A DNA stretch of 64,000 nucleotides from an uncultured virus (IMG/VR IMGVR_UViG_3300037189_025323). Lineage: Duplodnaviria > Heunggongvirae > Uroviricota > Caudoviricetes. A program made the position numbers and the translations under genes. Below, piece after piece: positions 1-64,000 of the stretch. Under the pieces are notes generated by a model. That model did no database searches, was not told the origin of the DNA, and saw only the letters and a list, made by a program, of their open reading frames with translations. Numbering within the stretch: position 1 is the first letter of the stretch; each line of letters opens with the position of its first letter. Location: positions 1 to 64,000 of the IMG/VR virus record IMGVR_UViG_3300037189_025323, one strand, 5' to 3'.

Positions 1-673
1 TAAGAATATTCTTGGTTTCCATTAAAAACCTTTTCCAGTCTATTTTTGACTCTATCTCAGGAAAATGATTTAACTTCCCAACCTTCCACAACGAAACATA
101 AGGCTTCAAAGCAATCATAACCTCAAAAGCCTCTTCCGTATCAACAACTGGCTCAATCGAAACCCAAGTGAAAATCCCCAAATCACTTGCCTTCTTCACC
201 GCATCCATACGACTCTGAATGGAAGGAGCACCGGGTTCCCACTGCTCTCTCAATTTCTCCGATACAAAAATAATTGTACTTCCAAATTTCCAATTGTTCC
301 TCACAAAATAATGAAAGTGCTTTGCAAGACGAAATCCAGCCTTCGTCAAAACCTGAATCTTTAACTTGTTTTCTTCACAAATAGGAAGAATCTCCCCCAT
401 CAAAGAAGCCGTCTCTTCAGACTGATACATGTCTGATTTGAAACTGAACAAAATTTCCTTCTCTTCTCCCCGATGCTTAACCGCTTCCTTCTTGAAGCTA
501 TCAACCAATCCATCCCTAATCTTCAAATCAGAAGCCCAATCCTCAGGAGAAACTCCTGAAGTCTTCGGACAATAACAATACTTACACTTGTGCTCACAAC
601 CCTCAATCAGATCACAAGCCAACTGACTATACTCCAAAGCCCTACCCTTAGGCACATAAATCATTTTCTTCAT
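1..673 (-). CDS. Radical SAM protein (SPL-like), 3' end runs off the window
   Basis: Not in the ORF track. ATG at 673 reads MKKMIYVPKGRALEYSQLACDLIEGCEHKCKYCYVP with a CxxxCxxC motif. GGTATAAT lies upstream. Confidence 0.8.
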   Translation of the reverse strand, partial: MKKMIYVPKGRALEYSQLACDLIEGCEHKCKYCYCPKTSGVSPEDWASDLKIRDGLVDSFKKEAVKHRGEEKEILFSFKSDMYQSEETASLMGEILPICEENKLKIQVLTKAGFRLAKHFHYFVRNNWKFGSTIIFVSEKLREQWEPGAPSIQSRMDAVKKASDLGIFTWVSIEPVVDTEEAFEVMIALKPYVSLWKVGKLNHFPEIESKIDWKRFLMETKNIL

Positions 674-739
674 TAACAACCATTCCCTTTCTGTCTCTTA
701 TTACTAAAATCCTTCAAAAATCCAAACATCTTCACATTT

Positions 740-747
740 ATTATACC
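740..747 (-). promoter_or_regulatory. GGTATAAT -10-type promoter element
   Basis: Intergenic, upstream of the radical SAM gene. The same octamer recurs upstream of other genes. Confidence 0.55.
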
Positions 748-762
748 GCCCAATTTGGCTTT

Positions 763-808
763 TAAACAAAAGGGCTAGAGTCAGGAAACCCCAACTCTAA
801 CCCTTTAT
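763..808 (-). terminator. Rho-independent terminator
   Basis: AAGGGTTAGAGT...ACTCTAGCCCTT stem followed by a T tract, directly after the lipoprotein stop. Confidence 0.7.
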
Positions 809-828
809 GCTCGAATAATAAGCCAACC

Positions 829-1311
829 TTAAGGCTTCACAGCCTCATTCGCCTTCACCATCTTCAGCTTCATCCCGTCCTTATACTTCCCAGCCCCGTA
901 AACAGCACCGTCCTCCAAGAAGGACAGAAGAACGTCCTTAACCTCAGGAGGAATCTGCTCAGCCTTACCCAAGCCAAGAGGAACAGCCGAATTCAACTTA
1001 TTAACAAACTTTCCAAACTGAGGACTCTTAGCCGTAAGATCCGCAACCTTGGCATTGAAAGCAGCAACGGTAACGTCCCCTCCCTTCAAGAAGGCAATAA
1101 GGGCATCACAAAGCCGAACAGCATCAACCTTGTCAACACCCTGATCCAGTGCCATTGTCATGGCAACGTCACCACCAGAACGAGCCAGAGACATCTGAAG
1201 GTTATAAGTCCAAACCTTATTGCTTGTCTCTCCCGTACTCCCACCGGTTGTCGCACAACCAGCACCAAACAACGCCAGAACCAGAGCACCCATGACCATG
1301 AACATTCTCAT
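829..1311 (-). CDS. Putative lipoprotein
   Basis: Likely start MRMFMV at 1311 with GGAG SD. Hydrophobic signal ends in the lipobox-like FGAGC. Confidence 0.7.
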   Translation of the reverse strand: MRMFMVMGALVLALFGAGCATTGGSTGETSNKVWTYNLQMSLARSGGDVAMTMALDQGVDKVDAVRLCDALIAFLKGGDVTVAAFNAKVADLTAKSPQFGKFVNKLNSAVPLGLGKAEQIPPEVKDVLLSFLEDGAVYGAGKYKDGMKLKMVKANEAVKP

Positions 1312-1340
1312 CTTACTCTCCTTTGTTTTACTGCTACCCC

Positions 1341-4300
1341 TCACGAACACTTTGAATAACCGCAATTCTTACAAGAAGCACAACCATTCTCATACACCAT
1401 GTCCCCACTGCACTCCTTACACTTCTCCTTTAATTGAACACCATCCAAAACATAATTCTTCAAAACACGACGAACCCCAGACTCAAAAGTGAACATCGAA
1501 TCCTCTTGAGGAACTTTCTTCAACTGCTCAATGATATCCTGAATACGCATCCCATGGCGCAATAAAGCAGAAATCAATCGAGTAGGAGTCCCCATCTCAG
1601 CAGGGAAAAGACTGGCAATGTCATCAATCTTCTGATAATCCTCATTGGTCTTATCAAGAGACCCGAGAACTACAGAATACTGACAACAACCCTTCTCCTT
1701 CCTCTCCTTAAGAATCCAAACATTCTTCGTCTCATTGCTCTTAATGTATTTCTTCGGCAAAGTAATAAACTCTTCCTTGCCTCCGAAAATCTCATATGGC
1801 TTCCCATTAAACAAACCCACAAAGAAAATCCACTTTGCTCCCTTTAGATTGTAAGAATAAACATGAACAGGTAAAGATTCAGGACGCTTAGGAGCAGGAG
1901 TAACCGAAATCTCTAAGGGTCTCCCTTCCTTATCCACACCCTTCTTCTCTGCCTGAACCTCTTCTGAAATCAAAACACCATCCCGACAACCATCCCGATA
2001 AACAGTCAACCCCTTACACCCAGCTTTCCAGCCCTCAAGATAAATTGCCGAAATCACTTCCTCAGTAGTATCCTTGGGCAAATTAATCGTTGAACTAATG
2101 CTGTGCGTAATGTACTTCTGAATAATTCCCTGGATTTTAATCCGATTGCTCCAAGAAATCTCAGAAGAGTCACAACCATAATATGGACTCTCCTTAACGT
2201 CTGTCTTCCCTGTAACCTCCATCCACTTCTTCAAACCCTCATGAAACACCTCAAAGGAAATCCACTTGTTCCCATCGGTATCAATATCATCAGGCTTAAT
2301 GCCCTTCTTCTCCTCTTCAAAAGAAAGCTTCTTCCGTCTCTGATAAGACCTTCTGAACACCGGCTCAATCCCACTACTAGTCTGAGTACAGCAAGAAAGA
2401 CTCCCAACCGGAGCACAAGTAGTAGAAGAAATATTCCTTCTTCCATTAAGCCTAACCAATTCCTGAACATCAGTAGGAAGAATTTTAATGTAATGACAAT
2501 CCTTTTCCTTCTCCCAATTCCAACACTCAAAAGCACCACGCTCTTTAGCCAAAATCGCCTGCTCCCGGAAATTCTCAGCATGGAAAATGCTGAACAGATT
2601 ATCAATGAATTTCATAGACTCATCAGAATCATACTTGATCCCAATCATAGCAAGCATATCAGCAAGACCCGTTACACCCAAACCAACCCGCCTGCCCTTC
2701 TTTAAGTAATGAATGACATTCTTCCACAGATTCATCTCAACCTGCTTAATGGAATCAGACTCCTTATCATTCTTTATCTTCTCAAGAATTTTCTCGTTCT
2801 TCTCAATCTCAAGATCAACCAAGTCATCAATCAAACGAGTCGCCTTTCGGACAACATCCCCAAACTCATCAAAGTCAAACTTAGCCGATTTCTTAAACAT
2901 ATCCTTCACAAAGCCAACCAAATTCAAAGCCATCAAAAGACAAGAATTATTCATGCTCATAAGAATCTCACCGCATGGATTACTACAAATAGTAGCAAAA
3001 CCATCGGAAGCATAACAATCAGAAATGGACTGGCGGATAACAGTATCCCAAAAGAAACACCCTGGCTCAGCAGAAGCATGAGCCGATCTAACAAACTCAG
3101 TCCAAATCTCCTTAGCCTTGACAGTCTCCCTAAAAATCGCATCTTCAGGTTTACTATCAACAGGAAATCTTAAAACAACTTCCCCATCATTCTCAACAGC
3201 CTTTAAAAATTCATCTGTCCATTTTACCGAAATGTTTGCACCAGTTACCTTCTTCCTATCCCTCTTTACTGTAATGAAAGTCCCAATCTGAGGATGCAAA
3301 CAATGGCATCCAAGAAGCAATGCACCCCTACGTCCATTCTGTGCAACCTCATGAGTCGTATTACTGAACCTCTTCATGAAGACTTCAATACCATCAGTCG
3401 TAATAGCAGCATTGTTTACTGGCAAATTCTTTGGGCGAATAGTACTAATATCAGTACCAACTCCCCCACGCCGCTTCATGATCTGAACCAACTCTTGATC
3501 TGTCTTTAAAATTCCTCCATAGCTGTCCTCCGGAGATTCCACAACAAAACAGTTCTTGCAGACAACACCATTTACCACATAGGAATGGTCATTGTCAACC
3601 CCGATATTGTAGACTCTTTCATCTGAGCCATTATATAATGCCTTTTTGTCAATCCTCGCAAAGAGTCTACCATCAATTTCAATAAGGTCCTTTGCCGGAG
3701 AAAGAGCCTTGTTAAAACCATTCTCAACCCTCTTATCCTCATAAGACTTAAGAGAGTTTTCAGCAAAGATATTAGAGCATGGAAAGTTAATCTGAGAAAT
3801 TTTGGAACCCATTGGGCGAAGACCAGCAGGAATACCAAAAGAACGACAAAGGTAATAGAAACTCTTCACCAATTCAGTATTGGCTAAAGTGACATAAATC
3901 CCACCATCCTTGGTAATGGTCCCATCTGAATCAATCAAACCCTGAATCAGCTTCTTAACTAAAACTCCATCCCACTCATAGATGTCAGAAGGAAGCCTTT
4001 TCCCATCACAATACCGACCAAAAAGACTTTCAAAGGCATATCCAATAACAGCACTATGAAAAGTAATTTGTGTAGTATTGGAAGCATTGCTGTTATTGAT
4101 ATTTCCAACGATACCAAAACACTTTTCCCCAAACTCTGATACAAACTTAATTAGCTTATCCTCGTGAGTCCCAAAAGTGAAAGTGATTCCCCGAATCCGG
4201 TTCTTACTCTTCTTTATAGGATTATCACAAACCTTATCCTTCCTGGATTTCCGCTCTCTCTTCCCAAGGTTTCTTTTGGTGTTCTGACTAAAGACACAAC

Positions 4301-5147
4301 CATCCCCGAACCACAACCCAAGAAAATAAGAAAAGTCTTCATCAACAATCCAATTTGTCTTCACTGGATTATGTTGTTTCCTACAAGTCGTACCAGCATT
4401 GTCCCACTTTGATGTAAAAGAAGTCTCCTTCTTCTTTTCATCATGAGCAACGTCATAAGCACAACCTTCAATCTCTATACATGCCAAACTGAAAATATCC
4501 CGAAGATCAATCTCAAAGCCAATCTTTCCGGCATCTGTCCTCTTAGGAAGAGCAATGTAGTCTCCCACCCGAAGGTATTCGGTTGCATTGTATTTGGGCT
4601 TCAAACCAAAAGCAATCTGCTCCTTACTAATAGAAAAGAACTCGTGATTGCCAGTACAAGCAAAACCCGGTGTTTTAAAACACTTCAATTCATACAATTG
4701 CCGTCCATCAAGAGGACTATTGTGCAACTGAGAAACCTTCTCCCAAGTCCCGCCATTCGTTAGGACAAAATCACCAATCTTAACATCCTCAATTTTTTTC
4801 TGACCATCCCTTGTTAGAACCTCTGTTCCCTTAACAAAACAATTTCCGAGGGACATCAACTTCTCATTGTTCCCAATCCCATACAAAGGAGAACCCTGAG
4901 GAAGAACACGCCTAAACCCATTCATCAATCCATAAATTTCATCAAAAGGCAAAGGATTCACATATTTATCCTCTGTCCTCTTAAACTCAGGAACAATCCG
5001 ATTCCTGAACATGTCATCAGGATCTTTTTCTAGAAAATCCCCATTTGAATCCTTTAACAAATACTTTGAAACAATAACAGATGCAGCCAACTCATCACCA
5101 TCAAAATATTTAGTGCAATTAGCCAAAACATCTTCATACTTATACAT
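1341..5147 (-). CDS. nrdJ: Class II (adenosylcobalamin-dependent) ribonucleotide reductase, intein-containing
   Basis: PQGSP, NCFV, RGGVG, NPCGE, CAPVG and YRDG motifs. C-terminal TSCPD-like domain with a zinc ribbon (CKEC...CKNCGYSKC). Confidence 0.9.
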   Translation of the reverse strand: MYKYEDVLANCTKYFDGDELAASVIVSKYLLKDSNGDFLEKDPDDMFRNRIVPEFKRTEDKYVNPLPFDEIYGLMNGFRRVLPQGSPLYGIGNNEKLMSLGNCFVKGTEVLTRDGQKKIEDVKIGDFVLTNGGTWEKVSQLHNSPLDGRQLYELKCFKTPGFACTGNHEFFSISKEQIAFGLKPKYNATEYLRVGDYIALPKRTDAGKIGFEIDLRDIFSLACIEIEGCAYDVAHDEKKKETSFTSKWDNAGTTCRKQHNPVKTNWIVDEDFSYFLGLWFGDGCVFSQNTKRNLGKRERKSRKDKVCDNPIKKSKNRIRGITFTFGTHEDKLIKFVSEFGEKCFGIVGNINNSNASNTTQITFHSAVIGYAFESLFGRYCDGKRLPSDIYEWDGVLVKKLIQGLIDSDGTITKDGGIYVTLANTELVKSFYYLCRSFGIPAGLRPMGSKISQINFPCSNIFAENSLKSYEDKRVENGFNKALSPAKDLIEIDGRLFARIDKKALYNGSDERVYNIGVDNDHSYVVNGVVCKNCFVVESPEDSYGGILKTDQELVQIMKRRGGVGTDISTIRPKNLPVNNAAITTDGIEVFMKRFSNTTHEVAQNGRRGALLLGCHCLHPQIGTFITVKRDRKKVTGANISVKWTDEFLKAVENDGEVVLRFPVDSKPEDAIFRETVKAKEIWTEFVRSAHASAEPGCFFWDTVIRQSISDCYASDGFATICSNPCGEILMSMNNSCLLMALNLVGFVKDMFKKSAKFDFDEFGDVVRKATRLIDDLVDLEIEKNEKILEKIKNDKESDSIKQVEMNLWKNVIHYLKKGRRVGLGVTGLADMLAMIGIKYDSDESMKFIDNLFSIFHAENFREQAILAKERGAFECWNWEKEKDCHYIKILPTDVQELVRLNGRRNISSTTCAPVGSLSCCTQTSSGIEPVFRRSYQRRKKLSFEEEKKGIKPDDIDTDGNKWISFEVFHEGLKKWMEVTGKTDVKESPYYGCDSSEISWSNRIKIQGIIQKYITHSISSTINLPKDTTEEVISAIYLEGWKAGCKGLTVYRDGCRDGVLISEEVQAEKKGVDKEGRPLEISVTPAPKRPESLPVHVYSYNLKGAKWIFFVGLFNGKPYEIFGGKEEFITLPKKYIKSNETKNVWILKERKEKGCCQYSVVLGSLDKTNEDYQKIDDIASLFPAEMGTPTRLISALLRHGMRIQDIIEQLKKVPQEDSMFTFESGVRRVLKNYVLDGVQLKEKCKECSGDMVYENGCASCKNCGYSKCS
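3552..4841 (-). mobile_element. Intein (430 aa) with LAGLIDADG homing endonuclease in NrdJ
   Basis: Starts CFVKGTEVLT and ends HSYVVNGVVCKN before a +1 Cys. LAGLIDADG-type blocks FLGLWFGDG and LIQGLIDSDG. Confidence 0.92.
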
Positions 5148-5177
5148 GAAAACACTCTCCTCTAAACCACAAAAATC

Positions 5178-5447
5178 TCACTTCAACAAACTAACAATCT
5201 CTTCCTGATGATCAATAATATACTGAATATCATCAGAATTCATCCCAACCAATTTCTTTAGCTTAGTCCCACCCTTTTTCCCATGCCATACACGCCGCTT
5301 CTCCAATACGGGTCTTCCACTTCTCCTCCACACAATAGCCATCAAATCCATTGTGTTCTGATCATCAACCCGATCACTTCTAAATTGCTTCAAAATGTCA
5401 AAAGTATAATCACTCTCTGGATCTTTCCCACGAATTAACTTTGCCAT
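5178..5447 (-). CDS. Small protein, possibly PC4/YdbC-like ssDNA-binding
   Basis: The pattern LMAIVW..GRPVLEKRRVW...KLVGMNSDD resembles the PC4/YdbC family. Confidence 0.4.
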   Translation of the reverse strand: MAKLIRGKDPESDYTFDILKQFRSDRVDDQNTMDLMAIVWRRSGRPVLEKRRVWHGKKGGTKLKKLVGMNSDDIQYIIDHQEEIVSLLK

Positions 5448-5448
5448 G

Positions 5449-5943
5449 TTACACCTTCATTAATAATACTTGAGGAACTTCACAACCGCGATAATCAACA
5501 ATCACCTTCTTAACAAATTCAATTGGTGAACTTTCAAAGTCACCAAGCTCTTCATATACCCACCTTCTGACAATAATCTGTGAACACTCAAAACCAAGCT
5601 CACCAGCCTTCAAAATCATGGATTTCCCATTAGAAAAATTCAAAACCCCAGCCTGACATGCTACATAATCCATTCTCGTATATTCTAATGTGGTAAGCAT
5701 CTCTCTGTAAAAATCTGGAAATAAAATCGTACCACAAGAAACAAAATGAATGGCATCTATACTCGAATCAGTATGATTCCCAACCCTGCCTAGCTTCGTC
5801 TCAATTACAGGAAAACTAAAAACGTTGGCAAGATCAATTGAACACTTAGTTGCAACACGAATCCCCTCTGCACAGTCACAATTATCAAAATTAAGAATTT
5901 GAGTCGAAATCATTCTACATCCCTCTCTAATATTCTCAACCAA
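5449..5943 (-). CDS. Hypothetical protein, weak degenerate GT-A-like similarity
   Basis: Operonic ORF. IIVRRWVYEELGDF resembles a GT2 segment. Confidence 0.45.
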   Translation of the reverse strand: MVENIREGCRMISTQILNFDNCDCAEGIRVATKCSIDLANVFSFPVIETKLGRVGNHTDSSIDAIHFVSCGTILFPDFYREMLTTLEYTRMDYVACQAGVLNFSNGKSMILKAGELGFECSQIIVRRWVYEELGDFESSPIEFVKKVIVDYRGCEVPQVLLMKV

Positions 5944-5956
5944 ATATTCTGGCTGT

Positions 5957-6445
5957 TTATAAGCTTATGGCTCTTTTTTGAGCAGCTTCCGATTCCTTCC
6001 TCACCCTCATCTCTTCCCGGCGCTTAGAAGCCCTTTTCTGAGCCTTCTGCTTCCAATCCTTTACCTTCTCATTCTTCTTCTTCTCATTCCTATACTTCTC
6101 TTCTGCAAACTGATCCTTAACCATCGAACCATTACCTTTTACGTCCCGATATACATCCTCAATCGTATTCCCACCCAAAGGAGTAAAATTCTCAATCCCA
6201 TGATGAACCTTCAAATCAGCACGGATATCCCCCTCCTTCTTCATCTGATCCAATACCCGTTCCTTAGCCAAACCTCCCCCAATCGAAAAATTACAAGCAC
6301 GTATAAGCTTGCTCATGGATTCACCACAAGAACAAGTTATTACAGGAGAATCTTTCATGGGGTGAGAAACTTCCCGGATGGTATTGCATCTGGAACAACG
6401 ATAATCATAATTCGCCATACAATCACTATTCCTTGATACTACCAA
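5957..6445 (-). CDS. FmdB-family zinc-ribbon protein
   Basis: MANYDYRCSRC...HPMKDSPVITCSCG followed by a basic coiled-coil tail. Confidence 0.75.
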   Translation of the reverse strand: MVVSRNSDCMANYDYRCSRCNTIREVSHPMKDSPVITCSCGESMSKLIRACNFSIGGGLAKERVLDQMKKEGDIRADLKVHHGIENFTPLGGNTIEDVYRDVKGNGSMVKDQFAEEKYRNEKKKNEKVKDWKQKAQKRASKRREEMRVRKESEAAQKRAISL

Positions 6446-6448
6446 ATC

Positions 6449-6736
6449 TTACTTATTTATATGCCGCTTGAGAATGCTATCATCACATTCTGTAAATGCC
6501 CACGTCCCTATGTCAGCCATAGCGTCCTCAGCTTTAATATCCTTCTTTTGGAAATGAGAGCAAACCTTTATTCCCATACACCTCAAGTCAACCAAAGAAA
6601 ATGTCAATAACTTCTTTTTATTGACAACAAAAGAATATTGAAGTGCTTTTGCTTCTGAAACAATTTGTGGCTCGTGCCTACACAACTCATCCCATACCGA
6701 TATTACCCTAGAGCATAACACTTGCTTTTGAGTCAT
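6449..6736 (-). CDS. Hypothetical protein
   Basis: Operonic ORF on the coding strand. Confidence 0.6.
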   Translation of the reverse strand: MTQKQVLCSRVISVWDELCRHEPQIVSEAKALQYSFVVNKKKLLTFSLVDLRCMGIKVCSHFQKKDIKAEDAMADIGTWAFTECDDSILKRHINK

Positions 6737-6768
6737 AACACCCTAAACCTTTATTGACGAGATTAACC

Positions 6769-7698
6769 TTAACGCAATTCCAAAACATAAGAAGCCAATC
6801 TTTGACGAAATGCCTCATATGCCAAAAACTCCGCAACCTTAAGATGCTGCTTCAACTTCGGAGAAAGATGAATCTTCTCCTCTTTCTCAAAGAAATCAAC
6901 AATCGCCTTCACCAAGTCACGCCAACGTAAATTAATCAAACTCCTACCAGAAGGCAAACCCAATTTCTCTAACTTCGGCTGAAGAGGAATCTCTACATCT
7001 TGACGGAAATTAACCTCATCAGCACCCTTCTTCTCAGCAGCATCCATCCATGCCTCGTAAACCTGCATCGTCACATCATTATCCCCAAACCGATTTTCTA
7101 TATAAGTGTCCAAATCTTCCTTTAAGTCTTTCATCAACTGATCATCAAGATTAGTTGTGCTTCTCGGAGCCTGAATCCTCTCCAATACATTAGTCTCCCC
7201 ACCCTCATCATTCGTAGTATTATCACTACGATATCCAATCCCCCACTCAGGAGAAGATTTCATTATATTACGAAATGCATTTAATACCTCATTGTGTAAA
7301 ATGCTTTTCCAATAAGCAGCAAATGCCTTCGGACCACCCTTGATATTAAAACTTTCAATTGACCTACGATACCTACCACCAGTAATAAAACCCTCAACAA
7401 TCCTAGACTCAACCTCAGCCAATTCATTCTTAAAAATAGGAAACTTCATTGCCCCATATTGCAATGACTTATTCGCAATGTTCCGCCACAACTTGGAATC
7501 AGCTTCTTTCTTATCTGCATAATGCTTCCACAAACCAAGAAGCTCTTCCAATTCAGCCTTATCCCCCTCATTACCCTCCCTCTTCAACAAGTCCTCAGTA
7601 AGCGGAATGAAATCCTCAGTGATAATCCCAATAGCAATTTCACCAAGCTCAGCCCCAGGTTGAAGAGCAATACGTAAAGCAGCAAAAATATTAAACAT
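6769..7698 (-). CDS. Hypothetical protein with sigma70 region-2-like segment
   Basis: SIESFNIKGGPKAFAAYWKSILHNEVLNAFR resembles sigma region 2.3-2.4, and there is a possible C-terminal HTH. Confidence 0.5.
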   Translation of the reverse strand: MFNIFAALRIALQPGAELGEIAIGIITEDFIPLTEDLLKREGNEGDKAELEELLGLWKHYADKKEADSKLWRNIANKSLQYGAMKFPIFKNELAEVESRIVEGFITGGRYRRSIESFNIKGGPKAFAAYWKSILHNEVLNAFRNIMKSSPEWGIGYRSDNTTNDEGGETNVLERIQAPRSTTNLDDQLMKDLKEDLDTYIENRFGDNDVTMQVYEAWMDAAEKKGADEVNFRQDVEIPLQPKLEKLGLPSGRSLINLRWRDLVKAIVDFFEKEEKIHLSPKLKQHLKVAEFLAYEAFRQRLASYVLELR

Positions 7699-7719
7699 GA
7701 CTTACTCCTAATCTTTCCT

Positions 7720-7744
7720 TTTATAGAAAGACCTAGATATAAAA
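7720..7744 (-). promoter_or_regulatory. TTTTATAT-N11-TATAAA candidate phage (late?) promoter
   Basis: The same bipartite motif with the same spacing occurs at 18313-18337. Confidence 0.45.
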
Positions 7745-7750
7745 TAAATC

Positions 7751-8203
7751 TTACTGACCTGACTCTTTTCTTTCAAAGCCACGAGTGTAATACCCAAGAA
7801 CAAATCTTAAATCACGATTGCTTTTGTATTTAGCAACATCCTCCGGACCAATCTCATCCGTAAACACCAAACCAGACCTACCAGAACCATCACCAAATGA
7901 TTCTTTACTCAAAATAGTCACATTCCTCTGATTCAGCCGCCTCTTAATATAGTCAACCATTTCTTTATTCACCGTTACCAGAAAAATAGAAACGTCACTA
8001 TCCTCAAACTTCTTTACACATTCAATAACCCTGGTTGTCTTCCCCCATCGCCTAACCCGCTCATGTAAACCAATATCAGAAATATCTAAACCATGAAGAA
8101 TAGAAAAATTACAGCTATCAGGAACCTCTTCCTTCGGAAAAAAACTCCGACACTTCTTGCAACCATTCTCTACACAGATCCACGGCTTCTGCTTCGGATT
8201 CAT
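7751..8203 (-). CDS. Hypothetical protein, Cys-rich N-terminus
   Basis: Operonic ORF. Confidence 0.6.
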   Translation of the reverse strand: MNPKQKPWICVENGCKKCRSFFPKEEVPDSCNFSILHGLDISDIGLHERVRRWGKTTRVIECVKKFEDSDVSIFLVTVNKEMVDYIKRRLNQRNVTILSKESFGDGSGRSGLVFTDEIGPEDVAKYKSNRDLRFVLGYYTRGFERKESGQ

Positions 8204-8217
8204 TCTCTTTTTCTTTC

Positions 8218-10722
8218 TTATTTACAAAGTACATCTGCCCATTGTTCTGATACCTGACGAATATCAAAACTATTCTTTACAGTCTTCCTCGCCTCAATCA
8301 ACATCCCCTTCCGTTTCTCCTTATCATCCAACAACTCCTTTAATGCATTATACCACTCATTGTCATTCACCAACATCCCATCAACACCATTCCTAATCAC
8401 CGAGTAAGGAACACGATTAGAAGCAATCGTAGGAACACCTATCACCGTGTTCTCTAAATATTTTAAATTACTATTATGTGAAATAAAACCAGACAATACA
8501 AACTCTTCCCCCTGCACTTGAATATCAACGGGAGTAATTTCATACGGTTTTATTGAAACTATTTCATCAGACAATTCCATTGATCTAAAAGAATTTGAAT
8601 GTTTTTTTGACGATATAATATTCAACTTTTCTTTTTTCCGCTTTGACTTAAACCCAATCTCTCTTCTGAAAACATCTACAGCATCTCTTGCCAACGTTAT
8701 GTTAAAATAAGTTCTCTTGCACGTCTGACAAGAATGCGTTCTTTCAAAGAATCGAGACTTAATTCCAAATACCAACAGCAACCTATGAATGTCCATTAAA
8801 AAATCTCGACTTTTTGAGACAACGCTAACCGCGCATTGATAGCTTGTCCCGTCTGCTTCAAAATATCCAGACAAAAATTCAGCAATCACTGCTTTTGGTG
8901 AACTCCAAATAACGTCAGGAACCTTAACAACGCGAATCGGTACTCCATTTTCTCTGTATCGCAATAAACCCAAGCTTTCAAAAAACCGAGCAAGATGAGA
9001 ATTTGAAACTCGGACCCCACGCCGTCTTGTCGGTGTTCCATCAAAGGTTACAATTGATTCTGTATGAGGTGAAAATCCAAATTTTCTGAAGTCCTCCATC
9101 AGGAGGTCTATCCAATCTTGATCTATCCCATCACATGATATTTGCATTGTAGTTGATTGCCCAACAGAGCCATCCCCTACATATGCACCAAGTATCCTTC
9201 CCCATCTTGGCGTTATTTCTATTTTAGGACCATCTTCCGCTTTCAAAAAGGCGTATGGGTCAGATGGTCCATATCCTTTAAACCCTAACTTTCTCTTTCT
9301 TCCACCCTTATTCATTCTACTATCCGAAGGCCATGGGCAGACTACATTCTCCTTAACCGCCGAATCCTCAAAACTCATATCAATTTTATCTCCAATAACA
9401 AAATCTTTCGCAATCTTCCATTCACCCTCTACAGACATCCTATGCTCTTGAGAAAGACGCAAACAATATCCATGTTTTGTTACAATCTCCAATCCTTCTT
9501 TCTTTGAATCTATAAATACACCCTCTACTTTTTTCCAACCATCCCTCCACACCTTCATGTCTTTTTTTACATTCCCAATCTCTATAATTCCACAATCAGT
9601 TGATACTCTCATTGATGAGTCAACACATTTCCCATTGTTAAACTGAATATTGGTCAAAGGACAAATCCCAACCTCAGCACGAACATACTTGATCATCTGA
9701 TAATAAGTCTCAGGCTCACTAAAACCCATGTGCTCAACCCGAAGATTCATCCCCGGATTCCGATTCACCATCTCCATTACCACAGGAGGAAGATAACCCA
9801 ACAACACCAGCCGAACCCTCTCATCTTCCTTCATTATACCCTCAATTGCCTGAATACATACATGCCAATCCTCAGCATGACTCGTCCCACCCTGCCAGAA
9901 AATCCGCTTATACCCATCCGGACTCCCACACTCCTTAACAGAAGTCATCCCAACCAAATCCAAAGCATTAGGAATAACCTCAACCTTCCCCTTCGGACCA
10001 AGACCAGCCTGAATCATATCCTTAAGGTAATCAGTCGAAACTGTAACCACGTCAGCCAGCTTCATCGTCTCCAAAGCAGCAAACTGTTGATCCTTCTTGA
10101 TAATCTTTGCCGCTGGATTGTCCACAGGAATATTAAAAATGTCATCGTCAATATCATACACAATCCGCTTACCAGCTTTCTTCAGCTTCTCTAAAATGTA
10201 ATAAGCATCCCATTCATGAAACTTCTGAACAAAAATAGTGTCATATTCCAACAATGATTTAAAATCAACCTGAGCAGAAGTAATGTCCGCATACCATCCA
10301 TCCCGCTCAATAAACCTTGCCGGAAGCCGCATCCTCCAAAAACCACAACCATCATTATCCGATAACATCACTATGCCCTTCTTCCCGGCTCTTGTATCAG
10401 TCTTACGAGCATACAAAGACTGAGCCATACCAATCACCTTCAATACCTCAGTAGGAGAATTTAAACAACAAGACCCTCCATTCAAATCAATGTAATTCCC
10501 CTTAATCTCTTGAGAAATCTCATTGGCTAATTCAAAATCAGCAACGTGAATCTTAATAGAATCCCCGTTCAAAATAACATTAACAGCATCCTTATTCCTG
10601 CACCAATTTTTAAAATAAACAGCACCATATACCAACATGGTAGCTATTTTCGGAATCTCATTCTTCCGACTCTCAGCACTCATTACGGCAACACCATCGC
10701 CAATATTAATATCCATTATCAT
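8218..10722 (-). CDS. GT-B (GT4-like) glycosyltransferase containing an intein
   Basis: GCGFWRM, IVYDIDD, DVVTVST, VIPNALD, IFWQGGTSH motifs. After splicing it reads FNNGK/SNLKYLE..IGVPTIAS. Confidence 0.85.
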   Translation of the reverse strand: MIMDINIGDGVAVMSAESRKNEIPKIATMLVYGAVYFKNWCRNKDAVNVILNGDSIKIHVADFELANEISQEIKGNYIDLNGGSCCLNSPTEVLKVIGMAQSLYARKTDTRAGKKGIVMLSDNDGCGFWRMRLPARFIERDGWYADITSAQVDFKSLLEYDTIFVQKFHEWDAYYILEKLKKAGKRIVYDIDDDIFNIPVDNPAAKIIKKDQQFAALETMKLADVVTVSTDYLKDMIQAGLGPKGKVEVIPNALDLVGMTSVKECGSPDGYKRIFWQGGTSHAEDWHVCIQAIEGIMKEDERVRLVLLGYLPPVVMEMVNRNPGMNLRVEHMGFSEPETYYQMIKYVRAEVGICPLTNIQFNNGKCVDSSMRVSTDCGIIEIGNVKKDMKVWRDGWKKVEGVFIDSKKEGLEIVTKHGYCLRLSQEHRMSVEGEWKIAKDFVIGDKIDMSFEDSAVKENVVCPWPSDSRMNKGGRKRKLGFKGYGPSDPYAFLKAEDGPKIEITPRWGRILGAYVGDGSVGQSTTMQISCDGIDQDWIDLLMEDFRKFGFSPHTESIVTFDGTPTRRRGVRVSNSHLARFFESLGLLRYRENGVPIRVVKVPDVIWSSPKAVIAEFLSGYFEADGTSYQCAVSVVSKSRDFLMDIHRLLLVFGIKSRFFERTHSCQTCKRTYFNITLARDAVDVFRREIGFKSKRKKEKLNIISSKKHSNSFRSMELSDEIVSIKPYEITPVDIQVQGEEFVLSGFISHNSNLKYLENTVIGVPTIASNRVPYSVIRNGVDGMLVNDNEWYNALKELLDDKEKRKGMLIEARKTVKNSFDIRQVSEQWADVLCK
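8473..9627 (-). mobile_element. Intein (385 aa) with LAGLIDADG endonuclease in glycosyltransferase
   Basis: Starts CVDSSMRV, has block B LRLSQEHRM, LAGLIDADG-type blocks LGAYVGDG and LSGYFEADG, and ends FVLSGFISHN before a +1 Ser. Confidence 0.9.
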
Positions 10723-13004
10723 TTCTCCCCTTGATCAATCACAATCCTCATGGCAACAGGAGGAACCACCCTTGCCCCAACCTTAGCAATCCCAAATTTC
10801 TTATCCTCACAAGTCCTAAAAGTAATATTCGTTCCAACGTCCCTATGGATAATAACAAAACTTAAGGAATCACCCTCTTCAACCTTAATCGGGTCAAACA
10901 CCATCTTCCACCAAGTATTATCCTTCATCCCATGAGCAGAAATCTTCCCCTCTCTTACCTTCTCATTGTTTACATAAACCCGATAATCAGCACTATTCCT
11001 GACAAACTTCTGATAGGTTGCACCCAAAACATGCAACTCAGAAACTAAACCAAAAGGACAAGATGATAATTCCATCTTGAACTCAGCCAAAGGATAAATA
11101 GGACCAACAATCCCATCATCCGAAACTGACAAATTCCCTAAAACCCAATTAAATACTTTCTCAACAACAGTCTCTTTCACTGAATCAACAACGTCTTCCA
11201 TCTCTTCCTTAAAATCCACATCTGGTTTAGCACTCTCGACAACCCGACTCTTTACTGAAGTCAACTCAGCAAGCAATTCCTTTGCTATCTTTGATTCGTC
11301 ATATTCCCTTTCAATATCATCAAGAACGCTTTTACTCATATCCTTTAACAAATCTCTTTGTTGAAAAAGTAATAAAGTTTTTTCAACAAATTCTTCAGGA
11401 GTATTGGCAAACAAACCAGTAACGCCATCTTTAACAACATCAACAAAAGGTTGAATCTTCGTTACAATTAATGGAGTCCCAAGAGCACCAGCCTCAATAT
11501 ATTTAAGCTCAGACTTACACCTGAAAAACTCATCATCATCCTTCACGGGATTAATAACCACGTCCAACCCCAACTCCCGATATTTTGAATATAACCCCTT
11601 CCAATCTTCTAGCTCAAAATAATCCAACTCCTCAACCTTAATATTCTTTAACTTCCCAAGCCTATGCTTACCAAAACAAACAAACCTTACCTTCTCTTTA
11701 TTCAATGCCTTGTCCAAAAACTTCAAATAATCCCTTACAAAAAAATCCATCTCGTGTCTGTTAATACCAGTAAGCCACCCAATCACAAACTCATCAGATT
11801 TCGCAACCACACCATTAATAAATAAATCTTTCGCCTCTTTCCCTAAAAAATTCTTCCTGTAAATCTTCCTCTTGTTATCAGGAATTTTACTCAAGAGATA
11901 TTTACTCGGAGAAATAACCCCATCACACTCATCAATAAATAACTTTATTAAACCATTATCTTCTTCAATTATCTTGCAATCCGGCTGAAATATATAATCA
12001 TCAATGGAATAAAAAACGCTCTTACCTTCAGTCTTTAATTCTCTTAGCAAATTCAAAGAAGACTGATCATTTGTTCTATAAAAAATAACAGTATCAGAAT
12101 CCCTACAAACAGACTTCCCTTCTTCCGTTCTCACGTCAACAACAGAGACATTAATACCCTCTTCTTTTAATGCATTGGCAATATAAATAATATTCCAACG
12201 AGTTAAAACAGCATCATGTTCCGTAAAAGCAAAAACTAATTTATTCATCTTCTTCATCTCGCCTTTAAGCCTAACTGCCCTTTTGCCTCTTTGAATCAAC
12301 CTGATCTTTCTCAAATCATCAACAGAAAGTGCAACTGTAGATCCTATACTGTCTCCCTGTGAATGAAAACACTTCCCAATTACCCTCTCAAGACGAACTA
12401 CCTTAAATTGAGACCCAATTCTTACCCATAAGTCCCAATCACAAAGCCTTCTTAATAAAGGAGACTCATCATAACCACCTACACAATTTATTACATCTCT
12501 CTTCAAAATCACGGACAAATTACATAAATAATTCCCCTCATCCTTTAATTTCTCATAATTCCATGGCTCACCAAAACCTTCAACAGTAACTCCACTCCCT
12601 GTATTTATAAAATCAGCTAACCCATAAACCATCCCAACACTGTTATCTTTCCTAATCTCATCATAAAGATCCTGAACGCAATTCGGCAACCACATGTCAT
12701 CATCAAACATAAACAAGAAATAATTAGACTTCGCTAACTTCATCCCGTCATTATACCGAACAGCAGGCTTCCCCGAATTCTTCTCATGTCTTATATACCG
12801 AACCCTCTCATCCTGCTCCGCATACTCCCTGCAAATCCCCTCAGTCCCATCTTTCGATGCATCATCTATCAATATCAATTCCAAATCCCTGAACGTCTGA
12901 TTCAAAATGGAATCAATCGCTCTACATAAAAGATTAGAACAATGCTTGTCGCCATGATTCCGACTATATGTAGATAAAATAACTGAAACTTTTGGATAAT
13001 TCAT
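10719..13004 (-). CDS. Bifunctional GT2 + GT4-like glycosyltransferase
   Basis: VSVILSTY, LIDDASKD, FDDD and DWDLW (GT2). SIDDY and CKSELKYIEAGALGTP (GT-B). Extra C-terminal beta-rich domain. Confidence 0.85.
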   Translation of the reverse strand: MNYPKVSVILSTYSRNHGDKHCSNLLCRAIDSILNQTFRDLELILIDDASKDGTEGICREYAEQDERVRYIRHEKNSGKPAVRYNDGMKLAKSNYFLFMFDDDMWLPNCVQDLYDEIRKDNSVGMVYGLADFINTGSGVTVEGFGEPWNYEKLKDEGNYLCNLSVILKRDVINCVGGYDESPLLRRLCDWDLWVRIGSQFKVVRLERVIGKCFHSQGDSIGSTVALSVDDLRKIRLIQRGKRAVRLKGEMKKMNKLVFAFTEHDAVLTRWNIIYIANALKEEGINVSVVDVRTEEGKSVCRDSDTVIFYRTNDQSSLNLLRELKTEGKSVFYSIDDYIFQPDCKIIEEDNGLIKLFIDECDGVISPSKYLLSKIPDNKRKIYRKNFLGKEAKDLFINGVVAKSDEFVIGWLTGINRHEMDFFVRDYLKFLDKALNKEKVRFVCFGKHRLGKLKNIKVEELDYFELEDWKGLYSKYRELGLDVVINPVKDDDEFFRCKSELKYIEAGALGTPLIVTKIQPFVDVVKDGVTGLFANTPEEFVEKTLLLFQQRDLLKDMSKSVLDDIEREYDESKIAKELLAELTSVKSRVVESAKPDVDFKEEMEDVVDSVKETVVEKVFNWVLGNLSVSDDGIVGPIYPLAEFKMELSSCPFGLVSELHVLGATYQKFVRNSADYRVYVNNEKVREGKISAHGMKDNTWWKMVFDPIKVEEGDSLSFVIIHRDVGTNITFRTCEDKKFGIAKVGARVVPPVAMRIVIDQGEK

Positions 13005-13477
13005 TTTATATACTCGAAGAGCAATTCACTGCCCTTCTGCTCCTTCTCTATAAAACCATGTTTCTTATATAAACCAATCGCCCTGTCATTCCCTATATGT
13101 ACATAAAGAATTATCTTTTTCTCTGGCATGATCCCCTGAATAATCTTAACTAATTCACCCACCATAAAACTACCATAACCATTCCCTTGATAATCAGGAT
13201 GAATTACAAACCCAACCTCTATCGTATCCTTGTCAAAAAAATCATAAGCATGACAATATCCAACACGAATATCCCCATCAAATAAAATAAACATCCTCCT
13301 GTAATTCGGTACATTCTTTAATAACCATTCAGTGTGTACCTCAATAGAAACAGGAGGATTCCCAAACAAATACTTAATTATCTCAGGATGAGTCCTCGTC
13401 TCAAAAAGAAACCTAATATCATCCACAGTCCCAATGTTTATCTGATTTAATCTCAACATGATTTTACCATTAAACAA
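13001..13477 (-). CDS. GNAT N-acetyltransferase (PseH-like)
   Basis: IHPDYQGNGYG and NDRAIGLYKKHGF motifs. Adjacent to a sugar aminotransferase. Confidence 0.85.
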   Translation of the reverse strand: MFNGKIMLRLNQINIGTVDDIRFLFETRTHPEIIKYLFGNPPVSIEVHTEWLLKNVPNYRRMFILFDGDIRVGYCHAYDFFDKDTIEVGFVIHPDYQGNGYGSFMVGELVKIIQGIMPEKKIILYVHIGNDRAIGLYKKHGFIEKEQKGSELLFEYIK

Positions 13478-14595
13478 ATTTCAGCAACATCAGAACAACT
13501 CAAACCAAGATGATTCGGTAAACTAATTATATGCCTACTCTTCTCCTCAATATTCTTACACAACGAATGATCATATTCACTAAAAACAGGAAATTTGTAA
13601 TTCGGTAAATAATGAACCCCAGGAGCAACGCCATTTACTTTCAATGCCCCGATCATCTTGTCCCTATCCGATACACAAGCAACTAATAAATGATGAGAAC
13701 TCCCATTCTCATGCTCAACCAACATCCCTTCCCCTAATCTTTCCTTATATCTCTCATATAACCAAACCCGATAAGCATTGTCTCTATCTAACTGATCCAA
13801 CTGCACAAGCCCGATAGCAGCAGCAATGTCATTTCCATTGTATTTCCACCCCAACTCTGATACGTCATAAGACCATTTATAAAGCTCATTGATGCTCCCC
13901 TCCGTCCTCGCATACGTACTCTTGTCTATCCCTAGCCAGGATAGCTTCCTAGCCCGATTCTCCATGCCCCTATCAGGTACACTTAACATCCCACCATCCA
14001 TGATCGGCATGTTCTTTACACTATGAAAACTAAAAGCTGCAATCGTATCAACCCGAGATCCAACCCTATCCCCATTCTGGTAAAATGCCCCAGCAGCATG
14101 AGCACAATCCTCAATAACTGGAATCCCCTTCCCTTTAGCATATTCCATCATCTTATAAAAATCAGAAGAAACGTTTCCTCCATAATGAACCCAGATCACA
14201 GCCTTCGCCTTCTTCTTCTCAATCGCATACCTTACACTCTCGTAACTTAAACTTAAATCATTACCACAATCACAAAAAATCGGACGCAAACCCTCATACA
14301 CAATCGCCGCATTCGTAGAAACAAATGTTAATGGTGTAGTAGCAACACCGTCCCCACTCTTTAAATCCAATAACCTAACCGCAATATGTAAAGCAGCAGT
14401 AGCAGAACTTACAAAAATACTCTGATTGCATTTCCTTCCAGTAAACTCATCCCATTTCTTCTCAAACTCACTACACTTCGGACCCTGACCAGTCCAACCT
14501 GACTCCAATACCGAACGAATAGACTTAAGACAAGACTCAACATCATATTTCGGCTGGAAAAGCTGAATTACCTTAGACATATAAAAACCCCTCAA
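13453..14595 (-). CDS. DegT/DnrJ/EryC1/StrS sugar aminotransferase
   Basis: SSATAALH, TFVST, IEDCAHA and FSFHSVKNM..DGG motifs. Confidence 0.92.
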   Translation of the reverse strand: MRGFYMSKVIQLFQPKYDVESCLKSIRSVLESGWTGQGPKCSEFEKKWDEFTGRKCNQSIFVSSATAALHIAVRLLDLKSGDGVATTPLTFVSTNAAIVYEGLRPIFCDCGNDLSLSYESVRYAIEKKKAKAVIWVHYGGNVSSDFYKMMEYAKGKGIPVIEDCAHAAGAFYQNGDRVGSRVDTIAAFSFHSVKNMPIMDGGMLSVPDRGMENRARKLSWLGIDKSTYARTEGSINELYKWSYDVSELGWKYNGNDIAAAIGLVQLDQLDRDNAYRVWLYERYKERLGEGMLVEHENGSSHHLLVACVSDRDKMIGALKVNGVAPGVHYLPNYKFPVFSEYDHSLCKNIEEKSRHIISLPNHLGLSCSDVAEICLMVKSC

Positions 14596-14870
14596 ATCAT
14601 TTTATTGTCCATCATATACGCAATGATAGCCCCAGCCTCTTCTAATAACTTCCCATCATGTGTCATCAACAACGGTGCATACTTATCAACTAAACCATAT
14701 CTATCAAGTAAATCTCTTCCACCATCAACTGTTAATGTATTAAATACAAAAAGCCTCTGTCCATCTTTTCCAAAAAATTTATCAGACTCAATTAAACCCC
14801 AATTCAAATGAGCCTTGATCGTGGCACAAGAAGGACAATTCTTAACCAGAAATAACCGGTCCACTTTCAT
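14592..14870 (-). CDS. Glutaredoxin/thioredoxin-like protein
   Basis: CPSC motif and a cis-Pro-like YAPLL segment. Confidence 0.6.
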   Translation of the reverse strand: MKVDRLFLVKNCPSCATIKAHLNWGLIESDKFFGKDGQRLFVFNTLTVDGGRDLLDRYGLVDKYAPLLMTHDGKLLEEAGAIIAYMMDNKMI

Positions 14871-15072
14871 CTACTAACTCCTTCTTCACATAATTTCGAC
14901 ATAATTGCCGTCTGCAATATATATCAGCCTGTAATTCCCTCATGCCTTCTAAACAGGAAATCACATAAAACCGCTTCATTACCCCACAACAACCCTTAAC
15001 CTTATCCCTTACAACACTCCCGTAATTCTTACACTCAACCTCACCCTTATATAAAGTATCTATCACTTCCAT
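14842..15072 (-). CDS. Small Cys-rich hypothetical protein
   Basis: Overlapping operonic ORF. Confidence 0.5.
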   Translation of the reverse strand: MEVIDTLYKGEVECKNYGSVVRDKVKGCCGVMKRFYVISCLEGMRELQADIYCRRQLCRNYVKKELVDESGPVISG

Positions 15073-15410
15073 GAAATGTCTTTCTTTATTACCTTCTTCA
15101 ATTTCTCATTCAAAACTTTATGATCCATAAAAGCATGCTTTAAAATGCAACCCTTAAATGCCTTACTAAACTCTGCCATCTCTTTTAACTCAGGAAACTC
15201 CTTCAATGACTCAGCACTTTTAGTCGAACCTTTTATCGCCTCTAAAAAAACATTCACAGCATTATTATATTTCTTCGATTCTTCAAAAAACTTCAATACA
15301 CTTGATTCTAGTTTTATGCTCTTAACCTCATCCTGCAACCCCAATGAATCATCTAACTTACTCTCAACCTTTGTCGATAAACGAGAATCTTTTAACGAAT
15401 TCAAAGACAA
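15063..15410 (-). CDS. Hypothetical protein
   Basis: Operonic ORF, predicted helical. Confidence 0.6.
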   Translation of the reverse strand: MSLNSLKDSRLSTKVESKLDDSLGLQDEVKSIKLESSVLKFFEESKKYNNAVNVFLEAIKGSTKSAESLKEFPELKEMAEFSKAFKGCILKHAFMDHKVLNEKLKKVIKKDISWK

Positions 15411-15422
15411 CCACCCTTACGT

Positions 15423-16010
15423 TTAATTGCAAATCTTCTCAACTACTCTATTAAATTTCGCAACCTTTAATGAATCACTCCCCCAACCACATAAATCAAT
15501 ATAAGTCCTATCCCCATAGGAAGTAGAAAAAATCATCGTGTCAAACAAAATCTCAACACCACGAAAAACATTACACATATATCTCTCATAATAATGTGGA
15601 TCATCTTCCCGCTGATTCAAATAAGCTATCGTGATATGAGGCTTAAACCCTTGATAAAAATCAGTATGCTTTAACTTTGAACACACTACCTTGTACATCT
15701 CTTCTAACTTAGAACTCTCAATGTCAATCTTTAATACAATATAATCAGCATTGTTAAATACAGTAACCCCACCCAATACAGCCGGTATCATATCAAAACC
15801 CTTCAACACACCCCTTACCTCATCCGGATTACTTGTGTGCAACCCATATTTTACAGTACAATGAATCTCATCACTTCTACCATGCTCTTCGTCATCTAGT
15901 AAATAAATATCATCATCAGGTATCGCAAAAGAAAAAGCACTTACCCTTGCAGCTATATGCTCAGGTACCAATGCCATCAAACAACTATGACTATATGCTG
16001 TGAAATCCAT
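15423..16010 (-). CDS. 2H phosphoesterase (Acb1/T4 gp57B-like)
   Basis: Two HxT motifs: HCTVKYG and PHITIAY. Confidence 0.75.
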   Translation of the reverse strand: MDFTAYSHSCLMALVPEHIAARVSAFSFAIPDDDIYLLDDEEHGRSDEIHCTVKYGLHTSNPDEVRGVLKGFDMIPAVLGGVTVFNNADYIVLKIDIESSKLEEMYKVVCSKLKHTDFYQGFKPHITIAYLNQREDDPHYYERYMCNVFRGVEILFDTMIFSTSYGDRTYIDLCGWGSDSLKVAKFNRVVEKICN

Positions 16011-16013
16011 TAC

Positions 16014-16532
16014 TCACCCTTCAAGCAAAGAAGAAATACGCCTAATCTCTGAAAACACCATCTTGTCATTATACCCAAAATCAGCAACTCTATCTACTAA
16101 ACTCGCCCATACCGTAATAACTCTTGCCTCAGCAGGATTACTCTTCGTATCAAAATCAACTACCATCGTCCCAGTCCCAGGCTCCTTAAACTGCACCTTC
16201 TTATGCTCAGGTACCCTTAAGTGATCTTTCAGTCTCTCTACTATCGTCTGATTAACCTTCTCAGGAGATACATCCCTCAACTCACTCCGGTACTCAGCAT
16301 GAGAACTCCAATCAATCTCTACATCCCTCTTCTTCGATAAAGGAAGCTCATCGCCATAATCAACATCCCTATACAAAACCTCTGAATCCCTTAAACTCAA
16401 ATCCTTCCTGTCATCTTTCGTTTCATTATAATCAATTACTTTCTCCTTCATCTCATCACGCATCGTAGGATTGCGAATAGTAGTGTCTATCCGCTTTAAT
16501 ACATCCTCTACCCTTGATCTTATCCTTCTCAT
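16014..16532 (-). CDS. Hypothetical protein
   Basis: Operonic ORF. The WSSHAEYR...VITVW segment hints at a small RelE/DUF4258-like fold. Confidence 0.6.
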   Translation of the reverse strand: MRRIRSRVEDVLKRIDTTIRNPTMRDEMKEKVIDYNETKDDRKDLSLRDSEVLYRDVDYGDELPLSKKRDVEIDWSSHAEYRSELRDVSPEKVNQTIVERLKDHLRVPEHKKVQFKEPGTGTMVVDFDTKSNPAEARVITVWASLVDRVADFGYNDKMVFSEIRRISSLLEG

Positions 16533-16539
16533 ATTCTTA

Positions 16540-16986
16540 TTACCTCATCCTTCGGCTTTTTAAAACAGGAACAATTCTAGCTAATATGTTTAAACCGCCT
16601 ACTCTTTTCATCGGAGGACAACTATCACAAGCAATTTTCTTCGTAACATAACTTATCCCTAACCCGGACATCTCATGATAACCAGAAGCTAAAGCATCAT
16701 CGGCTAATTCCATTACCTCATCACATAACCATTTCTCAATCCCACTCAACTCCTGACCATTCCTATCAACAGCATCCTTAAACCCTATTATATCCATCCA
16801 TTCCCCAACGTCCTCATACCCTAAATAATCTAAAACATTGCCCCAAACCTCTTTTAGCTCGTTCTCAGATAAAGGAACACCAGTCCCATCAATCAATCTC
16901 TCTACCTGACACACAGGAGCTAACTCCATTGCCAATCTCATCGCTATCTTATTAGAGTTCATAAAAAAATTCCTAATCAAAATCAC
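16540..16986 (-). CDS. Hypothetical protein
   Basis: Operonic ORF, likely start MNSNKIAMRLA. Confidence 0.6.
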   Translation of the reverse strand: MILIRNFFMNSNKIAMRLAMELAPVCQVERLIDGTGVPLSENELKEVWGNVLDYLGYEDVGEWMDIIGFKDAVDRNGQELSGIEKWLCDEVMELADDALASGYHEMSGLGISYVTKKIACDSCPPMKRVGGLNILARIVPVLKSRRMR

Positions 16987-18295
16987 TTAAATAATCAGAC
17001 TGACTCCAACCTTTATCTGTCTCAACCCAATAACTCCCAGGTGGTCTATTATCATGATTCGGATCGTGTCTATATGGAGACTTATCCTTAGCCAATAACC
17101 TCTTTACACGCCGCAACTCACTAGCCAATAACTTCCTCTTGAAACACTCATCAATATCCAATGACACTTTCGTATTCTCAGTGTCCTTTACAGGAATGTC
17201 TGTGTAAAAATTATCAGCATCAGGTGTTTCCTTCCAACCCTTCCCGCTACAATGCTTACCCCTGTGCTCCCCAGTAGTAAATACCATCGTATTCCTACCC
17301 TTCAAACTGTGCAATACACTATCCTGATTGTATTTCTGTCCTAATCTGTTCACCGTCTTCATCACATGCTTATCATTTACACCATTATGATGAACCATGT
17401 AATTCCTTGCCGTCTTCTCGTCAAAATCTTTCTCGTAATTGTGCAATACCATAAAACTCGGCTCAAGACTGTCATAAACTCCAACAACCTCTGTATACTT
17501 CACACCGGATTTCTCTAAATCATCCCTTAATGCCAAAGTCCTATCATGAAAATAACTGTCAGTCGGTTGCATCTTCGACTCTTTCTCATCCCGATAATTC
17601 CTACCAGCAGATAAAATGCTGTAATGACCATCATCTAAGGTCTTCTTTAAATCTTCTTTCTTTAACTTCACCCGATGAGATAACTCCTCATCCTTTAAAT
17701 GCTGTACAACCTTCGGCTTCTCTTCCTCATGATTCTGCTCAACATGACTACCACCAGATTCCCCTACCCCAGAATCCTCTTTATTCGTACTCCATCCATG
17801 GCCAGTCTCTTTCCAACCAGGACCCTCAGGCTTGTGCTTATGCTCCGGATCATACTCATACTTCGTATCAGCTAATACCCTGCTCGAAATCAAATTCCGT
17901 CTGCTACTCATTGCCACCGTACCCTTATCCCCTGGCAAATAACTACATTCCTCACAAGCCAATCTCGATGCAATCATATCACAAGCAATGCGAGAAGCTA
18001 AACTGGCAGCAAATGGCATTACACTACTATCAACCATCTCTCCCATATAACCCAACACCTTATTCGTTACCCTCATTAAATCATGATCAATTATCCGTTT
18101 CCCTTCCACTATGCTCTCCCATACCTCCCGATCACCCTTATAACTAATCTCAATCACCTTACCTGAAAAAATATTCTTTAATCTCACATACCCACCACTC
18201 ACACCACCAATATCACGAACTAATGGATTATAACCAACAACATGCCAATCACCAAACTCCATACCCTTGTGAAACTTAATTGCCTGCCTGTCCAT
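16973..18295 (-). CDS. Modular hypothetical protein with DUF3293-like central domain and two YxxDPxH..P..W.ET..GWS repeats
   Basis: YSILSA..., GVY..LEPSF and LGQKYNQDSVL segments. The duplicated motif lies at about 17003-17074 and 17791-17860. Confidence 0.6.
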   Translation of the reverse strand: MDRQAIKFHKGMEFGDWHVVGYNPLVRDIGGVSGGYVRLKNIFSGKVIEISYKGDREVWESIVEGKRIIDHDLMRVTNKVLGYMGEMVDSSVMPFAASLASRIACDMIASRLACEECSYLPGDKGTVAMSSRRNLISSRVLADTKYEYDPEHKHKPEGPGWKETGHGWSTNKEDSGVGESGGSHVEQNHEEEKPKVVQHLKDEELSHRVKLKKEDLKKTLDDGHYSILSAGRNYRDEKESKMQPTDSYFHDRTLALRDDLEKSGVKYTEVVGVYDSLEPSFMVLHNYEKDFDEKTARNYMVHHNGVNDKHVMKTVNRLGQKYNQDSVLHSLKGRNTMVFTTGEHRGKHCSGKGWKETPDADNFYTDIPVKDTENTKVSLDIDECFKRKLLASELRRVKRLLAKDKSPYRHDPNHDNRPPGSYWVETDKGWSQSDYLSDFD

Positions 18296-18312
18296 ATGAA
18301 ACTCCCTAGTGC

Positions 18313-18337
18313 TTTATACACTATCCCAAATATAAAA
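18313..18337 (-). promoter_or_regulatory. TTTTATAT-N11-TATAAA candidate promoter
   Basis: Matches 7720-7744 and lies upstream of the operon head at 18295. Confidence 0.45.
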
Positions 18338-18488
18338 AATATTTGAGAAACCTAAAGCCACAAACTAACCCAAATCACTCTTATATAGATAGGGTTGTAG
18401 GGGGAACCCATTCCCTCTGTTTCCCTACAAACCACCCGGAAGATCCCCACTAACAACTACTTATGACTTCCATCTTTGAAAACTTGAC

Positions 18489-18525
18489 AAAATGCAAAGC
18501 TAGTGGTTTTGAAATGCAAGTACTA
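18489..18525. repeat. Two iteron-like repeats (AAATGCAA core, 22-bp period)
   Basis: aaaatgcaaagcta and gaaatgcaagtacta, related to the repeats at 19522-19583. Confidence 0.45.
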
Positions 18526-18528
18526 CGG

Positions 18529-19503
18529 CTAGGCCAAGGTGAGAGCATGCGAAAGACAAGAACGCAAGGAGTAAACCGGGATTGCCCCACGTTTTTTTAG
18601 GCTGAATTTGAACTTATCGCCCTCATCTTTCACTTCTGTCCATGGAATCTCATCAACCGCACTCAAAACACTCTTGTTGATAAAGGCGGGAGTAGTAGTC
18701 TCCATCTGAAGATAAGAAGCCAACTTATCCTTCATGATCAGATAATTCTGCTTATTACCGTGAAAACTCAACAGAATCCGAAGAAGCAAAACAACCATTC
18801 TCGAAGTCTTAATGTCTTCAATAGAAATAAACCAAGGATTAATTTGAAGCATTGACTTAAAATTAGGAGTTAAACGAATCTTTACCTCTTTGTCATTCCG
18901 AGAAAAAGCCTCAATTACATTGTTCTTAACCAACGACTCCAAAGCAATCTCAAACCCATTATTAAAGGAAGTAGATGGAACTTTCCCAACAACCTCAGCG
19001 AACCTTCTCCAATTAAAAACAATTTCATTGCTTGACATATACCCATTCAAAATGTGCCAGCCAATTCCACACAAAGTCTGAAGACCTAAAAGCCCAATAC
19101 TATCAGGATCTACATTCTTCGTACCAATCGAAAACTTAAAATCTAATTTTCTAGGCATTACAATCCAATCTGTCACTCGCACGTCATCCTTGGAATAAGC
19201 AATCGTCCTCCCTGGATGCAATAACTCATGACATTTTGAGCAAATCGTAACTCCTTCATATTTATTTGTATCATGTGTCAATAAAGCATGGCTCAAAACA
19301 ACGTCCCAATCTCCATAAAATTTCCATAAGCCAAGAATAATATGGTAAAGCTCCACCATATGATGAACCTCAAGCCCATCTAGAGCACCACAGCGAATAC
19401 AAGACGTTGCTCTGTTCTTATCCACCCATCTAGAATACTGAATTGAAGCTCTAATCCTTCGTTCAACGTCCTTAATCATTTGATAGCGTTGATGCTTTTG
19501 CAT
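18529..19503 (-). CDS. HNH domain fused to a Rep_3/RepA-like winged-helix region (candidate replication initiator)
   Basis: N-terminal CIRC..LEVHH..TICSKCHELLH. The C-terminal pattern (FAEVVG..F..ALESL, VKIRLTP, KDKLASYL..F..SVLSAVDEI) resembles tandem winged-helix initiators. Confidence 0.55.
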   Translation of the reverse strand: MQKHQRYQMIKDVERRIRASIQYSRWVDKNRATSCIRCGALDGLEVHHMVELYHIILGLWKFYGDWDVVLSHALLTHDTNKYEGVTICSKCHELLHPGRTIAYSKDDVRVTDWIVMPRKLDFKFSIGTKNVDPDSIGLLGLQTLCGIGWHILNGYMSSNEIVFNWRRFAEVVGKVPSTSFNNGFEIALESLVKNNVIEAFSRNDKEVKIRLTPNFKSMLQINPWFISIEDIKTSRMVVLLLRILLSFHGNKQNYLIMKDKLASYLQMETTTPAFINKSVLSAVDEIPWTEVKDEGDKFKFSLKKRGAIPVYSLRSCLSHALTLA

Positions 19504-19521
19504 AAACCTCCTCTTTTAATC

Positions 19522-19583
19522 AATGGTATTTGCATTCAAAAATGGTATTTCCATTTCATAATAAATACAAAATGGAAATACTA
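19522..19583. repeat. Direct and inverted iteron/operator-like repeats upstream of the HNH-Rep gene
   Basis: aatggtatttgcattc (19522), aatggtatttccatttc (19541) and inverted aaaatggaaatacta (19569). Confidence 0.65.
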
Positions 19584-19597
19584 AAGGTAGGTGGGAT

Positions 19598-21118
19598 TTA
19601 GAAAGTCTGGTTCTTCAATTCTGATATTGCATCAGCAGGAGTCAGTTCTTTCCCAAGAGAAGCCCAATCATCAGCTAATTCCAAAAGAAACTTCTGAGCC
19701 TTACCAATCTCAGGCATACGACTTCTATCTTTTGGACCAATGCCTAAAAGCTTCATGATTTCATGACCATCTAAGACAGGTTTCCCCTGTACCTTGATCG
19801 GAGACTCCTTTACCTGCCTTAAGCGTTCCTGAAGCTTCTTAATGCTTCCATGGGGGACTAGAGGACCAAGGGAGGCAGCTTCATCAGCATCAGCCAGACT
19901 TACCACAGCATCCGACATCTCTTCCCCAAGATCTCTAATGAACTTTCTTAATGCCTTTTCAGAAGAATCAATAAGATGATATGGGCGCATATGACTCCGA
20001 ACCATTGTGACAACCCTACTAATGGTTTCTTTGTCAAACTTCAGCCGATGCAACATTGCCTCTGCTATCCCTGCTCCAACTTCATCATGACCATGGAAAT
20101 GAATCCCATCCTCTAAAATCTCCTGAGACTTGGGTTTCCCAATATCATGCAATAAAGCGGCTAATTGCCCTTCAATGGTTGGAGGAGCACCTTTTAACAC
20201 CAACATCGTATGAGCAAAGCAATCACCCTCCAAGTGATGATCTGGACTTTGCTTAACACCATGTAAGGCGTGAACCTCTGGCATTACATATTTAAGCAAT
20301 CCAATCGCCTTCATCATCTTAATAGCCTGAGCAAGCTTCCCTAGCTTCATCACCTTCTCAAGCTCTGCCATGATTCTCTCAGCAGAAACAATCTGAATCC
20401 TTTCAGCATTCCTCTTCACAGATTTAAGAACGCTAATCGGAACATCCCATCCATATTTTGCCTGGAATCGCACAAGTCTTATCATCCTTAATGGATCATT
20501 TGTAAAGATGTCATCCATATCTACCATGGGATTCCCTCTAAGGATTCCCTTCTTGATGTCTGTAACACTTACTCCAGTTAAATCAATAAACTCTCCCGTT
20601 GTCATATCCTTGAGCAAAGAGTTAACAGTGAAATCTCTTCTCTCAACATCTTCTTGAAGAGTTCCCCATTGAGTCTGTCTTTGTCTGGTAGTCGGATCAG
20701 GAAATGTTTCCTTCATTGTATCCGCAACATCAATAGAAGCACCTTTCGTTTTATACACTTCCCCATTGAATTCAACATCACCATCAAAAACCATCTGCCA
20801 AATAGGATAAGCAGCACCAGTCTGAAAAGGTTTGTGAATAGCTTGAGGGAATGATTGCCAAACAAAATGAGTAAATTTCTTGGCTCCTTCTGGCATTTGC
20901 TTGCCTTTCTCAGAAGGAAGCTCAACAACAAGATCTAAATCTTTTGCTTCTAATCCAAGTAGCTCGTCTCTATTATATCCCCCAACCGAATGAACTCGAC
21001 CAGAAAACATTGTCCCAGGAAGAAAAGCTTTTAAAAGTCTTTCGACTTCTTTTTCAGAAGAAGAGGACACAAGACAACGTGCAAGCTTCAGTAATTCACG
21101 AGCTAAAATTCTCATCAT
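19598..21118 (-). CDS. cca: CCA-adding tRNA nucleotidyltransferase with HD domain
   Basis: VGGYNRD..KDLDL, DVERRDFTVN, DPLRMIRLVRF, SAERI..E and HLEGD..HT/LLHDIGK motifs. Start taken at 21118 (GGAG SD). Confidence 0.9.
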   Translation of the reverse strand: MMRILARELLKLARCLVSSSSEKEVERLLKAFLPGTMFSGRVHSVGGYNRDELLGLEAKDLDLVVELPSEKGKQMPEGAKKFTHFVWQSFPQAIHKPFQTGAAYPIWQMVFDGDVEFNGEVYKTKGASIDVADTMKETFPDPTTRQRQTQWGTLQEDVERRDFTVNSLLKDMTTGEFIDLTGVSVTDIKKGILRGNPMVDMDDIFTNDPLRMIRLVRFQAKYGWDVPISVLKSVKRNAERIQIVSAERIMAELEKVMKLGKLAQAIKMMKAIGLLKYVMPEVHALHGVKQSPDHHLEGDCFAHTMLVLKGAPPTIEGQLAALLHDIGKPKSQEILEDGIHFHGHDEVGAGIAEAMLHRLKFDKETISRVVTMVRSHMRPYHLIDSSEKALRKFIRDLGEEMSDAVVSLADADEAASLGPLVPHGSIKKLQERLRQVKESPIKVQGKPVLDGHEIMKLLGIGPKDRSRMPEIGKAQKFLLELADDWASLGKELTPADAISELKNQTF

Positions 21119-21162
21119 CGTACTCCAAGTCATTTCCTATTCATTTTTTATCTAACAATTCT

Positions 21163-21203
21163 AAAAAAACAAAAGCCCTGGATTTTTACCTCCAGAGCTT
21201 TTG
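21163..21203 (-). terminator. Rho-independent terminator
   Basis: AAAAGCTCTGGA...TCCAGGGCTTTT hairpin with a T tract after the RuvC-like gene. Confidence 0.7.
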
Positions 21204-21227
21204 GGTTATCCTGAGTTATTCCCAATC

Positions 21228-21788
21228 TCAGCAATTATATCGAGGACGATCAGTAAGAACCTTTTTGATAACCTCACTCTGAGCCTTAGTTGGCTGGAAA
21301 ACATCTGAAGTATTCACCAAAGCCTTAGCAATATGGCTCAACACCATTGCGTCTGCTTGGTTATCATCAGCGACTTCTTTCCCGTAATGTTTATACACAG
21401 CCATCACAATCATACTCTTCGGACCAGAACCCTTCCCCGTCACGAATTTCTTAATCTGATTCGGACTGATGAGGTAGAAAGGAAATTTGGCATCATACAA
21501 CGCCATCCGAATAACAGTACCAAGCATCGCCAACTTGATGGCACTTCCAATCTGCTTGGCATTGCATGGAGTATAAAAATCCTCCACACAAATCATCTTA
21601 ACGTCTTTGGGGATTCTTCTGATAATCTCATGGCAAATATGCTTCAGCCTACTAAGATCATCATCAAAATCACCAGGGACACTCTTAATCGTCTCTACTT
21701 TGGTTTCTCCACCCTTCTTGATGCAAAAACCAGTAGAACTCAAAGAAAGATCAAGACCTAAATATACAGAATCATCTGTGGCTTCCAT
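21228..21788 (-). CDS. ruvC: RuvC-like Holliday junction resolvase
   Basis: LGLDLSLSSTG, ICVED, PNQIKKFVTGKG..K and DNQADA motifs. Confidence 0.85.
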   Translation of the reverse strand: MEATDDSVYLGLDLSLSSTGFCIKKGGETKVETIKSVPGDFDDDLSRLKHICHEIIRRIPKDVKMICVEDFYTPCNAKQIGSAIKLAMLGTVIRMALYDAKFPFYLISPNQIKKFVTGKGSGPKSMIVMAVYKHYGKEVADDNQADAMVLSHIAKALVNTSDVFQPTKAQSEVIKKVLTDRPRYNC

Positions 21789-21800
21789 GATTTCTCCAAA

Positions 21801-22169
21801 TTATAGAACGTCTTCTTCTTGCAATGCTTTAGGCATTTTAATTTTACGCTCAAGAACTTTAGGGATAGAAGATCCAACAACAGGAATTTCAACAGGATTC
21901 TCTTGTTCCACAACCGTTGCAGGAACCGAAAGAATTCTCTCTGCTTCAGAAATAGAAATGTCCGCTTCCTTCTCCAGTTGATCAATCAACCCAGGAAGGT
22001 CCGTAACCTCACAATCATATTCTTCCTTACATTTCTTTTCTAATTCAGAAAGACGCTTCTGATGTCCATCCAACTCACCGGTAATCCTTTGCTTCCGGTT
22101 TGAAATATCCTCAGCTTTCTTTTTCGCCTCATGCAATCGCTTGATTTTTTCTTCCAAATTACTTGCCAT
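21801..22169 (-). CDS. Small coiled-coil protein
   Basis: Heptad-rich N-terminal half. Confidence 0.65.
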   Translation of the reverse strand: MASNLEEKIKRLHEAKKKAEDISNRKQRITGELDGHQKRLSELEKKCKEEYDCEVTDLPGLIDQLEKEADISISEAERILSVPATVVEQENPVEIPVVGSSIPKVLERKIKMPKALQEEDVL

Positions 22170-22596
22170 TCTTTTTCTCCTCTACTTCTGGATAGTCTCC
22201 AAACATCATCCCCGAAATGGTCTTGCTTAAAGTCTTTGAAGAAACAGTACGTATATCTCCTTTAGTTTGGCACTGACATTGTTGTGAACGCTTCGGACAA
22301 GGTTTCATAAACTCATCAAACATTTTACGAGTAAGGGTTTCTCCCTCTGTAATATATTTTACCCCCGGACAACCAATGCTCTCACATGAACAACTCAAAA
22401 GCTGCAAGGGAATAAAAGCCTCTGGTTCTGAAGCTGGGACAAAAAGAACAATATGATTTTTGAAGATCCTGGAAACATCCCCGGACTCTTCATCCTTGAT
22501 CAGTACCCGATCACTCTTATCATCTAAAACAATACCTTCCAGCTTACACCCATTTGCCAAAAAAAACTTTACAGAAATACCAATAAATTCTTTCAT
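22159..22596 (-). CDS. Hfq/LSm-like domain fused to a Cys-rich domain
   Basis: VKFFLANGCKLEGIV...SRIFKNHIVLFVP parallels the Hfq Sm1/Sm2 motifs. Start at 22596 with SD. Confidence 0.55.
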   Translation of the reverse strand: MKEFIGISVKFFLANGCKLEGIVLDDKSDRVLIKDEESGDVSRIFKNHIVLFVPASEPEAFIPLQLLSCSCESIGCPGVKYITEGETLTRKMFDEFMKPCPKRSQQCQCQTKGDIRTVSSKTLSKTISGMMFGDYPEVEEKKNGK

Positions 22597-22610
22597 ATCT
22601 TCCTCTCCAA

Positions 22611-24047
22611 TTAATCTTTTTGCAAACAATCCCCAGAAATAGGTTTCATCGTAATCGGGCAAACATCAACCTGTGAACGTGCATCCTCATATTCTTTTAT
22701 TTGTTTCTTTAAAGATTCATCTTCTCTATTCAAAGATTCAAGAGCATTTTTCTCCAAAGCTTTAACTGAATTCCAGGCATCCAAATCCGCCTTCATCTTT
22801 TTTGCCTTTTCCAAGACCAGAGGAACCTTCTCCAAGATATTCCATGCCTTTTTCTCATCAGCAAACTTAATAAGATCTCTTGTCAGCTTTTCTACTTGTT
22901 CTTGAGACGTTTTCACCAGTGACAAAAATGCATGCATATTAACTACCATCGTAATGAAATTATTTGCATGCTTAGTCTTAATCAAAGCGGCAACGTCATT
23001 CGGGATCAACTTTAATTCAACATTCAAAGACTTTGTATCCCTGTCTAAAATTACCCACTGATCATAAAACTTTCGCGCATCCATACCCCGAGAAACCTTT
23101 CCTAAACCACTATCAACAACACCCAAAGCTTTCCTATTATCAGGAAGCTTCTTTAACTCACCATTCAAAGAAACGGCTTGAGCTTCTGATACCTGCCATT
23201 CTTTGTAAAACTTAGACATTGATTCAGCATCATTCAGAAATGTTTGCCCTGACGATAAGAAACTAAAAGCCTTCTTCTCATCAGGATATTGAGAAAGCTC
23301 AGCTTCCAATTGAGAAATCTTTTCCTGTTCCTTACCAAGCTCGCTCTTCAATCCTTCAACCAGGACCACCGCTTCCTTAAGCTCGTCATAATTCTTCATA
23401 TCCTCTTGAACTTTATTCAGGACACGTTGCTCCTCAATCAAAAGATTCTCATCATGCAATTTGCTAGTCAACTCTTCATTCTGTTCTTCAAGCTGATTGA
23501 TCTCCCGAGTAAGCCTAGAATTATCCAAGCTTACCTCGCGGATTAACATCTCGATTCCCGAAAGACCAGAAATTTCATCAACAACCTGAGCCCTTAATGA
23601 GCCAGTTGCATCTTGCCCCGCAAATTCCGAAAGCATAAAATGAGACTCAAGCTGATCCATGATATTGACTTTCATTTCAACATCACCCAGCTTTACCAAA
23701 CCAAACCCAAGAATTTCCGAAACCTGAGGAAGAATCTGTTTGCCAATTTTATCAAAGTAAGAAGTCTTACCGGAAGCATCAGTAACTTCCCAGAGATTCT
23801 TCTTGCCACGTGTAACCTTTACATTGCCCTTGTCTGTCCAAACCTGAACCTCGCAGTTGTCACTGCCCTTCCTAACTGATTCAGGATCAAATTGGTTATA
23901 GGCAATAAGTGCAAGTGCTCTGACAATAGCCGACTTCCCTGAATTGCTTAAACCAACAATGGCATTCAACTCAGGAGAGAGATTGTCAAGTACCGTGTCC
24001 TCATGGGACTCAAAATTCTTGAGCGCAATTTTTCTGATAATGTTCAT
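22611..24047 (-). CDS. SbcC/Rad50-like ATPase, N-terminal half only
   Basis: IALKNFESH, Walker A GLSNSGKS, Q-loop and coiled coil. Ends at a hook-like CPIT. Confidence 0.8.
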   Translation of the reverse strand: MNIIRKIALKNFESHEDTVLDNLSPELNAIVGLSNSGKSAIVRALALIAYNQFDPESVRKGSDNCEVQVWTDKGNVKVTRGKKNLWEVTDASGKTSYFDKIGKQILPQVSEILGFGLVKLGDVEMKVNIMDQLESHFMLSEFAGQDATGSLRAQVVDEISGLSGIEMLIREVSLDNSRLTREINQLEEQNEELTSKLHDENLLIEEQRVLNKVQEDMKNYDELKEAVVLVEGLKSELGKEQEKISQLEAELSQYPDEKKAFSFLSSGQTFLNDAESMSKFYKEWQVSEAQAVSLNGELKKLPDNRKALGVVDSGLGKVSRGMDARKFYDQWVILDRDTKSLNVELKLIPNDVAALIKTKHANNFITMVVNMHAFLSLVKTSQEQVEKLTRDLIKFADEKKAWNILEKVPLVLEKAKKMKADLDAWNSVKALEKNALESLNREDESLKKQIKEYEDARSQVDVCPITMKPISGDCLQKD

Positions 24048-24119
24048 AAAGCTTTTGGTCTCCAGCCCCTATTATACACAGCCAAAGATCCTTTATCTTC
24101 CTGTCCTAAAAATTTTTCT

Positions 24120-24869
24120 TTAGTCCTCTTCATCCCTAACTTGAATAAAACCAGTACCGTCACACTCCCGGCATTTATGAGTCTCCAACTTCTGGTCAAT
24201 ACAGCTACAATTATCCTCAAAACACCGTTCATTCAAAGCGCAACTGTTGTCATAATTTACACAGTGAACGTCTACTCCTTTCCCCATACAATCAAGACAA
24301 GGCTTAACCGCAACCGAATGAATCTTTTTGATAGCGTTCTTAGAGCTATCCATTAATCTCTCTGCTTCCAAACAATCCTCTGTCTTTTTCACAGAGGCGA
24401 AGCGAGTTGACATACAAGTACAAATTTCTCCATACTTATTATAAACGTCAATGAATTCATCATCACCCAAATGGATAGCAAGGTATTCAACATCAAGATC
24501 AAATTTGTCTTCCAAGCCGGAATTGTCCTTAAAACAAACATAGCGTTCTTTGAGTGCATCCTTAAGGCTTTGAAGCATTTCATCATTAGAAACAATCAGC
24601 TTGTTTTCGTCTTCAAAGTGAGCACAGATCCAATCGGGAGGGTTTTGAACATAATTCATCTTCCCTTTTTCCTGCTTGATCTTAACCATGCCCTTAAGAC
24701 GCTCTTTGGCAGACTGAAGGATAGTGAAGCCGGGGATATCCCGGATTTCAATAAGAGAACCCTTCTCGTCAAGAACCTTAACCCGGACTGTAAACCGTTC
24801 CCCAATCTCTTTATGGATGCAATAAAGGCTATACCGGGGAGGACTACCCTTTACCAAGACTACATTCAT
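24120..24869 (-). CDS. Hypothetical protein with C-terminal DnaJ-type CxxCxGxG pair
   Basis: CLDCMGKG and CRECDGTG motifs. Confidence 0.65.
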   Translation of the reverse strand: MNVVLVKGSPPRYSLYCIHKEIGERFTVRVKVLDEKGSLIEIRDIPGFTILQSAKERLKGMVKIKQEKGKMNYVQNPPDWICAHFEDENKLIVSNDEMLQSLKDALKERYVCFKDNSGLEDKFDLDVEYLAIHLGDDEFIDVYNKYGEICTCMSTRFASVKKTEDCLEAERLMDSSKNAIKKIHSVAVKPCLDCMGKGVDVHCVNYDNSCALNERCFEDNCSCIDQKLETHKCRECDGTGFIQVRDEED

Positions 24870-24885
24870 TTATCGGACTCCTGAG

Positions 24886-24930
24886 TAAAAAATAAGGGTT
24901 GCCATGACTATATATCACTGGCAACCCTTG
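24886..24930 (-). terminator. Rho-independent terminator
   Basis: AAGGGTTGCCA...TGGCAACCCTT perfect stem followed by ATTTTTT. Confidence 0.7.
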
Positions 24931-24947
24931 GAAATCCAAAGAAACCC

Positions 24948-25706
24948 TTAAGAAGTTTTTATTGGTTTTCTTTCAGTACCAAAAAAATCAACCCAGCTAG
25001 TCCATCCTTTATTTACATAAAACCTATCCGGGTTACGTGGAATATCGGATGATTTTTTCCATTTTCGATATTCATTTACCGATTTAACTCCTTGTTTTTG
25101 AACAATCTTTTTTGCATCTTCATAAGACAAGTGACTAAAAACCCTAGGAGTAAAATCATTTCCAAAAAAATCAGACCAAGAAACCCAACCCTTGTTTTTA
25201 TAAACGTCAGAAGGGCAATAGGGGAGATTAAGAGGTCTCTTTTTCCACTTTCTGTATTCCTCTCTTCCTTTAATCCCTTGCTTCTGAACAATCGCCCTAG
25301 CTTCTTCATAAGAAAGAAAAACAAGGTTCCTTGGTCTTCTCCCATTACCCAAGAATTCGGACCAACTAACCCAGCCCTTTCCTTTATAAAAAACTTCAGG
25401 ATTAGATGGAATATTGGAAGGTCTTTCTTCCCACGTCCTGTAATCCACCATCCTTTTGATTCCCTTCTTACGAATAATCTCCTTTACTTCATCATAAGAA
25501 AGAAAATTAGAACCATTAGGCTTCTTCTTTTTTCCCAAAAACTCAGGCCAAGATGTCCAACCCCTACCCTGATAAGCCTTCCAAGGATTAGATGGAACCC
25601 CGGCTGGTCTACTCATCCATGTCATAAACTCCATAGCTTTTTTAATCCCATGCTTCTGGACAAAGGCTTTCGCCTCTTCATACGTCATGATCTGCTTTTT
25701 TTCCAT
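24948..25706 (-). CDS. Tandem-repeat protein (four ~62-aa integrase-repeat-like units)
   Basis: Four copies of SYEEAK..VQK.GIK...EY..W..RP..IP.NP...Y..KGW.SW..F.G. Confidence 0.8.
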   Translation of the reverse strand: MEKKQIMTYEEAKAFVQKHGIKKAMEFMTWMSRPAGVPSNPWKAYQGRGWTSWPEFLGKKKKPNGSNFLSYDEVKEIIRKKGIKRMVDYRTWEERPSNIPSNPEVFYKGKGWVSWSEFLGNGRRPRNLVFLSYEEARAIVQKQGIKGREEYRKWKKRPLNLPYCPSDVYKNKGWVSWSDFFGNDFTPRVFSHLSYEDAKKIVQKQGVKSVNEYRKWKKSSDIPRNPDRFYVNKGWTSWVDFFGTERKPIKTS

Positions 25707-25751
25707 TTACTTTCCCTTTTAGCTGATGTCTTCATTCCTTGCTGCACTCTC

Positions 25752-25759
25752 ATTATACC
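25752..25759 (-). promoter_or_regulatory. GGTATAAT promoter element
   Basis: Intergenic, between a terminator and the repeat-protein start. Confidence 0.55.
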
Positions 25760-25808
25760 CCACAAATATATCTTTTTCTTATATTTCCCTGGAAAATAAT
25801 CCACAACC

Positions 25809-25848
25809 AAAGAAAAAGGACCCGTACCTTATTCAGTACGAGTCCTTT
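25809..25848 (-). terminator. Rho-independent terminator
   Basis: AAAGGACTCGTAC...GTACGGGTCCTTT followed by a T tract. Confidence 0.7.
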
Positions 25849-25861
25849 ACTTGTCCCCCGA

Positions 25862-26443
25862 TCAGACAGACTTGGGGACTCGGAACCAACCCTGAGGACC
25901 CTTCCCGTACTTCCCCGGAAAGAATTTCTTGAGGAGGTCCCAGAGAGCAGACTTCTGGCTTTCCGGGATCATGTTGGCATTCACCAACTTATCCCACCGT
26001 CTCCCCGGAATGCTGCGCCATGCCTGCTTGAAGTCTTCAGCCTTCCCGCGCCGATAAGGCGTCACAACCATCAACACCTGTCCCCGCTTCTCAATCAGAA
26101 TGTCCGGGTCCCGATGAGAAACCTTGAACCGTTCCCGGATCTTCTCAGCCAATTCCCCCATATGGCATTCTTCTTCAATCTGCTTAGCAATGGCAAGAAC
26201 CTTCTCAACCTTGCCATTCTGAGCCGCAACCGAAGCCTCATGGACCAGCACATTGGCCTTCTTCTGATCTTCGGGGCTCAAGTCGGCGTTGAAGCCTTCC
26301 CGGCATTCGGGACCAATGCCCATTTCAACGCTGATGGAATCAATAAGGGGTCTCCCACACACAACACAGTGAGTGGCAAGCATCACCGCAGCAGGGGAGG
26401 AAGCGTAGTCGTTCATCATTGTCTCCTTGGTTACTGGGATCAA
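25862..26443 (-). CDS. DUF6011-like zinc-finger protein
   Basis: CVVCGRPLIDSISVEMGIGPECR motif. Monocistronic and GC-richer than its neighbours. Confidence 0.7.
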   Translation of the reverse strand: MIPVTKETMMNDYASSPAAVMLATHCVVCGRPLIDSISVEMGIGPECREGFNADLSPEDQKKANVLVHEASVAAQNGKVEKVLAIAKQIEEECHMGELAEKIRERFKVSHRDPDILIEKRGQVLMVVTPYRRGKAEDFKQAWRSIPGRRWDKLVNANMIPESQKSALWDLLKKFFPGKYGKGPQGWFRVPKSV

Positions 26444-26455
26444 TCTCTTACACCC

Positions 26456-26488
26456 ATGTATTACCCAAGGAGACCTGAAAATCCAAAC
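26456..26488 (-). promoter_or_regulatory. GTTTGGATTT-N10/11-TGGGTAATACAT promoter-like motif
   Basis: Nearly identical copy at 50663-50694. Confidence 0.6.
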
Positions 26489-26548
26489 TAAACGAAAAGA
26501 ATTTTAAGAAATAGTCAGAATATCTATAAGTCTTTATTAGTCAATAGA

Positions 26549-26842
26549 TTATTTACCGTATAGAGGTGGAGTTGCAACATCCTTGACCTTAGGCGGTTCC
26601 CCTCTTTGATGGAAAAAGAGTTCCCTTCCATCAGTCGTTCTCATCCAACCCTCTATCTCTATCTGCCCAATATGAACTAGATCATGACATGAAGCACAGA
26701 TCCAAGAAATATTGAAACCAGCATTGGCATCTTTAATTTCTCTTCCGTTAATATGATGCTCAACCAATACTGATTTATTTTTGCATATTGGACAGACCTG
26801 AATCCCAGACCTATTAAATTTTCTCTCATTAGTTTTTGTCAT
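26549..26842 (-). CDS. Small HNH endonuclease
   Basis: CPIC..EHHING..N..ICASCHDLVH motif. Confidence 0.8.
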   Translation of the reverse strand: MTKTNERKFNRSGIQVCPICKNKSVLVEHHINGREIKDANAGFNISWICASCHDLVHIGQIEIEGWMRTTDGRELFFHQRGEPPKVKDVATPPLYGK

Positions 26843-29800
26843 CTTCCGTTATACCTAGCGGAACCAAGTTGACGGTGGCTATATATCTTTAATGGATGCC
26901 ATAGATGGAAAACCACAGAACCCCCAACCCAAGATATTTTAGCACCCGCATTATCTCGACAACGATTAGCGAGGTTTGCATCTTCTCCTCCCCAGCCAAT
27001 ATATCCCTCATCAAATCCACATACTTTAGCAAACATACCAGAAGGGACTGAGAAATTCCCTCCCCATACAGCAATAGAGTTGGAATTCAAATCATACATT
27101 CCCCATACCAAATTAGTTCTCCCCTCCTGATTCATTTCTGCAATAGAAACTATTTGATTGAAAGTCGAAACATTCTTAGGAGAGATTTTTCTCGTTCCTA
27201 CTTCATTAATGCTTTTTATTATTCCGGCTCCAATGGTATCATCTTTTAATTCCGAATGACTAGAAATTGAATCAGGACAGTGAATAACATCGGCATTCGT
27301 AAATAAAAGCCTTGATCCTTTTGCTTTATTTGCTCCTAAATTTTGAATAGAAGCCAGACGATATCCACCATGATCTCTTGTTACATATCGAATTTCAAAT
27401 GGATATCTGTTTTGGGTTAAAGAATCAAGCCATTCTATAGTTCCATCGGTGGAACCATCATCCGTAATGATTACTTCTATTGGCAATTGTTTTTGAAAAC
27501 TAAGGGATTCAAGGAAAATCTTAAGAGCACCCAATTGGTTATAAGAAGAAACCATTACAGAAACAGTGTTCTCAAAATTAAAAGGAAACGCTTTCTTATA
27601 AAACCCTTCATGAAAATCAAAGCATTTAGAAACTTCATGTTTTTTTGAAACCAAATCTCTTGCTTGTTTTCCTATTTTTTTAGAAAACTCTTTATCACTC
27701 AACAATAAAGAAATAAGTTCTTTCGCTTTATTATTATCTGTATATAAAAATCCATCTTCCCCATGAGAAATCATAGATGGTATCCCCCCAACAGCCCTGG
27801 CGACTACAGGTATGCCGAAAGACATAGCCTCTAAAATTGCTATTGGTTGGTTTTCCATACTAGAAGAATGAAGAATAACATCTGAATCCAGTAAATACTG
27901 TGTGGGATCTTGCTCATAGCCAGTAACAACCAAATCTACATCCAATAACTTGGCCTTCTTCTCTACTTCAGAACGGTATGCACTTCCTGGCTCTGCATCT
28001 CCAATTAACACTCCTTTAACATTAGGAATTCCAGCAAGAATCTCAACAAACTCCATTTGATTCTTTTCTTCATCCAATCTCCCCAACATTGATACTGTCC
28101 TTCCAGATAGTTGGGCTGTTTTTGTTGGGACAAAGATTGGGTTCAAAGATAAAAAGACATCATCACCGCACTTATTTTTAACAGCATCAACTAATAAATC
28201 TGTTACGCAAAATCGAGCAACTGCAAAATCTGCTGGAAAACTTTTACTCCCAGACCAAGCCCAATTCATTGATTGTATCCCATGCCATGTTTCAAAAAAC
28301 TTTTTATCCTTTAATCTTTCCTTAAGATATATTCTTTGATATTCCGTTAAGTTGGTAAGATGAATAATATCATAATTACCCAGCCGACGAACCATTTCCT
28401 CAGTCATTGCATCCCAAGTGTTTGGTCCTGCCTGAGTCCAAACCTCATCTGCCCACGAAACATCATACGATAAACTTCTTCTAGCAGTTGCAAAAAATCC
28501 AACCTTATATCCACGCTTTTTTGCCTCTAATCCAAGACGATAAAAATTCATTTCAGAACCACCAAAAGTCAAAGATGGCATCAAATAAGCAATCCTTATC
28601 GGATTACTTGTTTCTCCAAGAAAACAAGTAATCGAATTCCTATGAGTTTTCCCAAAATACGTAGAATCTGTAAGGTTATACTTCTTTATGTCACGTGTCT
28701 TAGAAATATCCATCTCTTGTCCATTTAGTGGTATTCCATACCTCATCTTAATAGCAGTTCTATCTAAAGCTTCTTCGCTACCTTGTCTTGTGCTTAGCCC
28801 CATGCCTTCATCAAGATAAAATCCAAGATCAATATCAAGAGCCTCGATTTGAACTCTCCTTGCAAGCCTCATTGCAAAATCATAGTCAGCAGAAACATTA
28901 AACTGTTCATCGAAATATCCATATCTTTCCATGGTGGATTTTCTCCACACAAAAAAAGGACCTATCCTCATTTCTTTCAATAATTCCGGGTTTCCTGTAG
29001 AATAACCAGAACGAACACACCTCCACCCTTCATAAGAACCAAAACGCCCAACTATCCAAAAACTACCATGAACAACGTCACACCCGGTATTATTTTTTAA
29101 GAAATCAACTTGCTGCCTAAGTGAATCTGGAGGTCTAAGATCATCAACATTCCCAATCGTTAATAAATCAGCATCAGCATTTCTAACACATTCATTCATC
29201 GACTCAGCCCAATTTGTCAATGAATCTTTAATTATATGTTTAACTTTTCCTGGAAATTTTCTATTAAAATTACCAATAATATCCAATTCAATTTTGGAAG
29301 GACAGTTGTGACAAATAACCAACTGACAATTATCAAGATTCGTAAATTTAGAAAAATAACTTAAATATGTTTCTAAAAATTTTTCACCCTTATACAAAGA
29401 CATTAGTACGCTTATTTCTGGTTTTGAATATTTTCCTTTTAAAAGATCAACAACCTGATCTGCTTTTTCACATATATTAAACCTTCCCCCAATGTTATGA
29501 AATATAATTTCTGACTTATTCTTCCAAACCAAAACATACCATTCTTTAACATTTTTAATCGCTTCTTTGTTCACACAAGCACAAAATGGACCTGTCTGAA
29601 TACCAATCACAATCTTTGATTTAGCTGCAATTTGGCCTATCTGTAATAAACTCAATCCGTAATCCAAAGTACATGGGAAATCGCCAAACTTCTTTGTGGT
29701 AAAGACCTTCTTGCCTTTCAATTCTTCATATAAAGACGCCAAAGCATTTTCATCTTGACTAAATTGCGTACTCATAGGAGTCGAATTAACAAAAAGCACG

Positions 29801-30234
29801 TCAGGATTCCCAATGTCTCTTAACATTGGGTTAGAACCACAAATCCAAGGATGATCGTAAATAAACTCCGACTTGTCTTTTATACCAAAAATAATGCCAT
29901 TCTTGGAACTAATTTCCAAAAACATTCGGAAACACATTTCCTGTATCTCTCTACCACTAACTTCTATGTTTTGACAAAAGTTATTTTCAGGACTACCAAT
30001 CCAAGTATTTATTGATTTACTTTTGTCAACTTCTATTATCGGCTTCAATAAAACCCGATCAATATAAGCTGGATGAATCAATTCTTTTACTTGTTTGAAG
30101 TAATCAGGGTTAATATAAAAAACTACATCAAAATCATTTAATGCGAGTATCTGATTAAAATAAGTAATTGCCCAAAGGCAATCTCCAATATGCAATTCAT
30201 TGTAAAATGAAATTTCTTTTTTATCATTAAACAT
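26839..30234 (-). CDS. Four-domain glycosyltransferase (GT9-like + GT2 + GT4 + GT2/GT7C)
   Basis: HIGD N-domain; ISVLMSLY..NVDD..DYDF; GGSE..ENQPIAILEAMSFG; VSVMVSSYN..DDGSTD..GWGGED. Confidence 0.85.
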   Translation of the reverse strand: MFNDKKEISFYNELHIGDCLWAITYFNQILALNDFDVVFYINPDYFKQVKELIHPAYIDRVLLKPIIEVDKSKSINTWIGSPENNFCQNIEVSGREIQEMCFRMFLEISSKNGIIFGIKDKSEFIYDHPWICGSNPMLRDIGNPDVLFVNSTPMSTQFSQDENALASLYEELKGKKVFTTKKFGDFPCTLDYGLSLLQIGQIAAKSKIVIGIQTGPFCACVNKEAIKNVKEWYVLVWKNKSEIIFHNIGGRFNICEKADQVVDLLKGKYSKPEISVLMSLYKGEKFLETYLSYFSKFTNLDNCQLVICHNCPSKIELDIIGNFNRKFPGKVKHIIKDSLTNWAESMNECVRNADADLLTIGNVDDLRPPDSLRQQVDFLKNNTGCDVVHGSFWIVGRFGSYEGWRCVRSGYSTGNPELLKEMRIGPFFVWRKSTMERYGYFDEQFNVSADYDFAMRLARRVQIEALDIDLGFYLDEGMGLSTRQGSEEALDRTAIKMRYGIPLNGQEMDISKTRDIKKYNLTDSTYFGKTHRNSITCFLGETSNPIRIAYLMPSLTFGGSEMNFYRLGLEAKKRGYKVGFFATARRSLSYDVSWADEVWTQAGPNTWDAMTEEMVRRLGNYDIIHLTNLTEYQRIYLKERLKDKKFFETWHGIQSMNWAWSGSKSFPADFAVARFCVTDLLVDAVKNKCGDDVFLSLNPIFVPTKTAQLSGRTVSMLGRLDEEKNQMEFVEILAGIPNVKGVLIGDAEPGSAYRSEVEKKAKLLDVDLVVTGYEQDPTQYLLDSDVILHSSSMENQPIAILEAMSFGIPVVARAVGGIPSMISHGEDGFLYTDNNKAKELISLLLSDKEFSKKIGKQARDLVSKKHEVSKCFDFHEGFYKKAFPFNFENTVSVMVSSYNQLGALKIFLESLSFQKQLPIEVIITDDGSTDGTIEWLDSLTQNRYPFEIRYVTRDHGGYRLASIQNLGANKAKGSRLLFTNADVIHCPDSISSHSELKDDTIGAGIIKSINEVGTRKISPKNVSTFNQIVSIAEMNQEGRTNLVWGMYDLNSNSIAVWGGNFSVPSGMFAKVCGFDEGYIGWGGEDANLANRCRDNAGAKISWVGGSVVFHLWHPLKIYSHRQLGSARYNGR

Positions 30235-31054
30235 TTATCTTAAAACTCCTATTAGTCTCGATAATTTTAACTAAACAATCAACCACCTCTTGAGCATTCT
30301 CTGAAACAATAAATCTTTCATCAACTCTATTATAAACCACTTGAGGCAAACTCTTTTTTATAAGAACATGCCAATCTCTATTTTTCTTTAAAGCCGCCTT
30401 GTTAACACAAGCACATAAAGGACCCGTATTAACACCAATCACCTTCTTTGCCTTTACTGCTATTTGTCCAATCTGCAACAAATTCAACCCATAATCCAAA
30501 GTACAGGAAAATCCATGAGACCTTTTAGTAACAAAAGTCTTTTTCGTTCCCAAAAAATTATATAACGGAATAAGATCGTCATCATTTTGAGAAAACTGAC
30601 CACTCATAGGTACAGAATTTATAAACAAAAACTCAGGGTCTCCTTCTTTTTCAAGCATCGGATTGGACCCATAATGCCATGGATGATCAAAAACAAATTC
30701 ATCTCTGTGATTCATCGGGAAGTAAATACCATGTCTTTGGCTTAAGCCTTTAAACATAGTAAAACACATACCATTTATTTCATGATTATTTGAATTTAAG
30801 TTAGAAGTAAAAGAATAATCTGGATGGCCAAACCATGTGTTAATAGAATTAGACTTATCAGCCTCTTCTAATGGGCGAAGCTCTATCCTATCTTTATAAA
30901 ATGGATGAACCAATTCCCTCAATTCTTGAAAATATTTATAATTAACACAAAAAACGATATTAATGTCATTAAATTCAAGAATCGAATGGAAATAAGTAAG
31001 AGACCATATGCAATCTCCGATATGACATTCATTATAAAAGCTAACTTTTTTCAT
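30227..31054 (-). CDS. Stand-alone paralog of the N-terminal domain of 26839-30234 (GT9-like)
   Basis: Shares SFYNE.HIGDC.W, SINTW, DHPW..GSNPML and CTLDYGL.LLQIGQIA with that domain. Confidence 0.75.
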   Translation of the reverse strand: MKKVSFYNECHIGDCIWSLTYFHSILEFNDINIVFCVNYKYFQELRELVHPFYKDRIELRPLEEADKSNSINTWFGHPDYSFTSNLNSNNHEINGMCFTMFKGLSQRHGIYFPMNHRDEFVFDHPWHYGSNPMLEKEGDPEFLFINSVPMSGQFSQNDDDLIPLYNFLGTKKTFVTKRSHGFSCTLDYGLNLLQIGQIAVKAKKVIGVNTGPLCACVNKAALKKNRDWHVLIKKSLPQVVYNRVDERFIVSENAQEVVDCLVKIIETNRSFKINV

Positions 31055-31761
31055 TAAATTACCGGAAAATAATCTACATTATCAAAAATCCAACCCCTAC
31101 CGTTAACATCAACTTGCGGACAAAAACAAATTAGCTTCGGAAATAAATTATTTTGCCTTAAAGCAGATGCTAAAATAGTCCCACCACTTAATAAACTAAT
31201 ATATTTCTTGCAACTAAATATTATATCACAAAAATCAAAAATATCGGAGGGAACGTACGTTTTAAAACTTTTAAATCTATCAAACCTCAAAGAATGCCGG
31301 GAAACTCTCGAATTATCAATGATAACAACATTTTGATCTTCAAAATGACTTTCAATTTTAGATGGCAGAACTTCTACAGCAGAATCATAATTAAAAGTAA
31401 CGGTGTTAAATTCTAAAATTGTTTTCCCAACAAAATCCCCTCTCAAGCAAGGATTGTAATAAATTTTTGGATAAATATTAAAGATTTTCCCTAAATAAGC
31501 CTTTTCCCAAACAGATACCAAATTATATATCATTGGAGTCGGATAAATAGGATTCCAACCTAAATTGGCATCATCATCTGTGAACCCAGACACATAAGGA
31601 TTCATTTCCCAAACAAGTTTTTTTGTCTGAGAATTACGAAGAACGTTTTTTGATGATACAAATACTTCATGCCCATGCTTAGTCAATAACTCAGGAAGAG
31701 TTGAAAACTGAAGATTATCCCCTAAACCCCCACACTGCTGACCAATTACATATCGACTCAT
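31054..31761 (-). CDS. Putative glycosyltransferase (GT9/GT11-like)
   Basis: GGLGDNLQFSTLPE and NPYV motifs, in glycan-island context. Confidence 0.55.
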   Translation of the reverse strand: MSRYVIGQQCGGLGDNLQFSTLPELLTKHGHEVFVSSKNVLRNSQTKKLVWEMNPYVSGFTDDDANLGWNPIYPTPMIYNLVSVWEKAYLGKIFNIYPKIYYNPCLRGDFVGKTILEFNTVTFNYDSAVEVLPSKIESHFEDQNVVIIDNSRVSRHSLRFDRFKSFKTYVPSDIFDFCDIIFSCKKYISLLSGGTILASALRQNNLFPKLICFCPQVDVNGRGWIFDNVDYFPVI

Positions 31762-31771
31762 TAAAAAAACC

Positions 31772-32278
31772 TTATTTTTTCGTCACCTTAAATTTAAATC
31801 CTATGATATATCCTTTCAACTGAGTTCCATTTAACACCTTTCCATCCGAAGAAAGAATAAATTCATGAGAAGTATCATTGCTAAAATTCGTTTTAAGCAT
31901 AACAGGACGAGAACTTGTTAACACCCAAGTCCCCGTAGATCCATCTTCCGTTTTTAAAGTACCATTAGCTAGAAATTCAACAACCACCCCATTAAACCAT
32001 ACCCACTTACCTACAATCAAACTGCTTTCAGTAGATGAGATTGTTTTTACAATATCAATTTCTTTCTGAACAAAAGCCATGGCTTCTGTTTCCCCCTGTA
32101 CCCCATAATTCCGTTTCATCATTTCCAAATCAACCAAATAAGCCCTCTTATAAGGCTCTGCTACCTGCTTAACCTTCTGCTCATACTGTTGCCTGCGCAT
32201 CTGAAGTGCTTTCGGTTCCTCAGTCTGAGCCATGACCATACTTCCCATTGCTACCACCATCATCAATACCTTTTTCAT
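31772..32278 (-). CDS. Secreted hypothetical protein
   Basis: Signal peptide MKKVLMMVVAMGSMVMA, a helical domain and a beta domain (IVGKWVW..F..NG). Confidence 0.65.
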   Translation of the reverse strand: MKKVLMMVVAMGSMVMAQTEEPKALQMRRQQYEQKVKQVAEPYKRAYLVDLEMMKRNYGVQGETEAMAFVQKEIDIVKTISSTESSLIVGKWVWFNGVVVEFLANGTLKTEDGSTGTWVLTSSRPVMLKTNFSNDTSHEFILSSDGKVLNGTQLKGYIIGFKFKVTKK

Positions 32279-32440
32279 TTCCCATTCCCCCTTTTTGTCC
32301 CCGATCCTCAAAACGAGAATCAATGTCAACAAGGAGAAATAAACACCATTTATCCCTAAAAAACAAGATTTTCTATTAGTCTTTATCCTAATTCATGGAT
32401 TCACCTATTTTAAAAAGAGACGATTTACTATTCTTAAACC

Positions 32441-33019
32441 CTATCTTTTCTGCAAAACCAACTCGATAAATGATTCTGCCCCATTACCATCAAGCGTTTG
32501 ATCAACATTCCTCAATGAATAATCGTAACCAGAATCCGCCTTAATTAAATGAACAAACTTACTTCCTGGAAGAAAATCACAAAACTCTATAACATTCACA
32601 GACTTTGAACTCCAAGATTCTTTTTTCCAAGGAGTAAAAGTCCATTTATGATCTTGGTTCCATCTAGAAGGAAATATTCCCTGTTCATATAAATCTTCAT
32701 CCGGTATTATTACCACCATATACCCACCAAACTTAACCAAAGACCACCACTGGGTTAATCCAACAACCGGGTCTACCAAGTGCTCCAAGCAATTTGAGCT
32801 ATATACAAAGTCAAAAGTCCTTTTTACGTAATCAGAAATAAATTGAGCATCCCCATTCTTTATATCAAAAGTCTGAACAAGATCAATATTCTCAAACCAA
32901 TGTCTCTTGAAAGGATCTCCACCTCATCCGATATCAATACCATCTCCCCTAAAAATATTCTTATATACCGGATTTTTAGAAAAACGCCTATTAAATGCTT
33001 TTGTTGTTTCAAAAGACAT
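32441..33019 (-). CDS. Class I SAM-dependent methyltransferase with in-frame TGA at codon 32 (recoded or pseudogene)
   Basis: ATG at 33019 reads MSFETTKAFNRR...GDGIDIG*GGDPF...GDAQ..FDFVYSSNCLEHL, continuous with the tracked 32441-32788 ORF. Confidence 0.8.
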
Positions 33020-33021
33020 AC

Positions 33022-34239
33022 TTACCCCTCAAAAACAAGATTTGCTATCTGCTCTTTCTCGCAATTAGGGATATTCCCTAACTTCCAAAACGTATACTCC
33101 CCTTCTTTATACACATAATCATCAATCCCTAGCTCCAAAAACCGCTGGTGAATAGCCTTATCATACCAAGTAGAAAAATACCGAACCAACCTCTGAATCT
33201 CTTGGTTCCTAACCTTATGAGTATTCCCCTCAGCATTCCGATACTGGATATAACAACAACTAGGAACCCGAACCATCCTTGTCCCCAAAAATGTCCTTAC
33301 CATCAATTCATAATCGTCAGCAACATGAATGTTATCCCCATGCCCTCCAATATCATTGTAAAAACTCCTCCTCCAAGAACGAATATGATTCGGAGCAGCA
33401 ATGATGTGTCTAATGGTCTTGGGATTAACATTCGGACCATTTGAAACCAAATACTTTACCCCACCATGAATCTCCTCTCGATAAGACCCATAGCCGAAAC
33501 CCCAACCCTTTGGATATTCAACAGGAGAACCGTCCTCAAAGCATTCTGCAAAATCGGTGTAAACAAAACCAGCCTCAGGATGGCTTTGATAAGCAGCAAC
33601 TACCTTCTCTAATGCCCAAGGCGTCAATTCATCATCATGATCCAACTCAACAAGGAATTCTCCTCTCCCCAACATGCAAGCATCCCTCTTCACATGCCCA
33701 ATAACCCCAGAGTTCCTATCCGCCCTATAAAGACGAATCCGATAGTCCTTCTTCGCCAACTCTGTTAGCATCTCAAAAGTTTTACCACCATCATCAGAAT
33801 CATCCATGATAACCCATTCCCAATCCTTATACTTCTGAGACACCAAGGATTGAAATGGTCTAAGAATTTTATCACCCGTGCGATAAGCAGGCGTAAAAAC
33901 AGTAACCAACGGGAAAGAATCTCTTTTCGCCAACAAACTATGAAGATAACAGTAAAAAGCTTCTCCACCAATCTTTGCTAAATCATCCATCTTCTCATAA
34001 TTCACCCACTTCCTTCTTACCTCGAAAGAAGCAGAATAAAGATTTGGAAAGTCTTCTTGCTTCCCAAATGAAATAATTGCCCCAGGACGATCCTTAGCCA
34101 ATACAGAATAAAGATCATCGTCTGTTAAATAACAACGACAATCCAACTTGCTCGTCTCAAATACAGGAACAGGACCAAGAGACTCTAATGAAATATTTTC
34201 TACACCAAAAATACAAACAACGGGAAGTAGACCAGCCAT
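33022..34239 (-). CDS. GT2 glycosyltransferase
   Basis: VTVFTPAY, WVIMDDSDD, ELDHDD and DDYEL motifs. Confidence 0.88.
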   Translation of the reverse strand: MAGLLPVVCIFGVENISLESLGPVPVFETSKLDCRCYLTDDDLYSVLAKDRPGAIISFGKQEDFPNLYSASFEVRRKWVNYEKMDDLAKIGGEAFYCYLHSLLAKRDSFPLVTVFTPAYRTGDKILRPFQSLVSQKYKDWEWVIMDDSDDGGKTFEMLTELAKKDYRIRLYRADRNSGVIGHVKRDACMLGRGEFLVELDHDDELTPWALEKVVAAYQSHPEAGFVYTDFAECFEDGSPVEYPKGWGFGYGSYREEIHGGVKYLVSNGPNVNPKTIRHIIAAPNHIRSWRRSFYNDIGGHGDNIHVADDYELMVRTFLGTRMVRVPSCCYIQYRNAEGNTHKVRNQEIQRLVRYFSTWYDKAIHQRFLELGIDDYVYKEGEYTFWKLGNIPNCEKEQIANLVFEG

Positions 34240-34248
34240 AATCTCTCC

Positions 34249-34842
34249 TTATCTCTTTATAATAAGAATTTCACCACGAAAACTCTTTACATATTCCTTG
34301 TAGAGAATATCCCCAGATTTCTCTTTCAAGAATTCATCAATAGCGTTCTTTACATCTGCTATGTAATCATAATCATCAACAAGCATAATTCCATGGCTTT
34401 TAATTATTCCCCAAACCATTCGCATATCATGCAAGGCTCCAGCAGTAGTGTGATCTCCATCAACATGAAAAAAGTCGAACCCGCTTTCTGGGAATTCATT
34501 AATTGATTGGGTATCTACTTTAGTCAAAGAAATATTGGACCTTGGAAAATCTCTCTTCAGAATAGAATTCGCATATTCTAACCCGGCTATGTTAGTCCCC
34601 CCATGTTCTCCACCAACAACGTCAAAACCAGAATAGGGGACGCTAAAGCCAGATCCAGACAAAAAAGCATGAGCAGAATAACCCAAACGCACTCCTATCT
34701 CACCAATTTTCTTTGGACCAAATCGCCTTGCTAATTTATACTTTGTCACATAATGATTATAGAAATTTTCCCCATGACAACCAACATCTAAAGGGTGAGC
34801 AACTATCTTCAACCAAGATTCGTAAGACAGACATTCCATCAT
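34249..34842 (-). CDS. Class I SAM methyltransferase (Methyltransf_24-like)
   Basis: EIGVRLGYS, FFHVDGDH and LVDDY motifs. Confidence 0.85.
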   Translation of the reverse strand: MMECLSYESWLKIVAHPLDVGCHGENFYNHYVTKYKLARRFGPKKIGEIGVRLGYSAHAFLSGSGFSVPYSGFDVVGGEHGGTNIAGLEYANSILKRDFPRSNISLTKVDTQSINEFPESGFDFFHVDGDHTTAGALHDMRMVWGIIKSHGIMLVDDYDYIADVKNAIDEFLKEKSGDILYKEYVKSFRGEILIIKR

Positions 34843-35636
34843 AACACTCTCCTCACAAAAACCAATATCTTATCAACATATTCTTCCAAATCACCAACAC
34901 AATCCACAGCCTCTATTTTATCCGGAATTTTTTCCCCTAATTCAAAACACCTATTAGTCAAATCTCCCAATACCAACTTATCCCTCCGACAAATAACAGA
35001 ACCGCCTAACGCCAAATGTCTCCTAACCTGAATATCATACCCATCTTCCATATCAGACGGATAATAACCAACACAACCAGCCCTAATCTTTGAATTGAAA
35101 TCTAAATTTGAATACAAAAATTCCCTCTTAACATCAAACTGACAATTCCCCCAAGTCCTAAAAACAAGAACATCATCCGGGAAACTGAAACCACCATCGG
35201 AAAGATGAATCATTCCATTTTCTGGATTCACCAGCCGCCTTCTACCCGCTTCTAAGCCAAGAATAGGAGGAGGGGCAACCAAAGACCTAAACCCATGACC
35301 AAACCTCTTAAACGCCAAATCCTGAGCCATAGAAGAAGAAACAACAATCCCATCCCAATCCCCAACAGGATGATTCTTAACCTGTCCTAAAACAAAAAGA
35401 ATCCTCTTCTTTGCTAAAGGGCAAACAGCAACCGATCCAACACATACAGCCAAATCATAAACCTCTGTATGTGACAAAGGACTCCCATTAGAAATCCTAA
35501 TTACCTCATCAAGCCTAGATAGAGCAATTGCAATTGCTTCTAATTCAGGACTAGGATGATTAAACGCCAGTGCTATTCTCAATGTTCTCTCTCCTCCCAA
35601 AAACAAACCGCTTACCTTCTTCGGAATATTCGGCAA
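34839..35636 (-). CDS. Hypothetical protein, degenerate GT-B-like; true start possibly near 35582
   Basis: Island context and an EDGYDIQV..LALGGSVI segment. Confidence 0.5.
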   Translation of the reverse strand: MPNIPKKVSGLFLGGERTLRIALAFNHPSPELEAIAIALSRLDEVIRISNGSPLSHTEVYDLAVCVGSVAVCPLAKKRILFVLGQVKNHPVGDWDGIVVSSSMAQDLAFKRFGHGFRSLVAPPPILGLEAGRRRLVNPENGMIHLSDGGFSFPDDVLVFRTWGNCQFDVKREFLYSNLDFNSKIRAGCVGYYPSDMEDGYDIQVRRHLALGGSVICRRDKLVLGDLTNRCFELGEKIPDKIEAVDCVGDLEEYVDKILVFVRRVL

Positions 35637-35964
35637 ACCTAATCGGACAAGGATTCATCTGGCAAAAACTCACAGATACAAAAGGTTGCATCCTCTTAAT
35701 ACTTGCTGACATTGAAACACATAAAACAACAAACTGAAGATCCCCATCAATATTACTCTGCTGAGCATCTAAGATAACAATACCAGGAACAACCGAAGAA
35801 TAAAATCTTTGAATATCAGCAGGGAAATAAAACCTCAAACCTGTCTTAATATACCGAATGCCACCAAAATCAAAGTTGTAGTCCTCAGCAGAATGAAGAA
35901 CCATCGGGTTCGATTCCGGAGTAATCATTTCCTTATCTATTTTATCTATTCTAATTGTCCTCAT
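35560..35964 (-). CDS. Degenerate dUTPase-fold protein
   Basis: LHSAED..YIKTGLRFYFP..PGIV resembles a trimeric dUTPase, but the catalytic motifs are eroded. Confidence 0.4.
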   Translation of the reverse strand: MRTIRIDKIDKEMITPESNPMVLHSAEDYNFDFGGIRYIKTGLRFYFPADIQRFYSSVVPGIVILDAQQSNIDGDLQFVVLCVSMSASIKRMQPFVSVSFCQMNPCPIRFAEYSEEGKRFVFGRRENIENSTGV

Positions 35965-36707
35965 ATCATTCCCCTGTCTTTACGATATTTCTGAATACCC
36001 AAAGCTTTTATTGAATAAACCTTCCGAGGATGAGCCAAGTGATATCCGAATGAGCCTTCAACCCAAGAAGCCCAAGCCCCAGCTTTTAAACAGCGTTCAA
36101 CGAAATCTGGCTCTTCACCACCATATTTACACTTATAATCAGAAGAAAAACCATTAACGTCTTCATAGAACTTAACAGGAACAGAAAAGTTACCACACCA
36201 AAACCCACAAGGATTCAACATCGGACGATATCCGCGCCAAATTTCATTACCATACCCTCCCTTGTGAGCATTATAAAGAAACTCTATATACTCAAAACAA
36301 GAAATATCATCAATCTTAATTAAAGAAGCAATTGTTGAAACAATCTCCCTGATAAACCCTCCACCTAAATTAAAATCAGGAAGGTCTTCATGTAATTTTA
36401 CAGAATCAGGAGAAAGTAAGACATCTGCATTAGAAATTAAGAGCCTTATTCCTTTTAATCTTCCAAGCCCCGCATTGTAAACCCCTGCAACATTATACCC
36501 GTCATGTTTGGTTGTTACATAGGACAATGGGAAAGGGAATCGACTCCCAGGCAAAGCATCAAGCCATTCTATAGTCCCATCAGTTGAACCATCATCCGAT
36601 ACAATAACCTCAATAGGCAACACGCTTTGTTTGGATAACGCCTCCAGAGACAATTCTAAAGTTTGTCTCTGGTTATAAGAAGAAATAATTACAGAAGTTT
36701 TGCTCAT
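35961..36707 (-). CDS. GT2/GT7C glycosyltransferase
   Basis: SVIISSYNQ, DDGSTDGT, GNFSVP and YGGEE motifs. Paralog of the last domain of 26839-30234. Confidence 0.85.
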   Translation of the reverse strand: MSKTSVIISSYNQRQTLELSLEALSKQSVLPIEVIVSDDGSTDGTIEWLDALPGSRFPFPLSYVTTKHDGYNVAGVYNAGLGRLKGIRLLISNADVLLSPDSVKLHEDLPDFNLGGGFIREIVSTIASLIKIDDISCFEYIEFLYNAHKGGYGNEIWRGYRPMLNPCGFWCGNFSVPVKFYEDVNGFSSDYKCKYGGEEPDFVERCLKAGAWASWVEGSFGYHLAHPRKVYSIKALGIQKYRKDRGMI

Positions 36708-37465
36708 TTAACTATTTGAGATAAAGCTTCCATAATTTCTTCACATTTTACATCAGTCTCACAAATGTTCTCTTGTTTATTCGCACATTTAATCTTCAAA
36801 ACATTATTAAATAAAGAAACTGCATTCAATTTTAAACACTCATTTTTGCTACAACATTCACCCGAAACCATTCTGCATGGAATCCCCTCTCTGAAGGGAC
36901 GAATATGCTTTTCAGAAAAAAATCCATTAACAAAAACCATCGGGATATTAGTTGCCATCGCAACCCAAGACATATCCTCTGCACAACCAACAAAAGCTTT
37001 ACCCTGACTTAACAGATTAACCAAAAGACACAAATCATTTGCTGAATATCCAAGAACAGACATCTTTGGATAAGACAAAGCGATTTGCTTTACTATCTCA
37101 GGATAACGATTAGAGAATAATTCGCCAACATATACAACATCAGGAACCTTAATATCTTGATATGGATGAAAAACCCTCATCCTCCTAGATCTCAACCGAA
37201 CGTCTCCCAAAATAGCCAAAGAATAAACATCCATTAAATGGGCATCAAAAATTGAATCTACAATAACATCTAAATCAATAATAGATTTCCCTTTGAAAAA
37301 CCCAATTTGATCTACATCTGGATTCCCATTAAATATCTCAGGATTTGTTGTCTCCAAAAGAATTTCATCTTGAGGATAACGGATCTTACACTCATGAATA
37401 ATAGAAGTTAAAATTAAACTCTTTCTAACACCACCATGAAGAAGTTTGATAACCATAATCAGCAA
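36704..37465 (-). CDS. GT9 (heptosyltransferase)-like protein, divergent
   Basis: EIFNGNPDVD, AFVG...WVAMATNIP and C-terminal Cys cluster. Confidence 0.55.
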   Translation of the reverse strand: MLIMVIKLLHGGVRKSLILTSIIHECKIRYPQDEILLETTNPEIFNGNPDVDQIGFFKGKSIIDLDVIVDSIFDAHLMDVYSLAILGDVRLRSRRMRVFHPYQDIKVPDVVYVGELFSNRYPEIVKQIALSYPKMSVLGYSANDLCLLVNLLSQGKAFVGCAEDMSWVAMATNIPMVFVNGFFSEKHIRPFREGIPCRMVSGECCSKNECLKLNAVSLFNNVLKIKCANKQENICETDVKCEEIMEALSQIVK

Positions 37466-38760
37466 CCCTTTAATTTTACATTACTACTTCTGCATTGGCG
37501 GAAGCTATAACCATAAGATTTTATCTTCTGACAAAACTCAATCCACATTCGATCACTCAATGAAGTAAAACCACCACAATCTAAAATTATTTTACGAGGA
37601 AATGCAACAACCCCGCCACTTAATTGCATAGGAGAATCATTCCCCACATGACAACCCACAATCCCAACATTGTTTTCAATCAAACAAGCCATCTCCTTTA
37701 ACCAAGAGCCAGCCAACGAAACCCGATCCTCAATCAAAACAATCAAATCACTGGATGTATTCATTAACACAGTATTTAATTCATTAACAGAAGAATCCCT
37801 GTAAACACAAAAGATCTCTTTAGAAGGCATATTCGATAAACAAGCAGTCAGCCTATCCCTCTCAAAATCATTCTCAACAATTAAAACAATTGAACATTGC
37901 TTTCTGTTCAAAATCGGATTGTAAATATTCTTTTGCTTAGGCAAGGAATTCCCAGAAAATTTATTCCTTATCTGCAAAATAGAATGCGCTTCTCTAATCC
38001 CTTTCGGCTTCCTTCCTTCTGCACGAACATAATACCTAAGGATATTTTGATCCAGACTCACATACCCATTATCACTCTGAGGCAAGGAATTCGGACACAA
38101 CAAACAAACCTCTTGCGCCCTATTAACCTTCAATGCTTCTGCTAAAGAAAAAATAAAAGATTGATTCCCTATAAACAATGAAGATCCAAGAAGTACCTGA
38201 CAAATATCAACATAAGAAGTCGGGACATAAAGAGGAATATCCAGTCCAGTCTTCTCTTTGAAATCATTATATTCTTCAGGGAAACCAATAAAAACTGAGT
38301 CTTTTTCCCACCCTCTTAACTCTTGCCATCTAAAAGGTCCAACATATCGACTGCTTCTATTAACAACAATCTTCCCAACCGTCTTTGGACTAAACCCTTT
38401 TAGCCATTGACAAGACAAATCACTTTCCACTCCAAAATATTTTAAATGACATTTAGCTAAATGTTCTACAACTAAATCATTTGCTTTTCTAAAATTATCC
38501 AAGTCGTATTTGACGGTTCTATTGTCATATTCTAAAACATCAGAAATGCCACATTGCCCAACCAACAAGTCTTTCATCCATCCAAGTTCTTGTTCACTCA
38601 ATGGTCTTCCAATGAAAGCATCTGAATCCCTCACTAGAAGCAATTTCCCGCCCCCAAGGGCAAGAATCGTAGGCAAGGAGTAGACAATATCCCCTCTTGC
38701 CCCTGAGTGCCTGAAAGTAGATTCTTCAAGGATTGGATTTTCCATCATAAGAAACTTCAC
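37459..38760 (-). CDS. GT9-like protein with degenerate GT2-like C-terminus
   Basis: FRHSGARGDIVYSLP and LFIGNQSF.FSLAEAL motifs. Confidence 0.6.
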   Translation of the reverse strand: MKFLMMENPILEESTFRHSGARGDIVYSLPTILALGGGKLLLVRDSDAFIGRPLSEQELGWMKDLLVGQCGISDVLEYDNRTVKYDLDNFRKANDLVVEHLAKCHLKYFGVESDLSCQWLKGFSPKTVGKIVVNRSSRYVGPFRWQELRGWEKDSVFIGFPEEYNDFKEKTGLDIPLYVPTSYVDICQVLLGSSLFIGNQSFIFSLAEALKVNRAQEVCLLCPNSLPQSDNGYVSLDQNILRYYVRAEGRKPKGIREAHSILQIRNKFSGNSLPKQKNIYNPILNRKQCSIVLIVENDFERDRLTACLSNMPSKEIFCVYRDSSVNELNTVLMNTSSDLIVLIEDRVSLAGSWLKEMACLIENNVGIVGCHVGNDSPMQLSGGVVAFPRKIILDCGGFTSLSDRMWIEFCQKIKSYGYSFRQCRSSNVKLKGC

Positions 38761-39142
38761 CCCTCAATATTGCCCGAGTTGACCACTTCCCTATTCTAGG
38801 AATAAAAGCAACTCGAATTTCCAAAGCCTGACACAGAACATACTCTGGGCAGTTAGTCCCATATTCTTCAGAAATACAATGAACATCAGGACGAATCATG
38901 TTTATTAAAGGACAAGCGTTTGCTTCATCAAAGACATAAACAGCTTTCACAAACCCAAGATCCATAATCTCATTCCGTCTCTCATCTTCTGGAATTGGAT
39001 TATATCCCTTCTTTGATTTAATGTATCTATCACTATTTATCCCAACAATAAGGGAATCACCTTGCCCTCTAGCAAATCCCAAATAAAATAAATGTCCCGA
39101 ATGCAAATGAGAAAAACAACCATTACAAAAAACAGTCTTCAT
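38726..39142 (-). CDS. Cytidylyl/adenylyltransferase (HldE domain II/TagD-like)
   Basis: NGCFSHLHSGH, LIVGINSD and ST motifs. Confidence 0.85.
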   Translation of the reverse strand: MKTVFCNGCFSHLHSGHLFYLGFARGQGDSLIVGINSDRYIKSKKGYNPIPEDERRNEIMDLGFVKAVYVFDEANACPLINMIRPDVHCISEEYGTNCPEYVLCQALEIRVAFIPRIGKWSTRAILRGEVSYDGKSNP

Positions 39143-40053
39143 GGTTTGGCTACAACCCCACTCACTCTCCGATACTTCTTTAATCCAAAAGTATCCAAAT
39201 AAATCACGTCACGTTTATTCCCAATCCCATAAACGTCTTTAGTTTGAGCATGACGAGATTTAGAAACTTCCCCAAGATCATCCCACAAACCACACAAAGA
39301 ACAAATACCGTCTTTTGATACCTTCTTATTGAAAAAACCTCTACTATTCAACAAGTCTATAAACTCATCTGAATAAAGGCCAATCTCCCCAAAGAAAGAA
39401 ATGAAATCAAAATTCAAACCAACATCAATTATCCTCATCTTGGAAATAAAATCATCATTAACCTCAGTAGTGTCATGCAAAAGAAGCCAGTAATCCCCAA
39501 ACATAGACGAAACAGCCGCCAAGGCACTTAATCCATCATGGTTCTCTTTAATGTAGACATAAGAAATTCCATCAATGATTGCCCGACTTGATTCTTTAGA
39601 CCCAGCAACAACCACCAAGATATCTTCCTTCGGGAAAGCAACCCTAGTCAAAGAACGCAATAGACGGGGAATCGTCTCTTTGATATAATCAACATGACTA
39701 GAGATACAAATCCTAAAATTACCAAGAGGCTTATACGGATAAAGAACTGCTCTCAAAAATCCAAGCTTCTGAGCTTCAAGAAATGATTCTCCAACCAAAA
39801 ACGATGATCCATTTCTAGCCTCAGCACCGTAAAAAGTGAAAAGTGGTTTTTTCCACTGATCATAAACAAACAAATTCCCTTTTAGAATTTCCCATTTACC
39901 AACCATATCCCCACTATAACTACCATCTTCTAAAAATCGGATTTTAGCCAGACGATCATATTTGGTAGACGGTAAAACATTACGAGCTAAAATCAATTCG
40001 GTTGAAATTAACTCGTTAAAAAAAGATTCAGTCAAGGGAACAGGAATATCCAT
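39139..40053 (-). CDS. Hypothetical protein with GT-A-like C-terminal domain
   Basis: YWLLLHDT motif, island context. Confidence 0.5.
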   Translation of the reverse strand: MDIPVPLTESFFNELISTELILARNVLPSTKYDRLAKIRFLEDGSYSGDMVGKWEILKGNLFVYDQWKKPLFTFYGAEARNGSSFLVGESFLEAQKLGFLRAVLYPYKPLGNFRICISSHVDYIKETIPRLLRSLTRVAFPKEDILVVVAGSKESSRAIIDGISYVYIKENHDGLSALAAVSSMFGDYWLLLHDTTEVNDDFISKMRIIDVGLNFDFISFFGEIGLYSDEFIDLLNSRGFFNKKVSKDGICSLCGLWDDLGEVSKSRHAQTKDVYGIGNKRDVIYLDTFGLKKYRRVSGVVAKP

Positions 40054-40065
40054 AACTTATTTACC

Positions 40066-40935
40066 TCAAAAGTCTAAATTGTGTTTCTTCCTAAGATATT
40101 CAATCATAAATTCATGATACCCATGCTCAAACTCCACCCCAGCAGCAGTCTTAACCGTCTGAGATCTTCCGCCCCACCAAACATGCCATGTCCAACCATT
40201 GTAATCACAATTCTTGGCAGAAAACCTACCATCAAAGGTTTCTGCATTAAAAGGAAATGTCTTGATTTCTTTCCCTTCATCCAAACAATCCCTTGTTAAT
40301 TGCTCTCCTGTATCTGTATTAGGCCAATTATCCAAGAAAGAATGATTCTTTAACCAATCAGTCCACCCAAACAAATAAGAAGGACACACATAGTCTTTCG
40401 TAATCCGACCATATCCCCGGCTAATACCAGAAAGCATAACCTTATCATTTAAATAAAAAGCAGGACTCAACCATTCAGGACTAACAGGGAAAGCATCAGA
40501 ACATAAAGTACAAGTAATAGGATACTTGGCTACATGCCTAACTAAATAATTTAAAACAGAACCATGGCGAAAATGCTCTCCCCGATCATTTTTAATCACT
40601 TTTAAACCCTGATCCTGCAACCACTCAACAGAACCATCATCCGAGCCATTATCAAAAAAGATAATCTCATAAGGAATAAATTTTGTAAACTCTCTGATAT
40701 TCTTTACCGCAATCTTGTTATAGAACAAAACATTATAGGTAAGAATACAAATGGAAACCCCAACTATTGGAGACAACCCCGAATGAGGACCTTGGACAAC
40801 AAATTTCTGCTTTAATGTCTTAAGCTCTTCAAGCCAAGTCGCAATCTGAGCATTCTCAGAAGAAGATCCTGGTAAAGTCTGAGAACATAAGTTTGCTATG
40901 TCTTTAAACTTTTTAATTGAGTCATCTAATTCCAT
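40066..40935 (-). CDS. GT2-like glycosyltransferase
   Basis: VSICILTYN, FDNGSDDGS, SDAFP and DTG motifs. Confidence 0.75.
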   Translation of the reverse strand: MELDDSIKKFKDIANLCSQTLPGSSSENAQIATWLEELKTLKQKFVVQGPHSGLSPIVGVSICILTYNVLFYNKIAVKNIREFTKFIPYEIIFFDNGSDDGSVEWLQDQGLKVIKNDRGEHFRHGSVLNYLVRHVAKYPITCTLCSDAFPVSPEWLSPAFYLNDKVMLSGISRGYGRITKDYVCPSYLFGWTDWLKNHSFLDNWPNTDTGEQLTRDCLDEGKEIKTFPFNAETFDGRFSAKNCDYNGWTWHVWWGGRSQTVKTAAGVEFEHGYHEFMIEYLRKKHNLDF

Positions 40936-40944
40936 CTATACACC

Positions 40945-41853
40945 TCAAGGATTAAAAAGCCTATCATTGACTTCAAGGAATTTTACCATTTCAGCATACA
41001 TAATCCTCATCTTGAAGTCAGCAATCTCCTCTTCCCTATCCAGCTTAAATTTATGACTTAAAGAATCATCCAAAAGCCAATCTGCACTTTTATTTTCCAA
41101 AACTTTCCTGCAAGCATCAGAAAACATATCGTCTCTATCAATTTTATACCCAGTTAATGTTTGGGTGGCTCCACCATAATGGAAAACCTTGTCTCCATAA
41201 ACCAAACAAACATGCCTGTTAAATTCTGGATTAAAATCAACCCCATCATTCGCCTTACAGCAACGGGTTAGCTTAAATCCAGTAACCGGAAGACCTAACT
41301 CATGTGCCTTACAAGGAACCATAAACCCCGTGTCATCATTGGCCATATAATCAATGTTGTTATCATAAACAAAAGAAAGCTTAGTTAACTGACAAGCAAC
41401 ATGTGTATTGTTCCAACAATGTTTTTCCCGGATTCTCCTCTCAATATTACCCTTCATAACACCAATGGGAATTGGTTGCCAAGGATACAAAATCCCAGCA
41501 ACCCCAGCCCCATTCTTAAGCATCTTAATTAGATCATCCAACCAACCACTCGCTACGGGGAAACAATCCGAATCTAAAGTCAAAAGATAATCGCCACTCA
41601 TCTTCTCTTTTAAAGCCTGATTCAATAGAGTTCCATGGATAAAACTTCCCCGAAGTCCATCCTGAACTCCATATCCATAAACACTAACAGGAAACTTTGA
41701 AATCAAATCCTCAATATCAAGAGGCAAAGCTTTGTCATAAATAATACGAAAATCAATTTGATCTTTGTCTGTATATTTAAATACACTTTCAAGACAAGAT
41801 TGGAAAACATCCCTAGTCCCTGGACGATAAGCCGCTAAAATTACAACACCCAT
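40945..41853 (-). CDS. GT-A glycosyltransferase-like protein, paralog A
   Basis: HG.LL, TLDSDCFPV..GWL, THVACQL and DDTG motifs. Confidence 0.7.
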   Translation of the reverse strand: MGVVILAAYRPGTRDVFQSCLESVFKYTDKDQIDFRIIYDKALPLDIEDLISKFPVSVYGYGVQDGLRGSFIHGTLLNQALKEKMSGDYLLTLDSDCFPVASGWLDDLIKMLKNGAGVAGILYPWQPIPIGVMKGNIERRIREKHCWNNTHVACQLTKLSFVYDNNIDYMANDDTGFMVPCKAHELGLPVTGFKLTRCCKANDGVDFNPEFNRHVCLVYGDKVFHYGGATQTLTGYKIDRDDMFSDACRKVLENKSADWLLDDSLSHKFKLDREEEIADFKMRIMYAEMVKFLEVNDRLFNP

Positions 41854-41991
41854 AAAATCTTCTCTCCTTTAAAATCACAATCATACCTTCAACTTCAAAT
41901 AAAATATTTTTCATCCTTAAAATCTTAAGAGAGGAAAAAGAATACCTACCTTCAAGAAATGATTTATACAACGATGCACAGTAAGAATACT

Positions 41992-42906
41992 TCACCCAGC
42001 CAACCTCTTACTGGACAAACCAAACAGTCTCTCCATCTTTTCCTTAGCAACGTCCTCTTCTCTATCAAGTTTGAATTTATAACAGAACCGATCATTCAAT
42101 AGAAACTCTGCACCTCTTCCCCATAACACCAAATCCTCACACCATGTAAAACTCTTGCCAAAAACTCTTTCATCATCTGTAGTCCTAACCCGACTAAATC
42201 CACCATGATGATAAACCTTATCCCCAAAAACCAAACACACATACCTATTAAATTCAGGGTCTAAATCCCCTTCCCAGACCTTAGGGCAACGAGTAACCTT
42301 AAACCCGTCTATAATGCCACCCATCTCTTTTACCATCTTAGGAATCAACAATCCAGTGTCATCCCCACCATTAAATCGACAACCATTAGCATGCAATTCC
42401 AAATAATCTTTAGTCCTCATCAATTGACAAGCAACATGAGTCCTTTCCCAACAATGTTGAGATCTTACCCTGTATTCAATCTTATTTGTAGCAACCCCAA
42501 CAGGAGGAGCCCAAGGATGAAGAATCCCAGCAACCTTAGCTCCATTCTCAAGCATCTTAATTAAATCACTTAACCAACCATCTGCTACGGGGAAACAATC
42601 TGAATCCAAAGTCAAAAAATATTCGCTATCAATCCGATTAGGAATAATAGCATCAAGCATTTTTCCATGAGTCTTACTAGTCGCCTCCTCTACACCCATA
42701 GGAAGACCAATAACCTTTAATGCTTTTACAGAAACAATATCTTTCAAAATAGGCATCGGATTAAGATTTGACTCACAAGGCAATAAGCTTACAAGCATAA
42801 CGTCATAATCAACATCTTTCGTATGCTTACCGATGCTCTTCAAGCAAGCAGTAATCATATCTTCAGTGCCATGACGCCAACACACCACAATTGAAACTTT
42901 ACTCAT
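41992..42906 (-). CDS. GT-A glycosyltransferase-like protein, paralog B
   Basis: Same motifs as 40945-41853, consistent with tandem duplication. Confidence 0.7.
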   Translation of the reverse strand: MSKVSIVVCWRHGTEDMITACLKSIGKHTKDVDYDVMLVSLLPCESNLNPMPILKDIVSVKALKVIGLPMGVEEATSKTHGKMLDAIIPNRIDSEYFLTLDSDCFPVADGWLSDLIKMLENGAKVAGILHPWAPPVGVATNKIEYRVRSQHCWERTHVACQLMRTKDYLELHANGCRFNGGDDTGLLIPKMVKEMGGIIDGFKVTRCPKVWEGDLDPEFNRYVCLVFGDKVYHHGGFSRVRTTDDERVFGKSFTWCEDLVLWGRGAEFLLNDRFCYKFKLDREEDVAKEKMERLFGLSSKRLAG

Positions 42907-42935
42907 AATACTTATCGCCTTGTGATTGTCACAAA

Positions 42936-43265
42936 TTACATCTCAATTTCGTGACTAGGGCGAGAAGCACCCTTGTCAGAATAATGCTTCTCAAAAAGAT
43001 TCGCCTGAGCCGAAGTCAAGACAACAGTAACCCCACGCTTGATATCGTTCTGCACTCGCTCAGGGCAATCTGTAACAAGATACCCAGGACGAGCAGCAGG
43101 ACCAGTCCCCCCAAACATCGAGAAACGAATACCATCATCTTTCTTGCAGAATGGGCATTTAAGCCCAACCTCTACAACTTTATAAACACACTCTCCGAAA
43201 ACATCATCCTTAGTCGTTGTCTTAACCTTGATCGCATCGCCAACCTTCAACATACTTACCTCCAT
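42936..43265 (-). CDS. Small hypothetical protein (CPFC)
   Basis: Abuts the dnaE stop. Confidence 0.6.
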   Translation of the reverse strand: MEVSMLKVGDAIKVKTTTKDDVFGECVYKVVEVGLKCPFCKKDDGIRFSMFGGTGPAARPGYLVTDCPERVQNDIKRGVTVVLTSAQANLFEKHYSDKGASRPSHEIEM

Positions 43266-46200
43266 TTACTTTTTCTCTACCATGTCACCATCCCGATCAA
43301 CATCAAAGAACCTAACGTCACCACCATCCTGAAACTTATTGATCGGAATAGCAACAATATCTCCTGTCTTATATTCCATCTGAAACCGATTCATTCCACC
43401 ACCAAACACATAAAACCTCAAAGAATCCAAGTCATCAGAAATCTCAATAACAAGCTGCTGATTTCCCTTCTTAGATGTAGTCTGACGAATACTCTGAACC
43501 CGTCCAAACACCTTTGTCCTACCCCGTTCTTTTACCATGTTAATAGGACACCAACGATTCTTCTCTATCAGCTTCTCATATTTCCATCTAATCGGATCAA
43601 CAGAAAGACAAACCCCAATCATCTCCTCTTCTTTCTCACACCATTGTTTATCTGTCCCTTGGAAATATTCAGCCTTCTTATCCTTCCTACATTCATAATA
43701 CTGACGCATAACATCATTTCTTGAACCAAAACAGTCAAATGCTCCAGCAGCAATTAAACTCTCAACAACCCTTTTGTTTAACCGCCTCTTTGTAGTCTTG
43801 CCTGTCTTTTCAGAAACACTTTCCTCTGCTGCTCTTTCATAAAAATCAGCCATATCAACATAAGGTTGATTCTTTATGACAACATCAGCAGCACTAGCCA
43901 CATTCCTAATATGACCAAGAGAAAAACGAATCTTGTCAATCTCAATCGTAAACTGCTCTTTACTATTATTAACATCGGGTCCTAAAACAGGGAATCCTCT
44001 CTTTCGAGCATAGTTGATGTAATAAGGAAACATCTCAACACCAAACTTCTTCTTACCTTGATCTGTGTTGTTAATCAAAGCAGTTACAAACTCCAATGGG
44101 TAATTATACTTCAACCACAATTCGGCACAAGTCATTGCAGCATAAGATACTGCATGGCTCTTGTTGAAACCATATTTTGCAAAACTTTCGATTTTACGAA
44201 AAACTGTTTCAACTTCTTCTTGGGTTGCAGAACCCTCACTTATTGCCTTTTGAGCACCTTTCATAAACTTGACTTTCAAATCAGCAATAACTTCTTTCTT
44301 TTTCTTACCCATACCTTTCCGAAGCTTATTAGCCTCAGCCATTGAAAAGCCAGCTAATTCACGGGCAATTTTCATAACTTGCTCTTGGTAGACCATAATC
44401 CCATGAGTATCCGAAAGCATAGACCTCAAAACTTCAACCTCATCATATGGCTCTCCTCTCTTCCGCCTTGCATACTCCATATCCATGCCCATGTCCTTAG
44501 GACCAGGACGAATCAATGAAGTAATTGCAGCCACATCATTTAAACAATCCATACCTACAGCTTCGACTACCGGCTTTACCCCTGGATTCTCAAATTGAAA
44601 GATCCCAATCAAATCCCGCTTAGACCCCATCTTGATAGACTCTTGATCATCAATGGGGATTTCCCATCTGGCTATCTCTTTATTCTGAGTCCTTTTGATT
44701 AAACCAATCGTATCAGAAATAACACTCAAATTGTTTAACCCAAGAATATCAAACTTCACCAAGCCTACGCTACTCAACTCAGAAACATTACCAGACTCAT
44801 TCCAGCAAGAAACAACCTTGCCTTTTTTGTCTTCAAAAACGGGAATCCTATCCCTCAAGTCCAAATCACTAATAATCACTCCACCCGCATGTGTACTTAC
44901 ATGCTTAACTTGATTACGAAGAATCCTTGCATGAAACAAAACCTCTGGATGCTTCTCAAAATACAATTTGAGATCCTGGAACTGTTCTATTAGTTCATCA
45001 AAATCAACCTTATCAATGCTAAAATCCTCATCGTCTCCCTCGTCATTCTCAACTGAAACAGTCATTTCCAAACTCTTAGTCAATTCTTGAGCCTCGTGAT
45101 AATCCAAAGCCAATGCGCGAGCAATGTCAAGAATAACAGCACGAGTCTTATATGTTCCATAAGTACCAATGGAACATGTGTTGTTTTGCCCAAAGGTTTT
45201 AACAACATATTCCTTTACCCAGTCCCGACAACGAGGATCAAAATCAGAGTCAATATCCGGTGGATCTGAACGGCTTTCATCCAGGAATCGTTCAAAAAGC
45301 AATCCATATTTCAATGGATCACAATCAGTTAAGCCCAAACACCAAGACACCAAACACCCAGCCGCCGAACCTCTACCATACCCAACAGAAAATTCCCCAT
45401 ATTTCTCTTTTGTAGCAGAAATGATTTTCTCCATAACCAGAAAATAATCTGCCCACCCAAGACGGGTAATCACTTCAAACTCATACCGAACACGATCCAT
45501 GTACTCCTGTTTATTTGGCTTCAAGTGCAAACCAAGAAACTTAAACCCAACATTAATCTTCTCTTTAAGAATCTGCTTACTATCAGGATAAAGTCTTGGA
45601 AGTTTAATCGTTGAATCCAAAACAATGTCTTCAATAGAAAGAGCTATCTTCCTAGTGTTATCCATTGCCTTATAAAAAACATCTTCAGTGAAAACATCAT
45701 CCAAAAACGGTAAATGCTTTGTCCCATTTTTGGTTGTAAAGCCACCCCGAAATACATCTTCCATTTGCTCTGCATTTCTGTAGAACAAATTCTTTACCTC
45801 AAAATCCCAAACATCCTCATCAACCTCCTTAACATCAGCAATCGTTTTCTTTTGCCGAATATACATCAGGAGGCTGTGTGTATCAGAATGAGAAGAATCT
45901 AGATAATGGGAGTCGCAGGCAAGAACAAGCTCAATCCCTACCTTTTGAGAAAACTCAATCAACCGCCTATTGATCTCTCGCTGTTCAGGCATTTCGATTA
46001 TCTGAAGCTCTAGATAAAATTGATCAAAACATTCCTTATAAAGCTTTGCAATTTGCTCAGCTTTCTCATAGTCATTCTGCATTAAGGCTCTTGGAATTTC
46101 CCCCGCAGCACAACTACTTGTGGCAATAATTCCCTTGCCCCATTTCTTAAATGCCTCCCAGTCACAACGAGGAGAGTAATAAAACCCATTTAACTGGGCA

Positions 46201-46841
46201 TCATTGTGAATCCGTATCAGATTATCAAACCCCTCTTTGGTCTTAGCCAAAAGAATTAAGTGATTAGCTGAACGGTGTTTTTTCTTTTCTTCAGCATCGT
46301 CTCCTCTATAGTTCTCTACATAAGCCTCCATCCCGAAAAGACACTTCAAACCCAAAGCCTTACAAGTGTTATACTGCTTAATCCAACCACCAATAGACCC
46401 ATGATTAGTAACAGCAAGAAAGGAACGGCGCTGAGCCTTCAAGAGGTCCCCTAGCTGATTCACAGAACCAAGTCCATCTTGCAAGCTGAATTCATCATGA
46501 TGATGAAGACCAACATACCGATCTGCAACAGCCAGATTAACTCTCTTCTTCAAAGAATCATCTGGGGCAATACCATCTGGGAGAAATGGGAAGCGTCGAG
46601 TAAACTGCTGGCCAATTTGAATGACCAATTTAGGCTGAATAGCCATAATCTCATCCAAGAGAGAAAGATTCTCTTTTGGCCAAGTTACGTTTACTTCAAA
46701 CTTAGAGACACCCAAGGAAGAAAGAATGGGATTTACATCAACGTCCTTTGACGAAACAACAATGACAACATTTTTCAGTGAACCTACTCGCTCTTTGTCT
46801 GAGACATTGGCAATTGAATACAATTCTTTGAGAGAGGACAT
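43266..46841 (-). CDS. dnaE: DNA polymerase III alpha subunit (family C) with N-terminal extension
   Basis: PHP domain (LHHHDEFSLQDG, DSHY), GRGSAAG, PDIDSDF, HAGG, KFDILGL, FAKYGFNKSHAVSY and a C-terminal OB fold. Confidence 0.95.
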   Translation of the reverse strand: MSSLKELYSIANVSDKERVGSLKNVVIVVSSKDVDVNPILSSLGVSKFEVNVTWPKENLSLLDEIMAIQPKLVIQIGQQFTRRFPFLPDGIAPDDSLKKRVNLAVADRYVGLHHHDEFSLQDGLGSVNQLGDLLKAQRRSFLAVTNHGSIGGWIKQYNTCKALGLKCLFGMEAYVENYRGDDAEEKKKHRSANHLILLAKTKEGFDNLIRIHNDAQLNGFYYSPRCDWEAFKKWGKGIIATSSCAAGEIPRALMQNDYEKAEQIAKLYKECFDQFYLELQIIEMPEQREINRRLIEFSQKVGIELVLACDSHYLDSSHSDTHSLLMYIRQKKTIADVKEVDEDVWDFEVKNLFYRNAEQMEDVFRGGFTTKNGTKHLPFLDDVFTEDVFYKAMDNTRKIALSIEDIVLDSTIKLPRLYPDSKQILKEKINVGFKFLGLHLKPNKQEYMDRVRYEFEVITRLGWADYFLVMEKIISATKEKYGEFSVGYGRGSAAGCLVSWCLGLTDCDPLKYGLLFERFLDESRSDPPDIDSDFDPRCRDWVKEYVVKTFGQNNTCSIGTYGTYKTRAVILDIARALALDYHEAQELTKSLEMTVSVENDEGDDEDFSIDKVDFDELIEQFQDLKLYFEKHPEVLFHARILRNQVKHVSTHAGGVIISDLDLRDRIPVFEDKKGKVVSCWNESGNVSELSSVGLVKFDILGLNNLSVISDTIGLIKRTQNKEIARWEIPIDDQESIKMGSKRDLIGIFQFENPGVKPVVEAVGMDCLNDVAAITSLIRPGPKDMGMDMEYARRKRGEPYDEVEVLRSMLSDTHGIMVYQEQVMKIARELAGFSMAEANKLRKGMGKKKKEVIADLKVKFMKGAQKAISEGSATQEEVETVFRKIESFAKYGFNKSHAVSYAAMTCAELWLKYNYPLEFVTALINNTDQGKKKFGVEMFPYYINYARKRGFPVLGPDVNNSKEQFTIEIDKIRFSLGHIRNVASAADVVIKNQPYVDMADFYERAAEESVSEKTGKTTKRRLNKRVVESLIAAGAFDCFGSRNDVMRQYYECRKDKKAEYFQGTDKQWCEKEEEMIGVCLSVDPIRWKYEKLIEKNRWCPINMVKERGRTKVFGRVQSIRQTTSKKGNQQLVIEISDDLDSLRFYVFGGGMNRFQMEYKTGDIVAIPINKFQDGGDVRFFDVDRDGDMVEKK

Positions 46842-47821
46842 AGAATCTCCTTGTGATAGCCCGAAGAAACTTCATACATCTTATTATATCGGTAAACGGA
46901 CAAACTACCCTGGAATCCCTCAGAAATTTCTCCAGAACAGACATAGCCCAATTTCGTCAATGCTCCATAAAACTTCATGAAAACGCCAACCCCAAAAAGG
47001 GAATCATTAGCAACAAAAATCCTTGCCCTTTTTCCTTGGCAATCCGTCTTCCTCCTAAAATCATCAGGCACTACAACGTCAACAGGTACCGTCTTCGCAG
47101 CATAATTCTTTAAAGATATCGGAACCAGAGGCAAAAGATCATCAACAATGTCTTCATTTAAGATATAAACGGTTTCTGGCGAAATCGGCTTATTGCTCAA
47201 GCCTCTTCCATAAAAAGGAGACAAGCCCAACCCCGTAAACATTTCATTGTAAACAACAACGTCTTTAGAAACTGAAAAAGCCATCTTCCCGAAAGCGTCA
47301 TTCTCCATACTCTCTTCATACGGATAGCAATAAGACCCTTCAATATCTCCAGTCACAGGATTAGAGAAACTTATCCTTCTTGGATATTCTTTCCCCTGCT
47401 TAATAAGTTCATTGGCCAAAAATCCAAAGGATGGAAGCTCTTCTACAACGGGACAGACATAAAGAGGATTATTAGGGAAATGATTACAAACAACAGAAAC
47501 CAAATAACTATCTGCTACGCTAGGTCCACACACGATAATCAATTCAGTTGGATGTACAACAAAGTTATCTATTACTGCACAACAAATACCTTCTTCCCCC
47601 AAGCAACACCAAAAAGGAAAAGACCCATCCTTGGAAAGCCAAATTACCTTTACTGGCTTTCTATTGCCAGAAAGGAAATAAGCTCCCCTCAGTGAGTCTA
47701 AAACTCTATTCTGTATGAGAAAAGAATTGCCGGAAGGGGGATTAACCCTTCCGGCAAATTTGAACTCTTTTTCCCATACGAACAGATAACCCTTTACAGG
47801 ATCATGTCCGTACAGAACCAT
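46784..47821 (-). CDS. Hypothetical protein
   Basis: 345-aa ORF coupled to the upstream gene. No motif recognised. Confidence 0.6.
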   Translation of the reverse strand: MVLYGHDPVKGYLFVWEKEFKFAGRVNPPSGNSFLIQNRVLDSLRGAYFLSGNRKPVKVIWLSKDGSFPFWCCLGEEGICCAVIDNFVVHPTELIIVCGPSVADSYLVSVVCNHFPNNPLYVCPVVEELPSFGFLANELIKQGKEYPRRISFSNPVTGDIEGSYCYPYEESMENDAFGKMAFSVSKDVVVYNEMFTGLGLSPFYGRGLSNKPISPETVYILNEDIVDDLLPLVPISLKNYAAKTVPVDVVVPDDFRRKTDCQGKRARIFVANDSLFGVGVFMKFYGALTKLGYVCSGEISEGFQGSLSVYRYNKMYEVSSGYHKEILCPLSKNCIQLPMSQTKSE

Positions 47822-49083
47822 TAAGGCTGTTTCATCCCCTTAGTAACATCCTGGAAGATAGTCCCAGATCGTCCATGACCATCTTGGATAACATTCACCA
47901 TGACACCAGCAAGCTTCTTGACAATCGTAAGGGGACTACTGGTAGAGAACCCAATAAAACTGTTGTAATACTTGCCAGCAGCAATCATGCTCTTTTCCGA
48001 AAGCTGAACCTCTGGCTTAAATCCCTGAACCGCCTGAAGCTCCTTAACCAAGGCATTCAGGAATTCCACCGAATCCTTCAAGGAAGCATCAAAATCCCGA
48101 CGATCCATCCCATCTTGCCAGAAAAGAGCCGCCTTCCAATACTTCTGGATATTGGCAAGAGTGGTCAACTCACCACCCCGACGAGTCTTGGCAGACGAAA
48201 CCGGGAAATCAAACTTGGCAGGATTATGGCGATCAATAACCGAATAGACACAGTAGTTGGAAATACCATTCTTTCGGGTCTTGATCAGCTTTTGATAAAG
48301 CTCCTCTTGATCCGCTTCGACATTGCCACCAAGAGCAGCCATAACCGCATGCTCAGCACGTTCCTGAGCAGCAATCTTCCGAGCCTGATTGGAATAAACC
48401 ACAGCATCCCGAGCCGTATTCAAGTCCATATCCTCGATATAGACAGGAACCTCAGCTTCCGGACCATAAGCCATGGCCAGAAACGCCAACCGATGCCGAC
48501 CAGAGGTGCATTCGATTGCGCCATCCTCCACCCGAGCCACAGTAATTGGCTGGAACATCTGTCCAGGGATCAAAATGTCCTGAGACACCTTGAACACGTT
48601 ATTCAGATCAATCTCTGCACTGAGGTTGATCCGATTCTTGAGAGTACACTTCTCAGCAATTTGTTGAAGAGCCTTAGGAAGGTTTTCCTTTTCCCCGATG
48701 AAGATGCCAATGTCACAGATCCGGACATTGGTACCAACCTTCCCGGCCAGGATGGTCCGCAGGGGAGGAAGTTCTTGCAACCCTGCCTTGGAAATCATCT
48801 TCTTGACGATGGCTTCCAGAGAGTCCTTTTCAGCCTTCTCCTTCTTCTCCTTGGGCTTCCGTCCCCGCTTGGCTCCTTCCTTCTTTTCGTCATGGAAGGT
48901 CTTGCCATCAGCCCCAACCTTCATTCCCGCCTTCTGCCCCGGCTTCCGTCCCCGCTTCTTCTTTTCTTCCACCACTTCGATTTTCATTCCATCCCCCTGC
49001 TCTTTGCCTTCCGGTTCTTGACCCCCAAGAACCTCACTCGGAATCCCACTCTCAGTCCCCAGCACTTCATCCTTGTCATTCAT
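47821..49083 (-). CDS. ParB/Srx-like (GxHR) domain protein with N-terminal AT-hook-like motifs
   Basis: PITVA..CTSGRHRL, with KKRGRKPG and KRGRKP in a disordered N-terminus. Confidence 0.6.
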   Translation of the reverse strand: MNDKDEVLGTESGIPSEVLGGQEPEGKEQGDGMKIEVVEEKKKRGRKPGQKAGMKVGADGKTFHDEKKEGAKRGRKPKEKKEKAEKDSLEAIVKKMISKAGLQELPPLRTILAGKVGTNVRICDIGIFIGEKENLPKALQQIAEKCTLKNRINLSAEIDLNNVFKVSQDILIPGQMFQPITVARVEDGAIECTSGRHRLAFLAMAYGPEAEVPVYIEDMDLNTARDAVVYSNQARKIAAQERAEHAVMAALGGNVEADQEELYQKLIKTRKNGISNYCVYSVIDRHNPAKFDFPVSSAKTRRGGELTTLANIQKYWKAALFWQDGMDRRDFDASLKDSVEFLNALVKELQAVQGFKPEVQLSEKSMIAAGKYYNSFIGFSTSSPLTIVKKLAGVMVNVIQDGHGRSGTIFQDVTKGMKQP

Positions 49084-49133
49084 TTGTCTTCTCTTTCTTT
49101 TTTTCGTTTTCGTCTTTTCTCGTTACCACAAAC

Positions 49134-49141
49134 ATTATACC
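49134..49141 (-). promoter_or_regulatory. GGTATAAT promoter element
   Basis: Intergenic, upstream of the ParB-like gene. Confidence 0.55.
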
Positions 49142-49176
49142 CGGAAATTCCCTTTTACACTCTCAACCGCCAAGAA

Positions 49177-50106
49177 TCAGGTTTTCTTGGAGGCTAAATA
49201 AGCCAAAACCCTTGGTTCGATCTTTTCCTTTCCCCCTACTTTCTGGATCAATTCATGAATATCAGCCACGTCCATCTCAAACTTGTCCACGTTCTCCAAA
49301 AACTTTGTCGGGTCAAAATCTTCCTTGGCTTTGTTGATAATCGCCATAGCCTCTTGACCAAAAACCTCCCCACCCGGCTTTGCCACAGACAAGGGATATT
49401 GGTCAACAGAAGTCCTTTTACCCTTTTCAATCCCGATCACAGCAACCATCGGGACCCTATCCGCCTCATCACTGGCTCGCCTAGCCAAAGAGCCAGGATT
49501 GCAAAACCAATGCCCATTAAGCTGATGAGGCTCGAAACCACAATGTAAATCCCCACTCACCACAACATCATAAGGTCCATCTTTAAAGAGAGACGTTGAG
49601 ACAGTATCAAACATCTTCTTCTGATCCGTAATCAAATGATGAGCAACAAGAATATTCACGTTCGCCGGATTTAGGCCAGCCGGATTCAGAGCAAGATTGA
49701 CATCCTCCCACACATGAGAAGGATAAAGGAAAACCCCCGCCTTAACCTCTGTAGGTTCCCAAAGAATGTTCAACCGGCTACAATGCTTTGTCACAAAAGC
49801 CAACGTAGAAGACTTGAAGGTTTCTGGATTGTACCCATGGATATCGTGTTGCCCAACAACAGCATAAGTGTTTAAACCAGAATCGCAAATGATTTCCATC
49901 AAATCATTGATCAACTCATAAGAAAAAAGACGATGAACATTGAAGAGATCACCCCCAAGCACCACAAACTCACAATTCTGAGAAGCAGCCATTTCGTAAG
50001 CCTCTCTTATCTTAGAGAGGATTGATTGGCTGTAGTCATCAACCCGGTGAATAGGGGCAACAGCCGTCACATGAGGATCTGTAAAGAATAGGAATTTGGT
50101 GTTCAT
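49177..50106 (-). CDS. Mre11/SbcD-like metallophosphoesterase nuclease
   Basis: DPH, GGDLF, GQHD, AH, GDLH and NPGSLAR motifs. Confidence 0.85.
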   Translation of the reverse strand: MNTKFLFFTDPHVTAVAPIHRVDDYSQSILSKIREAYEMAASQNCEFVVLGGDLFNVHRLFSYELINDLMEIICDSGLNTYAVVGQHDIHGYNPETFKSSTLAFVTKHCSRLNILWEPTEVKAGVFLYPSHVWEDVNLALNPAGLNPANVNILVAHHLITDQKKMFDTVSTSLFKDGPYDVVVSGDLHCGFEPHQLNGHWFCNPGSLARRASDEADRVPMVAVIGIEKGKRTSVDQYPLSVAKPGGEVFGQEAMAIINKAKEDFDPTKFLENVDKFEMDVADIHELIQKVGGKEKIEPRVLAYLASKKT

Positions 50107-50121
50107 GCTCTTCTTTCAGTC

Positions 50122-50619
50122 TTAAAGCCAGTCCTTAGCATCCTGAGCCTTCTTGGCTTCCCGGACCTCTTGAATGGCTTTCATTGCGAGTTTAATAACG
50201 TCCTTACCATATGCCATCATCACGTTATTCTCAATATCCCACCACAAATCTGCCTTGTTATAGCATGGGTCCAAGGGTTTCCCCCGAAAGTCCTTACCAA
50301 GAGTCGCTTCTGGAAGATATGACACCTCTTTCAGTCGAATGTTTCCAGAAACCAAAAGAGGAATGTACTCTTTGTACTTCTCCCAAACCTCAGGAATGCA
50401 AACCACCCACAAACCCTGCCCTTTGTAGTCCATAACCCCAGCCTGAAAGATCTTAAGGCTTTCAAGGTTCTTGGTAAAATTCTTCAAAGACTTCGGAACC
50501 GAGCCGAATTCAAACTCAGCACTGCCCATATAATCAAGCTGGAATTTTGAATCAAACCCCGGCTTCTGTCCCTGCTGCTTGCGCAACAAACACCGCTGAA
50601 TCAAATAAGGCTTTTCCAT
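50122..50619 (-). CDS. Phage hypothetical protein
   Basis: DYMGSAEFEFG and WWDIEN segments. Has its own promoter motif. Confidence 0.7.
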   Translation of the reverse strand: MEKPYLIQRCLLRKQQGQKPGFDSKFQLDYMGSAEFEFGSVPKSLKNFTKNLESLKIFQAGVMDYKGQGLWVVCIPEVWEKYKEYIPLLVSGNIRLKEVSYLPEATLGKDFRGKPLDPCYNKADLWWDIENNVMMAYGKDVIKLAMKAIQEVREAKKAQDAKDWL

Positions 50620-50662
50620 TTCTCAATCTCCCTTGATGGTCCGCTCAATCTTGTTTACGTCT

Positions 50663-50694
50663 ATGTATTACCCAGAGAAGTCAGAAATCCAAAC
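50663..50694 (-). promoter_or_regulatory. GTTTGGATTT-N10/11-TGGGTAATACAT promoter-like motif
   Basis: Copy of the motif at 26456-26488. Confidence 0.6.
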
Positions 50695-50700
50695 CTTCTG

Positions 50701-50737
50701 AAAAAAAAGAAACCCGCAGGCTTTTTACCTGCGGGTC
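50701..50737 (-). terminator. Rho-independent terminator
   Basis: ACCCGCAGG..CCTGCGGGT followed by a long T tract. Confidence 0.75.
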
Positions 50738-50760
50738 TATATAAAGGGATTGGACTCTCT

Positions 50761-50925
50761 TTATCGAGCCCTACCCGGACCCCTCTTCTTCTTCCCACAC
50801 AAGAGGAGTCTTGCCACTTTCAATAAGTCCTTGGCAAGCAAGCCTAACCCAGAACCAGGAGAACCGTAATCCCTCCTAGTCCTCAGTGGAGAACCAAACT
50901 CATGTTTGTTATCATTGTTTTTCAT
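50761..50925 (-). CDS. Unannotated 54-aa basic peptide carrying LAKDLLKVARLL
   Basis: Reads MKNNDNKHEFGSPLRTRRDYGSPGSGLGLLAKDLLKVARLLLCGKKKRGPGRAR*, fills the gap and is followed by a terminator. Confidence 0.55.
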   Translation of the reverse strand: MKNNDNKHEFGSPLRTRRDYGSPGSGLGLLAKDLLKVARLLLCGKKKRGPGRAR

Positions 50926-50953
50926 TACCGAAAGAAAAAATATAAATTTTTTC

Positions 50954-51565
50954 TTAAGACTTAGTTTTCAGCCCGATTACATCAATTATCTCCTCAATTC
51001 GAGAAGCAGTATCACTCGTTTTCAAAATGTGATACTTAATTCCCCAGTCCTCCATTATCCCCTTCTCTAAGGCATGAATTTGAAATTGATACCAGGGATT
51101 CAAAGTCCTCTTCTTGTTGTTCTCAAGAGGAACATCCATCCAGGGGCAAAGGAAAATATGAGTATAGATAGAAGCATGCTTCTTACAAGCAAAGAAGATT
51201 TTCCGAAGAAGAGCAGTATCAATGTCATGCAACTCATTAACAGCATAAGCCGCAAGATCAATCAACGTCCTATCTGTTACCCAAGGAGAACCAACCGTAA
51301 GAGTATTGATCGTCTTATCAAGAATCTCTTTCTGCCTATCTGGGCTGGCTAAGAACCTTTCAATCTGAATCCCCGAACAATAGTCATAGCAATCTCTAAT
51401 AAGAATCTCTTTTGTAATTGACTTTGCCTCAATCAAGCCAATTCCTATTTTCTCGCTCAAGCACTTAGCAAGAGAACTTTTTCCGGTACCCGCTGCACCT
51501 GTTATTCCAACACGAAAAGCTGTAGTGATCATTTTCACCTCTCCGTTTACTTTATTAATCTCCAA
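50954..51565 (-). CDS. P-loop nucleotide kinase-like (AAA_28/NadR-type)
   Basis: GITGAAGTGKS, TDRTLID..AY and YTHIF motifs. Confidence 0.75.
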   Translation of the reverse strand: MEINKVNGEVKMITTAFRVGITGAAGTGKSSLAKCLSEKIGIGLIEAKSITKEILIRDCYDYCSGIQIERFLASPDRQKEILDKTINTLTVGSPWVTDRTLIDLAAYAVNELHDIDTALLRKIFFACKKHASIYTHIFLCPWMDVPLENNKKRTLNPWYQFQIHALEKGIMEDWGIKYHILKTSDTASRIEEIIDVIGLKTKS

Positions 51566-52482
51566 ACATCTTTGAGAATACTAACAAACCTAAATGTAAT
51601 AAAATACTTCTCCAATTCTTTCGGATCATAAGTTTTCAAAACCCTAGGCTTTGGAACATAAGGAAGAATATCCATTTGTTTCAATGATTTGGCTAGCATC
51701 ACTCTTGGAATACTATCCAAAAGAACCTGTTCCTTTTTGGATTTTTTAGGCTTAGCCTTAATGGCTTCAATTATGTTTTCCAAACTGCCATGCTCACGAA
51801 CATACTTACAAGAAGTTACAGGACCCCATCCCTCACAACCAAAAATATTATCCTTGGTTGGTCCCTGTTCCCCCTCCAAGGCACCAAGATCAACCCAAAG
51901 ACTTGGATCAAATTGAAACTCAAGCTTGAATCTCTCTTTGGTCCAACGCTCTTGTTTCATGGCATCATAAACAATAACATTGTCATCTATAACCTGCATA
52001 AAATCATGATCTGAAGAAACAATAACAGTGTCTCCTCCATTTGCCTGATTTTGTTTTGCATAGGTATAAATAACATCATCACCTTCTGCCCCATCAATGC
52101 CAACCTGAAGACACCTGACAAGGTTCAAAGCATCCTTCATCTCATCCATTTGCTCATGAATTTCTTCAAGGATTTGAGCCTTGTCAGGGTCTTGAGCCGA
52201 AAGCTCAGCCGTGCTTCTCCGATTGGCTTTGTAAGCAGAAGGAATCAACCCCGCTTCAACAGCCTTAGTGGATTCATCTAGTCGGCGTTGATATCCTCTA
52301 TCCCAAGCAATAACCCGAAAGTGATCAGGAAACTCCTTGTGTAAGGAAATCAAAGCCCTAAAGAATCCATACAACAACCCCGTACATCTTCCATTATAAC
52401 TAAGCTCCTTATGAGCCCAATAAGAACGATGGCTAAGGTTGTTCCCATCAATCAAGAGAAGCTTTGGCTTACCATCAGGCAT
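51547..52482 (-). CDS. 5'-3' exonuclease / flap endonuclease
   Basis: LLIDGNNL, YKANR, EGDDVI, SSDHDF.Q and DNI.G..GWGP motifs. Confidence 0.9.
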   Translation of the reverse strand: MPDGKPKLLLIDGNNLSHRSYWAHKELSYNGRCTGLLYGFFRALISLHKEFPDHFRVIAWDRGYQRRLDESTKAVEAGLIPSAYKANRRSTAELSAQDPDKAQILEEIHEQMDEMKDALNLVRCLQVGIDGAEGDDVIYTYAKQNQANGGDTVIVSSDHDFMQVIDDNVIVYDAMKQERWTKERFKLEFQFDPSLWVDLGALEGEQGPTKDNIFGCEGWGPVTSCKYVREHGSLENIIEAIKAKPKKSKKEQVLLDSIPRVMLAKSLKQMDILPYVPKPRVLKTYDPKELEKYFITFRFVSILKDVWRLIK

Positions 52483-53650
52483 CTTGTTCCTCCACCAATT
52501 CCGCATCTACTTGTTTAACGCTACCATCGGGAAGAGCCTCCTCTAAAGAAGTCACAGGGGTTCTCTTAATCATCCCCTTTGGCTTTTTGATAGCAACAGC
52601 AGATTCCCCTTCCTCTGCCTCCAAAGCATCTACCGGATCTTTAGGAGCATTTTTTACAGCCTCCTCCAATTCTGCAAAGAATTGTGGGGTTTTCTTAGCA
52701 AAATCAATGAAGTCTTTTCTGCCTGCTCCAACAACTTGATCCTTATAAGAGATTTTTGCCCCTCTCTTTGTAACAACCTTAATCGCAATTGCCTTATCGC
52801 AAATAGCAGCAACCCGATCAATTCCTGTTCCAAAGGAAATGTAGAAGATAGCCTTCTTGAAAGGAGCAGCAGTCTTGTTCTTCTTTACATCTGCCTGAAC
52901 CTTGCTCCCAACAATAATCTCTCCATCCTTCTCTTTTGAAATAGAAGAGATATTCACCCGAATAGAAGCGTAATGGCGCAAGGCTCTACCACCGGGAGTT
53001 GTTGTTTTATCCCCATACATGACACCAATCTTTTCACGCATCTGATTGGTCCAAAAGATAGTAGTACCCCGCTTACCAGCCTCAGCGCAAAGAATTCGCA
53101 TTGTTTGAGACATCAAGCGAGCTTGTTGCCCAACATGTTGATCGCCAATGTCACCATCAAGCTCAGCCTGAGGAGTCAAAGCAGCAACCGAATCGACAAT
53201 GATAAGACCAACCCCAAGCTGAATCAAATGACGAACAACCTTAAGAGCCTGTTCACCACTTTCAGGCTGATTCACAAGAAGCAAATCAGTATCTACACCC
53301 AAATTCCTAGCATACTCTTCATCAAATGAAAACTCAGTGTCAACCAAAGCAACATCTTCATCCGGAGCATCTTTTTGGAACTCAGCGATAGCATGCAAGC
53401 AGGTAGTGGATTTACCGCCAGATTCAGGCCCAAAAAGTTCAATAAACCTCCCCTTTGGCCAACCTCCTCCCAATGCAGAATCCAATTCGGGACAACCAGA
53501 AGAAAAACGAGCAATAGGAATAGTATCACCAGAACCCAAAAAGGTAATAATATCCTGGGCTTTTTCAGCCTTCTTAATCGTATCACAAATCTTCCGCAAC
53601 CGTTCAAACCGCTTTTGCCGATCAGGAGTCATCTGAATATTTGAAGCCAT
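52475..53650 (-). CDS. recA: RecA recombinase
   Basis: GPESGGKST, VDSVAAL, QARLMSQ, NQMREKIGVMYG, GGRAL.HYAS.R and KNK motifs. Start MASNIQ at 53650. Confidence 0.95.
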   Translation of the reverse strand: MASNIQMTPDRQKRFERLRKICDTIKKAEKAQDIITFLGSGDTIPIARFSSGCPELDSALGGGWPKGRFIELFGPESGGKSTTCLHAIAEFQKDAPDEDVALVDTEFSFDEEYARNLGVDTDLLLVNQPESGEQALKVVRHLIQLGVGLIIVDSVAALTPQAELDGDIGDQHVGQQARLMSQTMRILCAEAGKRGTTIFWTNQMREKIGVMYGDKTTTPGGRALRHYASIRVNISSISKEKDGEIIVGSKVQADVKKNKTAAPFKKAIFYISFGTGIDRVAAICDKAIAIKVVTKRGAKISYKDQVVGAGRKDFIDFAKKTPQFFAELEEAVKNAPKDPVDALEAEEGESAVAIKKPKGMIKRTPVTSLEEALPDGSVKQVDAELVEEQDA

Positions 53651-53663
53651 AAACCACTCTCCT

Positions 53664-53692
53664 AAAAAAGGGGATGGACAATCCATCCCCCG
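53664..53692 (-). terminator. Rho-independent terminator
   Basis: GGGATGGA-TTG-TCCATCCC followed by TTTTTT. Confidence 0.7.
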
Positions 53693-53706
53693 GTTTAACC
53701 TCTATC

Positions 53707-53994
53707 TCAACCGCCTTTTTTCTGCTCGCACTTAACTGCAAATGGGCATTCTTTGCATTCATGACTCTTCTTGTCATAAGTCCCAAAACATTCCCAGTCT
53801 TTTTCAGGATCAATGTTTGAGAAATCAAGAGCCGATTTCGAGCTAGCAGAAGACTCTGACTTTAGAACCGGAATCTCTTTCTCCGGTTCTGGCTGGGAAA
53901 CAGGAGCCGAAACTGGCTTAACAGGCTTAGATTCTACAGGAGCAACCTGAGACTGCCTTGACGGTTCCGGCTTTTTCTCCTGAACCTCAGTTAC
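53707..53994 (-). CDS. -1 frame extension of the SSB gene (95 codons, Pro-rich linker + Cys4 module)
   Basis: Open frame with no ATG, entered from the A9G run. Reads VTEVQEKKPEPS...DWECFGTYDKKSHECKECPFAVKCEQKKGG*. Confidence 0.75.
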   Translation of the reverse strand, partial: VTEVQEKKPEPSRQSQVAPVESKPVKPVSAPVSQPEPEKEIPVLKSESSASSKSALDFSNIDPEKDWECFGTYDKKSHECKECPFAVKCEQKKGG

Positions 53995-54992
53995 TTTTTT
54001 TTTACACCCGAAGAACCACCAATTGCATCCTCATCCTCATCACCAAGAGCATCATCTTGCTCTTCCTCTTCAGCCATCTTCCGGGGAATCTTCCCAGCAG
54101 ACTTAGGAGGAGTAGCAGGAGCAGCTTCCTCCTCTCCAGAATTCAGATCCAGCAACTCCCGAAGATCAGGATGGAGTGCATCCATAAGCAAATCAAAAGC
54201 TGTTTGCTTACCACAAATGGTCTTCAAATCATGGAGATCCCAAGAACGCTCTTCAGCAGTCAAAGGAGTAACCTTGACGGAAAGAGGCTTCCCAAACAAT
54301 ACAGCCTTAGCTGCATAAGTAGTCTTAGCCCCACTCCCCTTGGTAACACAGATATCAATGCCTTCATCAGTATCAGTGATATCAAAACCACACTGATTGA
54401 AGACACCTTCGATATCACGCCACAATTCCTTTCCAACCGTAGCAATCTTCAAACCAGGGACCTTGATTTCGTTCCCATTATCAACCTTGATGATATACGG
54501 GTCATCACGATCAATAATGTTCCACTTCAAAGCAACACGAGCATAAGAAGCCTGCTTAAGAGCCTCAAAGAACTTCTTCTCTTCAGCGTTGGGGTTCTCC
54601 TTAAGAGCCTGTTTTGCCAAAGCAGAAAGCTTGCAGAAGGGGCAAGTACGATCCTTCTTCATTTCTTCCTTGGCAATGTCCCAATCAAGGCAATTCACCG
54701 TAGCGGGAATCTTCCCTTCACCCTGAAAAGACTTGCCTTGGCACAGCCCACGTTCCCCACGTTTCGGATTGGGACAAACATAGTGAGTATGAACCTCAGT
54801 CATTTCCCCAACCAGACGGACAATGTTATCAGCATCTTTCCAAGAATGGAAGATACCCCGGAAAGAACTGAAGTTAGTCCGAACCGGTTCCCGTTCCTTC
54901 ATCCGACGAATCTTGTCCAGTACGCTACTCATGACGCTACTCCCTTGTTTGCCTTTTTTTACCTTGGCATTAGCCTTGAAGTTTTTCCTCAT
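53991..54992 (-). CDS. gp32-like single-stranded DNA-binding protein
   Basis: CPFC, WNIIDR and DITD.DEG.DI.VTKGSG..T.Y motifs with an acidic tail. Lies between the UvsY-like gene and recA. Confidence 0.7.
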   Translation of the reverse strand: MRKNFKANAKVKKGKQGSSVMSSVLDKIRRMKEREPVRTNFSSFRGIFHSWKDADNIVRLVGEMTEVHTHYVCPNPKRGERGLCQGKSFQGEGKIPATVNCLDWDIAKEEMKKDRTCPFCKLSALAKQALKENPNAEEKKFFEALKQASYARVALKWNIIDRDDPYIIKVDNGNEIKVPGLKIATVGKELWRDIEGVFNQCGFDITDTDEGIDICVTKGSGAKTTYAAKAVLFGKPLSVKVTPLTAEERSWDLHDLKTICGKQTAFDLLMDALHPDLRELLDLNSGEEEAAPATPPKSAGKIPRKMAEEEEQDDALGDEDEDAIGGSSGVKKK

Positions 54993-55620
54993 GCCTTTGC
55001 CTAATCACAGATTTAACCCTACTAACACTGCTTGTCATCGAACCCGTATTCCTTGCCTTTTCCTCAGACAAAGAGGAATTAGAGTTATAGTTTTCCATGT
55101 TGTTTAAATTGGCATATTCACGGATCGTAAAGGATTTTTGCCTCCAAGCCTCAAGATATGAATCCATCGTATCATAATCAAATTGAGCTTCCTCAATCCG
55201 CCTTTCCCAATCCTCAATCTGAATCTCATTATCAACGATGAATCTTGCCTCAATATCTGCTACGGTGGTTTTCCCGGTTCCAGCACCAAGACTAGCCTTA
55301 GCTTCTGCATATTTCTTCTTAGACCAACGATCATAAGCCTTCTTTAAATTACTCAACTGCCTACTAGCTTCCTTCTTCACTGCACCATAATAAGCAATTG
55401 CGTTTGGTTGCATAATAACATGCATATCCAAATCAAGCTTACTAACGTCAAGAAGATCTGGACCTGCATCCTCAAGACGAATCCCACAAATGTCTTGCTG
55501 GCCTAATTTCATAGACATTTCAGCAATATTTTGAATCACAGCCATTGTCATAAAAACTCCTTTACTGATTCGACTTAATCTGATTTTCCAAAATCTGAAC
55601 TTCCTTCCTGAACTCTGCAA
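54970..55620 (-). CDS. UvsY-like recombination mediator
   Basis: QP..IAYYG, TVADIEA and LEAWRQKSF.IRE helical pattern, in SSB/RecA context. True start probably near 55551. Confidence 0.55.
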   Translation of the reverse strand: MQSSGRKFRFWKIRLSRISKGVFMTMAVIQNIAEMSMKLGQQDICGIRLEDAGPDLLDVSKLDLDMHVIMQPNAIAYYGAVKKEASRQLSNLKKAYDRWSKKKYAEAKASLGAGTGKTTVADIEARFIVDNEIQIEDWERRIEEAQFDYDTMDSYLEAWRQKSFTIREYANLNNMENYNSNSSLSEEKARNTGSMTSSVSRVKSVIRQRHEEKLQG

Positions 55621-56248
55621 TCATTATACCCTTGTCCCGAAACTTTTTTAGGATTTCCAAAACTTTTGTTCTAATTTCCATATCTTCTGTAGAACGAGCA
55701 ACAACCCTAGCCCGATTAATCAAATTAATGCTTTCAGATTGCTGCATAAACTCTTCTTTTTTCGTCTTAATTGCATCCTTATTGTCATAGATAAAGGTGT
55801 TCCAAGCTTTTGAAGAAACAGCAGTCGTAAATTCCGGAGGATTCAAGTATTGACGCTCTTCAAGATAGTCATCGAAAAACCAAGCCAAGTAAAAATCTGC
55901 ATCAATGTGATTTTGACTAATTTTCCCGGAAATAAACTGGTCAATCATTTTAGAATCAAGAGGTTTTATGGTGTTAGGATATTCATATCCCAAATTAACC
56001 AAAAACCGATTCTTGAAGCTTGAAATAAACCTCTTTTTCTCATCGTTAACCGGATTCTTAACGGGTCCCTTATCCTTCTCATACAAATGAACGTCAGCCG
56101 CTCTTGCTAACAATTCAATTTGATGATGAAGCTCAGGAATCTTATTTATCCCACAAAGCTCAGAAAACGAATAAACCATCCCAATGAAATATTCTACGTT
56201 GTTCTTAGGAACCGGAACCCTAAACACATTTTCTTTCTCGCTCATCAA
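55562..56248 (-). CDS. Hypothetical protein
   Basis: Operonic ORF. Confidence 0.6.
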   Translation of the reverse strand: MMSEKENVFRVPVPKNNVEYFIGMVYSFSELCGINKIPELHHQIELLARAADVHLYEKDKGPVKNPVNDEKKRFISSFKNRFLVNLGYEYPNTIKPLDSKMIDQFISGKISQNHIDADFYLAWFFDDYLEERQYLNPPEFTTAVSSKAWNTFIYDNKDAIKTKKEEFMQQSESINLINRARVVARSTEDMEIRTKVLEILKKFRDKGIMIAEFRKEVQILENQIKSNQ

Positions 56249-56678
56249 AATACTCCTTGACTTGACTAACTATATTTTGATCCTGATCAAATAATAACGG
56301 GAACAAACAATCAACATTTCCCGAACGTCTAAACATGGCGATAGCTTCTTGCTTCATCATAGAATCATTTGATTCTAAAATCCCAACTAGATCTTCAAGA
56401 TTTCCCCCTCGCTTCCCTAGATGCCTCATAGCCTCAAATACAATTGATTTATCTTGCTCGTCTCTCAACACATTAAACAACAAACTAACATTCCCCTTTG
56501 CCCCTATAATCCTAATTGCAGCCATCCGTACAAGGGAATCTACATGATTTAAAAAAGGCTCTATCGGGGAAACATCAACTTTTATGCACTTCAAGATATT
56601 ACGAATATCACTTTCGTAAACCTTTCCGGATTTAAGCCGGGATGCACAAGTCAAAACAGCCCTTTCAGGAAAAGTCAT
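56220..56678 (-). CDS. HEAT-repeat protein
   Basis: Repeated L.D....VR.AA...LG-type units. Confidence 0.7.
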   Translation of the reverse strand: MTFPERAVLTCASRLKSGKVYESDIRNILKCIKVDVSPIEPFLNHVDSLVRMAAIRIIGAKGNVSLLFNVLRDEQDKSIVFEAMRHLGKRGGNLEDLVGILESNDSMMKQEAIAMFRRSGNVDCLFPLLFDQDQNIVSQVKEYFDERERKCV

Positions 56679-57651
56679 ATCCCTCTCCTAGAACATCTGT
56701 AAGGTCCATATGCTCTTTAGACTCCAATAATTCCTTACGATTGCTAATACCCCTATCCTTTAGGGCTATTGCCTGTCCCTTTGTTATACCGCCGATTTTG
56801 ATAAGTTTGACAAGCTCCGAAGAAATTGCTTTTTTAGACCTAAGCAAAAGATCATCAAAAAAACTCTGCATTCCCCAATTAGATACATCAGAATCAATAG
56901 CAGAAAGAACCTTGTAAATTCTTCCAAAGTCACTCTTTAACTCGATTGATTGATTCTTTAACTTGCCAACCGGAGGACCACCAAAAACATGCCACCATAA
57001 AAGAACAGTCAATACACAACCATCATCTATCTCCAAGGGAACAGGAAGACGGTTGCGACAATCCTCTATTATCTCACCCAACTTGCTACAATCACCAGAA
57101 CGACGATTGTTCCTTACATTACCCAAAGCCCAAGCCAAGGCAAGATCATCATTCTCTAAGCCAAGCTCAAAAATGAAAGAGAAATTATTCTTCCAATCAC
57201 AAACATCTGAAGAATGGAAATAATAAGAAGCAGTAATACTCCCCAGAGGAGTAATCTTTACGAAATTACCATCCCAAATTACACAACCATGCTCAGACAA
57301 AAACTCAAAAATCTTTTCCCACTTAACCTCAAATCCAAGATAAGAATGAAAACTTCTTTCATGCCATAACTCAGCACTAACTACATCCAAAACTTCTTCT
57401 GATGCAATCTCAGGAAGAATATGAAAAGCCAAAAGATTCTTTTTACTCAAGACAGAAGATATGCTCAACTCACTTGCAAGATTTAATCCATTCTCTACAT
57501 AATCAGCATCGCTTTCAGCCACAATTAAATCAGCATGGCACTCCCCTAACTCATGCCCTCTTCCCGCTCGTCCGCACATTTGGCGTAAACTTCCAATGGG
57601 AATTCTCTCACCACGCCGACTTGCGCCAACAATAATTACTCTATCAGCCAT
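56665..57651 (-). CDS. Ski2/Hel308-like helicase, C-terminal part
   Basis: ADRVII, motif VI QMCGRAGR, winged-helix ITPLG..ASYY and an HhH-like C-terminus. Confidence 0.85.
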   Translation of the reverse strand: MADRVIIVGASRRGERIPIGSLRQMCGRAGRGHELGECHADLIVAESDADYVENGLNLASELSISSVLSKKNLLAFHILPEIASEEVLDVVSAELWHERSFHSYLGFEVKWEKIFEFLSEHGCVIWDGNFVKITPLGSITASYYFHSSDVCDWKNNFSFIFELGLENDDLALAWALGNVRNNRRSGDCSKLGEIIEDCRNRLPVPLEIDDGCVLTVLLWWHVFGGPPVGKLKNQSIELKSDFGRIYKVLSAIDSDVSNWGMQSFFDDLLLRSKKAISSELVKLIKIGGITKGQAIALKDRGISNRKELLESKEHMDLTDVLGEGYDFS

Positions 57652-58198
57652 TTTGTGAAATAAACTCCCGAATCTTCTTTAAGTCTTTAATAAAAAGATC
57701 TCTAGTCTCCACATTGTTCATCACCAAAGGAGAAGGATGCAACAAAGGAAGAACCGGAATCATATATCGGGAAGAAATAATAAACTTCCCATGATGCTTC
57801 ATCAAGCCATGCATCCCTGTTAATGACTCGAAAGCTGATGATCCCAAAGTAACAATCAAAACTGGATTGACTTCCTTTATCTCTCTATCAAGATGAACTC
57901 GACAAGCTGAAAAATTCTGCTCTGTAAGTAAATACTTTTCCGGAACCAAACACCGAATTACATTTGAAAAATAAAAGAATGAACGGTTTAGCCCAACATG
58001 TTCTTTTATTGCTTCATCAAAATTCTTACCAGAAACCCCAACGAAAGGCTCTCCCTCCCTTACCTCGTCCTTTCCCGGACTCTGACCAATAACCATGATA
58101 GAAGCTTGTTCATTCATATTAGAAAAAACAACTCCCCTGCCACCTAAAGGGCAAGCTTTACAAGACAAACAATTTTCTTTAATTTCCTGCAAAGACAT
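57644..58198 (-). CDS. Uracil-DNA glycosylase, family 4-like
   Basis: CKACPL, GQSPG..E...GEPFVG.SG, SNVIRC and HPSP motifs. Confidence 0.9.
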   Translation of the reverse strand: MSLQEIKENCLSCKACPLGGRGVVFSNMNEQASIMVIGQSPGKDEVREGEPFVGVSGKNFDEAIKEHVGLNRSFFYFSNVIRCLVPEKYLLTEQNFSACRVHLDREIKEVNPVLIVTLGSSAFESLTGMHGLMKHHGKFIISSRYMIPVLPLLHPSPLVMNNVETRDLFIKDLKKIREFISQNG

Positions 58199-58209
58199 AA
58201 AACACCATA

Positions 58210-59127
58210 TTATAAATTTACACCCGCACCCAAAGTGCTTGTTGAGACCAAAATATCCAATCCAGATCTTGGATCAGAAAAAGCTTTTTCTATTTTGTTT
58301 CTTAAAGCAAATGACAAAGAAGCATTATGGAAAGCAGATCTAAAACCGGAAGATTTCAACCTCTTGCATATATCAGCACCAAGAACCTTTGAATGAACAA
58401 AAATAATGATCTTCCCTTCATTATTAGAAGCAAGCTCAACAGCCTTATCTATCTTATCCTGATATCCATCCTCTACCACATGAATTTCAGTAGTAATAGC
58501 TGTTGGTCTCCAACTACTAGTAAAACATTTCGTTGTTTTACCATTCAGCTTCTTCAACCACTTCGCCAAATCTATAGCATTACCCAGCGTAGCAGAAAGA
58601 AGAATAATCCTCGCTTGAGGATTTATCTTGGTTATTCTCATCAATGATGTCTCTATCGAACCATTTCTTTCCCCCATGATATGAGCCTCATCAACTACAA
58701 CACAAGTAATTGAATTGACCCAATCCCGGTACCGACTTCCCCGAACCTTTGAATCAAAAGACTCTGAGGTTACAATCGACAATCTCCCCTGTATGAATTC
58801 CTCAGGAGTAGTTCCATGGTCACTAGTGCTAATAACCACAGAGTACTTAGACAATTGATCGTTCGCTTTCCAAGCCTTAAACTTTTCCTCACTAAGGCTA
58901 CGGAAAGGACAGACAAAGACAACCCTAGCCGAATCATTTTGACTTAAGTGATAAGCAAAAGCACATTCGGCTAAGACTGTCTTCCCTGTTGCTGTTCCAA
59001 ATGCTGCAACCACGTTCATATCTTTATCAATGAACGGAATTACAGCACTTTGGACCGGATTATATTCCGGAAAAGGAGGCTGATAATAAGGAAAGTCAAT
59101 CGTATACATATTAGAGAACAGCGTCAA
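58210..59127 (-). CDS. Ski2/Hel308-like helicase, N-terminal part
   Basis: Q motif, TATGKT, DEAH, LSAT, IIFVHS and FHNA motifs. Ends STSTLGAGVNL*. Confidence 0.9.
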   Translation of the reverse strand: MTLFSNMYTIDFPYYQPPFPEYNPVQSAVIPFIDKDMNVVAAFGTATGKTVLAECAFAYHLSQNDSARVVFVCPFRSLSEEKFKAWKANDQLSKYSVVISTSDHGTTPEEFIQGRLSIVTSESFDSKVRGSRYRDWVNSITCVVVDEAHIMGERNGSIETSLMRITKINPQARIILLSATLGNAIDLAKWLKKLNGKTTKCFTSSWRPTAITTEIHVVEDGYQDKIDKAVELASNNEGKIIIFVHSKVLGADICKRLKSSGFRSAFHNASLSFALRNKIEKAFSDPRSGLDILVSTSTLGAGVNL

Positions 59128-59869
59128 AGATTTCTTGAATCTTCTTGGTCTTCTCTTGATACGAAAGCCTTTCTTTCGTTGGCTTCCCTCCCTTTACCTT
59201 CACTGTCTTAAAATAAGAAAACTCCTTCTTAACCCCGTCCTTATTCATGAAAACAGCATCACCAGATGCCTTTTGAAGGACAACCTGCAAACCCTTATCC
59301 TCTCCATAAATGAAGAGATAGACATCAGAACCAAACCCACCCTTAACATTCGGCTCTACTCCAAGCTTTTCCTTCAACATGTTAATGATAGGAAGCTGAT
59401 CCAAATCATCCTTCTGAGGCTCCACAACCAACACAGGAGCAACTTCCGGGACAATCGCAAGAACCTTTGGCTCTTCCTTTTTTACCTCAATCTTAATTTC
59501 TTCAACAGGAACATCCTCTTCCTGTTTTTTCACAACCTCAACATCAGCCGTCCTAACAGGAGTCGCCAAAATTTCTGGCTTAACCACTTTCTTATGGACA
59601 GGAGAAGAGGACGCAACACACCCAGAAGCAACAACAGGAGCCACAGGAGTAGCAATAACCACAGGAGCAGGAGTAACTGTAGCTACCGGCTTTGCCTTAG
59701 CAGGAGAAGCCTGTAGCGTGTTAATATTGACAGTAGCCTCCAGACACGCTTGGAAAACCAAGCACTGTGAGCATTCCTTGGCTTTCTTATCAAAATGTCC
59801 CCAGCAAGTAGCCGAATGATGAACCTTTGCTCCAGCAACAACACTCTTCTCAGCCTCTTCCGTTCCCAT
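59111..59869 (-). CDS. Protein with N-terminal Cys4 module and Pro/Val/Ala-rich linker
   Basis: CWGHFDKKAKECSQCLVFQAC motif. Confidence 0.7.
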   Translation of the reverse strand: MGTEEAEKSVVAGAKVHHSATCWGHFDKKAKECSQCLVFQACLEATVNINTLQASPAKAKPVATVTPAPVVIATPVAPVVASGCVASSSPVHKKVVKPEILATPVRTADVEVVKKQEEDVPVEEIKIEVKKEEPKVLAIVPEVAPVLVVEPQKDDLDQLPIINMLKEKLGVEPNVKGGFGSDVYLFIYGEDKGLQVVLQKASGDAVFMNKDGVKKEFSYFKTVKVKGGKPTKERLSYQEKTKKIQEIFDAVL

Positions 59870-59900
59870 TTTTTTACATCTCCTCTTCTCTTCAGTTAAA

Positions 59901-60668
59901 TCACAACCCGAATCTCTCAGAAAAAAAAGGTCTCACAACCTCTTTCATAAAGAGGTGAACCTCATTGTAAGATCTTCCAGCAACACGAGCAGACTTGGCA
60001 ATACAAACAGCATCGGGCATGCAATACCCAGCCTCCTTTGTATTACCAAATAAAGCAGTCAAGAAGCCCTCCCAAGCCGGGAACTCTTCTTTCAAGTCAT
60101 CAATGGCTGATACCATTTCAGCAAAAAGAAAAGAATCACCTTCTTTCTTGCCAATTAAATTAGTATCATCGTCAACCGGCTGAAAAACGTCAATATACCT
60201 CTTAGTCTTCTCGCACTGATGGCGAAGGATGTTTTCACAAACCGTCCAAACCCAAGTAGAGAACTCGTACTTTGGATCATACTTGTGAAGCATCTTGACG
60301 ATTCGATTAAAACAAATACCTCCCAAGTCCTTCACGTCATCTAATTTGCAAGTGATTGCATATTTATTAGCCAACTTCCAAACCAATTTATTTATTGATT
60401 CATAGAAAGCATCGCCAATATAAGCACTACTTTTGTGACACTTGCAGTTTTTGTCCTCACAAACAAACTTGCCAGAAAGAATGGCAACAGCATGCTTCTG
60501 AGTGACAGGGACCCGGACAATGGGGGAAGATTCGACAAGGTGAGAGTGATTAGCCATAGCTAAATGGCAACGACAATTCGGGTCTTTACACCGATTGGTC
60601 CCATTAAAATAACTAACCAAATCAAGGAGAGAAACAGGGAAACGAGCAATATTGTCTGACATACCCAC
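59901..60668 (-). CDS. Sigma70/ECF-like factor with duplicated Cys/His N-terminal motif
   Basis: INKLVWKLA..Y, DL and KYDPKYEFSTWVWTVCENIL region-2 pattern. Confidence 0.6.
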   Translation of the reverse strand: MGMSDNIARFPVSLLDLVSYFNGTNRCKDPNCRCHLAMANHSHLVESSPIVRVPVTQKHAVAILSGKFVCEDKNCKCHKSSAYIGDAFYESINKLVWKLANKYAITCKLDDVKDLGGICFNRIVKMLHKYDPKYEFSTWVWTVCENILRHQCEKTKRYIDVFQPVDDDTNLIGKKEGDSFLFAEMVSAIDDLKEEFPAWEGFLTALFGNTKEAGYCMPDAVCIAKSARVAGRSYNEVHLFMKEVVRPFFSERFGL

Positions 60669-60732
60669 GCCTTTTTTCTACAAGCCGATAATTCGGCAGC
60701 CTATTCAAAGCCTAATAAAGCCAACCACTCAA

Positions 60733-61827
60733 TTATACTCCAAAACCCTTATCTTTCAACCCATTAAATAGGGAAATTAACTCATTGGCTGATAAGTTCT
60801 TAGGATCATAACCATTGGGGCAGAGGCACTTATGAACGTGTTTTTTTCCAAAAATTCTTACAAAACTCTCTCCGATCTTATCCATTGCAGCCAGACCTCG
60901 TGCATCCCCATCATACATCAGAACAATGTTTTTGGGCATCAACTCGGCAAAAAGCCTATGCTGGCCTGGGGCAATGTTTATCCCCAAAGTAGCAACAGCA
61001 TTAGGAAACCCCTCCTGCCAAAGCTTCATGACTTCTCTGGGACCTTCTGTGACGATTAGCCAGTCTGCACCCTTCTGACAATCATCAAAGCCAAATAGAT
61101 ATTCTGCCACCTGAAAGTTTATAGCTGTAAGAGTCTTCCTGTAATTATCGGACAAAGGATGCTTCTTCTTCCACTCGTCTTCCCCAAGAAGATCTATAGC
61201 AGCAAAACCCTTAAGCTCCTTCCTCATGTAAAAAGGAATAATAGCCCTATCCGAATAGTACCCCCACGTTCTTTCAAAGATACTATACCGATCAACCGTC
61301 TCTTTTTTTATGTTAGTTGGATGAGGCTTATTGGGAGGCTTAATGAAAAAATCGTAGCACCTCTGGGAAATTGGCTTTTCTACCAAATCCTTACCAATAT
61401 CGTCCAACCCCTGAACGATCTTAGGAGCAACCACTTCTTCAACCTCACGCATCCTCCGCAATCTACCCCGAATGGAATTCAACTGAATCCTCTGTTCAGT
61501 CAAAGACCCAGACTCTTCCCCCGTTATAATGCTAATCGCATCTTTAGGAGAACAATCAAAGAGACGGCAAATTGTCCAAAGAAGATTGCTTCCCCTGCCT
61601 TCCGTTAAACAAAAAGTCTCTCCAGTCTTAATGCTTAACATCCATCTAGGGTGGGACGGTCTCCTATTAATGAAAAGATGATGGTCAGGGCAAAATCCTA
61701 TGACACGATCCCCTGACCATCCATGAATCTTAGTCCCTAGCTTTCCCATAACAGCTTCGATATCTACCCCTGACATTAACCAGGAAATATCTCGATACCG
61801 AAGCTGTTCTTTAATTCCAAGTTCCAC
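60733..61827 (-). CDS. DnaG-like primase
   Basis: Zn-finger-like CPDH..C, RAIIPF, YLFG and TOPRIM VTEG..MYDGD.RG..DP motifs. Confidence 0.85.
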   Translation of the reverse strand: MELGIKEQLRYRDISWLMSGVDIEAVMGKLGTKIHGWSGDRVIGFCPDHHLFINRRPSHPRWMLSIKTGETFCLTEGRGSNLLWTICRLFDCSPKDAISIITGEESGSLTEQRIQLNSIRGRLRRMREVEEVVAPKIVQGLDDIGKDLVEKPISQRCYDFFIKPPNKPHPTNIKKETVDRYSIFERTWGYYSDRAIIPFYMRKELKGFAAIDLLGEDEWKKKHPLSDNYRKTLTAINFQVAEYLFGFDDCQKGADWLIVTEGPREVMKLWQEGFPNAVATLGINIAPGQHRLFAELMPKNIVLMYDGDARGLAAMDKIGESFVRIFGKKHVHKCLCPNGYDPKNLSANELISLFNGLKDKGFGV

Positions 61828-61830
61828 TGG

Positions 61831-62838
61831 TTATGCACCCCGAAGATATTTACGTCCCTTACGAACGTCATAAGCCGTAAACTCTTCCGAAGTATTAAGA
61901 TCATTGGAAATGAAATCGAAAGATTCAACCATTTCCTTATCACACTTAACAGCAGCAGAAAGAAGCAATGCCTCCTTAGACATCGGCTTTACAGAAGTCT
62001 CATCATAAGAAGAAACCGCATGCAGAATAAGCAGAATCAATTCCTGAGATACAGCCTTCCCCTGAGCCTTCGCCTCTGCAACAGCCTTCCTAATAGCAAT
62101 GGACATCCGATTGAATGTCAAATTGTTCAAGCCCAACAACAAACCCTTCTTGGTTGTTTTAGGCAAACAATTCTTGAACTCAAAACCATCAACTGCACCA
62201 ATCTTATGCAACAGAGCAGAAGTTAGAGCAATAGCCTTTTCCATATTAGACATCTCATAACGTCCAGCCAATGCCATAACATTCTCAGCAACGTTTACAG
62301 TAGAGACAAGCAATCCTCCCATCCTTCCATAATAGGGATTCTCACTCCCCGGAGATTCCACAAACTTTTGATACAAAGCCTCATTAGCATCAAAAACCTC
62401 ACCAAGAAGAAGAGTACAGGTTTCTTGCCCTTCTTGAGACTCCATCTTTACAACCTGATCCACAAGTTGAACAAACCGATCTTCAACCTCTTTAATATTC
62501 TCAAAAACAGCAATGAAATCTGACAAATCATCTGGATCATCAACCTTTTCCAGATTCTTGGCAATGATAGAAGGGCTACCTTGATAATCCTCAACCATTG
62601 CAGAAACTAAAACAAAGGTCCCAGCATTCACATCCTGAACCGTTCCCCAGTACTTTACGTTTCTCCCACCAGACTTATCCCGCAGAATCAAATCGGTATA
62701 TTTCTTATTCTGGGCTGTCAGCTTAACATAAGCCGATTCAACATAATAAATCCCAGCAAAAGAACTCCCAATTCCCTGAGACATCAGCAAGGCATGCTCT
62801 TCAGCTTGATTAACCATTTCTTCCTGATCCTTCTTCAT
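61831..62838 (-). CDS. YhaM/CBF1-like OB + HD protein with degenerate active site
   Basis: Y..L.LRDKSG..KYW OB fold, plus GGLL, ALLHKIG and PMSKEA motifs. Confidence 0.7.
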   Translation of the reverse strand: MKKDQEEMVNQAEEHALLMSQGIGSSFAGIYYVESAYVKLTAQNKKYTDLILRDKSGGRNVKYWGTVQDVNAGTFVLVSAMVEDYQGSPSIIAKNLEKVDDPDDLSDFIAVFENIKEVEDRFVQLVDQVVKMESQEGQETCTLLLGEVFDANEALYQKFVESPGSENPYYGRMGGLLVSTVNVAENVMALAGRYEMSNMEKAIALTSALLHKIGAVDGFEFKNCLPKTTKKGLLLGLNNLTFNRMSIAIRKAVAEAKAQGKAVSQELILLILHAVSSYDETSVKPMSKEALLLSAAVKCDKEMVESFDFISNDLNTSEEFTAYDVRKGRKYLRGA

Positions 62839-62882
62839 CTGATTGCCCTTCTGTCTTTTGTTCCCAAATTGAACGACAAACC

Positions 62883-62890
62883 ATTATACC
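62883..62890 (-). promoter_or_regulatory. GGTATAAT promoter element
   Basis: Intergenic, upstream of the YhaM-like gene. Confidence 0.55.
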
Positions 62891-62917
62891 GTTGAGAACC
62901 CAATCCTCACCCTGATC

Positions 62918-64000
62918 CTAAGAATTAAAACCTAAAATTTTTGGCTTCTTAATTGTACTTACCAAAGTTTTTTCCACCTTCGGCTGAGAAATGGCAACCG
63001 GCTGATTAGTAATAACTAATTTTTTCACTTCTTCCATAGCCTCATCCGAAGTCTCTATTTCACTATTAGCTATTGGTTTCATTCCTGTTTTTTCCAAAGC
63101 CTTTTGTTTATCAAGAAAAGAAATTGGAACTCCCGCATCAACACCAACCTCCACCTCTTCCTCTTTTTTAACTTCCTCTTGAGGCTTTGGATCATCCTCT
63201 ACTTGTTTTTCTTCCTGCTGTGAATCCTCTTTCGGTTTTTCCTCTTGATCCACTTCCTTTGTACTCTCTTCCTTTGGCTTTTCTTCCGTTGTCTTCTCTT
63301 CTTGCTTCTTGCTCTGTTTCCCTTTCTCTGTTCCTTTCCCTACTTCGCCAACAGCATTATTTAATGAATTATCTACCGCCTTATTCTGCTTAGGCTCCTC
63401 CTTCCTTTCCTCAACAAATCCATATTTTACATGATGAACAGCCTTAAATGCGAAACAAGCACCATCACGATTCTTTTTGATATCAACACTCCAATAAACA
63501 TCTCTTTCCCATTCTGGAATGCTGAGATCTGAATCGTCTTTCCCGGTTACAGTCACAGCAATAGAGGTATTTGCTACATGAACCTGCTCCTTAGATCCAT
63601 ATACATCCATCTTCCCAGCAGCCTTTCCCTTAGTCTGTTTCTTTTCTACTTCTGTTGAAGCCTGAGTTGCAGTAACCACAGCCAAATGGAAAGCCCTACC
63701 CAACTCCTTACAATCAGTAGCAGCTTTCCCTTGTTCATCAAATTCCCCCCAAGCCTGCTCAACCGGTTTTACGTGGGGCAAATGGTCAATGATCACAACA
63801 TCAATCTTAATTCCCTTTGCCTCTAATTCCCTAATCGCCTCCTCAATCAAAGTGATATCAGTAAAAGCTGGAACTTCTTTTACAAAAATTCTCCCAATTC
63901 CGGGTTGCCTTAAATCTACCTCCATTATTGTTTTCCATTTTTCCAAATTTTCATCAGTAATCGTAGCCAACTTAAAATCCCTATATGGGATTCCACTCAT
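62918..64000 (-). CDS. DnaB-like replicative helicase, C-terminal part (5' end outside window) with long charged tail
   Basis: VVIIDHL, VVTATQ and KKNRDG motifs. Walker A is not in the window. Confidence 0.8.
   Translation of the reverse strand: MSGIPYRDFKLATITDENLEKWKTIMEVDLRQPGIGRIFVKEVPAFTDITLIEEAIRELEAKGIKIDVVIIDHLPHVKPVEQAWGEFDEQGKAATDCKELGRAFHLAVVTATQASTEVEKKQTKGKAAGKMDVYGSKEQVHVANTSIAVTVTGKDDSDLSIPEWERDVYWSVDIKKNRDGACFAFKAVHHVKYGFVEERKEEPKQNKAVDNSLNNAVGEVGKGTEKGKQSKKQEEKTTEEKPKEESTKEVDQEEKPKEDSQQEEKQVEDDPKPQEEVKKEEEVEVGVDAGVPISFLDKQKALEKTGMKPIANSEIETSDEAMEEVKKLVITNQPVAISQPKVEKTLVSTIKKPKILGFNS

Follow-up and report, generated by a model that had tools for sequence, protein, structure and literature searches.

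The SSB gene and its surroundings

The window, by which we mean the whole 64-kb stretch of phage DNA that was analysed, carries on its minus strand a gene for a single-stranded DNA-binding protein (SSB). The features of the locus are collected in Table 1. The two putative SSB forms discussed below sit in a conserved cassette made up of an upstream protein of unassigned function, SSB and RecA. Of the 100 loci that were fetched, 72 have RecA after SSB, and most others are cut short. The likely true start of RecA, as read from the sequence, is the ATG at 53650, which is preceded by AGGAG. The upstream neighbour had tblastn matches in 81 of the 100 loci, with no Pfam family at threshold and no match among PDB sequences. 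No tRNA genes were found in the window.

Table 1. Features of the SSB locus and of a second protein carrying a Cys module, in window coordinates
Feature	Position	Strand	Remarks
RecA gene	52475..53650	minus	Pfam RecA, E 1.1e-83; downstream neighbour
Terminator-like hairpin	53669..53691	minus	10-pair stem and T-tail; 3' of the extension, not of the 0-frame stop
-1 extension stop TGA	53707..53709	minus	from sequence and translation
Cys4 module, -1 frame	53710..53838	minus	43 aa, KSALDFSNIDPEKDWECFGTYDKKSHECKECPFAVKCEQKKGG, C-x10-C-x2-C-x5-C
Linker, -1 frame	53839..53994	minus	52 codons, rich in Pro/Glu/Lys/Ser; reached solely by a shift; from translation
Imperfect stem-loop	53959..53989	minus	begins 4 nt past the heptamer; weak
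0-frame stop TAA	53993..53991	minus	directly 3' of A9G
Slippery site A9G	53994..54003	minus	A9 at 54003..53995, G at 53994; read from sequence
SSB gene, 0 frame	53991..54992	minus	333 aa and TAA; from ORF list
Upstream neighbour, function unassigned	54970..55620	minus	216 aa listed; homology from about residue 24
P0244, second replication-cluster protein	59111..59869	minus	252 aa

The SSB matched PHROG 1192 ('single strand DNA binding protein') with an E-value of 2.9e-11. The Pfam gp32 family (PF08804) gave no match above threshold for the window's SSB and was matched in one of 31 SSB family members (E 3.2e-6), and the SSB profile returned nothing among PDB sequences at E up to 1. The AF2 model of the protein has a mean pLDDT of 83.9, with residues 297–333 below 50. 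Its best six Foldseek matches are T4 and RB69 gp32, including chains of 1gpc, 2a1k, 2atq and 8gme (E 1.3e-5 to 2.1e-3, probability 0.99–1.00), and the seventh drops to an E-value of 0.016 and a probability of 0.12. Judged from these top matches, the modelled SSB core has the gp32 fold. Like T4 and RB69 gp32, the window's SSB also has a disordered acidic C-terminal tail, ending in DEDEDAIGGSSGVKKK, whereas identity in the structural alignments is only 10–16%. T4 gp32 has a zinc site in its core, formed by three Cys and one His; the SSB core has conserved His and Cys residues that may correspond to these ligands, H70, C101, C117 and C120 showing no variation and C84 almost none. We know of neither recoding nor a C-terminal Cys4 module in gp32. 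Neither a tblastn search with the SSB in 50,697 phage records nor a scan of genome contigs turned up a cultured or prophage relative.

The 3' end of the SSB gene reads GGT GTA AAA AAA AAG TAA on the minus strand, and its A9G run contains two overlapping in-phase heptamers, A_AAA_AAA (54003..53997) and A_AAA_AAG (54000..53994). From the A-run, the -1 frame reads KKK VTEVQEKKPEPS...DWECFGTYDKKSHECKECPFAVKCEQKKGG and then TGA, with 95 codons past KKK, so that the predicted products are 333 aa unshifted and 428 aa after a -1 shift. The earlier note had described an SSB gene ending in A9G and TAA, a -1 frame open for 95 codons without an ATG and closing just before a terminator, and products of about 333 and 428 aa; the sequence reading and the ORF arithmetic agree on each point, the hairpin starting 16 nt past the TGA. 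This is the only A9 on either strand of the window, against 11.0 ± 5.0 expected from 100 dinucleotide-preserving shuffles, each of which had at least one; the count of A7 is 35, against 79.9 ± 14 expected.

Conservation of the slippery site and the -1 frame

One hundred related loci were fetched, and after removal of 16 duplicates, 13 that ran off a contig end and two without the anchoring motif, 69 were informative. The module lies in the -1 frame in 42 of them, including the window's own copy, and is fused in frame in 17; of the remainder, six break off before the -1 frame has closed, two have the module in the +1 frame and two are classed as 'none'. An in-phase X_XXY_YYZ heptamer is present within the overlap in 41 of the 42 -1 loci, in most cases as a run of A6–A10. 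Three loci use other heptamers, namely G_GGA_AAC in L034 (10-nt overlap), C_CCA_AAA in L044 and C_CCT_TTC in L068 (13-nt overlap). Of 37 loci with an A-run, 35 have the 0-frame stop 0–4 nt past it. Slippery site, stop and -1 Cys4 ORF, whose conservation the earlier note had left to be checked in homologues, are thus conserved. Among 114 homologous protein clusters, 80 end in KK plus 0–2 residues, while the module is present in frame in 11. There are exceptions: no heptamer accompanies the -1 layout of L037, the module is in the +1 frame both in L072, which has no slippery site, and in L050, which has an A9, and a stop interrupts the module of L049. In L054 the module is fused through an A10.

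A homopolymer error, the true sequence of the window being A10 with one continuous 428-aa ORF and no recoding, would fit the fusion through A10 in L054 and the proneness of homopolymers to errors of sequencing and assembly. The same A9 was found in a 180,758-bp IMG/VR contig, whose SSB gene is 100% identical, and in a Logan contig of run X1 (0 differences), so that two assemblies of this phage agree; their agreement is not independent, because both may share one sample. However, the same -1 layout recurs at 41 other unique loci from many samples, with runs of 6–10 or with other heptamers, and duplicate contigs from different assemblies agree over 400 nt (L052/L053, L007/L043, L014/L078 and L020/L047). 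Random errors would also not yield a stop placed so consistently just past the run. A homopolymer error is therefore extremely unlikely.

The codons of the site differ from those of the gene bodies in these SSBs, where Lys is encoded by AAA in 275 of 1112 cases (25%) and third-position A stands at 17%. The site uses AAA AAA, and A is without exception the last base of the codon ahead of it, which encodes Q, E, S, A, V or I. On this codon evidence, the combination of rare AAA codons and an A-ending preceding codon indicates that the A-run is under selection at the nucleotide level.

In an SSB tree obtained by a quick search, the -1 state requires seven changes, against 17.1 with shuffled labels, and none of 500 shuffles was as low. 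One clade contains 41 -1 forms and another is mostly fused (11 of 13 rows). As far as this tree can tell, the -1 state is inherited over deep divergence. The mostly fused clade, the existence of fused forms in general and the stop inside the module of L049 could also be expected if an ancestral fusion of SSB and module had been broken by a frameshift mutation, the module being no longer made. Such decay is barely credible, given that the module is intact, with its four Cys invariant, in 39 shifted loci of a clade whose branches reach a length of about one change per site, and that the break always falls at the slippery site directly ahead of the stop.

The -1 ORF might instead be a small independent protein, translated by its own initiation or by termination-reinitiation past the SSB stop. 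Many metagenomes do contain it as a small protein predicted by gene callers, 77 of 129 further profile matches being no longer than 160 aa, and some ATG, GTG or TTG stands ahead of the module in 25 of 40 loci. The window copy (L002), however, has no ATG, GTG or TTG in the -1 frame within the 66 codons ahead of the module; no ATG precedes it in 36 of the 40 loci, and none of the three start codons in 15. Further, the two frames overlap by 10–199 nt, the -1 frame being open ahead of the SSB stop in every case; in 17 relatives SSB and module form one covalent chain; and the long, variable linker of low-complexity sequence resembles a tether and not the start of a protein. Two separate genes are thus highly unlikely. 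The position of the predicted terminator after the extension supports one transcription unit that includes it.

Probable ribosomal frameshifting and possible transcriptional slippage

We consider it probable, at about 85%, that this SSB is decoded in two ways, a -1 shift at the A-run giving a long SSB with the Cys4 module, with a dnaX-like core mechanism throughout the family. That a programmed -1 shift yields a short SSB and a long Cys4 SSB was the central proposal of the earlier note, and it is supported, the homologues having passed the note's own test by retaining the slippery site as well as the -1 module. According to this reading of the sequences, most ribosomes would decode GTA AAA AAA AAG and stop at TAA, producing a 333-aa gp32-like SSB that ends just past the acidic tail, while a minority of products would enter the -1 frame at the A-run and reach 428 aa, the SSB being extended by a flexible Pro/Glu/Lys linker and the four-Cys module. 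At the core of the family would be a dnaX-like -1 ribosomal shift on an in-phase X_XXY_YYZ heptamer directly ahead of the 0-frame stop, probably assisted in many clades by a downstream hairpin. In A9–A10 runs, such as the one here, a polymerase inserting one A would lead to the same protein and probably raises the yield. The likely purpose would be to place an extra interaction or anchoring module on a set fraction of the SSB. What the sequences show is the site and the open -1 frame, with its conservation and selection; the shift itself, its efficiency, the shares of ribosome and polymerase, the fixed isoform ratio and the metal binding proposed in the note, and the role of the module are inferred.

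The window has the in-phase heptamer and the open -1 frame, encoding a conserved polypeptide without a start of its own, that are looked for in a recoding site, together with a homopolymer of about nine or more A/T, which is the mark of transcriptional slippage; it lacks an upstream SD-like stimulator, a feature specific to dnaX. No conserved SD-like element was found upstream of the site in the family either: any G-rich tetramer within 20 nt occurs in 11 of 37 loci, at scattered positions. The stem-loop that had been noticed after A9G does exist in the window (GGUUC.GG/CC.GAACC, -14.9 kcal/mol), but it is not above chance (z -0.55), with 53 of 200 shuffles folding equally well or better, and the closest relative, L039, has no hairpin either (z +1.3). 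Across the family, the downstream RNA is more structured, with a mean z of -2.12 (n=40) against -0.38 in 200 upstream control windows (Mann-Whitney p=3.7e-6; z-scores from mononucleotide shuffles). Sites with short runs or non-A heptamers are more structured (z -3.32, n=11) than A9–A10 sites (z -1.67, n=29; p=0.024). In many relatives the hairpin lies 6–8 nt downstream, and it is kept in three sub-clades with changes on both sides of the stem in 7 of 23, 9 of 22 and 5 of 11 pairs, this covariation coming from just 4 to 7 sequences per clade.

These observations bear on whether transcriptional slippage is the main or sole mechanism in this phage, in which case stuttering on the T9 template would produce an A10 mRNA encoding the 428 aa in one frame. 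The outcome would be the same two isoforms, and slippage rivals ribosomal frameshifting as a mechanism only. A9 is the modal run length (26 of 40 loci) and A9–A10 runs are the commonest (29 of 40), although the heptamer needs just 6–7 A's; a mode longer than the heptamer needs fits transcriptional slippage at least as well. The window has neither a significant hairpin nor an SD-like stimulator, and its avoidance of A9 elsewhere would be expected if runs of this kind invite errors. The +1 frame past the run, which an A8 mRNA would use, closes after four codons (KKSN and a stop), and therefore every slippage product would be either the short or the long form. The fusion through A10 in L054 and the module one base out of register beside an A9 in L050 also favour slippage, as does the precedent of dnaX in Thermus thermophilus. 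On the other hand, 11 of the 40 relatives have A6–A8 or no A-run at all, yet retain the in-phase heptamer and have the strongest hairpins; G_GGA_AAC, C_CCA_AAA and C_CCT_TTC are unable to support such polymerase stuttering; and all six A6–A7 runs are in the phase of a ribosomal shift, with a chance probability of about 0.04. The diversity of the heptamers, including the three non-A sites, points to ribosomal -1 frameshifting. Slippage as the main or sole mechanism in this phage is rather unlikely, though at its A9 it may contribute or even dominate.

The ribosomal shift that we favour has a close counterpart in dnaX of Escherichia coli, in which the tau and gamma forms arise by a -1 ribosomal frameshift at A_AAA_AAG with a downstream stem-loop and an upstream SD-like element. 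As in the phage SSB, the A_AAA_AAG stands in the same phase in a replication gene and gives two isoforms. The shift in dnaX truncates the protein, whereas in the SSB it is the unshifted frame that stops at once and the shift that adds a domain, the SD-like stimulator has no conserved counterpart in the SSB loci, and the window's hairpin does not exceed chance. In T. thermophilus, dnaX is expressed by transcriptional slippage on an A9 run; it shares with the window's SSB the A9 in a replication gene and a defined product in every alternative frame, but the SSB relatives with A6–A8 or non-A heptamers cannot work in this way. The tail assembly chaperones G/GT of double-stranded DNA phages likewise rely on a -1 frameshift, at G_GGA_AAG in lambda. 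They resemble the SSB in a phage -1 shift near the gene end that puts a C-terminal domain on a minority of molecules, and in a site kept by position rather than by sequence among highly diverse phages, with varying heptamers (compare G_GGA_AAC in L034). They differ in serving morphogenesis and not replication, and the part added to the SSB is a Cys4 mini-domain on a long linker.

Textbook cases of recoding in bacteria and phages are dnaX, release factor 2, IS transposases and the tail chaperones, and to our knowledge recoding is seldom conserved throughout a gene family. The SSB would add a core replication and recombination protein to the conserved cases, and would suggest that SSB comes both as a bulk coat and as a minority form bearing an additional anchoring module. 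The natural variety of its sites (A6 to A10, three other heptamers, with or without a hairpin, and fused forms as controls) could help to tell ribosomal slippage from that of the polymerase. Our search of full-text literature returned no published account of frameshifting in the SSB gene of a phage, and the matched passages of PMC10885494 and 10.1101/2025.10.02.679949 do not mention SSB. Gene calling has gone wrong for this SSB in most metagenomic phages, leaving it split or truncated, and a widespread four-cysteine domain, for which there is no family entry, lies concealed in the wrongly called small ORFs.

The Cys4 module

In an alignment of 56 modules (A2), the four Cys are invariant, F18, G19 and E27 are found at 90% or more, and the first Cys spacing ranges from 10 to 12 residues. 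The A2 profile matches the window's module with an E-value of 4.9e-18, and the AF2 model of the module has a mean pLDDT of 85.3. Foldseek against the PDB returned nothing at E up to 10, and none of the 48,161 chains compared by VIA-align reached a Z of 2; the A2 profile had no match among PDB sequences at E up to 10, and the ESM Atlas gave only unnamed clusters at 0.85–0.87, short of the level taken as a match. No Pfam family exceeded the threshold on any of the 56 modules. Below it, DDE_Tnp_1_6 (a transposase Cys motif) appeared on 11 of the 56, with a best E-value of 0.011, and WhiB (PF02467) on two (E 0.035).

The last three Cys, C-x2-C-x5-C, often with C-x2-C-P, are spaced as in the [4Fe-4S] proteins of the WhiB type, in EndoIII and in Cas4/AddB. 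The module presumably binds metal. The earlier note had seen in it the tail of an Fe-S motif of the EndoIII/Cas4 type. The Cx2Cx5C spacing is indeed shared, but the Fe-S loop of EndoIII has the spacing C-x6-C-x2-C-x5-C and the first spacing of the modules is 10–12 and not 6; no EndoIII family was matched in Pfam at E up to 10, and we did not retain an EndoIII-type loop. The modules also fell short of the WhiB family, the best PF02467 score being 15.1 bits against a cut-off of 23.6. Unlike WhiB, the module is about 30 residues long and ends shortly past the last Cys, without the WhiB turn and basic tail.

A Cys module of the same kind lies at the N-terminus of P0244 (residues ~22–46, nt 59732..59806, TCWGHFDKKAKECSQCLVFQAC), which the A2 profile matched with an E-value of 1.1e-5 in a search of the phage's own genome; P0244 has no Pfam family and no homologue but itself. 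We tentatively raise, as a rather unlikely reading, that 'CFG...C-x2-C-x5-C' is an undescribed portable metal-binding mini-domain, possibly with an Fe-S cluster, carried by the long SSB and by P0244, both of which would dock on one partner or site. Recoding would then set the fraction of anchored SSB and might couple it to the translational or the iron/redox state of the host. Units of this type also occur in tandem on HEAT/cNMP-binding, TPR, Mrr-TPR, SAP, JAB and TatA-like proteins and, if the mini-domain is portable in this sense, would therefore have a role beyond phages.

The SSB gene and its predicted -1 extension

Programmed recoding, in which most of the product would be a 333-aa SSB and a shifted minority a 428-aa SSB carrying a tethered Cys4 module, is the best-supported reading of this gene, judging from the window and its relatives. 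The layout from which an earlier note had proposed the frameshift can be read directly in the sequence: an A9G run followed by TAA, a -1 frame open for 95 codons past KKK with no ATG and then a terminator-like hairpin. From the run, the -1 frame reads KKK VTEVQEKKPEPSRQSQ...DFSNIDPEKDWECFGTYDKKSHECKECPFAVKCEQKKGG and ends at its TGA, giving predicted products of 333 and 428 aa, while the +1 frame meets a stop after four codons. None of the start codons ATG, GTG or TTG was found in the window's -1 stretch upstream of the Cys module.

Coordinates of the features discussed
Feature	Position	Strand	Remarks
SSB ORF	53991..54992	minus	333 aa; 3' end GGT GTA AAA AAA AAG TAA
A9 run, then G	54003..53995	minus	sequence
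TGA stop of -1 frame	53709..53707	minus	translation
Terminator-like hairpin with T-tail	53691..53669	minus	3' of -1 frame stop
RecA ORF as listed	52475..53686	minus	ORF list
Protein upstream of SSB	54970..55620	minus	cassette gene of about 190-216 aa
P0244, orphan protein of 252 aa	59111..59869	minus	second module copy at N-terminus, profile E 1.1e-5
P0244 module	59732..59806	minus	..TCWGHFDKKAKECSQCLVFQAC..

The 64-kb window has no A9 on its two strands other than the SSB run, against 11.0 +/- 5.0 expected from dinucleotide-preserving shuffles of the window, none of which gave zero. A7 runs are likewise depleted (35 observed vs 79.9 +/- 14 expected); by both counts, A/T homopolymers are strongly depleted across the whole window. 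An SSB gene 100% identical to this one, with the same A9, is present on an IMG/VR contig of 180,758 bp, and the window record is a fragment of a phage genome.

The SSB matched phrog_1192, annotated as SSB in PHROGs (E 2.9e-11), and a Pfam scan gave no family at threshold. Its AlphaFold2 model, built with 31 relatives as input, has a mean pLDDT of 83.9, with residues 297-333 disordered. Since the six best PDB matches of this model are all T4 or RB69 gp32 (E 1.3e-5 to 2.1e-3, probability 0.99-1.00) and the seventh-ranked reaches a probability of only 0.12, the model identifies the protein as an SSB of the gp32 type, highly divergent and with the acidic tail typical of that type.

The gene lies in a minus-strand replication and recombination block encoding a DnaB-like helicase, primase, helicase, SSB and RecA (Pfam, PHROGs), together with a 5'-3' exonuclease, thymidylate kinase, SbcD-like nuclease and DNA polymerase. 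All PHROG- or Pfam-annotated genes between 43 and 64 kb are on the minus strand, and GC skew is negative over the entire window. An uncharacterised protein of ~190-216 aa, SSB and RecA form, in that order, a conserved three-gene cassette, the first member being present in 81 of 100 related loci; the window's copy had no Pfam family at threshold and no PDB sequence match, and could be a recombination mediator. The listed RecA start (ATG 53686) falls within the terminator hairpin, and the true start is likely ATG 53650, preceded by AGGAG. The RecA tail contains ..KGMIKRTPVTS.., and (K/R)K(V/I)xRTPV directly precedes the slip site in several related SSBs (loci L004 and L005; proteins P0017, P0022, P0024, P0026, P0028, P0036, P0037 and P0042); this short motif, common to SSB and RecA tails, may indicate a shared partner. 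In the related loci L068, L030, L040, L042, L060, L061, L071 and L081, the RecA match ends after ~95 residues; in L068 (2707-3807), the sequence past it continues ..DTEFCLASGTLVYD.., an insertion that looks like an intein.

Layout and probable shift sites among relatives

Searches of 50,697 deposited phage genomes and of the prokaryote genome collection returned no SSB relatives. A protein search yielded 114 homologous clusters. In 80 of them the C-terminus is KK followed by 0-2 residues; 8, which rank with the most distant, have a ..LPF-type tail, and 18 end otherwise, many in ..EKN, ..VKN or ..PKA; the Cys module is in frame in 11, including 3 that also have the KK ending. Related DNA was fetched for 20 IMG/VR and 80 metagenome loci and classified by script; leaving out 16 duplicates, 13 loci ending before the SSB stop and 2 without a frame-anchoring motif (one a 24%-identity outlier), 69 of the 100 remained. 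The module lies in the -1 frame in 42 of these, including the window's own copy (L002), and is fused in frame in 17. Six loci end with the -1 frame still open (5 with an A9-A10 run, L094 with only A_AAG_GGT), two carry the module in the +1 frame (L050 and L072, the latter without a slippery site) and two were classed as none: L049, with the -1 layout and a stop within the module, and L098, with a ..DIELPF tail and no module. The -1 extensions are far longer (144-226 codons) in L008, L039, L045, L048, L049 and L093, and in long extensions double zinc ribbons precede the terminal Cys4 module (Pfam DZR in proteins P0141 and P0143).

The earlier note had pointed to conservation of slippery site, stop and -1 Cys4 ORF as a check, and the three do recur: an in-phase X_XXY_YYZ heptamer lies inside the frame overlap in 41 of the 42 -1 loci, the exception being L037, which has none within its 130-nt overlap. 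Further site analysis covered 40 loci, as L037 offered nothing to anchor on and L028 is a near-copy of L026. The run is A9 in 26, A7 in 5, A10 in 3, A8 in 2 and A6 in 1, and 3 have none. Of the 37 loci with an A-run, 35 have their 0-frame stop 0-4 nt past it. The codon preceding the site differs in meaning (CAA 9, GAA 8, TCA 7, GCA 6, GTA 3, ATA 3, AAA 1) and has A as its third base in all 37. The site uses AAA AAA despite the rarity of A-ending codons, which make up only 17% within the SSB gene bodies, where Lys is encoded by 837 AAG and 275 AAA. The A-run is under selection at the nucleotide level. No conserved SD-like element was found upstream of the site, a G-rich tetramer lying within 20 nt in only 11 of 37 loci, at scattered distances.

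The most telling of the 40 are the non-A sites of L034 (GAG GGA AAC GCA TAA, G_GGA_AAC; overlap only 10 nt), L044 (ACC CCA AAA GCG TGA, C_CCA_AAA) and L068 (ACC CCT TTC TAG, C_CCU_UUC; overlap 13 nt), which are classical ribosomal slip sites. RNA polymerase cannot stutter on such heptamers as it does on long homopolymers. We put the probability of an in-phase XXX-YYY pair at ~1 in 256 per codon, and three non-A heptamers in windows so short are very unlikely by chance alone.

A quick maximum-likelihood tree built from 62 SSB cores, with a midpoint root for drawing only, shows strong clustering of the -1 state, which needs 7 changes vs 17.1 for shuffled labels; none of 500 shuffles needed so few. 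In one clade, 41 -1 forms group with 4 fused forms and L050, and in another L087 and L072 group with 11 fused forms. Among the 17 fused forms, only L054 has a long run where SSB and module join (A10, ..LKKKVT..), and it is placed among A9 shifted relatives; L050 (A9, module in +1) is one A short of the canonical layout. These two loci therefore show that single-base changes in the run occur, in nature or in assembly; as an account of the layout itself, an assembly error fits the comparative data poorly. So does a decaying gene. The overall layout is old and maintained.

Downstream folding and the probable mode of recoding

The stem-loop that the earlier note placed 3' of the window's run exists (-14.9 kcal/mol), but it folds no better than chance (z -0.55; 53 of 200 shuffles fold equally well or better). 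A notable hairpin is lacking in the part of the family to which the window and its nearest relative, L039, belong. Across the family, the 60 nt past the heptamer have a mean z of -2.12 (n=40) vs -0.38 for control windows (n=200) of the same genes, located 180-420 nt upstream (z from mononucleotide shuffles; one-sided Mann-Whitney p = 3.7e-6). Structure is stronger at short-run or non-A sites (z -3.32, n=11) than where the run is A9-A10 (-1.67, n=29; p=0.024). A hairpin is retained with compensatory changes in each of three sub-clades, although the counts are indicative only because the groups are small: both-sided changes affect 7 of 23 pairs in L024, L066, L025 and L044 (stem starting 8 nt past the heptamer), 9 of 22 in L009, L041, L042, L011, L014, L040 and L063 and 5 of 11 in L004, L005, L030 and L067 (stem starting 6 nt past it).

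Because the heptamers are in phase and include non-A forms, the stop is adjacent and the hairpins are strongest at the shortest runs, evidence from the family as a whole favours -1 ribosomal frameshifting as the common mechanism. At runs of A9-A10, such as the window's, the same product would also arise by transcriptional slippage, which may account for much or most of the yield. Recoding at the phage SSB site would be of the dnaX or G/GT style but in a gene family new to it, extending this type of recoding. Full-text literature searches turned up no account of a recoded phage SSB gene, and the passages matched in two recent frameshift surveys (PMC10885494; 10.1101/2025.10.02.679949) make no mention of SSB.

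The Cys4 module

In an alignment of 56 modules, the four Cys are invariant, spaced C-x10-12-C-x2-C-x5-C, with near-invariant F, G and E (consensus [W/F/Y]xCFGxxxxxxxEC..C.....C). AlphaFold2 gave a confident small fold (pLDDT 85.3), for which neither Foldseek, VIA-align nor a sequence profile found a match in the PDB. Pfam matches all stayed below threshold: 2 of 56 modules matched the Cx2Cx5C stretch of WhiB, and 11 of 56 a Cys motif from a transposase.

With an E cut-off of 1e-3, a module profile searched against 1.84 billion representatives matched 132 proteins. Among 129 new matches, 77 are of 160 aa or less and resemble the -1 ORF annotated as a gene of its own; that the module is in reality a separate small gene fits the comparative data poorly. 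Further matches are fused SSBs. Pfam annotation of 30 of the longer matches revealed one to four tandem module copies on proteins unrelated to SSB (one to three in P0124, P0142, P0165, P0174, P0195, P0220, P0206 and P0197), accompanied by HEAT repeats with a cNMP-binding domain, TPR, an Mrr nuclease with TPR (one), SAP, Prok-JAB or TatA-like domains. The Cys unit appears to be a small domain not yet filed as a family.

The window protein P0244, for which no Pfam family was found and a homologue search returned only itself, has a Pro/Ala/Val linker past its module, then an uncharacterised C-terminal domain, and is encoded in the same replication cluster as SSB. Because copies occur on unrelated proteins and on this second replication-cluster protein, we read the module, for which Zn and an Fe-S cluster are the candidate ligands, as a portable, probably metal-stabilised interaction unit.
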